A DNA stretch of 64,000 nt from Dimorphilus gyrociliatus (GCA_904063045.1 CAJFCJ010000009.1:972942-1036941); one strand, 5' to 3'. Positions 1 to 64,000 are shown, counted from the stretch's first letter. Program-made: numbers and translations. The notes: generated by a model not told the origin, from the sequence alone.

Positions 1-998
1 ACTTTTTTATCGCCTCTTCTATCAAGTTCATGGCTTCGTCCAACTTTTTTGATCCTTCCTTGGCTTCCATTGTTTGAACTGCCATAACATATAACGGTGG
101 AGCAATAAGATTAATCTGAAATAAGTGCTGTTTAAGCTAGTGTTCTAAATTCAAGCCTTCTTTCTCACCTTCAAAGGAAAGTCATCTGTACACATGTTTA
201 AACCCTCTTTTAATGCGGCTTTCACAGCGTCGATACCCTCATATCCGTAGCAGGCAACCTCTATATCGGCTCTTAGTTTAGTAGCTTGAGGCGTTAGACG
301 TCTTTGGATAATAGTCAGTAGTTCAGATTTCGTTTTTTCATCAACTTCACATTCATCTAAAATAGAAGGACTTGATACCGCTAATTTGAAAGCTTCATAT
401 GCAGCTCCAGGCTTTCCATATTTTTTGTCGAACATCCAGGCAGTTTTAGTATAAAGTTCTTCTAATTGACTATTAGAAGAATATTGTAAGTGTTCTGCAA
501 CCTGACGTAATATTCTGCAATTCAAAATTTTATTGAGTATTATTTATTAAAGACAATGTCTCACTTACCCATTGACACATTTAGCTTTAGCAAACTTATC
601 TTCACAGCTTTGTATGTCTTCCGGTGAAACTCTCCTTTTTGATAAATCAATATAACCCTTATCTTTATCTACTCTGAGGACAATGACACATTCCGATCGG
701 CCGATTCTGATCAATTTATTAATAGATCGAATTCTTCTTCTTGACAATTCACTCAACAATATCATACCTATTATAAGTTAGCTCTTTAGAAAATGATAGA
801 AACTAACAAACTTGTACCTTCAATATTATTGTACTCCAAGAGATTTACATAGGCCCCCATCTCTGCCACTTGTCGAACATTAACCATAATAACATCGTCG
901 ACCTAAGAAATAAATTCAATCAAAGACTGCAACGAAAAATAATACCTGGTACTTACTTCAGGAAATCTTTGTTCGTAAAATCTACACGCAAACGGCAT
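1..998 (-). CDS. EIF2S1: Eukaryotic translation initiation factor 2 subunit alpha (3' end runs off the window)
   Basis: Spliced exons 998-957, 902-818, 767-569, 514-169, 115-<1 with GT-AG junctions. They give [18 protein letters not shown]...[23 protein letters not shown] (Ser51 loop) ...[11 protein letters not shown]. Confidence 0.97.
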
Positions 999-1405
999 CT
1001 TTGATATAACTGTATTGAGAAAAATGAGACAATTTTAGTATCTAAATAACAATTATACCATATGCAACATCATGCAATTTCAAATAAAAAGAACTCAATT
1101 AAAATAGATGATATATAGCAATATTTGTTTAACTACAGCAAGTTGCTAGAATTCATCAAATGATAATCATTAAGCTCATATGTTGAATACGGTTGTGTAT
1201 GATATTTCACAAGCATATCATGAAAAAAACATGTGAAAACCTTTTTCAGTCGGTTCACGAGGAAATCAACGGAAACGGAATAGTATCAATGCAAGAATGG
1301 TTGGACGGGAACCATACCTCTAAAAAATCGAATACTTCTCTTTCCGGAAGCAGTATATTATAAACAAGTTGAACGATCTCCCAACGTTCACTTGATTTGA
1401 TAAAT

Positions 1406-3547
1406 ATGAGTTTTACTCCTAATTTGCCACCAACTATTTTGGCCCAAATGGCCAAAAAAGAGGAGGATGAGGATGGTGAGGCTGAACAAGGTAAAAAGAA
1501 GAGTAGAGAGGAATACAAAAAACTAAAAGAGTTAGAAGAAGCAAGAAAAGCTGGAACTGCACCGGCTATGAAAGATGAAGAAGGAAAGTAAGTTATAGTA
1601 CTATATAATCGAGATTTACTTTATTCATAGTATATACGATCATTTTCTTTTAGGGATATCAATCCTCATATTCCTCAATATATTATGCAAGCACCTTGGT
1701 ATTTTGGCTCAACAACACCAACTCTTAAACATCAACGTGGAAAGGAAGAATCTGAATCAAGATATAGTGCAATTAGTGAGTGGTACAAAAAAGGTGTAAG
1801 AAAGGTAAGTTGAAACAATAATTTTGAAAATATTTAGAGTATAGACGTTAATAATTCTTTAGGGTGCTGTGGCAACAAAATATAGAAAGGGAGCTTGTGC
1901 AAATTGTGGTGCCATGTCTCACAAAAAAAAGGATTGCTTAGAAAGACCGCGTAAAATTGGTGCAAAATTTACATCTGATGATATTGCTCCTGACGAATTT
2001 TCTCAACCAAATTTGAAACTAGACTATGAAGGAAAAAGAGACAGGTGGAATGGCTATGATCCTCTGATGCACAAAAAAGTCATCGAAGACTTTGCAGCTC
2101 TTGAAGAAGCGAAAAAACAGATAAAGGAGCAGAATTTCGATGAAGAAGCTGAAAAAAAGGATGCTGAAGAAGATGCTGATCAAGACGAGGATAAATATGC
2201 TGATGACATGGACATGCCTGGGCAAAAATTTGAAACTAAGCAAAGAATTACTGTGAGAAATTTACGTATCAGAGAAGACACAGCAAAAGTATATTTTAAT
2301 ATGATTTAATCCTTAGACAAAACTAAACTTTATGTTTATCACAGTACCTTTTTAATTTGGATGTGAACTCTGCTTATTATGATCCAAAAACTCGCTCTAT
2401 GCGTGGAAATCCCTTAAAAGAAACAGGCAAGGAGGGCACAATTCCTTTTGCAGGGGATAATTTTGTACGATGGTCTGGAGATGCTCAAAAAATGGCTGAA
2501 CGTCAAATGTTCGCTTGGGAAGCATATGAAAAAGGAACCGATGTTAATCTGCAAGCAGATCCTACGAAATTGGAGATGTTGAATAGAGAATATAAAAGAA
2601 AGAAGGAAGAATTTCAGGGAAATAAGCAACAATCAATATTGGAAAAGTATGGTGGAGAGGAGCATCTAAATGCTCCTCAAAAGGAATTATTGTTAGCTCA
2701 AACTGAACATTATGTAGAGTATTCTAAGAAAGGAGAATTAATCAAGGGTGAGGAAAAGCCTAAGGCTAAAAGTAGATATGCCGAGGATATTTATGAAAAT
2801 AATCACACCGTATGTATATTCACATTTATATAACTTTAACACATTTTTATATTATTTTATTTGAATATTGTAGTCAATATGGGGGTCATTCTGGAAAAAT
2901 GGAGGTTGGGGATACGCCTGTTGTAATTCGCAATTTCGTCAAGGTTATTGTACGGGTAATGCAGGAAAAGAGGCTAATGAAGCAGCAATTAAATTGTTGG
3001 CTATTCAGGAAAAACAGATGGAGGAGGTTTGTTGACAGAAATATCTTTAAGAGACACGTTATTCCAAGCATTTATTATTTATTAGCAATCGCTGAAGAAA
3101 GTTGAAGAAAAGAGTAAACCAGAGGCTAAGGCATCAAAGAAAAAACAAACCAAGAAACAACAAAAGAAAAAGAATAGGCGTTCATCATCATCATCATCAT
3201 CATCATCTTCTTCATCATCATCGTCATCATCGTCGTCGAGTGATAGCTCTGCCGATGAGAGCGAAGGGGAAGACATTAGAAAAGAAAAGCGTATTCAAGA
3301 GGTCAGTATTTAAAATACAATATACTACAAGCTAAAAACATCAAATGTAACTTTGTTTATCAAACAGCTTATAAAGAGAGAAGAAAAACGTCAGAGAGAA
3401 GTTGATAGCTTGTTAAAAATGGACGAGAGAAAGAGACCCTACAACTCTATGTACGAAGCTCATGAACCGACCGAAGAAGAGATGGAAGCCTACCGCCGCA
3501 AAAGACTACGAGATGATGATCCTATGGCTAAATTTCTAAATAAGTAA
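1406..3547 (+). CDS. SLU7: Pre-mRNA splicing factor SLU7
   Basis: 7 exons (1406-1587, 1654-1804, 1863-2288, 2345-2809, 2874-3026, 3086-3301, 3368-3547). Motifs: [11 protein letters not shown], zinc knuckle [24 protein letters not shown]-like, [11 protein letters not shown], and C-terminal DDPMAKFL. Start codon approximate. Confidence 0.96.
3182..3241 (+). repeat. (TCA/TCG/TCT)n trinucleotide tract encoding a 20-serine run in SLU7 exon 6
   Basis: Read directly as 20 consecutive Ser codons. It generates spurious poly-His (+ strand) and poly-Asp (- strand) ORFs in the ORF track. Confidence 0.9.
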
Positions 3548-3793
3548 TCCATTGTACTAAACGTCATTCAAATTCTATTAGAGAACTCTCTTGATTGTAC
3601 GATGAATGTCAAATTTTTACTTTGGAACTGAAATCTATTGTAGGTGATGCATTATGGCAAAGAGTTATTAAAAGAAGAAATTTTTAAAAACTTGTTGCTT
3701 TAAAATTTGACTGTTTAAAAGTGTATATAATGGTGTAAATAATACAGCACTTAAACATGGTTATGTTTAACATTTGTTCGGATGAAAAAGAAA

Positions 3794-5556
3794 TTATTGA
3801 ATTACGTCTAAATGTATCTCATCACCGTCTAGTAAATCAAATCTACTCATTGGTAATGAATCAGTTTTTGAGCTTAATTCCTCTAACTCTACCTGACCAT
3901 TCGTACTTTTAACAGCATGAAACATTCGAACTCGCCTTGAAATATAATATTAAAATTAAGCGCAAGTTGACATTTGATAATTGGACTTACTTAATTGGAA
4001 CGTTAAGAATATTGTTCGAGACATAAATTCTGAGCTTACCAAGGGGTTTAGCTACAGAAAATGAACTTGTATGCTTAAGTTTTCCACCACAAAAGAACTT
4101 TAAATTAGCGTTTGTGCAGTAATTCTTTTTTAGATCCACCACATCTTTCTCTTTTGGAGGCTGTTCTCCTTAAAAATGAGAAATTGAAATATTATTAAGT
4201 ATAGAACAGCTAAAGTTTCAATTATAGTACACAAACCATATACTTTCAATAATTCGAAATAACGATTTGGTTTTACAGATTTATCATAAAAATATGAAAG
4301 AAAATACAATTCAGCATTTTTTCTTTCTTCTGAAGAGATAGTGCTACGATTTAGAGTATCAATATTTGGTATCCTTTTAGGGAATAATTAGAATATTCAA
4401 CAACATAAAAATCTTTGTTAAAGTAAATTACATTGCTATAAGAAGATTTCTCTGACATTGTTCTGTCATCTCGTCAAGTATTGGGTTATTCTAATTTAAC
4501 AATTAAACAATAAAATTTATATCATAATCATATAATATTAACTTACTTTAAATGCTATCCTCCGTAGAGCTGGATAATATTGTAATCCTTCAAGATCTTC
4601 CCAATTTGCAATGGCTAATGAATTTAGGTTTATAGATTCAAGAAAATTGAATTTCTTTCTTTCTTCTTTTTGATTTTGCTCATCTTGTGCATCTTCAAGC
4701 CAGACGACGGACGTAATTGGATTGTTTGAGATCAGTAAAAAATCTATCTGGAGGTTGTTCAATTTCCAAACTTCTTTCCAGCTGCAAAAGTTAGCGTTCG
4801 TGACAATGGTTCATCTTAATGTGAAGGAAGATATCTCACTCAGAAATTGAATTATCATACAACCAGAGAGTTTTAAGACAGGAAGTATTTTTTTCGTCTA
4901 GACTACTTAAAGTAGAATAACCTAGAAGGAATAGAAATAATAACTATTTAATATAAGTAAATAAGTATGAGAGAACCATTTGAGCATAAATGTAGTTCTG
5001 CCAGCGATGGAAAGAATTCAAAAAGTAATGAAACTTTATCCCAATTAAACTTAGTTCGATTCAAAGCTAATGATGTTAAGTTCTTATATTGCAACAGTTG
5101 CTCGTCTTTTCGCTCAAGCTAATTAAGGAAGAATTAATTATGCATTGTGCAATTTGAGTGATAAGAACAGAATACTTTACCTTAGCCTCTTCAAGAGGAT
5201 TTCCACTAAGATTCAAAAACTCAAGCTTTGGCAATTGTTCCAACATATCGAAGATTTGTGACCACTCCGATAATTGGTTTTCAGACAAATCCATGCTTTG
5301 AACATTGGGACACAGACTAAGCAGGTCCAGAGAATCCTTATAAATTGTACATATACTTTTGGAATGAAGACCCTAAAATATATGCATTTTAAACATTAGC
5401 AAGTCCATTTCTAAAGATACCTACGATTGTAGTTAATTTGGGTAATTTAGCTTCATTTCTCTCGTCTACTTTGGGATAAGTTACAAACTGTACCAAGTTA
5501 GATTCGTAGTCATCGCAATATCTTTCGTTTATTGCTTCTACTAAAGTTCTGGACAT
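3794..5556 (-). CDS. TBCEL: Tubulin-specific chaperone cofactor E-like protein (LRR plus C-terminal ubiquitin-like domain, no CAP-Gly)
   Basis: Starts MSRTLVEAINERYC, with DLSENQLSEWSQIFDMLEQLPKLEFLNLSGNPL and IANWEDLEGLQYYPALRRI. The last exon ends MSRFDLLDGDEIHLDVIQ*. This matches the TBCEL layout rather than TBCE. Confidence 0.85.
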
Positions 5557-6234
5557 TACTTCTTCCTCAAACTTTCCTGTCTAGATTAGTCTGGTAGGAA
5601 TTCTGTTAGGAATTTTTCTTTTAATATGAAATGATGAATCATTTTGTAGACTTTTGCAATATCTCAATTTCGCAATCATTCTCATTTATGTAGAAACTAA
5701 ATTAATTCTGGTAAATATTTCATCCAGCACCTTGTAAAATCAAGTAGATATTGCGAAAAATATTACTGTAAACCTATTTTGATGAATAATTGGAGTACAT
5801 TTCTAAGAAGTTTAGATATAGTGTAGGTTTAAACTTTAAAGGAATTTGCAAAGTTGAAATAAGATTTTCTTTATTATATAAAGTCGTTTTAAAAAAGTAC
5901 ATTAAAATTCTCACTAAGCAGTTTTATTGGCATATGAGCCCAAATTTAGGATTTTCTTCATTTGTTTCATGGATCCTACAATTAACTAATTGTTAAGTAG
6001 TTTATAATTTTATAGTCTAGCAGAAAATAATTCTTAAATGTTTTCAATTTTTCTTGTTGATTTCGTATGAATCTAAAATATTTTTTAAAGAATTTGCTTA
6101 AATTTACCTATAATTAATATACTTTATTTCGGCATTATTCGTTAGTCATGTTTTAATTCCTGAGTCAAGTTTAGACATACCGACGCCATTTTGGAATTCT
6201 TCCGGCTAGAAAACGTGATTTCTGAAAATTGAAA

Positions 6235-8140
6235 ATGGTAAGATTCTTGTTCTTTTATAACTTGATTTCGTATTTAACGTAGACGTGATATTTAATCGTG
6301 TAGTGAAAATAGTATACATGATTAAAAACTGAATTTAAATGACTAGCAACTAAAATTAATCTTTTATAGCAAGCGCCAATCATTCTTCTAAAAGAAGGCA
6401 CAGACACCTCTCAGGGTTCGCCTCAACTAATAAGCAACATTAATGCCTGTCAAGCTGTTGTTGATGCTATTCGAACGACACTCGGTCCTAGAGGGATGGA
6501 CAAGTTGATTGTTAGCGGAAAGGTAATGGCTGTTTATTTGTTTCTAACGACATGGTAACAAATAACACGTTATATCTTTGTATGAACAGGGGAGTGCCAC
6601 TATCTCTAACGATGGAGCCACTATTTTAAAACAACTTGATATTGTACACCCCGCCGCCAAGACCCTTGTTGATATTGCAAAGTCACAGGATGCTGAAGTC
6701 GGTGATGGAACTACAACTGTTACTCTTCTAGCTGGAGAGTTTCTAAAGCAAGCGAAACCATTTATTGAAGAAAATGTTCATCCTCAAATCATAATTAAAG
6801 CTTTTAGGAAAGCTACTCAAATGGTATGTAATTTTATTCTTTTGAAAAGTTGAATAGATAAGTTAATATAAAAATTTCTTCATACATAGGTTTTAACCAG
6901 AATCAACGAAATAGCTGTTCAAATTCAAAAGGACGATTCTCAAGCTCATAGTGCTCTCTTAGAGAAATGTGCATCAACAGCTCTTAGCTCGAAACTTGTG
7001 GCTCGTCAAAAGGACTTTTTCGCTAAGATGATTGTGGATGCCGTTACCTGTTTGGATGAGTTACTTCCTTTGAACATGATTGGTATGAAAAAGGTTCAGG
7101 GAGGAGCCCTTGAAGATTCCATGCTTGTTGAGGGTGTAGCTTTTAAGAAAACCTTTTCGTATGCTGGTTTTGAAATGCAACCAAAAAAATATAAAAATCC
7201 AAAAATAGTTCTTCTAAATGTAGAATTGGAACTTAAAGCTGAAAAGGATAATGCAGAGGTCAGAGTTGATAATGTAGAAGAATATCAAGCAGTGGTAGAC
7301 GCAGAATGGAAAATTTTGTATGATAAATTAGATGCTATACACCAGAGCGGCGCAAAAGTTGTTCTGTCAAAACTCCCTATTGGAGATGTAGCCACCCAGT
7401 ATTTCGCTGATCGTGACATGTTCTGCGCTGGTAGAGTTGTTGACGAAGATCTTAAGAGAACCATGAAGGCCTGTGGTGGTGCTATTCAAACTACAACTAG
7501 CAGTCTGACTGATGATATTATCGGAACTTGCGAAGTTTTTGAAGAAATCCAAATTGGAGGAGAGCGATACAATGTCTTTAAGGGATGCACCCAAGCTAAG
7601 ACTTGCACAATTATCATGAGAGGAGGAGCTGAGCAATTTATTGAAGAGACGGAAAGGTCACTACACGATGCCATCATGATTGTTAGAAGAGCAATGAAAA
7701 ATGACTCTGTTGTAGCTGGAGGTGGAGCCATAGAAATGGAATTGTCTAAATATTTAAGAGAATACAGCAGAACAATTGCTGGTAAAGAACAACTTCTAAT
7801 CAGTGCTATGGCAAAAGCATTCGAGATTATTCCTAGACAATTATGCGACAACGCTGGTTTTGATGCAACAAATATTTTGAACAAGCTTCGTCAGAAACAC
7901 GCACAAGATGGCAAATGGTATGGTGTTGATGTTAATAAGGAAGATATCTCGGATAATTTTGAAAACTGCGTTTGGGAGCCGGCTTTAGTTAAGATAAATG
8001 CTATCACAGCTGCATCGGAAGCATGTTGTCTCATCTTGTCTGTAGATGAAACCATAAAGAATCCAAAATCGGGTCAGGAAGGCGATAATCGCCCTGTCCG
8101 CGGAATGGGAAGAGGACGTGGAAGACCCATGGGAATGTAA
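6235..8140 (+). CDS. CCT7: T-complex protein 1 subunit eta (CCT7)
   Basis: Exons 6235-6237 (ATG only), 6370-6522, 6590-6823, 6890-8140. Motifs: [51 protein letters not shown] tail. Confidence 0.98.
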
Positions 8141-8285
8141 ACACATAAACTTTTTGCTTTTTTGAAGTTTAATAATAATACATTTTTGATAGGTGAATCG
8201 AAAAATAAATATATATTCATTTTCCCATCGATATCCGCAAAAAACCCTTTTCGTTTTTATTTTTGACAAATGAAATACATTAAAT

Positions 8286-8732
8286 TTAAGACTTTGCGTG
8301 TTTGTCAAGGTTGTATGTCTTATCTAGAAGCATCTCAACAGTTACACCCTTAGGTAGAATATCCTTTAGCACCTCATCAAAGTTTAACAACTGTTGACGA
8401 TTGGTAGAGCCATCTCGCTGAGATTTACCAACATCCACCAAAGCCTTTAAGCCCTCATTCTCCACCTGTACATCGATATTTCTTGCGCGTAAACTCTTAC
8501 TCTCTTTTTGTAGAGTAAGCAACTCTCGATTGTAAGCTTCAAGCAATAATTCAGCCTTTAATACTTCATTTTTTCGAATAGCTAATAGGCTTTTTGAGTT
8601 TTCTAGTTGAGACTTTAAAGTTTCTAATTTTATTTGAACTTCATATAACTCCCTTTCAAGTCTACTTGTTTCGTTATCTTCTGCATCTCGATAAAGATGA
8701 GTTTGAATTGGGTGATCGTGTTTCGAAAACAT
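8286..8732 (-). CDS. Uncharacterised 148-aa coiled-coil protein (single coding exon)
   Basis: Uninterrupted ORF with heptad-like E/L/K pattern (RLERELYEVQIKLETLKSQLENSK). A 3'-splice-site-like ttaattaag lies 2 nt before the ATG. No family recognised. Confidence 0.65.
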   Translation of the reverse strand: MFSKHDHPIQTHLYRDAEDNETSRLERELYEVQIKLETLKSQLENSKSLLAIRKNEVLKAELLLEAYNRELLTLQKESKSLRARNIDVQVENEGLKALVDVGKSQRDGSTNRQQLLNFDEVLKDILPKGVTVEMLLDKTYNLDKHAKS

Positions 8733-9055
8733 GACTTAATTACAATAAAGAAATAAATAAATAGCTCTATATACAAATTTTGATCTTATTAATTAGATTA
8801 TTTTCAAATTTGAAAACTTTTAAGACATCAAATACGATTTTTCTTCAAATGTTTGTCAAACATGTTAACTTGAACTTATAGTTTTATATAACATCTAAAT
8901 AGATGTAAAAAATATAAATTAGAAAAATTTCACCAGATAGAACTTGTATTTTTGATAAGCTAGATAAACTTATCTTTGCTTATTGACTAATATGATGAGG
9001 AATGTAAACAAAATGTAAAATAGCAATGTGTACCACAACACTAAGAAACACATTG

Positions 9056-9416
9056 TCATTTATTTTTAACGGCTATTACAATAGTTAGCCAGAGGGATGA
9101 ATAACCTACTACGATTATAGCAGCGAACACTAATAATAATGTCATTTTCCAATGTAATCTACAACAGCTTTTACCTTGGTTGATGAATCGATCACTTTCT
9201 TGAATATTTTCTGTTGTGTTAGGATTGTCTATATTAGGTTCATCATTTTTAAAGATAAGTAAATTATCGTTGACAGACTCTGAAGGCTCGGGAATATCTA
9301 ATAATCTTTCCGTAGTATCAGCTTCTGTTTAGATTTTTGTTTCGTCAGGTAAATCTATAGTATAACTTTTCGAAAATTAACTCACCAAAAGAGACACTGG
9401 AACGTTTTGAAGACAT
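9056..9416 (-). CDS. Small predicted tail-anchored membrane protein (99 aa, 2 exons; absent from the ORF track)
   Basis: Exon 1 9416-9386 (MSSKRSSVSF+G, donor gtgagt), 61-nt intron, exon 2 9324-9056 open to TGA. It has an acidic N-terminus, then KSCCRLHWK, a hydrophobic MTLLLVFAAIIVVGYSSLWLTIVIAV, and KNK*. Confidence 0.7.
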
Positions 9417-9872
9417 TTTAACGTTTTTAATGTACCTCTTATATCGTTTAAATAACAATGATACTCATATTAAAAAATTATAGGTATAAAATTCACGTCA
9501 TCATGAAGACACTTGTATTATTTGGCCGAAATTGATGGTAATATTATTTAAAGTTGAATGCAAAACACCCACCTTTGCAACCGGGAAGCAATAACTGGTT
9601 ATAAAGAAAACTGGTTACGAATTCCATTATAATTAGTTAGATTATTAGTTGTGTTTAAATTAATCAACTGGTCATTTATCACTTTTATAGAACTACTTAG
9701 TAGAATAATTAAAATATAATTAATTACGAAACATTTTCACATCAATTTATTAGCTGAAGTAATAAAACAATAGCGATAGATGATTCTAAACCATCAATTT
9801 TTTGCAAAAGAATAAAAAAATAGGTGACTAAAGTAATGATTTTTAATATACATATAGAATAACAAATACTTA

Positions 9873-10959
9873 TTATTTCTTATAGCTATTTTTGTGACGA
9901 TTGAGTAATTCCCGTAACTCTATCTCTCTTCTTTTTCCATTTTCCAATCGAGATTTGAGAACCTATCAAGAGAAAATAATTAAAGATGGTTTTAAAGAGT
10001 CTAAAAGCTTTATTTACTTGTAAAATTGGTGCTCCAACAATCTGCATCTGTTTCATAAGGGCTGATGAAAATTCATTTGTTAAAATTATAGCGTTTGATG
10101 GATCTGATATGTTTGACATAGAATTATCGAACATTTCTCTTTCTTCTCTATTTAAAGTATCGTATAAGTCAATTAGTAATTTTCCTGATTCACCATGTTT
10201 TGTTTCAAGTGAGTTTGGTTCTATTTCTATTGGTATTTCTACATGTCTTAACCTGTTTTTTATTTTTTGAAGAATAGCTTGGTTTTAAAAATAATAGGCC
10301 GTATGAAAAGTCACATCTTACCTGTTGTGGCCTTCTTCTTCGCTTCTAAAGCATATTAATTGCGTTTTCTGAAGCTAATAAAAAAAGTGAGACTAGTATG
10401 ATTAAGATATACTGTTTTCGACAAAATACTTTGGTTGACGAGTCTTCATTGAAGACACTGAAGATAAGACCAACGAATGCTCTATCAAGAGCTTGATAAT
10501 TAGCTTGAGTTCTTATATCTAATAAGGGATAAGTTAAAAGATACTGGTTTGAAATAGAAATTGTGAGATACAAACCTACATGAGAAGGCCAAACAGTTAT
10601 ATGAGGATGGGAGTGGTACCAACCAACAACTCTAATAGGTTTTTTCGTTTCTTCGGCTATCCTTTCTGCTTTTGCTCTGGCTTCTAGCTGCTGTTCAGGA
10701 GAGATTTCCACCCTATCAGGCCTCTTATCAGACCTTATTAAAACGCTTATTGATGTTATTCTTGTCTCTTCATTAATTTCATCTACCTTTTAGTTGAAAA
10801 TGATTGATTTATGTACATTTCTAAAAATTAATAATAACTAACCTCTCCCAGACACAGACCCATCACTTCCTCTGATTCATTAGAAAATGCGTGGGCAAGA
10901 CAAGAATAATACACATCAGAGTTGATTATTACTTTTTTTGTAACATTATAATTATTCAT
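9873..10959 (-). CDS. BRCC3: Lys63-specific deubiquitinase BRCC36 (JAMM/MPN+)
   Basis: MNNYNVTKKVIINSDVYYSCLAHAFSNESEEVMGLCLGE...GWYHSHPHITVWPSHVDIRTQ. The JAMM residues are intact. The last exon is VLKSRLENGKRREIELRELLNRHKNSYKK*. Confidence 0.95.
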
Positions 10960-11246
10960 TTTTACAAAGTTTTTAACTGAATGTTCAGAAGCGGAAATAA
11001 AATTTCGTCTGCTATTTATTTTTTACAGAATGACATTGAATTTATATATTTTATATTTATAAATTTTATATTAAATATCTAAAGATGGCTGAATAATTTA
11101 TTAAAGAAATATGTTAAAAGTATATTTTTATTTTTTCTTCGATGAATTTTCGTAAGTTACTATTTCCGGTTCCGGTAAAAGTAAATTTTAAAAGTCTCCT
11201 TTCTAAATTGAGATATCCTGCTTTTTAAATTATATCTCTTAATTAC

Positions 11247-12587
11247 ATGGATGTTTCACCTCGAAAAGTAAATTTTTTAATTAAAGACTAAACTCAATCT
11301 TTTCATATTATTCTACTGTTTTTTTAATATTAATTATACATTAATTGTAGTTGAGACCTAGACGAAGTGCTAGGAAGAAGATCGAGGATCTACAAAAGGA
11401 GATTGAAGACGAGTGCAAAGAAGAAGGTAAATCAAGACCTGAAACAGGAGCTTCCCGAAAACGAAAGCGTACAAGCTCTTTTGAGGTGTATGATACCGAT
11501 GAGGATCAGCATGGTTGGTCTAAGGGAGATAAACTACGTTTGATCCAGGGATTACTCAAGTAATTTTGGAAGTTAATAATTACAATGAAACTTATTAAAT
11601 TTAAAATTCCTCGTAGATATGATAGCAGAGATCTGTTAAATCTGAGCATGACGACAAAGAGAACTGTTAGTGAATTACGGAGCTATTTCCTACGTCTGCA
11701 ACCCTCTCTTGGTAAAGCAATTCGGATAAAATGCTTTTGTTTTTCTAATAACTTAATCTCGATATATACAGGGAGCGTTTCAACAGTTTATTATTCTAGT
11801 CCTTGTCTGGAGGAGTGGGAAGCAATGGTGAACAATTTAGCCCTAAAGCACCAAGACTATTCGACATGTATATCAAAAGTAGTATCTCTAAAATACTGTC
11901 TGAGATTCTAAATTTTTCCATTTTGATTTTCTTTTATGTAGCTATTTAACGCAATTCAGAAAATTGAAGCATCACCGAAAAGACTCCCTGAGTCTGAAAC
12001 TAAGCAAGATCCCGGAGTTGATTGGCCCTCTATCTATGGATTTTTTTCAGACGCTCTCGCCGAAAAGCCTGTTCGTAACCTCAAGTTATTAGGTAAGATT
12101 AGTTGTCAGTTTTATACAAACAGCTATTCTATATTTTTCAATAGAATCAAAGATAGTCTTAGATGTCTTGGAAGAATTGAAAATATTTTGCGACTGTTTC
12201 CAAGCTTCTTCCTGCTCCGAAACTGTTCAAGAAGCCGTAAGGCAAATAGCTAAGAAAACGGAATACGAGAGACAATTTTCAAGGAAGTTTAGAATTCCTG
12301 GTAGAAGAGTAATATCCGAAGCAAAAGATGTCCCATTCGATTCTCTAAACCCTCTAGATTTACCAGAGGAATGTCTAAAGCTACGAAACAAAAAGGAAAT
12401 TGACGAGTTTTTGAAAGATTATCGATTCGGGAAATATATGGAATTGGTTAAGGCTTGGCCATACGTTTATAAACTGGATTTGTTCAAAGCTATTAGAAGA
12501 TCCTCTGATAAAAGTTACAAACTATATAAAGAATTAGATAAAACTTTACAACCTACATCTAAAGTTAATGCTAAACCAAAAACCTAA
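11247..12587 (+). CDS. SNAPC2: snRNA-activating protein complex subunit 2 (SNAP45)-like
   Basis: Multi-exon model from ATG 11247. It has a Myb-like GWSKGDKLRLIQGL, plus motifs VDWPSIYGFFS, ESKIVLDVL and SLNPLDLP. These parallel recalled SNAPC2 motifs (VDFEKIYKYLS, ESAVVLDLL, PLNPFLVP). Divergent. Confidence 0.65.
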
Positions 12588-12756
12588 CATTATCCTATAT
12601 TGAATTATATCGTAATAATCCTATGTTAATAGGAAATTGCTCTTCCAACACAATGATTTTTAATGAAATATCTATTGATTGTTTAAGCACAGTATATCGA
12701 CTATTGATATAGTGTAAAAACGTCTAAAACTTTAATGTTAACATTAACATGTGCAG

Positions 12757-13233
12757 CTATTTTGTTGGTGATAAATCAGATTTTACTGCTAATTTCTTCA
12801 AATATTCAACATTTGGCGTCTTTTCTTGAAGAAATACACTATTGGTTTCAATCTTTAACAATTCGTTTTTCTCGTATGGACAAAGAGGTAAAAATATCCA
12901 TCTTTTAATTAAAATAGCTCAGTTTGATTAAATAATTCAAAAAGTTTAAAGTTAGTATTGTTACCTTAATCCTCTTCTAGAGATATTAATTAAACGAATA
13001 AGAACTAAACAAATGATAATTAAGAGGAAAGCCGATGCTAGAAATGTACATATCAAATGCCAAAAATAAGTTTTTAGATAAAAGTTAAGATATTCAATAA
13101 AACTTGAAGATGATGACGGTTCAGGATCATAATAAGTTTTCACGCCTTTAGCACCGATATCAAAGAAATAATCTAATTGACATTTTATTAAAGAGAAATT
13201 AAGATAAACTAAAAGTTTACATAAAAAATTCAT
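12757..13233 (-). CDS. Uncharacterised small type-I single-pass membrane protein (137 aa, 2 exons)
   Basis: Exon 13233-12965 encodes a signal-like N-terminus, a short ectodomain and the TM HLICTFLASAFLLIIICLVLI. A 63-nt GT-AG intron follows, and exon 12901-12757 continues in frame (RWIFLPLCPYEKNELL...SDLSPTK*). Confidence 0.6.
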
Positions 13234-13649
13234 TCTGTTCCTTTAAAGAATTTAAATTATTTTTCTTATTTAAATTTAAAGAAAATAATTAAAATATAAA
13301 TATGAAAGTAAGAATAATGGAATTAAAACTGCTTAAAGACTTTATATTATAGGTGGCGTTTGCTGTACAAAAAAATATATTTATTCAGTATAATAACAAA
13401 TATATAAAACTATAAAAGCAGAGCGAAAAAGTAGAAACCGGTTAGTAAACGGTTACTACTATGACAACGAGTTGACAAACTTATATAAAAATTGATTTTC
13501 GATCGTTCTTTATTGAATATTTTTATCATGCCTACTATAGGTATAACAATACACTTTTGATAAGTTGTCTTAATGTTGACACTGGTTGGGGTCTGTTTAA
13601 ATAAGCCCCATTCTCGATAAGAATAGTCTTAAAAAAAAAACTTTTAAAA

Positions 13650-16359
13650 ATGGAGAAGAAATTGCGGTTTGAAGACAGTTTAGATCTTGATAAGACCATT
13701 CCAGATTTAATTGAACAATCCCCGAACGGTTTGGTATTGAAGTTATGCAGCTCATCACTGTCAAAAATTCCCAATGGTAAGTGTTTTCAACCTGTTGGTA
13801 GGTCGATCACGTGATAATAATAAGAAAAAGTTATAAAAATCAATTCAATTAAGAAAAAAGAGAGGTTACTGTATAAAATTCGAATTGTGCTTGGTCATTA
13901 TCGAAAAGGATAACGTATCCTTTAAAGATGAAAGGAGTTGCGGCGCAAAATTATATAAAAATATACAAAAAAAACTTGCTTATACCATTCGAAATTTGCT
14001 TAGAAACGTTTAGTATACAAATTTACTTTAACAGAGTACTAAACTGCCGGTGAAAATATTGATTTTTCTAAAAACTTGTTTACTTTTTACAGGAGTTTTC
14101 TCTTCATCAGATATAGCAAAGGAGCTATCGAGTCTTATTCTTAATGATAACTCTTTAGAGGAATTAGATAATGATATATATAAATTGAAAAACTTACAGA
14201 TACTTAGTGCAGAAAATAATCGAATTCATATTGTGAATAGTGCTATTTACGCCTGCAAAAATTTGCAGATTATCAATCTCTCCCATAATGATTTAACAGA
14301 TCTGCCGAATGATCTCGTTTTTCTATCACAATTAAAACAACTTATCGTTACACATAATCAGTTAGAAGAACTACCCAAAGTTGTGTACAAGTTGAAAGGC
14401 TTGGAATTACTATCTATGGCTTCTAATAAGATAAGATACTTATCTGATGAAATTTGCCAGCTACAGAAGTTAATTGATTTCGATCTTGGTGATAATGAAT
14501 TGACGTGTATCAATTCGAAATTGTTTACTATACACTCCCTAAAAACTCTGGCTGTCCAAGGTAATCAGCTCAGGAACGTTCCTCATCTAATGGAGGATGG
14601 AGTCTGTTTAAGAAAACTTGATCTATCGAACAACAACTTTGATTTTATACCAGTTGAAATTTTAGAGTTAAAGTCTCTCCGACATCTAAATATGTCGGAT
14701 AATCAAATAATGCGAATTGATTGGAATGAAAGAATGACCAATTTAACGAGTGTTTTAGAAATGAACCTTAAAGGAAACGACCTAAATTACTTTTCTCCTT
14801 TAATTTTACAACCGCTACGTGATACTTTAAAAATATTGAACCTGAATGAGAATAAACTTGATTGTTTGCCACAGCAAATTGGTGATTTATACTATCTTGA
14901 AGAATTGTATGCAGAAAACAACTTAATAAAGGAAATTCCAGATGAAATAGCTTTTTGCACTAAATTAAGAATAATCAATCTAAATCAGAATAAAATCGAT
15001 AGTTTACCAGTCGAAATGAAAAGATTAAATAATTTACATATTTTGGAATTAGCCAATAACAATATTTCATTATTTTCGAATACCTTGGCAACTTTAACAT
15101 CGTTGAAAAAGTTAATTCTCTCCCATAACGAAATTGAAGATTTACCACTTGAAATGTCTAATTCAACTGGTATGGAATATCTTGACCTGTCGTTTAACAA
15201 GTTTAAAACACTTCCTTACTGCGCCTACAGTATGATCAAGTAATTTAAATAACTTTCTTGTTTGAATAGGTTGAAATAATATATTAAAATCATTATTTTC
15301 GTACAGGCTAAAAGTCTTAAATCTACAAAATAATCAATTGTCATTACTACACGGAGAAGTTGGTAATCTTTTCGAATTAGAAGAAATAAGGCTGGATGAA
15401 AATATTCTAGAGATATTACCGAAGGAAATGTGCAAGCTAAGTTTATTAAGGCATCTCTCCGTTTCCAATAATCGTCTTGGTAAACTTCCTAAAGAGAAAT
15501 ACCTAAGGAAATTAGAAGTTTTGGAATATCTAAACGTATCGGGAAACTACTTTGAATCATTTCCAATTCAGATAAAATCATTAATTAATCTTAAGTCATT
15601 AATATATAATCAGTACGATAGAAACCAAAAATTAGAAGAACTTCCCGAGGAGCTATCACAGCTTTCTAATTTAGAAAACGCAGAGTTTAAGTATAATGCT
15701 ATATGGCAAATAGACGCTGAGCCTTTAAGCCATTTACCAAAAATAAAAAGCATTCATCTGAATAATAACAAGATTGAGAGGATTACCGATGAATTTTGCA
15801 AAGCGGAGAATATTCAAAACATTCAAGTTCTAAGTCTAAATGGAAATTTGTTGACAAACCTTCCGTTAAATTTCGATTTATTAGCTAATTTAAAGTTTGT
15901 ATCCATTTTGTTAATAGCTTGTCGTTAAATAGTTATTAATTGCTTTCTAGGCACTTGGATTTGGAGGATAATCCTGTTCGATTACCTCCTTCAACTGTAT
16001 GCACAGCCGGTAATGTAAGAACGATAGGCTCCTTTATTAGAAGGGCAATATCAAGAAACGATGCCCTTTTATTAAGAGCTTTTGAATTGTTAAAAGATAA
16101 GATGAATAAACACGAACTTCGCTATTTGGCTCACAAATTTCGACTACCGGAAGTAGAAGTAACCGCAATAGAAAAGAAGCACAACGCAAAACAGGAATTA
16201 CATCAACGAGTCTTGGCAATTTTACATCTATGGAGGCAAGAGAATGGCGAAGAGGCAAACGTTGAAAGACTAATTCATATACTATACATCATTGGACTAG
16301 AAGAAGCTGCTGAACTGATTCGTGCTAATCTCATTTATACTCAAATCGTCAAATTTTAA
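13650..16359 (+). CDS. LRRD1: Leucine-rich repeat and death domain-containing protein 1
   Basis: Exon 1 from ATG 13650 (MEKKLRFEDSLDLD...) is spliced to a long array of LxxLxLxxN repeats. A C-terminal death domain follows (ELRYLAHKFRLPEVEVTAIE...VLAILHLWRQENGEEANVERLIHILYIIGL). Confidence 0.85.
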
Positions 16360-16777
16360 TAAAATAAACTAGTGCCTTTTCATTCAGTATTAAGATTACT
16401 GCTATTTATAAAAATATTAATAATCTACTTCAACAAAGATTAACTAATCAATAATTAATATATAGAATGTTTTTAATATATGGTAATATATTCAAATATA
16501 TTTTAATATATGCAAAAAAATTAGTTTATTTTTTATAACCATTTTTCCAAAAAAGTTTATTGCAAATTAATTCGACGTCTTGGCACGTGCTTTTTTTTTT
16601 TTTTTTAAATGTTACCTTTTTTTCGAAATGAAAAATTCTCATATAAAATGTCCAAACTAAACCATGTGACATAACTAAAAAATTTTAATATTTAACTATA
16701 TACGTCTAAAGTCATACATAGTGGAATATATAAATCTCCTGTCCCTTTTAGACAGAGGGATAGAGACACAAACAGTA

Positions 16778-16802
16778 AGAGAGCGAGAGAGAGAGAGAGA
16801 GA
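16778..16802. repeat. Imperfect (GA)n microsatellite between convergent 3' ends
   Basis: agagagcgagagagagagagagaga, read directly. Confidence 0.85.
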
Positions 16803-16866
16803 ATAGAAATTAAATATAAATTTTTCAGGAGGGAATAGGCCAGAAAATACTCTTTTTTTCCATTCT

Positions 16867-19800
16867 TCATGAGGCTAAAGCAGTGGGCCTTTCTTTATCA
16901 CTTTGAGCTGTTTGCTCTAATTGCATAGTCAACTGCAAAAAAACGCAAAATGTTTACTTATTCAGTTTATTTTCAATTGTGCTACTTACTTGACCCACTT
17001 TATTTATCCAATAACTTTTGTCGAAAGTTCTAGGATCGTTGTCGCTTATTGCGGCGGCGTCTAATAAAGCCTTTTCAGTATATGTATTTATCACCTATTA
17101 GAATATGATATATTACTTTTCGTTAATAAAGAAAAAAATTGATTTTCCGACTAACATTTGATGAATCGTTAACTGCTCCACCATATTTATCCAATTGTAA
17201 TCGAAGGGTTTGCTGATTTGTTAGGGATTTCTCTAAATCCGATCTTAATTTAACATTTTCCTTTTGCATTAAGCTCAGTTGATTATTTAGGTGATTAACA
17301 GCGTCAATATTACATTTTAAGCGATTATGTAAATCTTCAATAGTGTTTGCCTTTTCTTTCAATTCAGTTTCCTGTTCAGTTTCGTGTTGATTTAACTTCG
17401 ATTGTAATTGTTGCAGAAGAGATTGCTGTTGTCCACTTTGACTTTGTAATACTTTATATTTCTCATAATCAAGACGATTATCATCTAATTCTAATTTATA
17501 TTTTTGATTGGAACGATTTAAACTTGCAATTTGTTCGGTAAGGCGTCTAAAATAATAAAACAAAATTGGATTATTAAAAGATTAATAAGACATGAAAAAT
17601 GTTTACTCTTTTTCTGCTGTTAGGGAAACTATTGCTCTGCTTTGTTCTCGTATCTTATTTCCAAGCTTTTCATTAGCCGTTCTAATAGAATATTTGCAAA
17701 AACGATTGAATAAATTGTATTAAAGAATATAAATAGTGATTATAAACAACTTACTTTTGTTCTCTAACCCAAGTATTCACATTTTGAACGACCAGTTCGC
17801 TTTCTTTTCTAAGCCTCTCTGCATTGTGCTTCTCTTCTTCTAAATTCCTTTTCGTTTGGCTACAGTCGTCAGCTACCACTGAGTACTTTGATTTTATACT
17901 TTCAAGTTCTCTTTTGGCCATTTCGTACGAATCGGAAAGCTCTCTGAACTTTTCGTGAATGGTTGATGATTCTACTTTTAAGACGACTAATTCCTCTTCT
18001 TTGGCGCTAAGTTCCATTAGGGATTGACGGTTCTGTTCCTGTCTTGCGGAAACGTCTACTCTAAGACCTTCTATTGTCTCTTCGTTAACTTTTATTTGTT
18101 TCCTTAGACTCGTTATCTCATCTTCGTAGATGGCCATATCTAGACGTAATTTTTTATTCTTCTCCTCAACTAAATCGGTATCGTTCGTTAGAGCTTGAAG
18201 TTGTCTATGACATTGCTCTATGTCATGTCTAGCTGTTGTCAACTGTCTTGTTTTTTCACTTAGTTGTTCGACAGTCTCTTTATGGTTACCTTGAGCAGTT
18301 GCTAATTGGAGTTTAAGATCAGCTAGTGCTTGTTCACTTCTTATCAAATCATTGTGAGTACGTCTACAATCCTCCTTACTCTTATCTATTTCAGCATGCA
18401 TCTGTGAGACAATTTCCTCGTAGCGTTGTACCTCTTGAGCGTGTAAACTGTTTTGTTTTTGACCACTTTCCAAATTTAACTTTGCTACTCTTAGTTGACC
18501 TTCTTTCTCAGTTAGTTCTTCTTTTAGTAGCCTATTACGCTCCTGTTGAACATGATAGTCTTCCCTTACCGACAATAAATGTCTTTCATTTTCTGATATT
18601 TGGTGTTTGAGCTCCTTTTCGTTCATAGCATACCTTTCAGTATCGTTTTGCAAACGTTCTATTTGTTTGGCAAACTTGAGCAGTTTTTTATTCAGATCTT
18701 GCTGTTTAGACCTTTCGTTTTTAAGTTCGTCTTGTAATTCTGAAAGTAAATCATCTTGATGTTGAACTTGTTTAGCTAAGAGAGCTTCTTGTTCCCTCTT
18801 TTCATTTAATTCTCCTTCAATTCTTGCCATCGCTTGCTTATAAGTCATACATTCCTGTATAGAATTATGAGTCTCTTCTCTGGCGGCGAGAACATCCTTT
18901 CTTAATTTCTCTATTGTTCCTTTATATTCTTCAATTTCATCTTCGTAACTAGACGTTCTTTCCTTAAGCGTTTTAAGTTCTGTTGTTAGACGTCTAGATG
19001 TTTGTTCCAGTTTAACATTTTCGGACACTTTTGAAGAGTATTGCTCCTGCATATTGGTAAGACTTCTATTGACAACATCTAGTTTCTCTTCGTAATGAGC
19101 AATTTGCTGACTCGCCTCCTTAAATTGTTCTCTAATGGATGTTAAATCTTTTCGAGATTGTTCAATTTCGTCTGACAGTTCTACTACTCTATTGTCCGAA
19201 GTTTTATTGGATCTTTCTAAAGTATTTATATCTTGTCTTAAATTACGGATAATCTCCTCTTGATCATCGATCATTTGGGTTTTATTGGATATTTCTAATT
19301 TCATATTTTCAAGATTTAGTCTTGTATTATCCAAATCTTGAACCTTGATATTCATCGCATTAGATAATTGAAGTACTTCATTTTTAGACTCTGTCAATTC
19401 GCTTTCGAAATGGCCAACTGCATTTTGAAGTTGAGCAATTTCTGATCTATACTTTTGCTGTTCAGAGGCAGCGGCTAATTGATAATCTTGCATTGAAGAC
19501 TCCAGTCTTGCTATTTCTCCTTCTAGTGCTTCATTTTGTTCGCGCATTGATTCCAATTCGGATTTCAGATCATTCATATTCTCTTTCAGATCTGACGTTT
19601 GTCTTGACTTGCTTTGTAACTCGGATCGACTGTCCTCTAAATCATATTCTAACTGATTAATTTCTTCGCATCGTTTAGCGTAGTCCTCATCCGAATGAGA
19701 AAAAGATTGTTTGTATTGGAAAAGTTCTTCTTGATACTTTCTACACCTTTCTTCATGATGTATGCACTGATCTTGTGTCTCTTCTAAAGCTTCTTCAGTT

Positions 19801-22800
19801 CGCTTAATTTGCAATTGAAGAGTGTTTGTTAACTCGTTTGATTTATTTAAATCGGTTTGAGCAGCTGTTAGTTCACTTGTTAATTCTTTTATAATCTCTT
19901 CGCATCTATTCATCTGTGCTCTTGTTTCTTCCAAATCATTGCTAAGTCTTGTCATTTGTGCTTGCATAGTAGATATTAATCTCTCTTTCTCAGCATCCTG
20001 AGCGTTAACGGAAGCTAATTGTTGTTGAACTGATGCGAGGTTCTGTTGTAAGTCTGAAGCTCGTTCTGAAGTATCGGCATATTTCCTACTATATGTTGCT
20101 AACGAATCGTCCAATCTACGAACATCGTCAACCGCCGATTCTAATTCCGCTTCTAGGTTTGCAATTCTCTGATTAGCTTGGCCGAGCGTACTAGCTTGTT
20201 GGTCTAATTGGTTGTTTAATCGTTTAACTTCGCCCTCGCTGCATTCTTTACTGGAAACAACCTTAGACAAATCATCACAGCACATTTCATATTCAGATCT
20301 AACACGGGTTAATTCGTGGGTGACTTCGTCTAAATGTTCCAAAAATAGAAACATTGTTACTTTCTTTGGGTTATAAAATCGTATTTAAACGAGTGTTACC
20401 TAATTGGTGTTGTGCTTGTAAATTTTGCTTTTGAGACTCTTCCAAATGTTGTTGTAAAGTCTCCAAGTCCTTTGTATGCCGTCTTTTACAAGCGTCTAAA
20501 TCAGCTCTTAATTGATCTGAGGTTCGATCGCTATTTCGACACTAGATAGATACGGCATAAAATTATTTTACATTTACAGTTGAAGGTGATGGATACAGAA
20601 AAGGAATAGTGAAAAAATATAATAAAGAAAGAGAAAAGAGTAAAGAAAAAGATAAGAAAGATAGAAAGAGGACTGGTGATAGAAATATCTTTCTATTTTC
20701 TACCTCTAAAATACTCTTTTGTAATTCTTGTTGAAGTTGTTGATAAGCTCTGACATCTTCGCTAATCTGAATTATTAAGCGAGGAACGTTGATCATTTGC
20801 AATAAATATATAAAGCGCCATAAATTCATAAAATGCGATAATTATTTTATGATTATGAAAATCTAAATAGAACATATAAATACCTTTTGTTCTTTTAAGT
20901 CTAATTCATTACAGTATTCCTTAACTTGAGCTTGTAATTCCTTAACTCTGTTATTTAACCTTTGAACTTCGGAATCTCTTATATTTAACTATTAAAAGGA
21001 AATATTTGTGTTAAATAACAATAAAAATCAATTTGGAAAGAAAGTGCTACAGAACAACACTTACCTCTTCTATACCAGTTGAATATTGTTGTTGCATTGT
21101 ATCAATTTCCGTTTGTAATTTAATGATGCAATCGTCTCTGTTAGTTACTTCTTCCTGGCAAGTTTGATGTTTTTCTTTCGATATCGCCAACTCCAGTTCA
21201 ATTTCGTGAACTCTTTCTTCATAATGAACTAAATCCTTTACAGTTTTCGATAATTTATCCGTTAATGCTGTATTATCAGCGTTTAACTTTTCTACTTCGT
21301 CTTCATAAGTTGATATCTGTCATTTTAATAATAAAATATATAAATTCGTATTAATAAATACTATAAAAATATAATAAAGGAGTGAAAGTATTATTAGCTT
21401 ATTATCCGAATTAAATAACTGTAAAGATTGGCGAAAATTCAACCTTTTTCGATAAAATACTATTATTAACAACGAAAGACGAAAACCAAGCTGTAGCTGC
21501 GCCCATCATCTGGTCAAATATTGACTGCTTAGGCATGTCCTTTAAACAAAATCTTAAAAGAAGATAGATTGCTTTTTTACTATCAGTATAAACGTAGTGA
21601 AAGTGAGTACAATACTAGTAATTCAAGACTGTTTAATGCAACATCTTAAACAAAGAACAAAACATTACGTCACCTTGTCGAACGCTTTTTTATACTGATT
21701 TTCTAGTTTGTTCAATTTACTTTGTAGCTCTTCAATTTTACCGTCTCGGTGGGAAATCTGTAATTGAAACGTATAAAGAAATGTGATTATCCTCAAATTA
21801 AACTATTAAAAGTTGGTCAAAGGTTTTACTTACGTCATCAGCAGCTCTTCGTCTAGAATCATCAAAAGTGGTCTGAGTGTATGAAAGAGCGTGTTGCAGT
21901 TTTCTAATAGTTTCACTTTGCTTCTGATTCTTTTTTAAAGGTAAAAAAATATATATTATATAAATATGTATATAAGTGTCACGTGATGTTTTCAAAAAAA
22001 CAAAAAAGAATAACAATAATAATAACAAAGCAAAATAAACTTACTTCCAATGATTTTCCTTCTTTTTGACTCTTTAATTTAGTTAATTCGGAATGTAGCT
22101 TTTTAATAGCATCATCTCTGGAGGCAATCTATTAAATATATGAAAAAGATTTAGTTAAGCAAATCTTAATAGAAAAGAAATTCCATACTTTATTCATGCA
22201 ATCCCGTAGCTGCCTTTGTAAAGATTCATTGTCTAATCTAGTTTGGCTTAGAATATCCTCTTTAATTTCAACCTATGAAAAAATATAACAATAGTATAGT
22301 AATATACAAAGAAAACTATATGAACAATGGAAGAGCAAACCTTTTCATTAAGATTCTTAATCTCTGAATGCATTGAAGCTAGTTCACTGTTTAATTCATG
22401 TAGTTGAGTTTGATGGTGGCCTATCTGATCTGTTAGGCTAGTATTATCAGTTTTAAATGAGGATATTTCGGCCTCTTTAGATGCGATGACATCTTTCATA
22501 GCGCTTATCTAAATTAAAAGGAAACGTTAAAGTAAATAAAATGACGATAATTGACAGAAAATGAATTTTTCATACTTCATTGCAAAGTCTTTGAATTTTT
22601 TCGTCCATATTTTCTATTGTTTGCCTATCTTGAGCATTCTAAATTAAAGATTAATGTTTGTCAGAATTATGAAGAAGGATATTGCAAACAAGAGAATAAA
22701 ATAAATACCTTTTCCATAAGTTTACTTTTTTCTTCTTGTAGATTTATCAATTCATATTTGGCTTTTTCGACTGCTTCTTCCCTTCGTTTAACTTCCGACG

Positions 22801-25800
22801 CTAAAACGTCTTGTTCGCTTTGAGCATTTAATGTTGCAGCATGAACTCTGGCGTCTAGCCTACCATTTTCCTCTAATAGACCGCAATATTGATCTTTTAA
22901 TTGTTTTAAATCACTTTCCAATTGTTTGACAGTAATATCTCTTCTGTTAAGCTGTCAAAATTAATAGATTAGAGAAGATTGATGGGGTGGGGAAATGAAA
23001 AGTAAGAGTATACCTCTGCCAAGGTGTTACGATGCCTTTCTTCCTCCTGCCTCAAATCGAAAGCTCCTTGTTTAATAACAGTCTCCTTTCTCTCCAATTC
23101 ACATTGCCTTTCGCTTAGTTCTTGATCGGCATTCATGATGTATTTTTCTTTGGCGCTGATTTGTCCTCGGGCAAATTGTAATTGCTCTTCGCAGGCGCGT
23201 AATTTTTCTTGAACTCTAGAAATTTCACCATCTTTTTCATGTATTTTGGCCTTTCGTTGCAAATTTTCTTGATTATGGTGAACCTCTTTTTCCTTTATTA
23301 AACTTTGTAGATGCTCAGACTTTTTGGTAAGAAAGAAAAACATTTAAAAAGGATTCAATTTACTTTTAAAAACGACATAAACGTGTTATGTAAACACAAA
23401 CCTCTTTACAACTTTGGTCAAGACGAATTGTAACGGCATTAAGATTTTTTTCAGCATTGTTAGCTATCTCTTGCAAATGATTTGCTCTCTTTTGTAACGA
23501 ATTTATATCGTCTTTAGCTGTGGAAAGTTGTTCTAATCGATCTTGAGCTAGAGCAATTGCTTCTTGTTTTTCTTGTTCAATATCTTTCATTTGCAGTCTG
23601 AGGTTTGCAACTGTGTCATGAGCGTCTTGGAGTTGGGCACTTAATGTATCGCGTGTCTCTTTCGATTGATTTTGCAGTTTTTGCAGCGAATTTGTTAGTT
23701 TTGAAATTTGAGTAGAAGAGTCGGAACTTTGGGTCTTTGTAGATTGTAATTCTGATTCAATCTGAGCAACTTTACTTTTGTATTCTCTCGCCTTTTGTTT
23801 GTTTAAATTAAGAAAAAAAATGATTTTTATTGATTTATATAAAATCTTTACTAGATGTACAAACTTCAATTCTCGTGTCTTGATATTGACGCCTGACACC
23901 CTCAAGCTCTAATTCCGTTTTTCTAAGCTTATCTTCCATTTTGACAACCTGTATAAAAAAAAATCATATCCAATTTAGAATCAGTCAAGCGGAAGTGTGC
24001 TATTTACACCAACCAACACCGATAATTCATAATCAAATGCAAATAATAGACAATAATAAAGGAAAACAACATATACTTTTTGCATAACAAAATCTGCTAA
24101 CTAATCTTTTCATCTTAGAAGGAAAAAATAGGTGAATAGGACAAAGAAAACAACAACAACAACAACAAAACAGAAGCAAATTAAGTGCTCGTCTAAAAAT
24201 AATGATCATATTATTTTTGATTGTGTAGATAATCATATAAACTCTCTTCTTTGCATAATTATTTTTTAAGTCTTTTGAAGTGTGCCATATAGGTTTTTAC
24301 TAGCAGTGATTTTTTGTTTGTTTTTATTATTATACCTGATTTTCAGAATCCTCAAAACGAACTTCACAACTGACATAATGTCTTTCCAATTCATCTTTCT
24401 AATATATTGAATAAGAAAAGAAAAATTCTCAAAAAAAGAGGCTATTTTAATTATATTAATGAATATCTATATGAACGTTTAGTATGTTAATAAGATAAGA
24501 AGAAAAAAAAAAGATAACCTTCATTAATTGATTGATTAATTATATAATTATAAAAAGATCAGAATATTAACCTGAGATTGGATTGTATCCCTCTTATTCT
24601 GAAGTTGTAAGATATCAGATCGTAATAATTGGATAGTTTCATCTCTTCTCGATAATTCAGCTTTTAAGACATCGTGATGATCGTGATTCGATGAAGCGGC
24701 CGCTCTCAGTTTCGATTGTAAGGCGCCAATCTATAATTTTGTTAAATAGATTAAACTCATTTCATTTATTCTTCAATATTATTTAATAAAATGCATATAT
24801 TACTTCTTCATGAGCTTTTTTAGTTTGTTCATGGGCTTCCCGAAGATCTGATTCCAATTCTTTGATTCGTCTATCATAATGGCTAATCTGAAAAGATAAT
24901 AAACTTTTAAATAATTCATAATAGACTTATTTCTTTTGGAAACACTCGAAATTTTGGTTAGATATTCAACTACAAATTGTAAATCGATAGATCGTTCTGC
25001 AATTTCAATTTGAATGTTTTCATAATATTTAAGAATTATGTTTAATTGATAAAAAACTTAAAAATTTGACTAATAAAAATTGAATTTGCTGTTAATATCG
25101 ATTTTGTTAAATAAACATAGTTAGTTTGCTTAAGGACTAGGTAAAAAAAATAAGAGAATTAATTATAGAAGTTTATGATAAACAAATTCAAAACATAGGA
25201 ATATATGTTCATTTCCGTGTTATATGTAAAATATTATAATTTCTAAAGGAGCTATCAAGAAGGAAAACAAAGCAAAAAAAACACTCTTTTTTTTATTATA
25301 CCTCGTAACGTTCCTTTAAATATTTTATAAAATTGGTTGTGAATTAATGATAACCGAATAATTGAGATTTATGAATAACTTACATCGTGCTTTGAACGAG
25401 TATGATTTGCTCTCAAAACGTTCAGCTCGGATCTTAACGCTTCTATTTTTTCCTCGTATTGTTCAAGCTGAAAATAAAGAGGGAAATATTTTTTACAATT
25501 TGGAAAATATTTAACATAATCAGCAAAAATTACTTGACTAGAATTGTTTGTGTCGCGTTCCTGCAACAATCTAATACTGTGGATATGATTAGTATTTTCG
25601 CTCTCTTTAACGGCCAATTGCTTTAATAAACTTGTTATATCATTTTGTAGAGCCGCAATCTTTTCGTCTTTCCTTCTAATCATATCACTACTGTTATTAT
25701 TCGTTGTACGAGTCTCTTTAGTCGGTGTTTCCTTATTAGATAGTTCGCTATATTCAAAACTAGTCGAGAGATTTCTACTCTGTATCATTTCTAATTCTCT

Positions 25801-27263
25801 TCTAACTCTTTCTAATTCTTGTTGCGTTACTTTCATATCGCCATCTCTTTGATCAATTAATCTCTGTAAATCTTGATGTTTACGATAATGTTTTTCGTTG
25901 TTATTGTCCTGTTTAACTTTTGCTTCGGCAACCTCATCCCTCAGTTTCTGAAGAGTAAATACATTGTTTAACTTTACCAAACTTAAAAAAGTACTTTGTA
26001 AGTAGTACAATCTTACGTTTACTGTGTCCTCCAACTCGGTATTATTTCTAGTAAGAGTTCTAACTTCTTGTTCGTAACTTCTTGCCTTGTTCAAATATTC
26101 CTGTTTGGATTTAATCACAATAAGTTCTTATCGATAAAGTGTTGAAACATAAAAAAAATTCGTAAAGATGGTAATATCACTCTCACCACTGGAGTAGTTA
26201 ACGGATTATCCCAAGTAACGCGTTTCTTATTCATAATACCCTAATATCCATACAAACACAGCGAGGGGGGAAAGGCGCCAGCAGTAGTGGTATAAATTAG
26301 AAAGTGACTGTCGGAGCTACGCAACTTGTTTGAGCCTGCAAACTTGGCGAGGCGTGTAATGTTTATTTAACGTTCAGGGGTGCTCAAATAAAGCCATTCA
26401 ATGGCGATGCGTCTTTGAATGCTCTTTTAATTCGGCATTAGGGCGTCAAGCCTAATTTACGTATAATTATGGATTTATTGAACGCTTGTGAATGGTAATT
26501 GATTATAATATCTTTTAATTAAAACGTTATTTACTAAGTGTACATTAATTTTTTTATAGTTTTATCCTCTAAATTTATTAATTTTAGTAATTTTAATCGC
26601 AATCAATAAGAATGATATTGAATAATTTTATTGACTTCTTTCGATAATGTTTACTTAAATATTATTCGCGCCTAACTTCTTTTTTCAAATTACCAAACAA
26701 ACATAAAAAGCATGTAAACATAAATATTTTTAAAAATTGTGCTATAAATATACATAATGTATATATATATTTAAATAAATTTAGCTTACCTTGGATATTT
26801 TATTAGTTTGTTGAAGTTTTCCTTCCATAGCTACTAGACGATCATTTGCTTCCGATTCGAGGTCTTCTACAGTTCTAACTAAAACTTCATTCTGCTCTGT
26901 TAAGTCTTTTATATATGATTGAAGTATTTTAGCTCGTTGCTGAAAAATTAGATGAAATTTAAACCCAAATTGTAATTTAAATAAAGTATTTTCCCGCCAC
27001 TAGCAGACCGCGAAAGAAGGCGGCCTGTTCGAACTTGTTTTAAAATAAAATTTTACCTTATCAACATTCGTTCCGGACTTTTCCAATTCTTCCAAACCAA
27101 GCAATTTCGATTCATAGTTTGTTTTAAACTTGGCAAACATTCCATACATTTCGTTAGAGCTAACACTGCCTTCATTCCTGCTGCTGCGACCGCTTCGCGA
27201 CGATCGCGAAGAGAGCGGTCGATCTTGGCTTAATCTGGACGGACTTACTATGAAATCAGACAT
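16867..27263 (-). CDS. PMFBP1: Giant multi-exon coiled-coil protein, PMFBP1-like (about 2,200 aa by rough exon sum)
   Basis: More than 20 in-frame exons from MSDFIVSPSRL (27263) to ...ERPTALAS* (16867), including a ~2.6-kb exon. The spliced segment VNTWVREQKTANEKLGNKIREQSRAIVSLTAEKE matches the recalled PMFBP1 motif WAKQQKVANEKLGNQLREQ...LSGEKD. Orthology is not proven. Confidence 0.65.
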
Positions 27264-27396
27264 TATTTTTTCAAATTGTAAAATTTTGCATTTAATCCAA
27301 TTGATTGCGTAATCATGCAAACTAAATAAAAAAATAAACAAAAATTCCGGCTGCTCTGGTTCGATTTACGGCGCCATCTTTATCCTGCAAATATCG

Positions 27397-27538
27397 GTCA
27401 CGTGGCCAGAAACATACACAAAGAATCGATCGGAATGACACCTGGGTTTATAATTTTGAACTTTCGACCAGCGCCTTCTGGATTTTCTGTTAAACAGAAT
27501 AAAAACATCACGTGACTGATCTGTCGATATCACGTGAG
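27397..27538. promoter_or_regulatory. Three CLEAR/E-box-like elements in the bidirectional NPC2 / PMFBP1-like promoter
   Basis: GTCACGTGGC at 27397-27406, ATCACGTGAC at 27507-27516 and ATCACGTGAG at 27529-27538, lying 60-200 bp upstream of the NPC2 ATG. Confidence 0.65.
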
Positions 27539-27599
27539 AAATCAACTCGGCTCATTTCCTCTATCGTCAAAGATATATTAGTATCGAACTAAGTGGAAG

Positions 27600-28173
27600 A
27601 TGTTAAGATTGGCAGTATTCTCTCTCATTTTGGCAGCCGCCTATTGTAAAACACCATGGGTCCCATGTCCAGACGGTAAGAGTACTTTTATACTTTAGTA
27701 TATACATACTATTAAAAATTAATTTAATGTCATCAGCATCGAAGGCAGGGACTCCTAAGAATGTTGTAGTTCCAGACTGCAACTCTGTTCCTTGCAAGCT
27801 GAAAAAGGGAACAGATGTCAGTTTTGCCGTTGAATTTGAGTCTAAGGAAACAGCAGCAAACTTAACTGCTGTCGTCCATGGTATTTTAGGGAGCCTACCG
27901 GTACCTTTCCCCTTGAGCAATCCAAATGCTTGTAAAGACTCTGGTATACAATGCCCTATTAAGATGAATCAGAAATACAAATATAATCAGAAAATAAGTA
28001 TCTCCAAGTCTTATCCTACAGTAAGTATTGAAAAATATAACTCCAGATCGGTTTGTTCTTACAAAAAATTGTCTTTTTTGCCACAGATAAGCGTCAAAGT
28101 AAAATGGGAATTAAAAGACAGCGCTCATAAAGACCTTTTCTGCATTCTAGTTCCCGTTGCAATAGTTGATTAA
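27600..28173 (+). CDS. NPC2: NPC intracellular cholesterol transporter 2 (ML domain)
   Basis: Signal peptide MLRLAVFSLILAAAYC, then PCKLKKGTDVSFAVEF, GILGSLPVPFPLSNPNACKDSGIQCPI, KSYPT and VKWELKD...FC. 3 exons. Confidence 0.93.
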
Positions 28174-28985
28174 TCATTTCTATTCTTAACTCACTTGAAC
28201 ACTCGACTTGATGCATTAGTTCAAGCTCTTTATGAAATATTTTTGACACTGAATAAATTAGTACATATATTTTATAGTTAAATTATCTTATTGTCTATTA
28301 TTATTGTTATTACATACGCCTTACTAAGAATAGATTTAATGAATATTTAAATTCTCAATCGAAAGAGAATCGTGTGATCTTAAATGTAGGTTGCCAGAAG
28401 GATATTATGAGAAGTCTGATACAAATTGAACTAGTATTTTATTCTCTGCAATAATTTTTGTTGCTGAATTCATATTTCACAAAAGGATGGTAGGTATCAC
28501 TCTCCTTTAACAAACAAATATGATAATTCTTCACTCCAAGGAATACAAAATTCCAAGAAAAAATTATTAAAGATATGGAAAAATAAATAGATAGTTATCG
28601 CAAAGAAAAATGCATAAGTGTTAGAACGCATAGATATTATGAAGAATGTGGTAAAGAAATAATAAAGAAAATATATAATGTTAGACTGCAACAGTTACAT
28701 TTGTTGAGTACTTTAGAATGTAAAAATATTTTGATAAACATGTTTTGAGAAAGTCTTAGCCAATGAAACATAAAAACAAAAAATTCCATTTTGGCGAACT
28801 CAGAAGTAAGTCTGTCCAGGATGCTCCACTTTTCCCTCAACAACAAAAAGTAGATATTAAATCTTTCACAATAGCGCTAATTTCTTCTAATTAAATATCA
28901 ATCAATGGTCAATCAATTATCAAATACAAAATCACCATCAAAAATCTTGTATAAACAATATTTAAATCAGTTAACAGCTATGTTG

Positions 28986-30090
28986 TCACAACTTGTATTG
29001 CTCTGATTGTTTTTTTCTTTCCATTTCAATGTGCAGAGCTGTACGATATTTTTCGTACATTGAATATCTTCTTTCTAAATGTTGCTTATAAATCCTGACT
29101 AGCATAACGTCATATTCCTGTAATTGTGAAATTTTAAATTTATGCCATTTGATCATATGATCGTGGGCGGTTGATGAGTGATAATAAACCACAAGCCAAT
29201 CAGGAAAGTTATCTGGATTTACCAACACTTGCGGTGGTCGACTTCTTGGCGGCTGTAGAGCTTCATAAGACACGAGTTCAGCCCCGTTTACAGACATTAG
29301 GCTAGGATGATTGTATTGTGCCGTTTGGGTTCTATGGTTAACATAATATATTCCGTGTTCTTTTGACTCAACTTGAACCCAATCTGTTGGCAAGCTTTCG
29401 GCAGTTAAAGGATGACTCCAAGACGTAGTATGAGTATTGTGATCTATGTAGTATTTCCTCCCTCGTACAGTCCAATCAACACTCCATCCAGGGGGTAAAT
29501 TTTCTCGATTAGGATCATCTTCTTTTACAGATAACTGATATAATGATTGTCGCAATGCTGGGCTAGAGTTTTGCCTCTTCATATATCTTTCTCGTACTTC
29601 CTTATGATAAAGTTCAATTTGACGATTATCAATCTCATCCTGTTCAGCATTATTTTCATAAATAAGAGCTGAATCATTCGCATAATTTTGACTAGGTTTA
29701 TAGAGCTCAATATGATTTCTGGGTGGTAAAGCAGGTGCTGAACCAACGCTACTTGGACTCGATATGTATGTAGGACTCGATATATACGTAGGGCTCGATA
29801 TGTACGTAGGACGAGTAGGCGACGTCACATTTAACTTTAAATCATTTATTTCTTTTAAAAGTTGATTTTTATTATGTTGTTTTTGTGGACTAATGTAATT
29901 TCTTTGACTTAGCGGTCTTGAACTAGATATACTTGCATTGTCTTAATTAATAAAAATTGATGTATTAATTGAAAATTATATATTACAATCACTTACTTAT
30001 CAAACCAGGTAAAGTTTGCCTCTTGATATATTTTCCTTCTATACCTTGAATTGATGAGATCGTAGATTCTTTGGATTTTTTGCGCAACAT
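28986..30090 (-). CDS. SAV1: Protein salvador homolog (two WW domains plus SARAH)
   Basis: Exon 1 30090-29997 (MLRKKSKE...[10 protein letters not shown], like SAV1 MLSRKK...QGKYVKKET) and exon 2 29941-28986. WW1 is [30 protein letters not shown], followed by WW2 and a C-terminal SARAH ([17 protein letters not shown]). Confidence 0.93.
29755..29808 (-). repeat. Three 18-nt coding tandem repeats (PTYISS x3) in SAV1
   Basis: Units ggactcgatatgtatgta / ggactcgatatatacgta / gggctcgatatgtacgta. Confidence 0.9.
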
Positions 30091-30421
30091 GATTTTATTT
30101 TACTTAGTTAAGCTCAGAGACGACAAGCTTATCACGACTTTTAACTCGTATGATACATTAAAGAAAGGAGAGAAATGTTCTGAACACTTAAAATCACTCC
30201 AAATTGAAGACAGACGAAAACATTCTCCCTCGATTATGGGAAATCCCGGGGAATTCCGTGCCAACATCGAGTTCTCACAAATGTTATGAAAAAAATAATT
30301 GTGATAGTTTTTCAAAATATTTTATTTTGTTTAAATTTAAAATATTATTTATGGCTTACAGTAGTAAAAAAATACAAAAAAAAAATTTTTTTATCGACAT
30401 TTTAACTCAAGCTGCAAGAAA

Positions 30422-30432
30422 CTTCCTTTTCC
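30422..30432 (+). promoter_or_regulatory. TCT/5'TOP-type pyrimidine initiator of RPL5
   Basis: cttccttttcc about 70 nt upstream of the RPL5 ATG. This is typical of ribosomal protein genes. Confidence 0.6.
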
Positions 30433-30498
30433 GGTGTAAGCCCACAGCCGAAGCTACTGCTTAAGGATTTCGGAATAATTTTCCGTTAATAGTTAAGG

Positions 30499-31519
30499 AT
30501 GGTAAGTAATCTGCACGTAGAAATGTTTTAAATTATTTGAGTGACTTCTTCTCGTGATTTTCATATTTTGATTGTCTATTAAATGAAAGATATTTAGAGA
30601 TTATATTTAACATGACAAATGTTACCGACAGCCGTTCGTTAAAGTTGTTAAAAATAAAGCGTACTTTAAACGCTACCAACCAAAATACCGTCGTCGACGT
30701 GAAGGAAAAACTGACTTCTTCGCTCGAAAGAGGTTGGTAACTCAAGATAAGAACAAGTACAATACGCCGAAATACCGAATGATTGTCCGCTTTACCAACA
30801 AGGATATCATTACGCAGATAGCGTATGCTCGTATTGAAGGTGATAAAATCGTGTGTGCAGCTTATGCTCACGAATTGCCAAGATACGGCGTGAAGGTTGG
30901 GTTGACAAATTATGCAGCTGCCTACTGTACTGGACTCCTTCTAGCAAGAAGAGTTTTGAACAAATTCAAGCTCGATTCCATCTATGAAGGACAAACTAAA
31001 GTTGATGGGGATGAATACCTCGTTGAGGAAATCGATGACAAACCAGCTCCATTCAGATGTTACCTTGATATTGGTTTGGCTAGAGCAACCACTGGTGCTC
31101 GTATCTTCGGCGCTTTGAAAGGAGCTGCCGATGGTGGTTTGGAAATTCCTCATAAAACCAAGAGGTTCCCTGGATATGATAGTGAATCGAACAACTTCGA
31201 TGCTGAAGTACACAAGAAGCACATTTTCGGACAACACGTAGCCGATTACATGCGTATGCTCCAAGAAGAAGATGAAGATGCATACAAAAGGCAATTCGGA
31301 AAGTTCATCAAGCTTGGAATCACTGCTGATTCCATCAAGGGCATGTATGAAAAGTGTCACGCCGCCATCCGAAAAGATCCAGTGCACAAAGCAACTGAGA
31401 AGAAGACCGAGCCTAAACCCAAGCGCTACAACAGAATTAAGATGTCTAAAAAACAGAGAGAAGCCAGCGTTGCTCAGAAAAAGGCCTTCTTCTTGAAGAC
31501 CCTGGAAGAAAACAAATAG
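30499..31519 (+). CDS. RPL5: 60S ribosomal protein L5 (uL18)
   Basis: ATG-only exon 1 (30499-30501), a 130-nt intron, then [28 protein letters not shown]...[14 protein letters not shown]...[11 protein letters not shown]. Confidence 0.98.
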
Positions 31520-31892
31520 ATAAAAAGTCTTTTGTGCTGTTAGTTTACGTACGATATGCACAATAAAAGGCTTTAAATGACATAAATATAATTGATCTTT
31601 AATTGCGCTTTCACCGTTTGCGAGTGTTTTCGGTCGCCTAAATTGAAAACAGATATCTTGTTTTCATATAATATTAGCACTTGTCTTGCATCTTAGTCTT
31701 GATCTACAGATAGAGAAACATTTATAAATTATCGACCAAAGTTCATGGCGATGAGGACATCGGCTATGTTGAAATACGTCACATTACCAAATTTAAATTT
31801 AAAAATTCAACTTCGGTTAAGTCAATTGGTTAGTGTTGTGTTAGTCAAGCTACAAAAATAGTTGGTGAATTGACGAACACGAAAGTGAAGTA

Positions 31893-34800
31893 ATGAGTTG
31901 GGTTAGTGACATTCTACCAAATCACATTCAGGATATCATATTACTCGATAGTAAAAAAAAGCTTGAACTTTGCCACAATTCAGAATTTCGGCAGTATCTC
32001 ATTTCTAATTCGCAATTACTTTGCCAACTATGGTTAGATTCCGAAAGTAGACAAATTCTTCAAAAAGACACTAAAATTTCCAAATATACCGAATCACAAC
32101 AGTTCAAGGATGAACAATTAACGTATAGAGCAAATAACCTCATTCCCAATGAGGATCTGTTAATTTATTGCCTAATGGAACCAGACCTAATAAAAGTTGT
32201 TGAAACTGATCATCAACTACAAAAGGTCATTTTAGAAGATCCTTCCATGCTATCCTACTGTAGAGCAAAGAAAATTGACATAAACTTCCCATCAATTATG
32301 GAAATACTAAATGACTCCAAAGCTGTTAAGCAATTAATTGAATCACCTGAAATCTCAAAAAGGCTTGACCAAATAAAGAAAGGAGAATTGAAGAAAAGCA
32401 TATCTCTCCCTTCCATTGAATACTCCAATGCAGAAATCGATTCTCTTCAAAGTGATCTTAAAAGAACTTTACTCATCTTGAAAACGTCTGTAAATGAGCT
32501 TACCGACCAAGAGGTAAATTTAAAAGACGAATTGACTACCCATAATGATAATACCAACTCAAATCAAAATCATAAGAATAATAGTGATAATACACACGAA
32601 TTGATTACGGACAATCAAAGAGATATTGAATTAGAAAATGAGCTGAAAGAGGTGAAAATTAGTCTTCGTATGACAAGAGAAGATCTAAAGAAGGAAAAAG
32701 ATGTAAATGAAAAGCTGAATGAAATAATTAGAGATAAGAATGAACAGTTAAGAGTAGGTGTTGTTTCATTGTTAGAAGCTGGAAAATTGAATACTTTGCA
32801 TTCGTTAATAGAAGCCGAAGCCAAATTAAATGATATGAGAGTAACAAATGATAAATTAATGGTTGATTATGAAACGAATCATCAGTCCTTAGTAAACGTT
32901 ATAAAGGAAAATACAGAACTCGAAAGGTCTATTAGACTATTAACAAAACGTTTAATTAAAGAAAAAAATCTTGTGTCACTTATGATATCATCGAAAGTGG
33001 AGTTAGAGAAGGTTATGGTTCCCCTAACTAATGAAAGGGACTCACTGAGGAAAGAGAAAAGAGAATTAACCAAAAATTTAGAAGAATGCCAATCTCATCT
33101 ACAAATAGAAGGCTTAAAAGCAGATGAAAATTTAAGAAATCTCAAGAATGATTACGAGAAAGCTATAAATATCCTTAAAGAAGATACTAGGAGTTTGATG
33201 ACTGATCTTATTGGTGTAAAATCGCATAATGAAATGATTTCTACTGAAACTAAAAATATGAGATCAATTCTCGAAACGGCTAAGAGGAATGAGGAAGAGT
33301 TAAACAGAAAATTTCAAGTACTTCTTGAAGAAAACTCAACTTGCAGAGAGGAAACGGAAAAAATCCTTGAAGAATACGAGAACAAAGTAGCAGATAATTG
33401 CAGAATGAATGAAACAATTGAAGAATTGAAAAAAGATAAAGAGAACTTTTTATCGGATAAATATGCGTTGGAGAGGAGTATTCAAAGGCTTGGAGATGAA
33501 ATAATTAAGATGAAAGAGGATATAGAAGAGAGCGGCAGGCGATTAGGAGACGCTCGGTCAACTAGTTTAACAACTGAAAAATTATATCAAGAATCTCAAA
33601 CAGCTTTGGCAATTGCTCAAGCTGACGTTAGAGCAATGAGAAGTCAAATGGAAGCCGCTGAAGAAGAAAGGATTAATTCCGACAATAAACTTTATCATTA
33701 TAAAGAACGCAATGATAAATTAGTTAAGGAATTAGAAAATTTACACAATCGCCTATCATTGGAACAAGGTGCACTTTCGGAAGAAAAGAAAAATTTATCA
33801 GAAATGAAAACCGAACTAATCTTCCTCAATGAGGTTCAAGAAAAATCTAATAAAGAAATATCGACATTATTAGCATCTCTGGAAAATGAAAGAAATTTAC
33901 ATATGTCATTAAGAGATCAATATCTCCTTGCTGAAAAACAACAAATGATCATGTCGGAAAGCATTAGACAATATGAAATTCAAGTTGCAAACTTGGAAGA
34001 AAATCTCAGTTCGGAAAGAGGTCAAATTGAAATAGTTAAGCTAGAGAGAGAAAAATATCTTCAAGACTTAAATAGTCTTCGGTTGCATTGCAGTACTCAA
34101 GAAGAAATTCTATATCACGAAAGAGAAAAATGCAAAGAAACTGTTGAAAGCATTCGTAATGACTTTTTAGAAGATTTAAAGTTTTGCCAAGAAGAGAGGA
34201 AGAATTTCGAACAGTTAAATTACAAGCTCAGGCAAGATCTCTCAGAATCTAGAGAGAAATTAAGGCAAAAAGATCTGCAACTAAGGTCAGCTTTGTACTC
34301 GATTGGCCAGTTGGACTCAGAAGCAAAAGGTAGAAGGGAATTGGAATGTCAACTCATGGAATCGGAAGCAGAGCTTCAAAATCTTAAATTGGAAATTGAT
34401 AGTTTACGCGTAGAGAGAAAATGCTCTGATGAGAAATATAGCGAATTTGTTGATCAGAACGACAAACTACGACTGATCATTCAACAATTAAAAGAAGGAG
34501 TAAAAGTACTCAAAGAAGAATATACTAGAGAAGTATTTGTTTTGCGCAAGGAATTAGAACGCAACTCCCGTTCCACGAAGGACGAACTAAACAATCTTAG
34601 AAGTGAATTGACTAAGAAAAGTGCAGAACTTAAAACAAGCGAAGCATCCCTCGCCGTTTTAAACGATAGTAAAGAAGAGTTAGAAAATGTAAGAAATTGT
34701 TTTGAGCAGACAATCACTGCTCTTAAGAAACGACTCTATCAAGAAGTTACTAATAGAAGATTACTGGAAGAACGCCTTAAAGCTTTGAAAGATAGTCGTC

Positions 34801-35375
34801 GAATTGCTTGCGACGAATATCCAAATTCATTGGAGGAAAAACCCGTCGAACACGAATTGAAGTTGGCTCTTATAGAAGAACAAGAGAAAGTTGTTCAAAT
34901 GAAGAAACAATTAAAATCCGTTCAGGCTAGTGCATACACCCAAGAAGCCCATTTGCAAACTGTTGAATTACAACTATCTCAAGCTGAGAGTGAGTTGAAT
35001 CGCCTGAAAAGAAAAAGTCATACAAGGTCTTCAATGAATATCGAAGAAAATGAGAAAACTAATGAGGAAATGAAAAAACTACTTAATTTATACGAAAGCG
35101 AAAGAACAATCTTTTTTAGTTCAGCTCAGAGAATGGCAATTGACTTGGAAACTTGCCGCAAACAGATTCTAGAAAAAACCAAGGAAAATATTAAATTACA
35201 AGAAGAATTAACAAAAATGCAAGAAAAATGTACAAACTCTGAAAATCAACTTAAAAAAGTTGACAACGACATTAAAGAATTAAACAAAGATAATGAGTTT
35301 TATAAGCAGGAAACTTTTAAATCACAATTAAATAAACTAAGATCTTTAAATAATAAGTCTTATCAAGCTAGGTGA
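31893..35375 (+). CDS. Uncharacterised 1160-aa coiled-coil protein, intronless CDS
   Basis: A single 3,483-nt ORF with a helical/globular N-terminal ~170 aa followed by continuous heptad-rich E/K/L sequence. No family recognised. Confidence 0.85.
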   Translation: MSWVSDILPNHIQDIILLDSKKKLELCHNSEFRQYLISNSQLLCQLWLDSESRQILQKDTKISKYTESQQFKDEQLTYRANNLIPNEDLLIYCLMEPDLIKVVETDHQLQKVILEDPSMLSYCRAKKIDINFPSIMEILNDSKAVKQLIESPEISKRLDQIKKGELKKSISLPSIEYSNAEIDSLQSDLKRTLLILKTSVNELTDQEVNLKDELTTHNDNTNSNQNHKNNSDNTHELITDNQRDIELENELKEVKISLRMTREDLKKEKDVNEKLNEIIRDKNEQLRVGVVSLLEAGKLNTLHSLIEAEAKLNDMRVTNDKLMVDYETNHQSLVNVIKENTELERSIRLLTKRLIKEKNLVSLMISSKVELEKVMVPLTNERDSLRKEKRELTKNLEECQSHLQIEGLKADENLRNLKNDYEKAINILKEDTRSLMTDLIGVKSHNEMISTETKNMRSILETAKRNEEELNRKFQVLLEENSTCREETEKILEEYENKVADNCRMNETIEELKKDKENFLSDKYALERSIQRLGDEIIKMKEDIEESGRRLGDARSTSLTTEKLYQESQTALAIAQADVRAMRSQMEAAEEERINSDNKLYHYKERNDKLVKELENLHNRLSLEQGALSEEKKNLSEMKTELIFLNEVQEKSNKEISTLLASLENERNLHMSLRDQYLLAEKQQMIMSESIRQYEIQVANLEENLSSERGQIEIVKLEREKYLQDLNSLRLHCSTQEEILYHEREKCKETVESIRNDFLEDLKFCQEERKNFEQLNYKLRQDLSESREKLRQKDLQLRSALYSIGQLDSEAKGRRELECQLMESEAELQNLKLEIDSLRVERKCSDEKYSEFVDQNDKLRLIIQQLKEGVKVLKEEYTREVFVLRKELERNSRSTKDELNNLRSELTKKSAELKTSEASLAVLNDSKEELENVRNCFEQTITALKKRLYQEVTNRRLLEERLKALKDSRRIACDEYPNSLEEKPVEHELKLALIEEQEKVVQMKKQLKSVQASAYTQEAHLQTVELQLSQAESELNRLKRKSHTRSSMNIEENEKTNEEMKKLLNLYESERTIFFSSAQRMAIDLETCRKQILEKTKENIKLQEELTKMQEKCTNSENQLKKVDNDIKELNKDNEFYKQETFKSQLNKLRSLNNKSYQAR

Positions 35376-35978
35376 CACGAAAAGAAAACTTTCTTGTTTT
35401 ATTTCTAATCTCTGAAAGCTTTTCTTAATTGTTACATACTTTTGATTGATAATAATCAACTTTTCTTAAATAACATAAACATAAAAATAATAATAAAAAT
35501 CAATCAATATTTTATCGAATATTAATTTTCAAAAGCTTATAAAGTTTTCCGGTTAAATCTAACTTTCAAACTTTAAAATTAGTTGTCTGTTGCAGAGACT
35601 GCTGATTTCCTGTTCCTGTTGAACAACATGTATTGTGGGTAATCGTAGTCTTTTGAAAACTCTGATTTCGCGCTTATGCAAAAGCAAACGCCATCTAGTT
35701 ACCATTTCATTGGAGTTCAAGGACAGTTGAAAAAAATAGGCAAGTTTCTAGAATTAACGAAACGAAGCCAAATCAAACTACTTTATTTATAGTTTGGACG
35801 ATATTCGGTAAGTAGTTCATGATAATTCATTGATTGCAAAGAAGAGATAAAAGATTGAACAACAAATAAGTGATATTAAAAATAAGGCAACAAGCAGGAG
35901 TTGCATAAGGATATGTTGGCACGTTCTTTTACGGCGTTTTGTATCGCAGTAAACGCATTAAGAGCAAATTTATTCACC

Positions 35979-37159
35979 ATGGCCTGGAGATCTTCCGGAA
36001 CGACTAACGAAGAATTGATTAGCAAGTTAAAAGGTAGGCGTTGTCAATAACTAATAGGAAGAGAAGAAGCCAATGATATTGACTTTTGTATTACACGCTC
36101 ATCCGCTTCTAACAACTCAGCAAATGGAATAATAAAGAGTGATAGAGTTTTTCAAGCGATGATTTCCGTTGATAGAGCTAATTTTTGTAAGAATAAACCC
36201 TACGTTGATTCTCCTCAGGGAATAGGATATGCAGTGACTATAAGTGCTCCTCACATGGTAAATTTTAATATTTTTTAAATAAAATATCTATTTAATTATA
36301 CATAGAATGCTTAGACTTTACTGATTGCAGCATGCACATGCGCTGGAATTATTATCTGAGCATCTGCAGGAAGGGAAACGAGCATTAGATGTTGGATCAG
36401 GAAGCGGTTACTTGACAGCATGCATGGCAAAATTAGTAGGAAGTACAGGAAAAGCTGTTGGCATAGAACATATAGACGAGCTAGTGTCTTTGTCAAAGCA
36501 AAACTTAAATCGATCCCCTGAAACGCAGGAAATGCTGGACAATGGTCAGGCTGTTTTTGTTGTTGGCGATGGACGTCAAGGTTATCCCCAGTACGGTCCG
36601 TACAATGCTATTCATGTCGGTGCTGCTGCTCCAACTATTCCACAGGCAGTGAGTACAGTTAATTGAATTTTTTCTACCTGTAAAAATAAACACTTCGACG
36701 AGTAAATACTTTCTAGCTGGAAAATCAATTAGCTGAAGGTGGACGGCTAATTATACCTGTCGGACCTCGAGATGGTCGACAATATTTATACATCATTGAT
36801 AAAACCAACGAGGGTACAACAAACAGAAAACGCTTTCTTCCAGTTTCCTTCGTACCTTTGACTGATAAGAAAAAACAATACTGGCGTTAATTTTTCTCTT
36901 TATAAATTATCTCTCTTACCTTTTCTAATTTATAAATTAGCATTTCTTACATTTAACGAATAAATTCTATATGAAACATCAACAGTTAATTGAGCAATTA
37001 GCTCCTGGAGGACGCCTTATTTTACCTGTCGGACCCGAAGGTCATGATCAAGAATTAATTCAAGTAGACAAGGATATGCAAGGCCAAATAAAAAAAACAA
37101 AATTAATGGGAGTTATCTATGTTCCATTAACCGATAAACAAAAACAATATTCAAAGTGA
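35979..37159 (+). CDS. PCMT1: Protein-L-isoaspartate (D-aspartate) O-methyltransferase, canonical isoform (last exon B)
   Basis: [13 protein letters not shown]; TISAPHMHAHALE; [14 protein letters not shown]; GDGRQGY...[10 protein letters not shown]. Exons 35979-36033, 36121-36256, 36331-36648, 36986-37159 ([16 protein letters not shown]...[18 protein letters not shown]). An in-frame upstream ATG lies at 35913. Confidence 0.96.
36717..36890 (+). CDS. PCMT1: Duplicated alternative terminal exon A of PCMT1
   Basis: Acceptor tactttctag, phase 0, 174 nt like exon B. It encodes [63 protein letters not shown] at 36959-36964. Confidence 0.85.
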   Translation: MENQLAEGGRLIIPVGPRDGRQYLYIIDKTNEGTTNRKRFLPVSFVPLTDKKKQYWR

Positions 37160-37498
37160 TTTTATATACTTAAATTAAAATCTGTTGACATATTTTTACT
37201 ATTCACTATTTTCTCTTAGATCGCAAAGGATTGACTTGTAATAAATAATTTGATGAAGAAAAACAACAACCCAGAAGATTGAAAACCTTGTCTGCAAAAG
37301 CCGAAAAACAGAAATAAAGAGCCAGTGAAAAAAAAATAAAAAATGAAGACTTTTTTATTTTTTTTTATATGCTGATTTGATAAATTTCTATCTGACATTT
37401 GAACTTTTCCCCTTAAATATTCAATAATTTGTAAAGTTAAATAAACAACTTAAAATTTATCATAAACTGAGAATTATTTCTTAGAGAAGAGAAGAAGG

Positions 37499-37522
37499 GA
37501 GAGAGAGAGAGAGAGAGAGAGA
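37499..37522. repeat. (GA)12 microsatellite upstream of the USP gene
   Basis: Read directly. Confidence 0.9.
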
Positions 37523-38036
37523 CAGATGCACGCATACAAGAAATAAGACTGTTTAATAGATAAATAGGATATGGTATATCTAGGAAAAGATTAGTAAAAG
37601 TCCACCTAATTTGTTATAAGTCTAATAACTGCTCACAAAGGGAAATCTATTATGCAGGTCAGGCTGGCTTAAAAAGTTTGAGAACGAAGGGCAGGAGTTG
37701 AAAAATTGACATAAGGGAAAAATAATGTAATTATACATTATTTATAACCCTGAATTTTATCTTGGGCATAATCACTGTCAGATTTATTTTTTATGTATTA
37801 TGAATAATTGATTATTTGTAAACACAGAAATTTGTTAATGATGTTAATAAATATTGCAATTTGATCTACTAAAGCAATAAGCCAGATGGCGACACTTGAG
37901 ATAAAAGTGAAAATACTGGTTTTAAGAAAGGCATAAGCATAGAAAGGATAAACGAGTGAGCATAGCAGCTATTCTCCATCGATTGGACGTTTAGAATCTG
38001 ATAGATCTCGTGGGATATTTTTTTGAATCCAGAGAA

Positions 38037-38765
38037 ATGGGAAATTTCTACTCAAATCAAAACAGTAAAACTCTACAAATTTCTGCAAAAAACGAACCGA
38101 ACGTAAATAATAATAACGAACAAGCTGTCCTTATTCCTGTTGATTGTAGCGAGCAGGCGGAGGCTGCGTTTAAATGTATGTATTTTTCTGCATAATAGAC
38201 GCTAAATAGACGGACTAAACGCATTATCCTAACCCTTTTAACTTAGGGTATTATCATCACGTTCATAAGCCAGAAAATATTGTTAGAGTGTTACATTGTG
38301 TCGATTTGAATCAATCAATTATCGGTCATTCAAAAATCAGTGTAAAAGGTAAACATTTGTCTAATCAATCTTTTTAACAATAGACTTTAGTTAAGGTGAT
38401 TATTAGATCAAATGGAGAAGCATGGGAAGGAAGGGAAAAGAGCTTTGGAAAAATATCAAAATATTATGAGAGATAATAATGTATGGAATTTAATAAATAA
38501 ATCATTCGTAACAAATACAAAAAATTGATCATATCACATTTTTTTTTTGTAGATTAAGGGTAGCGTTCATTTTGAAATGGGACATCCGGGAGAAACTGTC
38601 GTTAAAGCAGCTATGCGTCATAATGTATCCCATATTGTTATGGGTACAAGGGGATTTGGGCTTATTCGTCGAACCATATTGGGAAGTGTTAGCGAATATG
38701 TGATACACCATTCTCAAGTACCTGTGACAGTCGTACCCAAGGAAACAACCTCTTGGTTCTTTTAG
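38037..38765 (+). CDS. Universal stress protein (UspA family)
   Basis: 4 exons. N-terminal strand AVLIPVDCSEQAEAAFKWY, and C-terminal GHPGETVV...HIVMGTRGFGLIRRTILGSVSEYVIHHSQVPVTVV with an intact G-2X-G-9X-GS ATP-binding motif. Confidence 0.92.
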
Positions 38766-39070
38766 CATCTCTGGTTAGCAGAAAGTAATAAGCTAAATTA
38801 AAGCCAATGTTCATGCCAAAAGTGACGACAATATAGTTCCTGCTGAGCAAATTGCTCTAAATTATTTTAAATGTTCCCTTATTCGTCTATAGCAACACAA
38901 AAAGGCTTGGGGCTTTGTTATATGTCAAAACCAACTACAAAAAGTCAATGTACAGGTTTGACTATCCTGCATTGCTGGGATAGCCCAGTTTATTAACACG
39001 TTCAAACAAGTTGAATTTACAATATCGTATAACAAAAAAAATTTCAATTAATTAGGTTTTAACAGCTAAT

Positions 39071-42000
39071 CTAGACTTTTTCTTTTGTTTGCTTCTCTTT
39101 TTATGTTTGCTGACGATGTCTGTGAAGAATTTTGTCTCTTCTTTTTCTTCTATTATTCTTTTTAACGTTTGAATACCAGCCATATTGAATCCAATTATGT
39201 CCTATGAAAAAAGAAACATATTGAATAAGCAGATAGACTGAATATTACGTCAACTTACTTTTAGTTCAGGTAATTTATTCTTTTCCACTTTTAGTATGGA
39301 ATCCAAAATACCCATCATTTGAGGGCTAGTTGTTATCTTACCGTGGTGAATTCTACATAGTTAAATGAATGCAATCATAGAATCAATTAAAAGTATCTTT
39401 AATTTGAAAGTATTGAAAATTACCGTAGTAGAAATAATAAACATCTATATAAACGCTCAACTTCGTCTCCTGTCTTAATTAATTCTCCCAAAAGTGGTAA
39501 TAATCTCATTACTATTGGGAATGATAGGACCAATAAACTGTCTTCCAGTTCGCTGTAATATCGCAATAATAACCTCATAAAATATTCAAAATTTAGTTCG
39601 TTTATTACCTCGACTTAACATTGCAAATGACATATCGAACATACTCCAGAGGCTGAGAAATATTTAATGCGCGCAACATTGGATGTGCCTCAGGTTTAAT
39701 TAACTTTTTCTTTGATACTCTGCAGTCGTGGTCGTGCTGTTTAGCCTTTATTATTTCTTCGTCATAGATATCTAAGCCTGAAGGAATCGGGAAAAAGATT
39801 ATGTCACCTAATAGGTCGATAAAGATTACAATTACTCACTTTCGATTATTCTTTCACTCGCACATACAGTTTTAATGGTTCTTTTAGAGGGTAAAGCGGC
39901 TTCCTCATCGCCCTCCCCAGGGACAACTGTTTGCCCTTCGTTTATCTCTTCCTCCTCCTCTTTTCTCTCACGTTCCCTTTCCATTTCATCGCTCAAAACT
40001 AGCGGTTCATCGCTCTTTTCCCATAACCTAATTGATCTGTCCTGACTGCAGGAAACTAACATATTTCCGGATTCCGATATTGCTAAATCGGAAACTCGAG
40101 CAAAGTGGCCTCTCATAGTTTGTATTAGATTGAATTTATCACCGTCCCACTCTTTTATAGTTCCATCTTTTCCACATGAGAAAAAGTAATGACGTTTTGG
40201 TACGAAAACAACAGCAGATACACCCTCATCATGAGCAAAGATTGACTTGAGGCAATTTCCGAAATGTCCATCCCATATTTTTATGTTACGATCAGTAGAG
40301 GCCGTTATGAATAATTTATTGTCACTAGAAATATCGAGAGAAACAACTGGTAACTTGTGCCCATATAATTTTAAATGCACTTTGAAAGAATTCGTAAAGA
40401 ATACTTTAACAGTAAAATCTAAAAGAGCTACAGCTATGTATTTAGCATCGTGACTGTACTTTGTGCAAACAACACCATCGGGTAAATCTAAAGTTTTCTT
40501 ATGAATAATAGTAATATATCGCCTGCAACATAAAAAAATAATCAGCTTAATAGATATTTAATTTAAAAACTTTGTGTTTTATTTTTAACTGTTACCCTTT
40601 CTGTTCATAATCCCAAAATTTTACTGTTTTATCCTCACTACCGGAGACAAGACCCAGTAAATCTGGTCTGGAGCACAGTGACGTAACTGAACTCTCATGA
40701 GCTTCCACTTTTTCGATTAATTCGCTGCTGCCAATATCAAATATAAGAATAAGTCCCTTCTTTGTACCAGCCAAGACTTGTCTGTCATTAGGTCCAAATA
40801 TACTGCATACGGCCAGTTCACATTGCATATTTCTCAAACTAGTCATGCTCGATCGATTCCATAGTTTTATAGAATCACTTGAAGCGGATAAAATTGACGT
40901 TGAATCAGAACTGAAAGCCAAACTTTTCGGTTCAGCTCTATGACCTTCAAAAGTAACTTTCATTTCATTTGAGAAATTTCCATCCTTGAGGGTAACAACG
41001 AAAGACACGAGGCTGTTATCGGCTAAAGAGCAGACTATTTTTGCTTGCTCGCCATCTTTAGATTTAGATAAAGCTAAATCACAAGATTTTATTTTAGATC
41101 CTAATTTCTGGTTTAGTATTCTTCTCAGTCTATCTGTAGGCCTGATTTTTGATGCAGCTTCTATTTCGCTTTCTTCGGCTGAGCGCTTCTTCTCCTTTTT
41201 AACACGCTTATCTTTAACCAAATTGACTTCAGCGTCGGTATTTATTCTAAATATTTCTAAATGCGAGTCGGTACCCTAAGCCAAAATTTCGATATTCGCT
41301 TGTTAATAATTAACAAATTGTTAACTTACGTGAACGCATAGCACTCTGTTTGTAGAGTCTGTAACTATAGAATCAACTCGAGACGTACTTTCTCTAAGTA
41401 CACTGCCAATATTTTCCGCGTTTAGTATAATCTAGATAGATGGATTATTATGTATACAATAAGAAAGTTAATAGGAAAAAAGAATGAATGATTACATTTT
41501 CATCAGCATCTTCATTTCCTTCTAATAACTTTATCTTCTTTTCAGCTGACACTGACATTTCATTATTGTCTTGTTCTTCGTTAACTCCTGTAATCCTAAA
41601 TATTCTTAGTTCTGAATCCGAACTACCAGTAACAATCAAATGGCCAAAGAGTTCCATGTCCCATACTTCCGATCTATGATCTACCAAAGTTTTAAAACAG
41701 TGTTGCGTTGTCAGGTCCCAAAATTTTACAAAGCTGTCCTTAGAACAACTCACAACTACATCGAAGTCTTTAAGGAACAGCACTTTAGTAACAGCCGCCT
41801 TATGACCTGGAGGAGGAAAAATAAACTGATTTACTGCCTGAAAAGTCAATTATTTATTTATTAAAACTAAATTGAACCTTTTAATCTATATAAGCCACAG
41901 TCATTTACCACGTCCCAGACAATGACATTTGTATCCAGCGAACCAGAAACTAATCTCATTCCATCATGATCGAATTCCAAGCTCGTAATTTCAGATTTGT

Positions 42001-42322
42001 GTCCTTCGAAACTGACTGTAGTTTCTCCCGTACTTAAATTAAATAGCTTTATATCACCATTTGCGTATCCAACTGCAATCACTTTAGATGATGTTCTAGA
42101 TGGCTGGACACAAATTTTTGTAACTTGCTTATTTCCATTAAAAGTGGCAATTTTAGTGGAAGTTTTTAAATTCCAAACTTGAACATTTTCACAAGCTCCA
42201 ACAATGCAAAAAGTCTGCTCTATTCCCTTCCAATTAATAAATTTAATATTTGAATTGCTGCTTGCTATAACATTGAAGATACCCTCCTGATTGTACCGTA
42301 GATACTGTCTTACTTGGGGCAT
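39071..42322 (-). CDS. WDR3: WD repeat-containing protein 3 (UTP12/DIP2)
   Basis: MPQVRQYLRY...; WD repeats GHKSEITSLEFDHDGMRLVSGSLDTNVIVWD, GHKAAVTK, LYGHKLPV. The last exon carries DIIGFNMAG of the Utp12 domain. Confidence 0.95.
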
Positions 42323-42468
42323 GTTTTTAAAATTCTATTCCTTTCTCATGACAAAACAAATAAGAGAAAAGAAACAATATGTATTCAGTCTACTATCCCT
42401 GAGTATATTATTTGTCTAGTGTACTAATCCGACAACTTAAATCGAAAATATAGGAATAAGACCTGAAA

Positions 42469-42474
42469 CACGTG
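42469..42474. promoter_or_regulatory. CACGTG E-box upstream of WDR3
   Basis: Palindrome about 147 bp upstream of the WDR3 ATG. Ribosome-biogenesis genes are classic Myc/Max E-box targets. A single 6-mer can occur by chance. Confidence 0.35.
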
Positions 42475-42779
42475 AGTGAAATTCAGTATATTTCGCCTTC
42501 ACATGGACACTTGCTCCGCTCAAAGAGAGTCGAAAAATTAACGCTTTCGAACACGTAACCCATATTACTATCTTAGTCTATTCACAAAGTTTATACTCTT
42601 TTTCATTAACGTCAAATCAGCATTGAATTGAATTCTAATATTTAAAAGTTAGTAATAAAGTGAATTTAAGACGAGTCAGAATTCCTACTTTTTTCAAGGA
42701 TTTGCATTTGGTGTAAACGTCAATTATAAATTTATTATAAAGTTACCATTTATTTTTATAGTAAACAAAACCGCTAAAT

Positions 42780-45700
42780 TTATCGCCCTAGACCTCGCAT
42801 TCGTGATATACCACTACAAATTCTCTGGGGTAAATCTTGAGCGACCATTTCCGAGAATTTTTCTCCGTTAGCTGTTGCTAATAAACCAATATTTTTTAAT
42901 TGATTGGTCGAATTACTCAATCCAAGATCATCAGCAACTGCACAAAGGTAATTAATATCAGTCAATAATTGTTTAGCTCCACTATCACTTAAAGACTGGA
43001 TTGACAGTATCTGATCAATAAATTCACTTAGAGTTGATTTCACTATTGCTTCAAGCCAAATATCCGACGCAGCTTCCGCAGAATCTAAACAATAGAATTT
43101 AAAACGAATTAATTAATGAATTTCAAGTGTTTATATTTGCTGGTATTAAACAATAAGAAATTAAAATACCTGGAGCTGAAGCTCCAACGAAAGGTAAATT
43201 TGCATATCTTAAGCCAGTACAGGCGGATGGTTGCGATGCAACGGAATCCAATTGTTGTGGTACGGTCAATAAATATTGTCCAATCTGTAGGGAAAAATTA
43301 TTCAAAACCAAAACTAATAAAAATCTGTATTGTATAGTTTTTTTTATACCTTAGTAACATATTCTTGAGGAGAAAAACTAAAATCGGGTAGTGATGGGTC
43401 TAATGCAGCACCAGCAGTTTCACTTGACCAAACCTATAATTAAAATTCTCAAAGTTAGAAATTATTTTATTCCAGAGGCAACTGAATTACTCACTTTCAT
43501 ACTACCTATCTTTTTTAACTGTTCAATCAATGGTCTGACTCCTGCATTGAGAGCAAGTCGATGGGCTGACTGAACGACTTTACGAATATGATCAAATGCT
43601 CCACTTAACATTGAATCACCAGAATTCATTTTAACTTCTAATGCCTTAACAAGTCTTGTTTGTTGGTCGTCACACAAAAACATAAAAAGAGTAGAAGTAA
43701 AGCCACTTTGCGATATCCGTTTAGGTGAAACCGGAGTAGTTGGTTCATAAGTTAAAGCTGCTACAAGAGATAATTCTAAATCATCTAGTTTCGAATATGC
43801 CTCTGAAGAGGCGTGAGCTATTTCAAGACAAATTTGGAAAGTTTCAAATGAATCGTCACTATTTGTAAAATTATCTAGAGAATCAATGCCAGATTTAGAT
43901 AACTGAAATTTTTCTTTGACATTAACTAGAACTCTTTGCCACTCCTTGCAATATTGAAAAGTAAATTGCTGAAAGAGTGTAGTCATATTGTATATTTTAT
44001 TTGATAACAAAATTATGAACAACTTACTTCAAAAGCATTGATAAATCCGGGAATGGCAGCTCCGTTAGAAAATTGAGAACATAGCTGTAAACTCACTTCT
44101 GCTACTTGAAAGAAATGGCTAACAGAATTTGAAAGCACTTTTGAAGTATCATCAATATCATCACCGTCCTGTTAATAAATAATTTCAATGATGTATTTTT
44201 TAATATTTTGTTCGTATGCTGGATAAATAAACATTACCATCACGATTCTATTTAATTGAATTTCAAAATCTTTAGATAAGTATTGATTATAATTCCTAAC
44301 AAATTGAACATAAGGTCTATAAATTTCGGATGATAAATCCCTCATATGATCTGTAAAAATTTTTCCATTATATTAAAAAAGTTAATACAGTTTAAAGATT
44401 CTAGATTGTTTACTGACCACTATCCAACACAGATGATGGCATAAAGTTTGCAATACCCTTATGAAATCTTTCAGAAAGTTCTTTAAAATCCTTTAACTCT
44501 TCCATTGTGCTACTTTTCGTACCTTCTAAATAGCTTAGGATCAGTTTATCAAGAGTAGGATCCAAGGATTGCAAAACTTCTTTCAAAAGAGAGAGAACAA
44601 TTGAATGAGGTTCGACGAACACTTGTTTACACCACATGACCTGTAACAGTAGATAATGAAACAAATATAATCATTCATGAACAACTTACTTGAGAATGCA
44701 ATAAACTGTGTAAATCATCGTAAAATGATGATAAAATTGAATGTATATTATCTGCATTATTCTCTTGATTAAGATTTTTCCATTTTTGCAATAATGCTGT
44801 TCTATGTGTTCTTTTGTAATACTTCAATAACTCGGATAATCTCCGAATGTTAGTGAAAATCTTAACTAAATCATGCGCAGCATCTGAGAAATCATATTAA
44901 TGAATATACTATTTATACTAATGGAAAAAATACTACCGGTATTCTGAGATGAAAATACAGAAACAATTTGAGTTGATAGTGAAGCTTCTAATCTATCTTT
45001 AAGAGATTCTAGTTTTGCTGTTCTCTCTTTATGATCCGGAACATCAGTTAAGATATCTAAACTTGTTTGCATTCCGACTAATTTCTCTGCAATCTAAAGA
45101 TGAGAATGTTTGTCAGTAATGATTCTTACTTATATCTTATTTAAAGATATTACTAATTGTAGATTATTTGATTCAAAAGCATTATCAACTTCTGCACTTA
45201 AAGTTGTCCAGTTATCAGCCTGTTGGAGAGCTGACTTGGTTTCTAACATTCTTTTCTTAACCCTAAGGTTGAAAAGCATTTTTATATGATATTGTTCATA
45301 GAAATAGTTGATTATAAAAGACAACAAGACTTACATGTCCAAATAAACAACTTGATGCATTGAAGATGCAGTTTCGCGTTCCACTTTTTCTATATCGGAT
45401 CTCACTTCCATCATATGATCTTTAAGGACTGTAGCCTCTTGTTTTACAACACCCATTTGTCGAGCAACACTAGTTAGACTTGTTAAAGCTTCTTCACAGT
45501 TTTCTTCCAATACATTGTTTACTTCTTGTATGTACATTTGTAATTTCATAACTAATGTCGAAGCATGTTGCTGATTAAAATATAATTTGTTTTATTTGAA
45601 CTCTTAGTAGAAGTTATTAGATTTTGAACTTAAAAGAACCGATTATAAATTTCTTTTGAAATAGGTATTTTAAAATGTAATTGACTCTGTTGTCACTTAC

Positions 45701-45845
45701 GTCTTTTTTTGCCCCTTGTAATTCATTTTTAAATGCTTCGTTCACCCAATCCTTAGCGTCAAAGTCCTCTTCCATAAACTTTGAGAAATCCTTTGAGCGA
45801 TAATACGTTAATAATAAATATTTTAACTGATTACTATATTACCAT
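42780..45845 (-). CDS. COG7: Conserved oligomeric Golgi complex subunit 7
   Basis: ATG-only exon then DFSKFMEEDFDAKDWVNEAF; KLQMYIQEVN; QADNWTTLSAEV; QIGQYLLTVPQQLD; GAKQLLTDINYLCAVADDLGL. Confidence 0.94.
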
Positions 45846-46524
45846 GTTTTTAATTGGTGTATTAATGTGAAAATTTGGATCAGTAGTTAGAGTATCCCTA
45901 TTTGCGATATAATGCCTTAATAAACAATATGATTCTTTCCAGTTTCATGAAATAAATACAAAAATGACGTGTCAGAGAACCTCAAGAGGTCTCTTCGATC
46001 AAGTTAGCGAAGTAGACTGTTGGCGCAAATCATACAAATAAGTCACAAGAAATCAATCTGAAAATTCAGTTTGTTTCTACCATTTGAACCTATAAACCCT
46101 TTTTTAATATACAAAAATACAACCAAATTTTTACTTAGAAAAGAATATTGATGTAAAGAACTCTATAAGAGATCACCTTTTAAAGTTATCAAGATGATTA
46201 TTTAATTAATTATAATTAGCTAAACTATACATAAATGATAACATTCGTAAAAACTTACATTTAAATTTAATGTAGTTGTGGATTTTTAAAAGGATATTTA
46301 AAAAAATATCTAACTAATTATTGTTAAGCTGACAAATATTTTAAACTTGTTCAAATATTATAGAAATTAATAGAGATAATTGAAAAATTAATAAATAATA
46401 ACGTTAAAATTCAAAAAAAGCGTGAAATTGAAGTTTTATGTACATGCAAGATTTTACCATAACCAATTACGAATCGTCAATTGTCGTAATTGCTGTCAGC
46501 TGTGGTATTTAGGTATACCCAAAA

Positions 46525-48178
46525 ATGTCGGATGAAGAAATTGTCCCGGCAAAAACTCGAAGACGGAGTAAACGTAATGCTTCAATCGAGAGTGAACATG
46601 ATACGGACGAAGGAATAGTATGTTATATTAATTTTCTTATTATTATTCTCTTATTTTCCGATTTGCCCTAGGAGACGGAATCTCTGTCCACAATAAGTTC
46701 CAGACGATCAAGCGTAGCTAGTCTGAACGCTTCGCGAACTGAGAATAAGAAAAGAAAAGGGAGAGGAAAATATAAACGACCAAAACTATATGAATATGTT
46801 AATCATATAAAAGAAGATCATGGTGGAACCATATTTGGAATTCATCTTCACCAAAATAATACTAATGGAGATAATTATCTCTTCGCCACTGTTGGCAAAA
46901 ACCAGGTTTGTATCTTAAAAGATTTTATTCAATAATACCTTGATAGAAAGAAGATAACACATCTAGTAGAGTATACGTTCATAAATCATGAAAATTTTTA
47001 AAGAAATAAACAAATTATGAAGTTATTGCACGTATATCCAGGTTTCCATCTATGAGGTATCGAAAACGGGAAAAGTAAAATTGTTGCAATCTTACTGTGA
47101 CCCAGATACTAAAGAGCATTTTTATACAAGCGCATGGACTACCGATTATCAAGGTATATGTTACCTTGCTGTGGCTGGACTTAATGGAGTAATAAGAGTA
47201 ATTAATCCTTATCTTATGAGATGTGTCAAGGTAATATTGGTAAAATAGTTGTAGCTAGAGAATTTTAAGTAATATTTTTTATTACTAAAGCACTACGTTG
47301 GACATGGTCACGCCATTAACGAACTAATGTTTCATACCCTTGACCCGAATATATTGATTTCTGCGTCAAAAGGTAGACAATCTATTGAATGAAATATGCT
47401 CATGATTTCAAGTATTTTTTTCCCAGACCAATCCATAAGAATGTGGAATATAAAGACCGATTTATGCGTTGCAATACTAGCAGGATCAGAGGGACATCGA
47501 GCCGAAGTTCTAAGTGTTGATATTAATATGCAAGGAGACTATCTTACCTCGGCAGGAATGGATCACAGTTTGAAAATTTGGAATTTAGGAAAGAAGGAAG
47601 TTAAAGATGCTATTAAGTTATCCTATGAATTCAGGACAGGCCAAAAGTAGGTTTATTAGATTGTGTTTAATTAAATTTCATGAATTAATCATTTAAATTT
47701 TCAAATAATTAGACCTTTTCCGACACTCATCGAAGATTCGGCTGAATTTACTACTCGTGATATCCATAAAAATTACGTCGATTGCGTACGATGGGTAGGA
47801 GAGTGTATTTTATCAAAAAGTTGTGAAAATCAAATTGTCCTATGGAAACCTGGGAGATTTAGTGATAAAAAAGTTGACTACTCGAAAACAAAATTCTTTT
47901 CTATAATTCATATATTCGAATTGAAAGACTGCGAACTTTGGTATATGAGATTTAGTTTGGACTTTTTAAAGAAGACTCTAGCTTTAGGAAATACTTCAGG
48001 TAAAATCTATGTATGGAATATGGACGTTGAACAGCCTGATAGTATTAAACATACTATACTATCTCATCAAAAGTGTTCATCAGCAATTAGGCAAACTCAA
48101 TTATCATCCAATGGCTCTCTTTTATTAGCTGCTTGCGATGATGGGACGATATGGATTTGGCAAAGAAACAGTAGTTAA
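46525..48178 (+). CDS. EED: Polycomb protein EED/esc
   Basis: [66 protein letters not shown]. The aromatic-cage residues appear conserved. Confidence 0.96.
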
Positions 48179-48618
48179 AAAACGTTATAATTTGAGATAC
48201 TAACGTGAAGACTTAAAGAGTTATTGACAATTACCTTTTATATTTAAAAAGTATCTAAACTATGCCAGTCTTACTACTATATTGTTCATTTTCTCTCGTA
48301 TTTTTTACACTTTTAACAGTTTTTTTTACAGTATTAGTAAATTCTTATAAGAATTTTTCTGAATAGTTATGACGGAGACTTGATATTTGCATTTTAAAAT
48401 ATATTTATAAGTAATTTTCTTGAAAAACAAAACTCAACTTTAAGTAAGGTTTATTGAAAAACAGAGAGAACTGTTTGTCACCTTAAATAGATATTGTCAG
48501 TCATAAACAAAAGATATTCTCTAATAGAAAAAAAAGAGAAACTTATATAAACGTTTTAGAATGGTTGACTTATTCAAGTGGATACAGTAACCATAACTTT
48601 TTAACAATAAAAAAAATT

Positions 48619-50576
48619 CTAAATATCATCAGGTACGGTTGTCAAAGAAAAATGATGTTCTGGCCATTTATAGGTCAAAGGCAGAGACTGAAAGAGGGAA
48701 TCATTATTGAATTTTTAATATTCAAACAAAATGTTAACACTTACATTAACTTGGTCAGATTCTTCTAAATCGCTAAGCATAGCTTGTGAGAGTTCCTCAG
48801 AAATTAGAACCTGTAACCATTGTCCTTTACAAGCGTACGGCTTCCGATCTGTTACTTCTGCACCCTCAACATCACGGCTCACAAATGTTATGGCGCTATC
48901 ATTCATAATACTTTTAAATGTGAAATGACGACCATGTTTAATTCTACCCCTTAAAACTAGAGGTAATAGATAAGCAGATTCTGCATTTAAACTAATATGA
49001 ACGCTTTCGAGGAATCTTGTCTGGAGTAGTTCCTGTGGAGCATCTTTCTCGTTAGAGGGATTTCGAGACCTAGATTTTATTGGAGGCAGTGTTGGTTTGG
49101 TATTTATTAAACCTCTCTTTAAAGTTTCCTTAATTTGAAGAGAGTCTGAAAAAAAATAAAAAATCATTTATGTTTGTAAAAGCAAGTATTATTTATAAAA
49201 AAAACAATTCACGGCTTGAAATAGGAAACATATTAAAACATATTCTTGTCTTTAAACAAGAACAGGATATTTTTGTGTTATATTTAGTTGATTTAATTAT
49301 TTAAAACGAATTAAAGTTACCTCTTTCAGATATAACATTCTTATCAATCTCACTACTAAAGTCTTTGCGACCACTTTCACAAGGTAACTGAGTTTTACAA
49401 TCCCGTACAAAATCTTCATAAATACAACAATCTCTCTCGTCCCAGAAGCATTTCGAACTAACTCCACCTAGATTTGATCCGTCCTTTTCGATTCCCAAAT
49501 CAACCTTTTCCTATTTCGGCGTGAGAACATAAATTTATTGACACTTTAGAAAAAGGAATATAAATAAGAAAATTTACTTGAGTAGACGGATCTAGTTCAA
49601 ATAAACTCTCCCCCCTGCGCATATCGGTGATAAGCCATGGTCCACCAGGTCTGTTTAAAAAGAGTTTGCACAAGAGAGTCTTTTAAAAATAGAATTAGGC
49701 TTACAAGTTTACAGATTTTAACAGTTCTAGCACTCCGTTTCCATTCCACTGTTGTGCAGCTTTCAATTCTTCAAAACATATACCAACAATCTATGCATAT
49801 ATCGAGGATAAAATAAGATCTTGATGAAACGTTTGCTGCACCATTTACCTGTACAAAAGATAATGATCCAAAATCGGTCGTTATAGGCTTTAATTGAGCA
49901 TCAGGAGCCATTAGCATATGTTGAATTCGGGATTCGGAACGATCCAATGGTACGTTCCATGGAATGTGATCCCCAACGCAAAGTGTATTTTCTGCAACAA
50001 AAGCAATTATTATGTAATGTAAGCTTTTATTCAAATACGAACGAGTCTGAAAAACGTATCTAGACAACGTTTGCATAAGAGTTGCAGGCCATGTGGGAGG
50101 AGTAGTTTGATCTGGTTCTCTCCGAAGGCGAAAAGTTAGCTCAAAACCATAGCCACTAAGGCCATCTCCGTTACTACGTCTTTGAAATATATACTATATA
50201 GCTAAATAACACATTTTATCATGTTAAATCTTACTCATGTAATCTTCCATCGCCATGTAAATCTGACAAACCAAAAGAAACATAGTGCCAATGAGGGGGT
50301 ATGCCATCTGCTTCGTTGCCATCATTTACATACATACTTACGTAATCTAATGGATCGGGACCACCAAGCCTTAAATAGTCGAAATTAAAGGGTTATGCGA
50401 AAAATTGATTTTTTAAGTAATTACCAGAATTTGATAAGGGCGCTGACTTGCAGAGGATTGGTCTGCTCTGGATATATTCTTTTACATTCATTATATATTC
50501 CTGCTATTCCTGATGGCGTCGACGGTGTAGATGATTGTTTGGTGCTTATTTGAGCAGTGATCTCTTTTGTGGCCAT
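48619..50576 (-). CDS. SUFU: Suppressor of fused homolog
   Basis: YPEQTNPLQVSALIKFWLGGPDPLDYVSMY, HWHYVSFGLSDLHGDGR, GDHIPW, LRGRIKHGRHFTFKS. The last exon is SLPLTYKWPEHHFSLTTVPDDI*. Confidence 0.95.
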
Positions 50577-50780
50577 TTTTCTACTATTCCCTTGTTAACT
50601 ATGTTTTTTATTCGGTCAACTATTCCGACTCTTTGTAAACTTTGAAGACGACGAGGAGCACCGAGCCTTACTCATTCCTCTCTATCGTTTACTTCCGCTG
50701 TCAAGACTGGGCCTGCGAATTTTTTTAAATAGAATAAAAAGTGCCAATAGATTTGTGTCTGATAACTGTATTTCTCCAAA

Positions 50781-52481
50781 ATGTCAGATATTCTGACCGA
50801 ACCCGATACAGGGATAGGTTTTTATAGAATTAGCGACCCAATAAAAAATTTAAAAGTGAGAATTCGATTGGAAAAGGCGTCAAGCATCAATCTACCAAAG
50901 TTCCAATCTGACGATGATCAAACAGGCGCAGAAGAATATGTTTTTGCATGGCAAGAGAAAGTTCTAAGCAGACGAGAATATGAATTATATTCGGGTGAAA
51001 ATTTTACACCATCGAATGGCTTGGAGCAAAGATACAAATCTCTCTCTAAGGAAGGCAGGAAGACCAAAAGGCTATTTTCATATGTAGATCACGATGCTTT
51101 TGTAGGATCTACAAAAATGACACCGCTAGCTTCGAATATGACAGAAATTATTGAAAATGATGAGAGGAAAGCACCTGTGAGACAAAGGGGAATTTCAAGA
51201 CGACTTGAAGTTGATTATGAGCGGAAAGGTGAAAACACAAAAAGTTCTGCATCGTATATAACTATGTACATCATGGCTGATTTAAATGCTGCAGAAGAAC
51301 CAGCTATTCAAGGAAATGAGGCCATATTGTGCACGATAAAACACTATTCTAACAATGTTCTAAGCATGAAGCCGAATTTTAACAAAGGTAACTTACTGAG
51401 CTTTTTGTCAATGAACTATTGTATGAATCAATGATAACCAAGCTTGTTGTTTTTTTAGGTAGGCAAAATTATCGCGTGAATGTTGAGGGAAAACGTAGCG
51501 AACTTTTCGAATATACTATTGAACACTGGAGTAAACAACCATCTAAACAGGAAGAGGAAAAAGAAAAGAGAATGTTCCAAAGTATTTATAATCGAAGAGC
51601 AGAAAACTTGAAAGCTTTTGTTGGTTCAAGTGGTTTTGATGGACTTCCTCCAAATTCTTTACGAATTGTATTAAATGGAGAAATTCTCAGCGCTCAAAAT
51701 TTTGAATATTCAGGAGTGTATGTTAACTATTTCTTAGAGTTACCTACTGGTTGGATGACAACTAATTCTTTGGATCTCTTTGGCACAACTTGTACTTGCT
51801 CCCTAAAAAAAGAGGGGAGAGGAAACATTGCGCATTTTTCGCACCCTTTCACTATAGAATTGATTTATACACCTCAAAGATTAGTAAAACAAGAATACTT
51901 TCCAGGTAGGATAGAAAATATATTTCACGTTTAAAACTTGAGATTAAATATGTAACCTAAACTTTTTAGAATGGCCCGAACTCTTTTTCGAGATTATTTC
52001 TTACGATTCGTGGCAGAGATTTCGAACCGAGGGATATACCTCTGTAAAAGTACCTCTGAAGCCTGGAAAGACTGAAAATCAATTACAATGCTGGCGTCCA
52101 GTGGGTACATCTATCTTTACGTCTTTGAGAAGATTTTTTATTGGGGGAACAGCTGAATTAGAGGATACAACCTATGTCTCAAAACCTTCAACATTCCAAG
52201 GAAGTCATTTGAGTAGATATGGATTCAGAACAGAAAGTACTGGAGATTTAAACGTTAGATTGTACGCCGTCCATCAGTCTAAAGCGGCTAAAGATAAATT
52301 GAACCAGCGAACAAAAGCCTGGAATCTGGCAGAAAAGATGGGTGCTGGCACAACTCAAGCTGCAGATATCTTTAGTCTTCTAGAAGCTTACAAAAGAGCT
52401 AAGGAAGCTATGATACAAGCTAGAGAACATTTAATTAAAGATTATGACACAATGAAACCACCGGAAACTAGTGAATGGTAG
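50781..52481 (+). CDS. MKS1: Meckel syndrome type 1 protein (B9/C2 transition-zone protein)
   Basis: DTGIGFYRISDPIKNLKVRIRLEK, FAWQEKVLS, AHFSHPF, WQRFRTEGY, FFIGGTAELED, LSRYGFRTESTG. Confidence 0.93.
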
Positions 52482-53479
52482 AAAGGAATAGAAGAAGAAA
52501 GAGGAAAGATCAAAATACAAACTGCTAGATAATTTCTCTTTAAATAGGTTCTATATTTGTTGGTATTTTTTATGGTTTTTTTTATATATTTTTTTACAAA
52601 AAATCAATCTTAATTTATATGATCAATAGTTCAAAATGGCAAATAAAAATATTTAATAACTACTGCGCAATTCATATATCTTTTTTTGATTCACTTAAAA
52701 ATCTGTGAAATATGATATACAGTTTTTAAATATTATCGATATAAAGTTAATAGAATATAGTAATCTTATACGAAAAAGGAAAAATGATAAATTAAGCTTT
52801 TTGGAATGAAAATAATTTATTTTACGTTGATAAACGATAGATTTGTTTTCTTTTTTTTTTATAAAAAAAAGAGGTTGAGTTGTACCAAAAAGAACATTTA
52901 GTAGACCTATAGTACAAGTAAATATTCTCATACATAAATATTCAGATGTCACTACCACCGATAATAATATTGCGATATAGTAAATATTATGTAAATCGAT
53001 CTCTAATCGATAAAAATACATACGATATAATGATATATTTTTGTATTCTTTAATCAAAATATTTTTAAATATAATCAAATTTAATATGCAGTATATATTA
53101 TTTTTAAAAATTAGCCTTTAAATTAGATTTATATTTTACAAATTCTAACTTTTACAACTTTATTCAGATCGCCGATTGAAATATCGATTTCTCTATTTAA
53201 TCGGAAAGCGATATGAATTTAACAGAAGTTTAATCGTTCAAATCGATATATGACAGCGCCAGAAATTAGTTCCTCGTAATAACAATCAGTTAGTTGATAA
53301 TTGTTTTTCAGTTTTGGTATTATCAACACCATTTGACTATTCGGCAAGTATCTAAACTATTGTATTTGTTTTTTATCTAAGATATGACAAAAACAATATG
53401 TGGATTGCTATAATTGATGAATATCAGCTGTAGAATGAAGAGAGATGCAAAAATCATATGAATATTTTTAATTGCAGAC

Positions 53480-54461
53480 ATGGTGAGCAATGTCATACCG
53501 AAAGGTAACCCAGCTCATGATTTACAACAAGCTATAATTGCTGGGAATAGGGAGTTGGTGCTTAGTATACTTTTACAGAAGCATGCTGATGTTAATAGTC
53601 TAGTCATTGGAAAAACAGCCCTATCTTTAACAATATCGCAAAATAAATATGATTTGTTCAGCATCCTTTTAGAAAATGCTTCTGTTAATGTCAATGTTCG
53701 GAGTAAACTAATGAAGAATAATTTGGAAGCGCCTATTGTAACAGCTTGTCGAATTTCTAATGTTGATATGGTTAAGAAACTCTTACAATTTAAGAATTTG
53801 GATATAAATGTTGTCGATAATCATGGTCGAGGTGCCGTTTGGATGTGTGCTAGACAAGGGGAGTACGACATTTTAAAAAGCCTACTTATAGCTGGTGCCT
53901 CATCAGAAATGCTACCATCAACCTGGTCTCAATCCCCTTTATATTGCGATATCAGGTTTGAACTTGTTTGATATATAGCTAAATTAAAAAATTACCTAAT
54001 CCATCATTAAATTGTACAGGTACACTCAAAATACAAGCAAAATCGCCGAGCTGTTAATTCTTAATGGTGCTAATGTTCGAATAACTACACCAGCTCACCA
54101 AACAAGTCTAGCGCATCTAGCCATAACGCAAAATCGTGTTCATTTAGCTTATTTACTAGTCCAAGCAGGTTGTTGGCTTAGTTTTGATACAAAACTTAAA
54201 GCGGATTTTCATTCTAAAGCTCTAGACGAATATTTAACTGCAGATGACCAAGATTGGCTTACAATGGAAATAAATAATCCACCCAGCCTACAACGTCAGT
54301 GCTCCATATCTATCCGAACACAGTTGTTCAAGGCAACAAAAGGATCATTTTTCCTTAAAACTCTCTATAAGTTACCCTTACCAAAACCGCTTTTAGACAA
54401 TATCAGTTTATTAAATATTGTTGATAAACAAATTTCGAACGATATGTTTTTTAATGATTGA
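53480..54461 (+). CDS. Ankyrin repeat and SOCS box protein (ASB family)
   Basis: Ankyrin repeats (GKTALSLTI, GRGAVWMCARQGEYDILKSLLIAGA) and a C-terminal SOCS box PPSLQRQCSISIRTQL...LPLPKPLLDNI. One coding intron near 53958-54019. Confidence 0.85.
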
Positions 54462-55199
54462 AGTTTTAAGGTGATTATTTCTTTTTTTTCTTTTAGTATT
54501 ATCTTAATCTGGTCGAATTGTATCCTCGAATAAAAAACTATAAAAAAATGATGATCTATTTATTATATCGTTTAAAATGAGAATATCTTCCTTACTTTTT
54601 TTCAACATTCTTGAGGTTAATCTTTAAGGAAAAGGTTTCTAATCCGTAAAAACATGAAATAGAGTACTATCTAAACACTACAAGAGTAAATCATAAAGTC
54701 ACGCTTTCTTATAGTGAATATAAGCCACTTGAACTATAAAGCGTACAGTTATTCAGCATTTTCCATTATCAGTTAAATGATCTTATCAACACGAATTTAG
54801 AATAACATATTTTTATTGTAAAAATTTTTTTGAATTCTCTAATCAGGTCATCTAAAGCCGGCCGTAAATTCTCCTTCAGTGCAATAATGCCTTTTATATT
54901 CAATATTTAGACGGTAGTTAGATCGAACAAAGCTTAAAAGAAATGTTTTAGAAACATTTTATCACAACTTCCTGTGTTCTTTTACAAGACATATAAATAC
55001 TTTAAAAAGAAAGGTGTACTTTACACAACGTAATTAGCTAATTAAAAACTCGCAATTAACACCCTTTCGTCTTTTATTATTCACTTTCTTGTATTAAATT
55101 TAATATGTGCAGTTTCTATGGATGGATATTGAAAAAATTGTAATAAATATATTATTTATTGATTACGTATGGTTTATGAAGTAAGGGTTGATAAAATCT

Positions 55200-56162
55200 C
55201 TATACGGAACAACCAAGATTTTCAAAATGTTCTATCTTCTCTCGATAAAGTTCATAATATCTCTTACATAGATGAATGAACGGTTGTTCAACATTTTCCA
55301 TTGATTTCTGTATAGATTTGGCGTGTTCTAAATATAGATTCTTATTATGTGAATATTGCATTAAAAACCTACCGCCGAAACTTCAAAATAATCAAGTTTA
55401 TTATTGTTAGCAAACTCTTCACCTTCCTTTGTAGATATGATACGTCTTTCTGTTAAATCTACTTTGTTTGCTACAAGAACACCAGGTACAGTGCCATGAG
55501 ATTTTATTGACTGAACCCGACTTAGCCATTTACTACAGCTGCTAAATGAAGTTTCACTTGTGACATCATAGACTAACATTAGTAATGATGGATTTGACCA
55601 CTAGAAAAAATAAAGTTCACAAAGAATTATTATATAATTGTAAGTGATATGCAAATTATTTGATTACGTGTTTCATAACTTGATCACAGAAAACTTCTTT
55701 GCCAGCATTGTCAAAGAGAAACATTTCCTGTAAAAGAAACCGAATAAGAAATCACTCCTTCTCTATGTAATTGAATATTCGAAATTTTAAATAACTTACA
55801 ACTTGATCATGACTTTCGGGAATCTGGACGGGCTTTGTAACAAGTTCGATATTTGTTGTCTTCATAAATAATACAAAATAAGAAACATTTCTAATTGAAT
55901 TTAAATAGACTTATTTGTTACCATTGAATAGGTTTTGGGAAAATGAGTACCATCACTATGAAATACTTGAGTAATTGCACTTTTTCCAACGGTTGAGTCT
56001 CCTATAAAATTTTAAAAACGAAAAAAGAACGATAATTCGATCACCGAAAAAATTCGAGATTTATATAATACACATACAAAGTTGATTGGGATATAATTTA
56101 GTTAAAGATTTAAATGAAAACGAACCTACGATGAGACATTTTGCTCTTAAAACGGTAGGCAT
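55200..56162 (-). CDS. IFT27: Intraflagellar transport protein 27 (RABL4)
   Basis: MPTVLRAKCLIVGDSTVGKSAITQVFHSDGTHFPKTYSMT..., LVANKVDL, YFEVSAKSMENVEQPF...LYREKIEHF. No CAAX motif. Confidence 0.94.
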
Positions 56163-56482
56163 ATTCTCAAAACGTTATTTTAGCAAAATATTTAAACTTT
56201 ACAGGAAAACCAAGATTTGCGAAAGAATTTTAGTACCGCACTAAAATATAAAATATTTCTTTATTGGTTGTTAAGCAAGCCACTTTCAACCGCCTCTTAT
56301 CATGTAGCGGTATTCTCATAGCTCAAATTGTCGTGGAACTGGATCCAGACTTTTTCAGGTAAGATAAACACTATATGAATGAGACAATTGTATAAATCAC
56401 ACTAACGCCATCTATATTCCACTGAAATAGAAAATGGCGATCTGATTTTACCTGTGCAATATACCTACTAAGAAAAAAAGAA

Positions 56483-57170
56483 ATGGTTCACAGATCACCG
56501 TATTATTTGGCTCTAGGGCTTATGATCCTATCCCTAGTGTTATGTGGAGTCGCATATGGTACAGGGCATTGGTATATAGGAGGTGGACATGATAACAAGT
56601 TTGAAAGATTAGGTTTATGGGAAGCTTGTTTCAATGGATATGAACACACAAGCGATTATATTGGAAAAGCCTACTACGGCTGCTGGTGGATGTTTCACAA
56701 AGAATATAGTTATGTACGTGGATGGATGATGCCATGTAAGTACCGAACAACGCAAATTATTTCATAAATAATAATCACAACTTTTTTTAACAGCCTGGTT
56801 TATTAGTGTACAATCATTAATGTCATTTGCTGTGGTTTTTGAAATTCTCTCTGTTGTGGTATTAATAAAAGTTGGAAAATCTACAGGACACGATAAAGCT
56901 CCTCTGATTGCATGTGGTTTAACAATTATCAACACATTCTGCATTGCAGTTTCAGTAATAGTTTTCGGAGTTATGATCGGTGAAGATCGAACTTGGATGC
57001 CAAGATTCGATCTTGATTACTTAGGTTGGTCCTTCGGCCTTGCAGTTCTCAGTGGATTTTTCTCGGCGTTCGCTGCCATATCAATATGTACCTATACATT
57101 GATGTTGAAATACGAAGCTCTACCAAAATACGATGAATCGACGGCCAGTTTAAAGGGATACCCAGCTTAA
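56483..57170 (+). CDS. Invertebrate claudin-family protein A (kune-kune/megatrachea-like)
   Basis: 4 TM segments, W-x-GLWEACF...GCWW signature, WMMPSWF, and WMPR...YLGWSFGLA. One intron at 56736-56793. Confidence 0.88.
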
Positions 57171-57190
57171 ATCTATTTCATTCTACTTTT

Positions 57191-57214
57191 TATATATATA
57201 TATATATATATATA
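57191..57214. repeat. (TA)12 microsatellite in the claudin A 3' region
   Basis: Read directly. Confidence 0.9.
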
Positions 57215-57404
57215 CTTTTTACTTTTAAGTTTTCTATAAGACATGTACATTTTGATTTTTAGCCAAGTTTAGTTAATTTACGAATAAACTGTTTTAATTT
57301 CATCTTTTTTTACAAATATTGCTCTGAACCAAGGGAATTTACCTTTACACTTCAATTAGACAACAGATGGCGCGTCAAGCACCTCAGGTGCGACTATCAG
57401 TAAA

Positions 57405-58156
57405 ATGGCGGAAGGTGTACGCAGAGGTGCTGGTAAGAGAATAGTCTATAATGTAGGCTATATTCTCGTTATCTTGGCCACTATCTTACTGATAGTAGCG
57501 TTTTGTAGTCCTTATTGGTATATCTCTTGGCCTCGAGTGCACTCGCCTTTTAAGCGTATAGGATTATGGCAAGTTTGTTTTGCTGGTCTGATACTGCCCA
57601 GAGATCCAGATCAGAAAGCTTATCATGGTTGCTGGTGGACCTTAGCTCCAGAATTTGAAAATATAAGAAGTTGGATGATGCCTGGTTGGTTTGTAGTAAA
57701 CCAGGTTGTCTGTAGCGTCGGCGTCTTCGTTCAACTTTTAAATGTGATATTTTGCACAATAGTCTGGATGAAGACCAGACCAAGTAATAAAATTGAAAAG
57801 AACCCACCAATAAAGAAGATAAACATAATTACAATTACAACTGTAGTATCAGGTATATTGAATGATTTATCCCAAGTATAGTTTTTTTTTAATTGAAATT
57901 AATCATAACAGCTATCGTCTTTGCTTTGGATTTTATTTCTTTTGGTTGTTGCGTTTATTACGATTGGCATTGGATGCCTCATCAACATCTTAACTATTTA
58001 TCTTGGTCTTACGGGTTGGCTCTTTTGGCAACTTTCTTTTATATATTTGCTTCAATTGCTTTCTGCGTCTATAATAATATCATTAGGAGAGAAATGAGAG
58101 AAGCACCTAAAGACATCCCGGCTGGAATACACCTAAAAGATTATCCCCAATATTAG
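57405..58156 (+). CDS. Invertebrate claudin-family protein B, tandem paralog
   Basis: SPYW...IGLWQVCF...GCWW, WMMPGWF, WMPH...YLSWSYGLA. One intron at 57853-57911. Confidence 0.88.
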
Positions 58157-58713
58157 AGATTAATTGTTTTTTTTATATATCTTTAAGTATATAGAATCTC
58201 GATCTGCTTAACTGATATTCTTGTCATGAGATTTTTTTAGTTTCTTTTTTATACAATAAAATTAACTGTTACTTTTAAGGCTAAAAGAGGAATCAATGTA
58301 TTTTATGGAATGTTGGAATAATAGAAAATATTTAGATAGATTAAGTTTTGATGTTTGAATTATTCTACTTTTTTATGATGATGAGAGCCGAAGGAATATG
58401 TTAGAATATATAGTTTTGAATAAAAAAAAACAATTCAATTTAATGTAAATAATAGCAAAAATTTAGGATACAACACAATTTGATAATAGAACGTTAAATA
58501 ATATATATATGACTGTATATTTGTTTACCATTTTCATATGTTTATGTGTTTATGTGTATATTTATTCATTCATTCATTCATTCGATAATTAATTGAGGGG
58601 CCAATTGTAACCAACACAATATCCTAATATCATCTATGCTAACGTCTTCGGAATGCAAAGTTACAATTGAAATAACGGAATTGATTGTACACATAGTTAA
58701 AAAGAAATTATAG

Positions 58714-60425
58714 TTATTCGGTTTTACCCAAATTTAAATGTTTTCCCTTTGGATCGTCAAATCTATCCATAGTTTTAATATCCATAATCATTAAGATGGC
58801 GAAGACCAAAACAACAACTAGCACAAAAACCGCGATTAATCCTGACCAAATAGCAGTCGTGAAGAAGCCTACACAATCTTCTGCATTATGGAAAACGGCT
58901 TCTTTAGGTTCAGTCACATTCATCTGTAATTATTTTATGGTTTTCATGATTAACAATAATTCTATTAAAAATTTAATAAGTAAGCTTACTTGAATTTGAT
59001 AGCTATTTAGTATAACAGAAACATCATAAGTTCTTTTACCAGGTTCATGTTTATTATTTAACACTAAATTGCCACAATGAAATGATTTTCTAGGGCCAAC
59101 TGAATCAACCCTTGGAGATACAAAATTTACTTCTTCACCTTTTTCAGTCTTTAAATGTACAGAATAATTTGATAACTGATAAGGAGGATTTGTAAATGCT
59201 TTATTTTTGGTAAGAATTGTTGACATAAGTCTGTTAATTAAAATAAAAAAAACAAAATACAAAGGCTAATAATTTAATATAAGTTATTTTTACTTACTCA
59301 ACTGATAGTTCAATCTTTTTGTCACCATCCTCAAATGGTATTGTTACACTGAAATTAATATGTAAACAATTAATTTATGAATATAGAATGGCATTGTTTA
59401 TTTTATTTTCAATTCTTACGTTGCCTTTCCATCTTTAGCACAATCGGCTTTTATATCAGAAGATTTTACTGGTACGTAATATTTTTGGGCTGGATCTTTA
59501 CTTTGCAAAGCATTTAGGGATATATTTGCTCCTTTTAGATAAATTAAGCCACATTTTAAAATAGTTGGTACTGGTTGTTTTTTTTCTTTTTCTTCTAGTA
59601 TATGTCTTCCAATTCTCACAGCCTATTGGAAAATATGATTAATAAATTTGTCTTAAATAGTACTATTAAAATATTACATTTTGAGTGGAAGATGATTTTT
59701 CCCCAGTGAAAATAGCCAAGTATTTTTTGTTCACTGAATCGAATTTGTTCAAAACTGAATTTATTAGCGTATCCGACTCTTCAGCATCTTCGGGTAGAGA
59801 CACAATTAAAAGGATTTTTTGTTCAGCAATATCAGGAAAATTCGCTATTGAATCAATCTTATATTTTTTATATAAGTTGACATTATTTTGTCCTAAAGCC
59901 ATTACAGCATCGAACGGATTCTCTACGCTTATGAGTTGCCTTGATTCACTATTTTCTATTCGATTCTATAAAAATATAGCATTTAATTAGAATGAAGATG
60001 TATCAATAATTATATTTACTTTTAAATTTTTCAAAGCAGCCCCGTTACTCTTTTCATTGTATGCATCCGAGTATTTGCTGAAATCTTCAATTGATAACTG
60101 TATGAAAATTATGTGTTTAAAATGTTCATTATTCACCGCTAAATTAATGATATACTAACTGAACTCGTAGAGAACAATATAATTGAACGTTCGTGGTCAT
60201 CCTTTAAATCTTTTAAATAAAGGTTGTGAAATTCTGATTCTAAAATTGTTTGACCAACCAAACTTTCCTTCAAATTAATGCTGCAGCAAGTGGTTTAAAA
60301 ATTATTATCATCTCCATGTTAAATACAACTATTTACCTTTTATCTCCCCATAGAACTACGGGAACATATTCTGATTGCAGGGAAATTTGAAGAAATGCTA
60401 ATAATATGACTAGTAGGGGTGCCAT
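58714..60425 (-). CDS. ATP6AP1: V-type proton ATPase subunit S1 (Ac45)
   Basis: Signal peptide MAPLLVILLAFLQISLQS then VPVVLW; furin-like RIGR; KSFHC; CVGFFTTAIWSGL-TM-IKTMDRFDDPKGK. Confidence 0.92.
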
Positions 60426-60437
60426 TTTGAGAAGTCA

Positions 60438-60447
60438 GTCATGTGAT
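60438..60447. promoter_or_regulatory. M-box/CLEAR-like element at the ATP6AP1 5' end
   Basis: GTCATGTGAT 13 bp upstream of the ATP6AP1 ATG. TCATGTG is the MITF/TFE-type variant. Confidence 0.45.
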
Positions 60448-60975
60448 TATTTGTTATAACCGGTTTAAAATCGGTTTTAAAAATTCGGTTCGACACTACT
60501 GACATCTATATTACGGGTAAAAAAAATAATAAACTGTTATGCTTCATAACAATGTCAGGAAATGCAATTGGGATTAACCTCAAAAAATGCAATGGTCTAT
60601 GATAAAAATGTACTTTATTTATTTTTGAGCCATAAGTTCTTTTTGCAAAAACTATTAACAAGTACCAATTCGCGATTTAATCCTCGATATCAATTAAAAC
60701 ATAACAATTGAAAATTTTAGGGGGACAATACTATAAAACGTTCATTAATTCGGTTTATATAGTAGTATTTTTTTTGCTTTTCTATTACGACTCAATTCCA
60801 TTATAGGGCTATAAAAGCATGTCCATTCAAATTTTCACATTTTTTCGAATACAGGTGGCGCTTATATCGATTACAGGGCAATCTTGGTGATATTCTGGAA
60901 TTTCGTCTTCTTTATGCAGTTTAAACGGAATCTAAAGTTCTTATTTTACTTAAACCACAATAATCACTATATATC

Positions 60976-62725
60976 ATGAATAGTGTTAATAATGAATGCG
61001 AAAATTTAAGATATTTAAATAGAAAATATATTGAATATTTGAAAGCCGGACAGAAAAAGGCTCACCAGCTTATTATGCTTACAAAATCAAGTGGGAATGT
61101 GGAAACTAGCAAGCATATAGACCAAATAGAACTTTATGATGATCCAAAGGTTAGTGGTACAGAAGATTTTGAAACATTTTCAAGACCTCTCATGACTAAA
61201 GATGATATAAATACTATATGGGTTGATAAGGATTCTCAAAAAGATGCTAGAATGAAGTTGAATTGCTCAAAAGAATTTTCGGCAACTATTCCCAGATCAA
61301 TTTTAAAAAATACTACAGACAGATCTGAAGAAAGATCAGTTAGTGCCTTGGACTGTCAAGAAAAGAAAAATGACAGAAAAAAGAAGCTCTTATTCTCCGA
61401 TGGAAATGACAGACAGAATGCTAGCACGGTATTAGAGCTTGCTAAGAGGAAACAGAAGGATACTTTAAATCAGGTAATATATTTTAATTACTAAGATAAA
61501 AATTCATAAACTGTAATCTGTCAACTATAGAAACCCTCGTCTGACGATTATCCTACAACTGTTAACACTTGTTTATGGACAAGAGGTTAGAATTATTAAT
61601 AAATTATTCTCTATCCTTTGTATTTGAAAAAGTTCAGAAATCATGAAACCTTTTTACTTTTATCATATAACAATAAATTTATAAGAACATTATGACTTTG
61701 CAGGAAAGAACAATGATCCTTTATTAGGATACGACTGGATTGCTGCTAACTTAGAAAATGACGATGATCATAATCTCGATGATAAATCAGAAAATTACTT
61801 CGAAGAGCTTAGACAATTTCGTAATTTACATAGAAAAGAATGCATGACCTCAGCTAATCCATCGTTTGTCTTACAACGTAAAGTAACTGATATCTTATTT
61901 ATTACTGTCTTTCTATAGCAAAATACTCGGTCTCGACGTTGAACGACCAATATCTCCTGAAATATCTGATCCAGGACACAAATGTAAGCTTAGCTACAAC
62001 GCCCTCTCAATCAATTTTTGTATTATATGTTATAGGTATTCATGGATTTACCATCAACAAAAGGCTATTTACAGAGCCGATTTATTCAGACGAACAAGGA
62101 AGAAGTGTCTGTCCTGTTTGTCATACCACTCGAAAAGAGCCTGTTGAAGATGATCCTGGTTTTGTTAGGTTCATACAACTAACTTGAAACTTCAAGCATT
62201 TTTTTAAAAAAATTAATGTACAGAGTCAGCATTCCTCGTTCCACACTAGAACAAGCTTATCGATTCCGTCCTCGAGCCAAAGGTTATTATGAAGGGACTG
62301 ATTCTTGCTCTTTGGCCGCGGTAAGTTCAATTCTAAAGTCAATTTACGTTATATATATACAGTATATTTAAATCTTTTAGCATTGCCAAACTGGATGGGA
62401 AATCTGTCAACCACATATTAAAAAGCCGCCTTCGAATTTGGATTTAAAATATTCTAAGAGAAATCCTGGAGATTTTGTAACTATTGTTTATGCATATAAA
62501 TTTATATATATATACTGCGTATAAATTTTCTCTGAAATTTAACTAAATATTTACTTGTAGACCGTCGCAGACGTGGAAAAAATTGCACAAAGTCATAGCA
62601 GACGCTCTAGATTGACAGATGAACTCTTGGGAAAAGCCCATTCATTCCGTTTGGAACAAAATGGTAGAGAAGATAAAGAACATTTGAGTTTTAGCGGTGT
62701 CTCAACAAGATACCCTGTTTTCTAG
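60976..62725 (+). CDS. MIIP: Migration and invasion inhibitory protein (MIIP) homolog
   Basis: DPLLGYDWIAA, YFEELRQFRNLHRKECM, HKCIHGFTINKRLF, CPVC, VRVSIP, DSCSLAAHCQTGWE. These parallel the MIIP conserved blocks. Confidence 0.85.
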
Positions 62726-63027
62726 TTATTATTTGTTTCTATTTCAATTTGTTCTTTAAGTTTGAAACATAGACTGTTAATTCTCCATAATTTTTCTCTT
62801 GAGAGATCTTCTATATTTATCTCCATATTTTTTTATTATCTCAGCTCAATCCTATTGTGCGATTCAGTGATACTTTTTATACAGGTATAAATCTGAGAAA
62901 TTTATGGCTTGCGAATTTTTAATCTGAAAAATAAATGATCACCTCTTAAATCTATTCATGAAAAATTTATAATGAAATGAAGATTTAATTTTACTAAATG
63001 TGCTTTAAGCGTATATTTCGTAGAGTA

Positions 63028-63874
<847 letters not shown>

Positions 63875-64000
63875 CTGAAATAAAAAAGAACAAATTTAAA
63901 GAATGTTTCATTTGTCTTAGCATGATTCTCTCTAAGATATGTATTAAAAAACTTATGAGACATGCAGATATTTTTAAAAGATCATTCCATACAATTTAAG

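What the first reader, a model, noticed from the sequence alone, without database searches (positions are those of the whole stretch)
36717..37159. PCMT1 has two tandem duplicated, mutually exclusive last exons encoding alternative substrate-binding C-termini
Seen: after the exon-3 donor (36648) come two phase-0 exons, each exactly 174 nt, each ending in a stop and each followed by a poly(A) signal. Exon B is the canonical animal type (GGRLILPVG...[11 protein letters not shown]). Exon A is open but diverged (GGRLIIPVG...[14 protein letters not shown], more basic). Established: this region carries post-motif III and the C-terminal strand (VxYVPL) that lines the isoAsp peptide/AdoMet site, and known mammalian PCMT1 isoforms differ only in the last few residues. 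Inference: one gene makes two repair methyltransferases with different specificity or localisation through exon duplication, a system I do not recall being described.
Basis: partly seen in the sequence, partly recalled or inferred. Interest (0 to 1): 0.82.

Follow-up and report, generated by a model that had tools for sequence, protein, structure and literature searches.

The report
Two swappable C-terminal modules in worm PCMT
The protein-repair enzyme gene PCMT of the tiny marine worm Dimorphilus gyrociliatus carries two tandem copies of the exon for its last 57 residues, and public RNA shows both spliced in, so one gene very probably makes two enzyme versions with different substrate-pocket ends, a known kind of splicing trick that appears undescribed for this enzyme.

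Summary
The window is from Dimorphilus gyrociliatus, an annelid.

- **Exons.** After exon 3 (ends 36648) lie two homologous 174-nt phase-0 exons. A is 36717-36890 and B is 36986-37159; both are open.
- **RNA.** Transcriptome contigs from two independent studies carry both junctions, 36648>36717 and 36648>36986.
- **Exon B is not terminal.** A 64-nt intron (37156-37219) removes its TGA, and a mini-exon adds SQRIDL.
- **Exon A is not a separate last exon.** Its contig runs on into exon B, so it behaves as an upstream alternative acceptor whose own stop makes B untranslated.
- **Selection.** Exon A is under coding selection: dN/dS against B is 0.33. Only 2.5% of neutral simulations stay open, and none approaches its family score.
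- **Database status.** Both isoforms already sit unremarked in the deposited annotation (DgyrCDS7451 and DgyrCDS7452).
- **Other taxa.** The tubeworm Lamellibrachia has the same architecture. Flea beetles have three alternative last exons.

Different specificity or localisation of the two enzymes is untested. I found no paper describing this. The scan has noted other tandem alternative exons in this genome, but not this one.

The parts
35595..35807 (+). 5' non-coding exon of the PCMT gene
   Evidence: X3 contig covers 35595-35807, and joints run from 35807 to two acceptors.
35887..36033 (+). First coding exon. It has two alternative acceptors, 35887 and 35950. The main ATG is at 35979. An upstream in-frame ATG at 35913 is present only with the 35887 acceptor or in the unspliced form.
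   Evidence: joints 35806>35886 and 35806>35949 (cut +1). Sequence read.
36121..36257 (+). Exon 2, carrying pre-motif I (TISAPHM)
   Evidence: joints 36033>36121 and 36257>36331 in X3 and X5. Pfam PCMT match.
36331..36648 (+). Exon 3, carrying motifs I and II. It is the shared donor exon and ends ...IPQA in phase 0.
   Evidence: Pfam PCMT E 4.1e-36; both alternative joints start at 36648.
36649..36716 (+). 68-nt intron removed when exon A is used. It is retained in one X5 contig.
   Evidence: joint 36648>36717 (GT..AG) in X3 and X5. X5 record 20 is continuous from 36619 to 36746.
36717..36890 (+). Exon A, the alternative C-terminal module: 57 codons plus TAA, ending KKKQYWR
   Evidence: It is identical to the C-terminus of DgyrCDS7451.
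36891..36985 (+). 95-nt spacer between the duplicated exons, with AATAAA at 36959. It is present in A-containing RNA.
   Evidence: X3 record 9 and X5 record 21 run from 36717 to 37015 without a break. AATAAA position.
36986..37155 (+). Exon B, the canonical C-terminal module. It is an internal exon in the RNA seen.
   Evidence: joints 36648>36986 and 37155>37220..
37156..37219 (+).
   Evidence: joint 37155>37220 (GT..AG) in X3 and X5. Depth in that bin is fully accounted for by the spliced contigs.
37220..37487 (+). Last exon. It codes the last base of the K codon plus SQRIDL, with the stop at 37239-37241, followed by 3' UTR. Contigs stop at the (AG)n repeat at 37488.
   Evidence: It is identical to the C-terminus of DgyrCDS7452.

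Best explanation
The D. gyrociliatus PCMT gene contains a tandem duplication of the exon that encodes its last ~57 residues (motif III, the beta6-beta7 hairpin, post-motif III xVxYVPL and the C-terminal tail). The exon 3 donor (36648) is joined to one of two acceptors.

- **Proximal acceptor (36717, 68-nt intron).** This brings in exon A. Its own TAA ends translation, so everything downstream, exon B included, becomes 3' UTR. The product is a 227-aa enzyme ending ...[18 protein letters not shown].
- **Distal acceptor (36986, 337-nt intron).** This skips exon A and brings in exon B. Exon B is then spliced to a mini-exon, giving a 233-aa enzyme ending ...[24 protein letters not shown]. That architecture matches the one that gives mammalian isozyme II its -RDEL tail.

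**Shown:**
- both junctions occur in RNA;
- exon A is under coding selection;
- both modules are compatible with the fold.

**Inferred:**
- both proteins are made and active;
- because the swapped part lines the substrate pocket and carries the tail, they differ in substrate preference and/or location (A without, B with an xDL-type tail).
For: **RNA**
- joints 36648>36717 and 36648>36986, both GT..AG, appear in contigs of two runs from two studies. Those runs are RNA-derived, because introns 1 and 2 are spliced out in their contigs.
- The junction-contig word depths are 159.8 against 325.6 in X3 and 29.4 against 54.2 in X5. That is roughly one third A, but the figure is only indicative because these are contig depths.

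**Database**
- DgyrCDS7451 and DgyrCDS7452 are exact substrings of my two spliced translations.

**Selection on exon A**
- identity by codon position is 36/37/25 of 57. dN/dS is 0.33 with dS about 1.5.
- only 2.5% of 3000 neutral derivatives of B at the same divergence stay open.
- on a profile built from 114 animal C-terminal modules, A scores 75.7 bits. The simulations have a mean of 3.7 and a maximum of 26.1.
- exon A keeps all 13 invariant residues of the module in a 52-sequence alignment.

**Structure**
- AlphaFold2 gives the same secondary structure and similar confidence for both modules.

**Other taxa**
- Lamellibrachia satsuma has an upstream A-like exon with its own stop and AATAAA. 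This is followed by a canonical exon plus a mini-exon that gives ...RDDL.
Against: - No protein evidence exists for isoform A.
- If the 37156-37219 intron is also removed from A-containing RNA, the A stop lies about 265 nt upstream of an exon junction. In some animals that would mark the RNA for nonsense-mediated decay.
- Contig depths cannot give true isoform ratios, poly(A) sites or the linkage of 5' and 3' variants.
- Exon A departs from near-invariant animal residues. In human numbering these are L207F, M208L, G209P, I211S, Y212F and G186D. The changes could lower or alter activity.
- RIDL does not fit the classical KDEL-type pattern as I recall it.
- The structure models rest on an alignment made almost wholly of canonical sequences, so they are a weak test of exon A.
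Confidence: 0.75

Rival explanations
1. Exon A inclusion is mainly regulatory. Choosing the proximal acceptor yields an mRNA with a premature stop relative to the downstream intron and a long 3' UTR. That mRNA is degraded or poorly translated, and so it tunes the amount of the canonical B enzyme. Little isoform A protein is made.
For: -: the A contig runs on into exon B, and the only form of the last intron seen is spliced. The A stop would therefore sit about 265 nt upstream of a junction.
- X5 also holds a contig that retains intron 3. This shows that processing at this site is variable.
Against: - A pure poison exon needs only a stop. Exon A instead keeps a full-length open frame with no indel, all invariant family residues and a clear excess of third-position change.
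- A-junction contigs are abundant at steady state in two data sets.
- Lamellibrachia exon A' has AATAAA at its stop, as a real terminal exon would.
Confidence: 0.12
2. Isoform A is made but is not a repair methyltransferase. It would be a catalytically weak isoAsp or AdoMet binder with another role, comparable to the PCMTD proteins, or a modulator of isoform B.
For: - Exon A changes several near-invariant post-motif III residues: L207F, M208L, G209P, I211S and Y212F in human numbering.
- PMC12590147 shows that a PCMT-like domain can bind AdoMet and substrate without methylating.
Against: - Every invariant residue of the module is kept.
- The pattern small residue-V-polar residue-F/Y-VPL is the normal one in active bacterial-type enzymes among the hits, for example LPVRFVPL and AVRFVPL.
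- The catalytic N-terminal two thirds are shared with isoform B.
Confidence: 0.1
3. The duplication is an assembly or haplotype artefact, or exon A is a dead relic that is never used.
For: None found. The best DNA holder (X4) may be the sample the assembly came from, so it is not independent.
Against: -: contigs of X3 (a different study, from 2017) and X5 reproduce 36717-37015 across A, the spacer and the start of B with no differences. They also carry the spliced 36648>36717 junction.
- The selection tests argue against a dead relic.
Confidence: 0.02

Closest known systems
Mammalian PCMT1 isozymes I and II (-RWK against -RDEL), made by alternative splicing. Source: MacLaren et al. 1992 and Potter et al. 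1992, as cited in PMC7859441.
   Same: - One PCMT gene gives enzymes with different C-termini by splicing at the 3' end.
- The exon B plus mini-exon arrangement has a donor just before an in-frame stop and a tail ending in xDL. It looks like the arrangement that yields -RDEL, and it is also present in Lamellibrachia (...RDDL).
   Different: - The mammalian isoforms differ only in the last two or three residues.
- Here the whole 57-residue module is replaced by a diverged duplicate that is 50% identical. The module covers motif III, post-motif III and the tail.
- RIDL is not a classical retrieval signal.
Tandem duplicated exon substitution, or mutually exclusive homologous exons. Examples: ATE1 exons 7a/7b (PMC7797038) and surveys of human events (PMC9741552, PMC8373072), seen.
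   Same: - Homologous exons of equal length and phase lie in tandem.
- Both are under purifying selection.
- They give isoforms identical except for a homologous stretch inside the functional core.
   Different: - Exclusivity here is at the level of translation, not of RNA content. Exon A carries a stop, and the RNA seen runs on through exon B.
- No steric, spliceosome-incompatibility or proven RNA-structure mechanism is needed.
PCMT locus of the tubeworm Lamellibrachia satsuma (L001; NCBI model P0157)
   Same: - The order and phase are the same.
- The upstream A-like exon (13237-13422) has its own stop.
- A canonical exon (14254-14423) and a mini-exon (from 14851) follow.
- dN/dS between A' and B' is 0.16.
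   Different: - The spacer is about 830 nt instead of 95 nt.
- AATAAA overlaps the A' stop.
- The public model chains A' to B' into a single 309-aa protein, which is probably wrong.
- Whether A and A' are orthologous is unresolved. No RNA was examined.
PCMT loci of the flea beetles Phyllotreta striolata (L084) and Psylliodes chrysocephalus (L085)
   Same: - Shared 5' exons are followed by alternative duplicated 3' parts, each last exon with its own stop.
- The Psylliodes annotation has two models with one start and different 3' ends.
- The alternative modules show the same substitutions as the annelid ones at human positions 207, 209 and 211 in all six, and at 212 in four of the six, the two annelid ones among these.
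   Different: - The duplicated unit is two exons, plus a further duplication of the last exon.
- The last-exon boundary lies 7 codons further downstream.
- The duplication is therefore almost certainly independent. No RNA was examined.
Zebrafish pcmt and pcmtl gene paralogues (PMC7859441)
   Same: Two isoaspartyl methyltransferases in one animal that differ, among other things, in the C-terminal tail (RDEL against GDEL).
   Different: They arose by whole-gene duplication, not by an exon-level swap within one gene.

Membership tests
Protein-L-isoaspartate(D-aspartate) O-methyltransferase (PCMT/PIMT, PF01135) | Match to the family profile above its curated cut-off, over the whole domain | tested here: met
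   exon 2 scores 47.0 bits, exon 3 125.2 bits, exon A 47.9 bits and exon B 51.9 bits, against a cut-off of 20.3. Together they cover profile positions 13-209 of 210.
Protein-L-isoaspartate(D-aspartate) O-methyltransferase (PCMT/PIMT, PF01135) | Signature motifs: pre-motif I (TISAPHMHA), motif I ([11 protein letters not shown]), motif II (VGDGR), motif III (GGRLIxPVG) and post-motif III (xVxF/YVPL) | tested here: met
   Translations. Both modules keep all 13 invariant columns of a 52-sequence alignment.
Protein-L-isoaspartate(D-aspartate) O-methyltransferase (PCMT/PIMT, PF01135) | Close sequence relative with a solved PIMT structure, and a confident model of that fold | tested here: met
   human PIMT 1I1N matches at E 5.6e-68; mean pLDDT is 87.4 for isoform A and 85.2 for isoform B.
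Protein-L-isoaspartate(D-aspartate) O-methyltransferase (PCMT/PIMT, PF01135) | AdoMet-dependent methylation of L-isoAsp or D-Asp residues by each isoform | not testable with these tools
   This needs recombinant enzyme assays.
Mutually exclusive tandem duplicated exons | Tandem homologous exons of the same length and phase, both kept by selection | tested here: met
Mutually exclusive tandem duplicated exons | Exactly one of the exons is present in each mature mRNA | tested here: not met
   contigs that carry exon A continue without a break through the spacer into exon B. B-form RNA does lack exon A.
Alternative last exons with their own poly(A) sites | Each alternative exon ends the transcript at its own cleavage site | tested here: inconclusive
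   AATAAA lies at 36959 after A. The A contigs nevertheless reach exon B, and contigs cannot show 3' ends. Exon B is demonstrably not a last exon (joint 37155>37220).
Alternative 3' splice-site event | One donor is joined to two acceptors, and the stretch between the acceptors is kept when the upstream one is used | tested here: met
   joints 36648>36717 and 36648>36986. There is a continuous contig from 36717 to 37015 in both X3 and X5.
KDEL-type ER-retrieval tail (as in PCMT1 isozyme II, -RDEL) | A C-terminal tetrapeptide of the [KRHQSA]-[DENQ]-E-L type. The pattern is recalled from memory, not checked with a tool. | tested here: not met
   Isoform B ends in RIDL. Lamellibrachia ends in RDDL. 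Other animal PCMTs in the hit lists end in RDEL, RDEI, KEEL or GRDL. Retrieval function cannot be tested here.

The most novel reading that the evidence does not exclude
PCMT has repeatedly evolved a swap-in C-terminal active-site module. It has done so in annelids, once or twice, and in flea beetles. The alternative modules converge on the same changes around the VxYVPL strand: loss of L207 and G209, I/V211 to S/T/A, and often Y212 to F (human numbering). They lack the xDL tail. This would define a second, so far unrecognised functional class of animal repair methyltransferase, with a different substrate range or compartment, made from the same gene.
Probability: 0.3. Interest if true: 0.7.

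Novelty: new member of a known kind. Interest (0 to 1): 0.52.

Why it matters
PCMT is a near-universal, highly conserved protein-repair enzyme. What sets its substrate range, and what its C-terminal helix and tails do, remain open questions. For the helix, PMC12590147 says its function has not been characterised.

This gene offers a natural experiment. The two enzymes share their first 170 residues and differ only in the module that forms half of the substrate pocket and the tail. Both are expressed, and both are kept by selection. Similar modules in a tubeworm and in flea beetles carry the same substitutions, which points to particular residues for mutagenesis.

The finding also corrects three public gene models. 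The two Dimorphilus CDS are truncated at the N-terminus. The Lamellibrachia model chains both modules into one protein.

Tried and rejected
- **Word search with exon A alone.** No candidates. The length window excludes full-length proteins.
- **Word search restricted to the exon A region of DgyrCDS7451.** It returned only the query and three canonical-type proteins at about 50% identity.
- **Exhaustive representative search with exon A.** Nothing exceeded 59% identity. The two top multi-stretch hits (P0002, P0008) are unrelated repeat proteins. Isoforms of one gene collapse into one 50% cluster, so this blank is weak evidence.
- **Cluster look-up of ten A-like fragments.** No organism names were returned.
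- **Contigs behind P0017 and P0044.** One holds two tandem whole PCMT genes. The other has no second module.
- **Metagenome scan.** It returned 80 loci, mostly intronless or cDNA-like. None had tandem modules.
- **Tree of 40 modules on 57 columns.** It is unresolved. Neither a DimA+LamA clade (AU p 0.19) nor a DimA+DimB clade (p 0.54) is rejected. DimA grouped with the beetle alternative modules, which I read as convergence or long-branch attraction because the exon boundaries differ. Two further constraint tests did not finish in time.
- **Synonymous distances between species.** They are saturated, so they cannot date the duplication.
- **RNA structure.** A hairpin joins the 5' end of intron 3 to the start of exon A (-18.2 kcal/mol, z -2.0), and the same 11-nt element recurs at the B acceptor. 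This is suggestive of competing structures. It is statistically marginal and cannot be tested by covariation without close relatives, so I do not claim it.
- **Third copy of the module.** I looked in the window and found none.

Full report
**What is in the sequence**

The gene lies on the + strand.
- The ATG is at 35979 and exon 1 runs to 36033.
- Exon 2 is 36121-36257 and exon 3 is 36331-36648.
- Exon 3 ends in phase 0 with ...AAAPTIPQA, followed by GTGAGT.
- Two acceptors follow. TTTCTAG|CTG at 36717 opens exon A, and CAACAG|TTA at 36986 opens exon B.
- Each reading frame is 57 codons plus a stop, which is 174 nt.
- The two exons align without a gap. They are 100/174 nt and 28/57 aa identical, while their flanks are no more alike than chance.
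- Both match the last fifty positions of the Pfam PCMT profile, at 47.9 bits for A and 51.9 bits for B. Exons 2 and 3 match the rest of the profile.
- No third copy exists in the window.

**Whose gene it is**

A profile search returned two deposited proteins of Dimorphilus gyrociliatus, DgyrCDS7451 (196 aa) and DgyrCDS7452 (202 aa).
- DgyrCDS7451 is an exact substring of my exon 1-2-3-A translation.
- DgyrCDS7452 is an exact substring of exon 1-2-3-B plus the mini-exon described below.
- Both deposited models start at Met32. The RNA contigs join exon 1 to exon 2, so the models are truncated at the N-terminus.

Both isoforms are therefore already in the public annotation, but nothing in the literature library mentions them. 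The genome paper reports a 73.8-Mb genome, a median intron of 66 bp and splicing adapted to short introns (PMC7854359). That fits the 68-nt intron in front of exon A.

**What the RNA shows**

Two runs that were not labelled as RNA (X3, study P3, 2017; X5, study P4, 2020) hold contigs in which introns 1 and 2 are removed, so they are transcriptomes. Both carry two joints from the same donor, each GT..AG: 36648>36717 and 36648>36986.

The word depths of the junction contigs are 159.8 against 325.6 in X3 and 29.4 against 54.2 in X5. That suggests roughly one third A. These are contig depths, so the tool's own warning applies and I use them only as an indication that A is not rare.

Three points change the anatomy.
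1. In both runs exon B is spliced from 37155 to 37220 (GT..AG, 64 nt). The TGA at 37157 lies in an intron, and the B protein ends ...KQYSK-SQRIDL with a stop at 37239.
2. The exon A contig is continuous from 36717 to 37015 in both runs. At least part of the A-form RNA therefore reads through the 95-nt spacer into exon B. Contigs cannot show whether some molecules end at the AATAAA at 36959.
3. X5 also has a contig that retains the 68-nt intron.

The event is best described as one donor choosing between two acceptors. The stop in exon A makes the downstream copy untranslated.

**Is exon A a coding exon or a relic?**

- Identity between A and B is 36, 37 and 25 of 57 at codon positions 1, 2 and 3.
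- pN is 0.36 and pS is 0.65, giving dN/dS of 0.33 with dS about 1.5.
- I simulated 3000 neutral derivatives of exon B with the observed 73 differences. Only 2.5% stay open.
- On a profile built from 114 other animal C-terminal modules, the simulations score 3.7 bits on average and 26.1 at most. Exon A scores 75.7 and exon B 103.8.
- Exon A keeps all 13 invariant residues of the module in a 52-sequence alignment.
- AlphaFold2 gives the same helix and three strands, with similar confidence, for both isoforms. This is a weak test because the alignment is almost all canonical sequences.

I conclude that exon A has been maintained as protein-coding sequence since an old duplication.

**What differs**

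- The closest solved structure is human PIMT (1I1N, E 5.6e-68). In the module, the human number equals the DgyrCDS7451 number plus 28.
- Motif III (GGRLIxPVGP), Q-L-DK and VPLTDK-KQY are kept. The beta hairpin between them is largely replaced.
- The post-motif III strand reads FLPVSF in A and LMGVIY in B.
- Among 114 canonical animal modules, these six positions are L (111), M (108), G (101), V (114), V/I (101) and Y (112).
- A is more basic (+5 against +1) and has no xDL tail.
[quoted passage not shown] It also states that the C-terminal helix restricts the pocket and that the function of this helix has not been characterised.

A difference in substrate handling or location is therefore plausible, but it is inference.

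**Relatives**

The NCBI model of the tubeworm Lamellibrachia satsuma (P0157, 309 aa) contains two modules in series. Its locus (L001) shows why.
- An A-like exon (13237-13422) is open to its own TAA, and AATAAA overlaps the stop.
- About 830 nt downstream lies a canonical exon (14254-14423) whose donor sits just before an in-frame stop.
- A mini-exon follows and gives ...KQWPRRHRDDL.
- The predictor joined A' to B' through an internal GT. That is probably an error.
- dN/dS between A' and B' is 0.16.

The architecture is thus shared by two distant annelids. Whether it comes from one duplication is open.
- Pairwise identities are DimA-LamA 29, DimA-DimB 27, LamA-LamB 32 and DimB-LamB 38, out of 54.
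- The 57-column tree rejects neither grouping.

Two flea beetles show an independent version.
- After shared 5' exons come a canonical two-exon 3' cassette and a duplicated cassette with two further tandem last exons.
- All are open and each has its own stop. The arrangement is conserved between the two genera.
- The Psylliodes annotation already has two models with one start and different ends.
- The exon boundary differs from the annelid one.
- All six alternative modules lose L207 and G209 and have S/T/A at 211. Four of the six, including both annelid ones, have F at 212.

**Comparison with what is known**

- Mammalian PCMT1 makes -RWK and -RDEL isozymes by 3' alternative splicing (MacLaren 1992 and Potter 1992, as cited in PMC7859441). 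The exon B plus mini-exon arrangement resembles that one.
- Swapping a homologous tandem exon is a well-known kind of event (PMC9741552, PMC8373072, PMC7797038).
- What is new is its occurrence in PCMT, its position in the substrate-pocket half of the enzyme, and the way exclusivity is reached: a stop codon rather than RNA-level exclusion.

I therefore class it as a new member of a known kind.

The scan has noted other tandem alternative exons in this same genome (nicotinic receptor, SAMHD1, CPT1, p24/TMED). This suggests that such pairs survive genome compaction well. None of those notes concerns this locus.

**Limits**

Noticed in passing
window 35807-35979: The 5' exon (35595-35807) is joined in X3 to two acceptors, 35887 and 35950. 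Only the first keeps an upstream in-frame ATG at 35913, which would add 22 mostly hydrophobic residues (MLARSFTAFCIAVNALRANLFT) before MAWRSS. X5 has an unspliced form that also includes it. The Lamellibrachia model has a 25-residue hydrophobic extension as well. Combined with the xDL tail of isoform B, this could mean an ER-directed form.
   Followed up: partly
window 35979-36160: The deposited CDS DgyrCDS7451 and DgyrCDS7452 start at Met32 (MISVDR...). RNA contigs join exon 1 (ATG 35979) to exon 2, so the public models appear to lack the first 31 residues.
   Followed up: partly
window 36619-36746: X5 holds a contig that retains the 68-nt intron 3, at a depth like that of the spliced junction contigs. 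Introns 1 and 2 show no retention. Read through, it ends the frame after ...PQAVSTVN.
   Followed up: no
window 36655-36666, 36725-36735 and 36982-36993: A 12-nt exact repeat, ACAGTTAATTGA, sits just after the exon 3 donor and again across the exon B acceptor. Both copies are complementary to the start of exon A. The predicted hairpin of intron 3 with exon A has -18.2 kcal/mol and z -2.0. This could be a pair of competing structures steering acceptor choice, but it is statistically marginal.
   Followed up: partly
L001 13237-14880 (Lamellibrachia satsuma): The NCBI protein model chains the A-like and canonical modules into one 309-aa protein by using a GT inside exon A'. The exon is in fact open to its own stop, with AATAAA at that stop.
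   Followed up: yes
L084 4000-6320 and L085 8000-43540 (flea beetles): The PCMT genes have shared 5' exons, a canonical 3' cassette and a duplicated cassette with two extra tandem last exons. All are open and the arrangement is conserved between Phyllotreta and Psylliodes. The Phyllotreta model fuses two cassettes into a 359-aa protein.
   Followed up: partly
L002 200-3345 (Logan contig, organism unknown): Two whole PCMT genes lie in tandem on one 4.2-kb contig, which is a gene-level rather than exon-level duplication. The second gene has LISVVFVPL in place of LMGVIYVPL.
   Followed up: no
window 36332-36557: A coral metatranscriptome (X1) holds a 226-nt contig of exon 3 with a single difference (T>C at 36471). 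This worm, or a very close relative, was present in that sample.
   Followed up: no
window 37488-37535: An (AG)n microsatellite lies in or just after the 3' UTR. All RNA contigs stop there because the tool skips the repeat, so the true 3' end of the gene is not defined.
   Followed up: no
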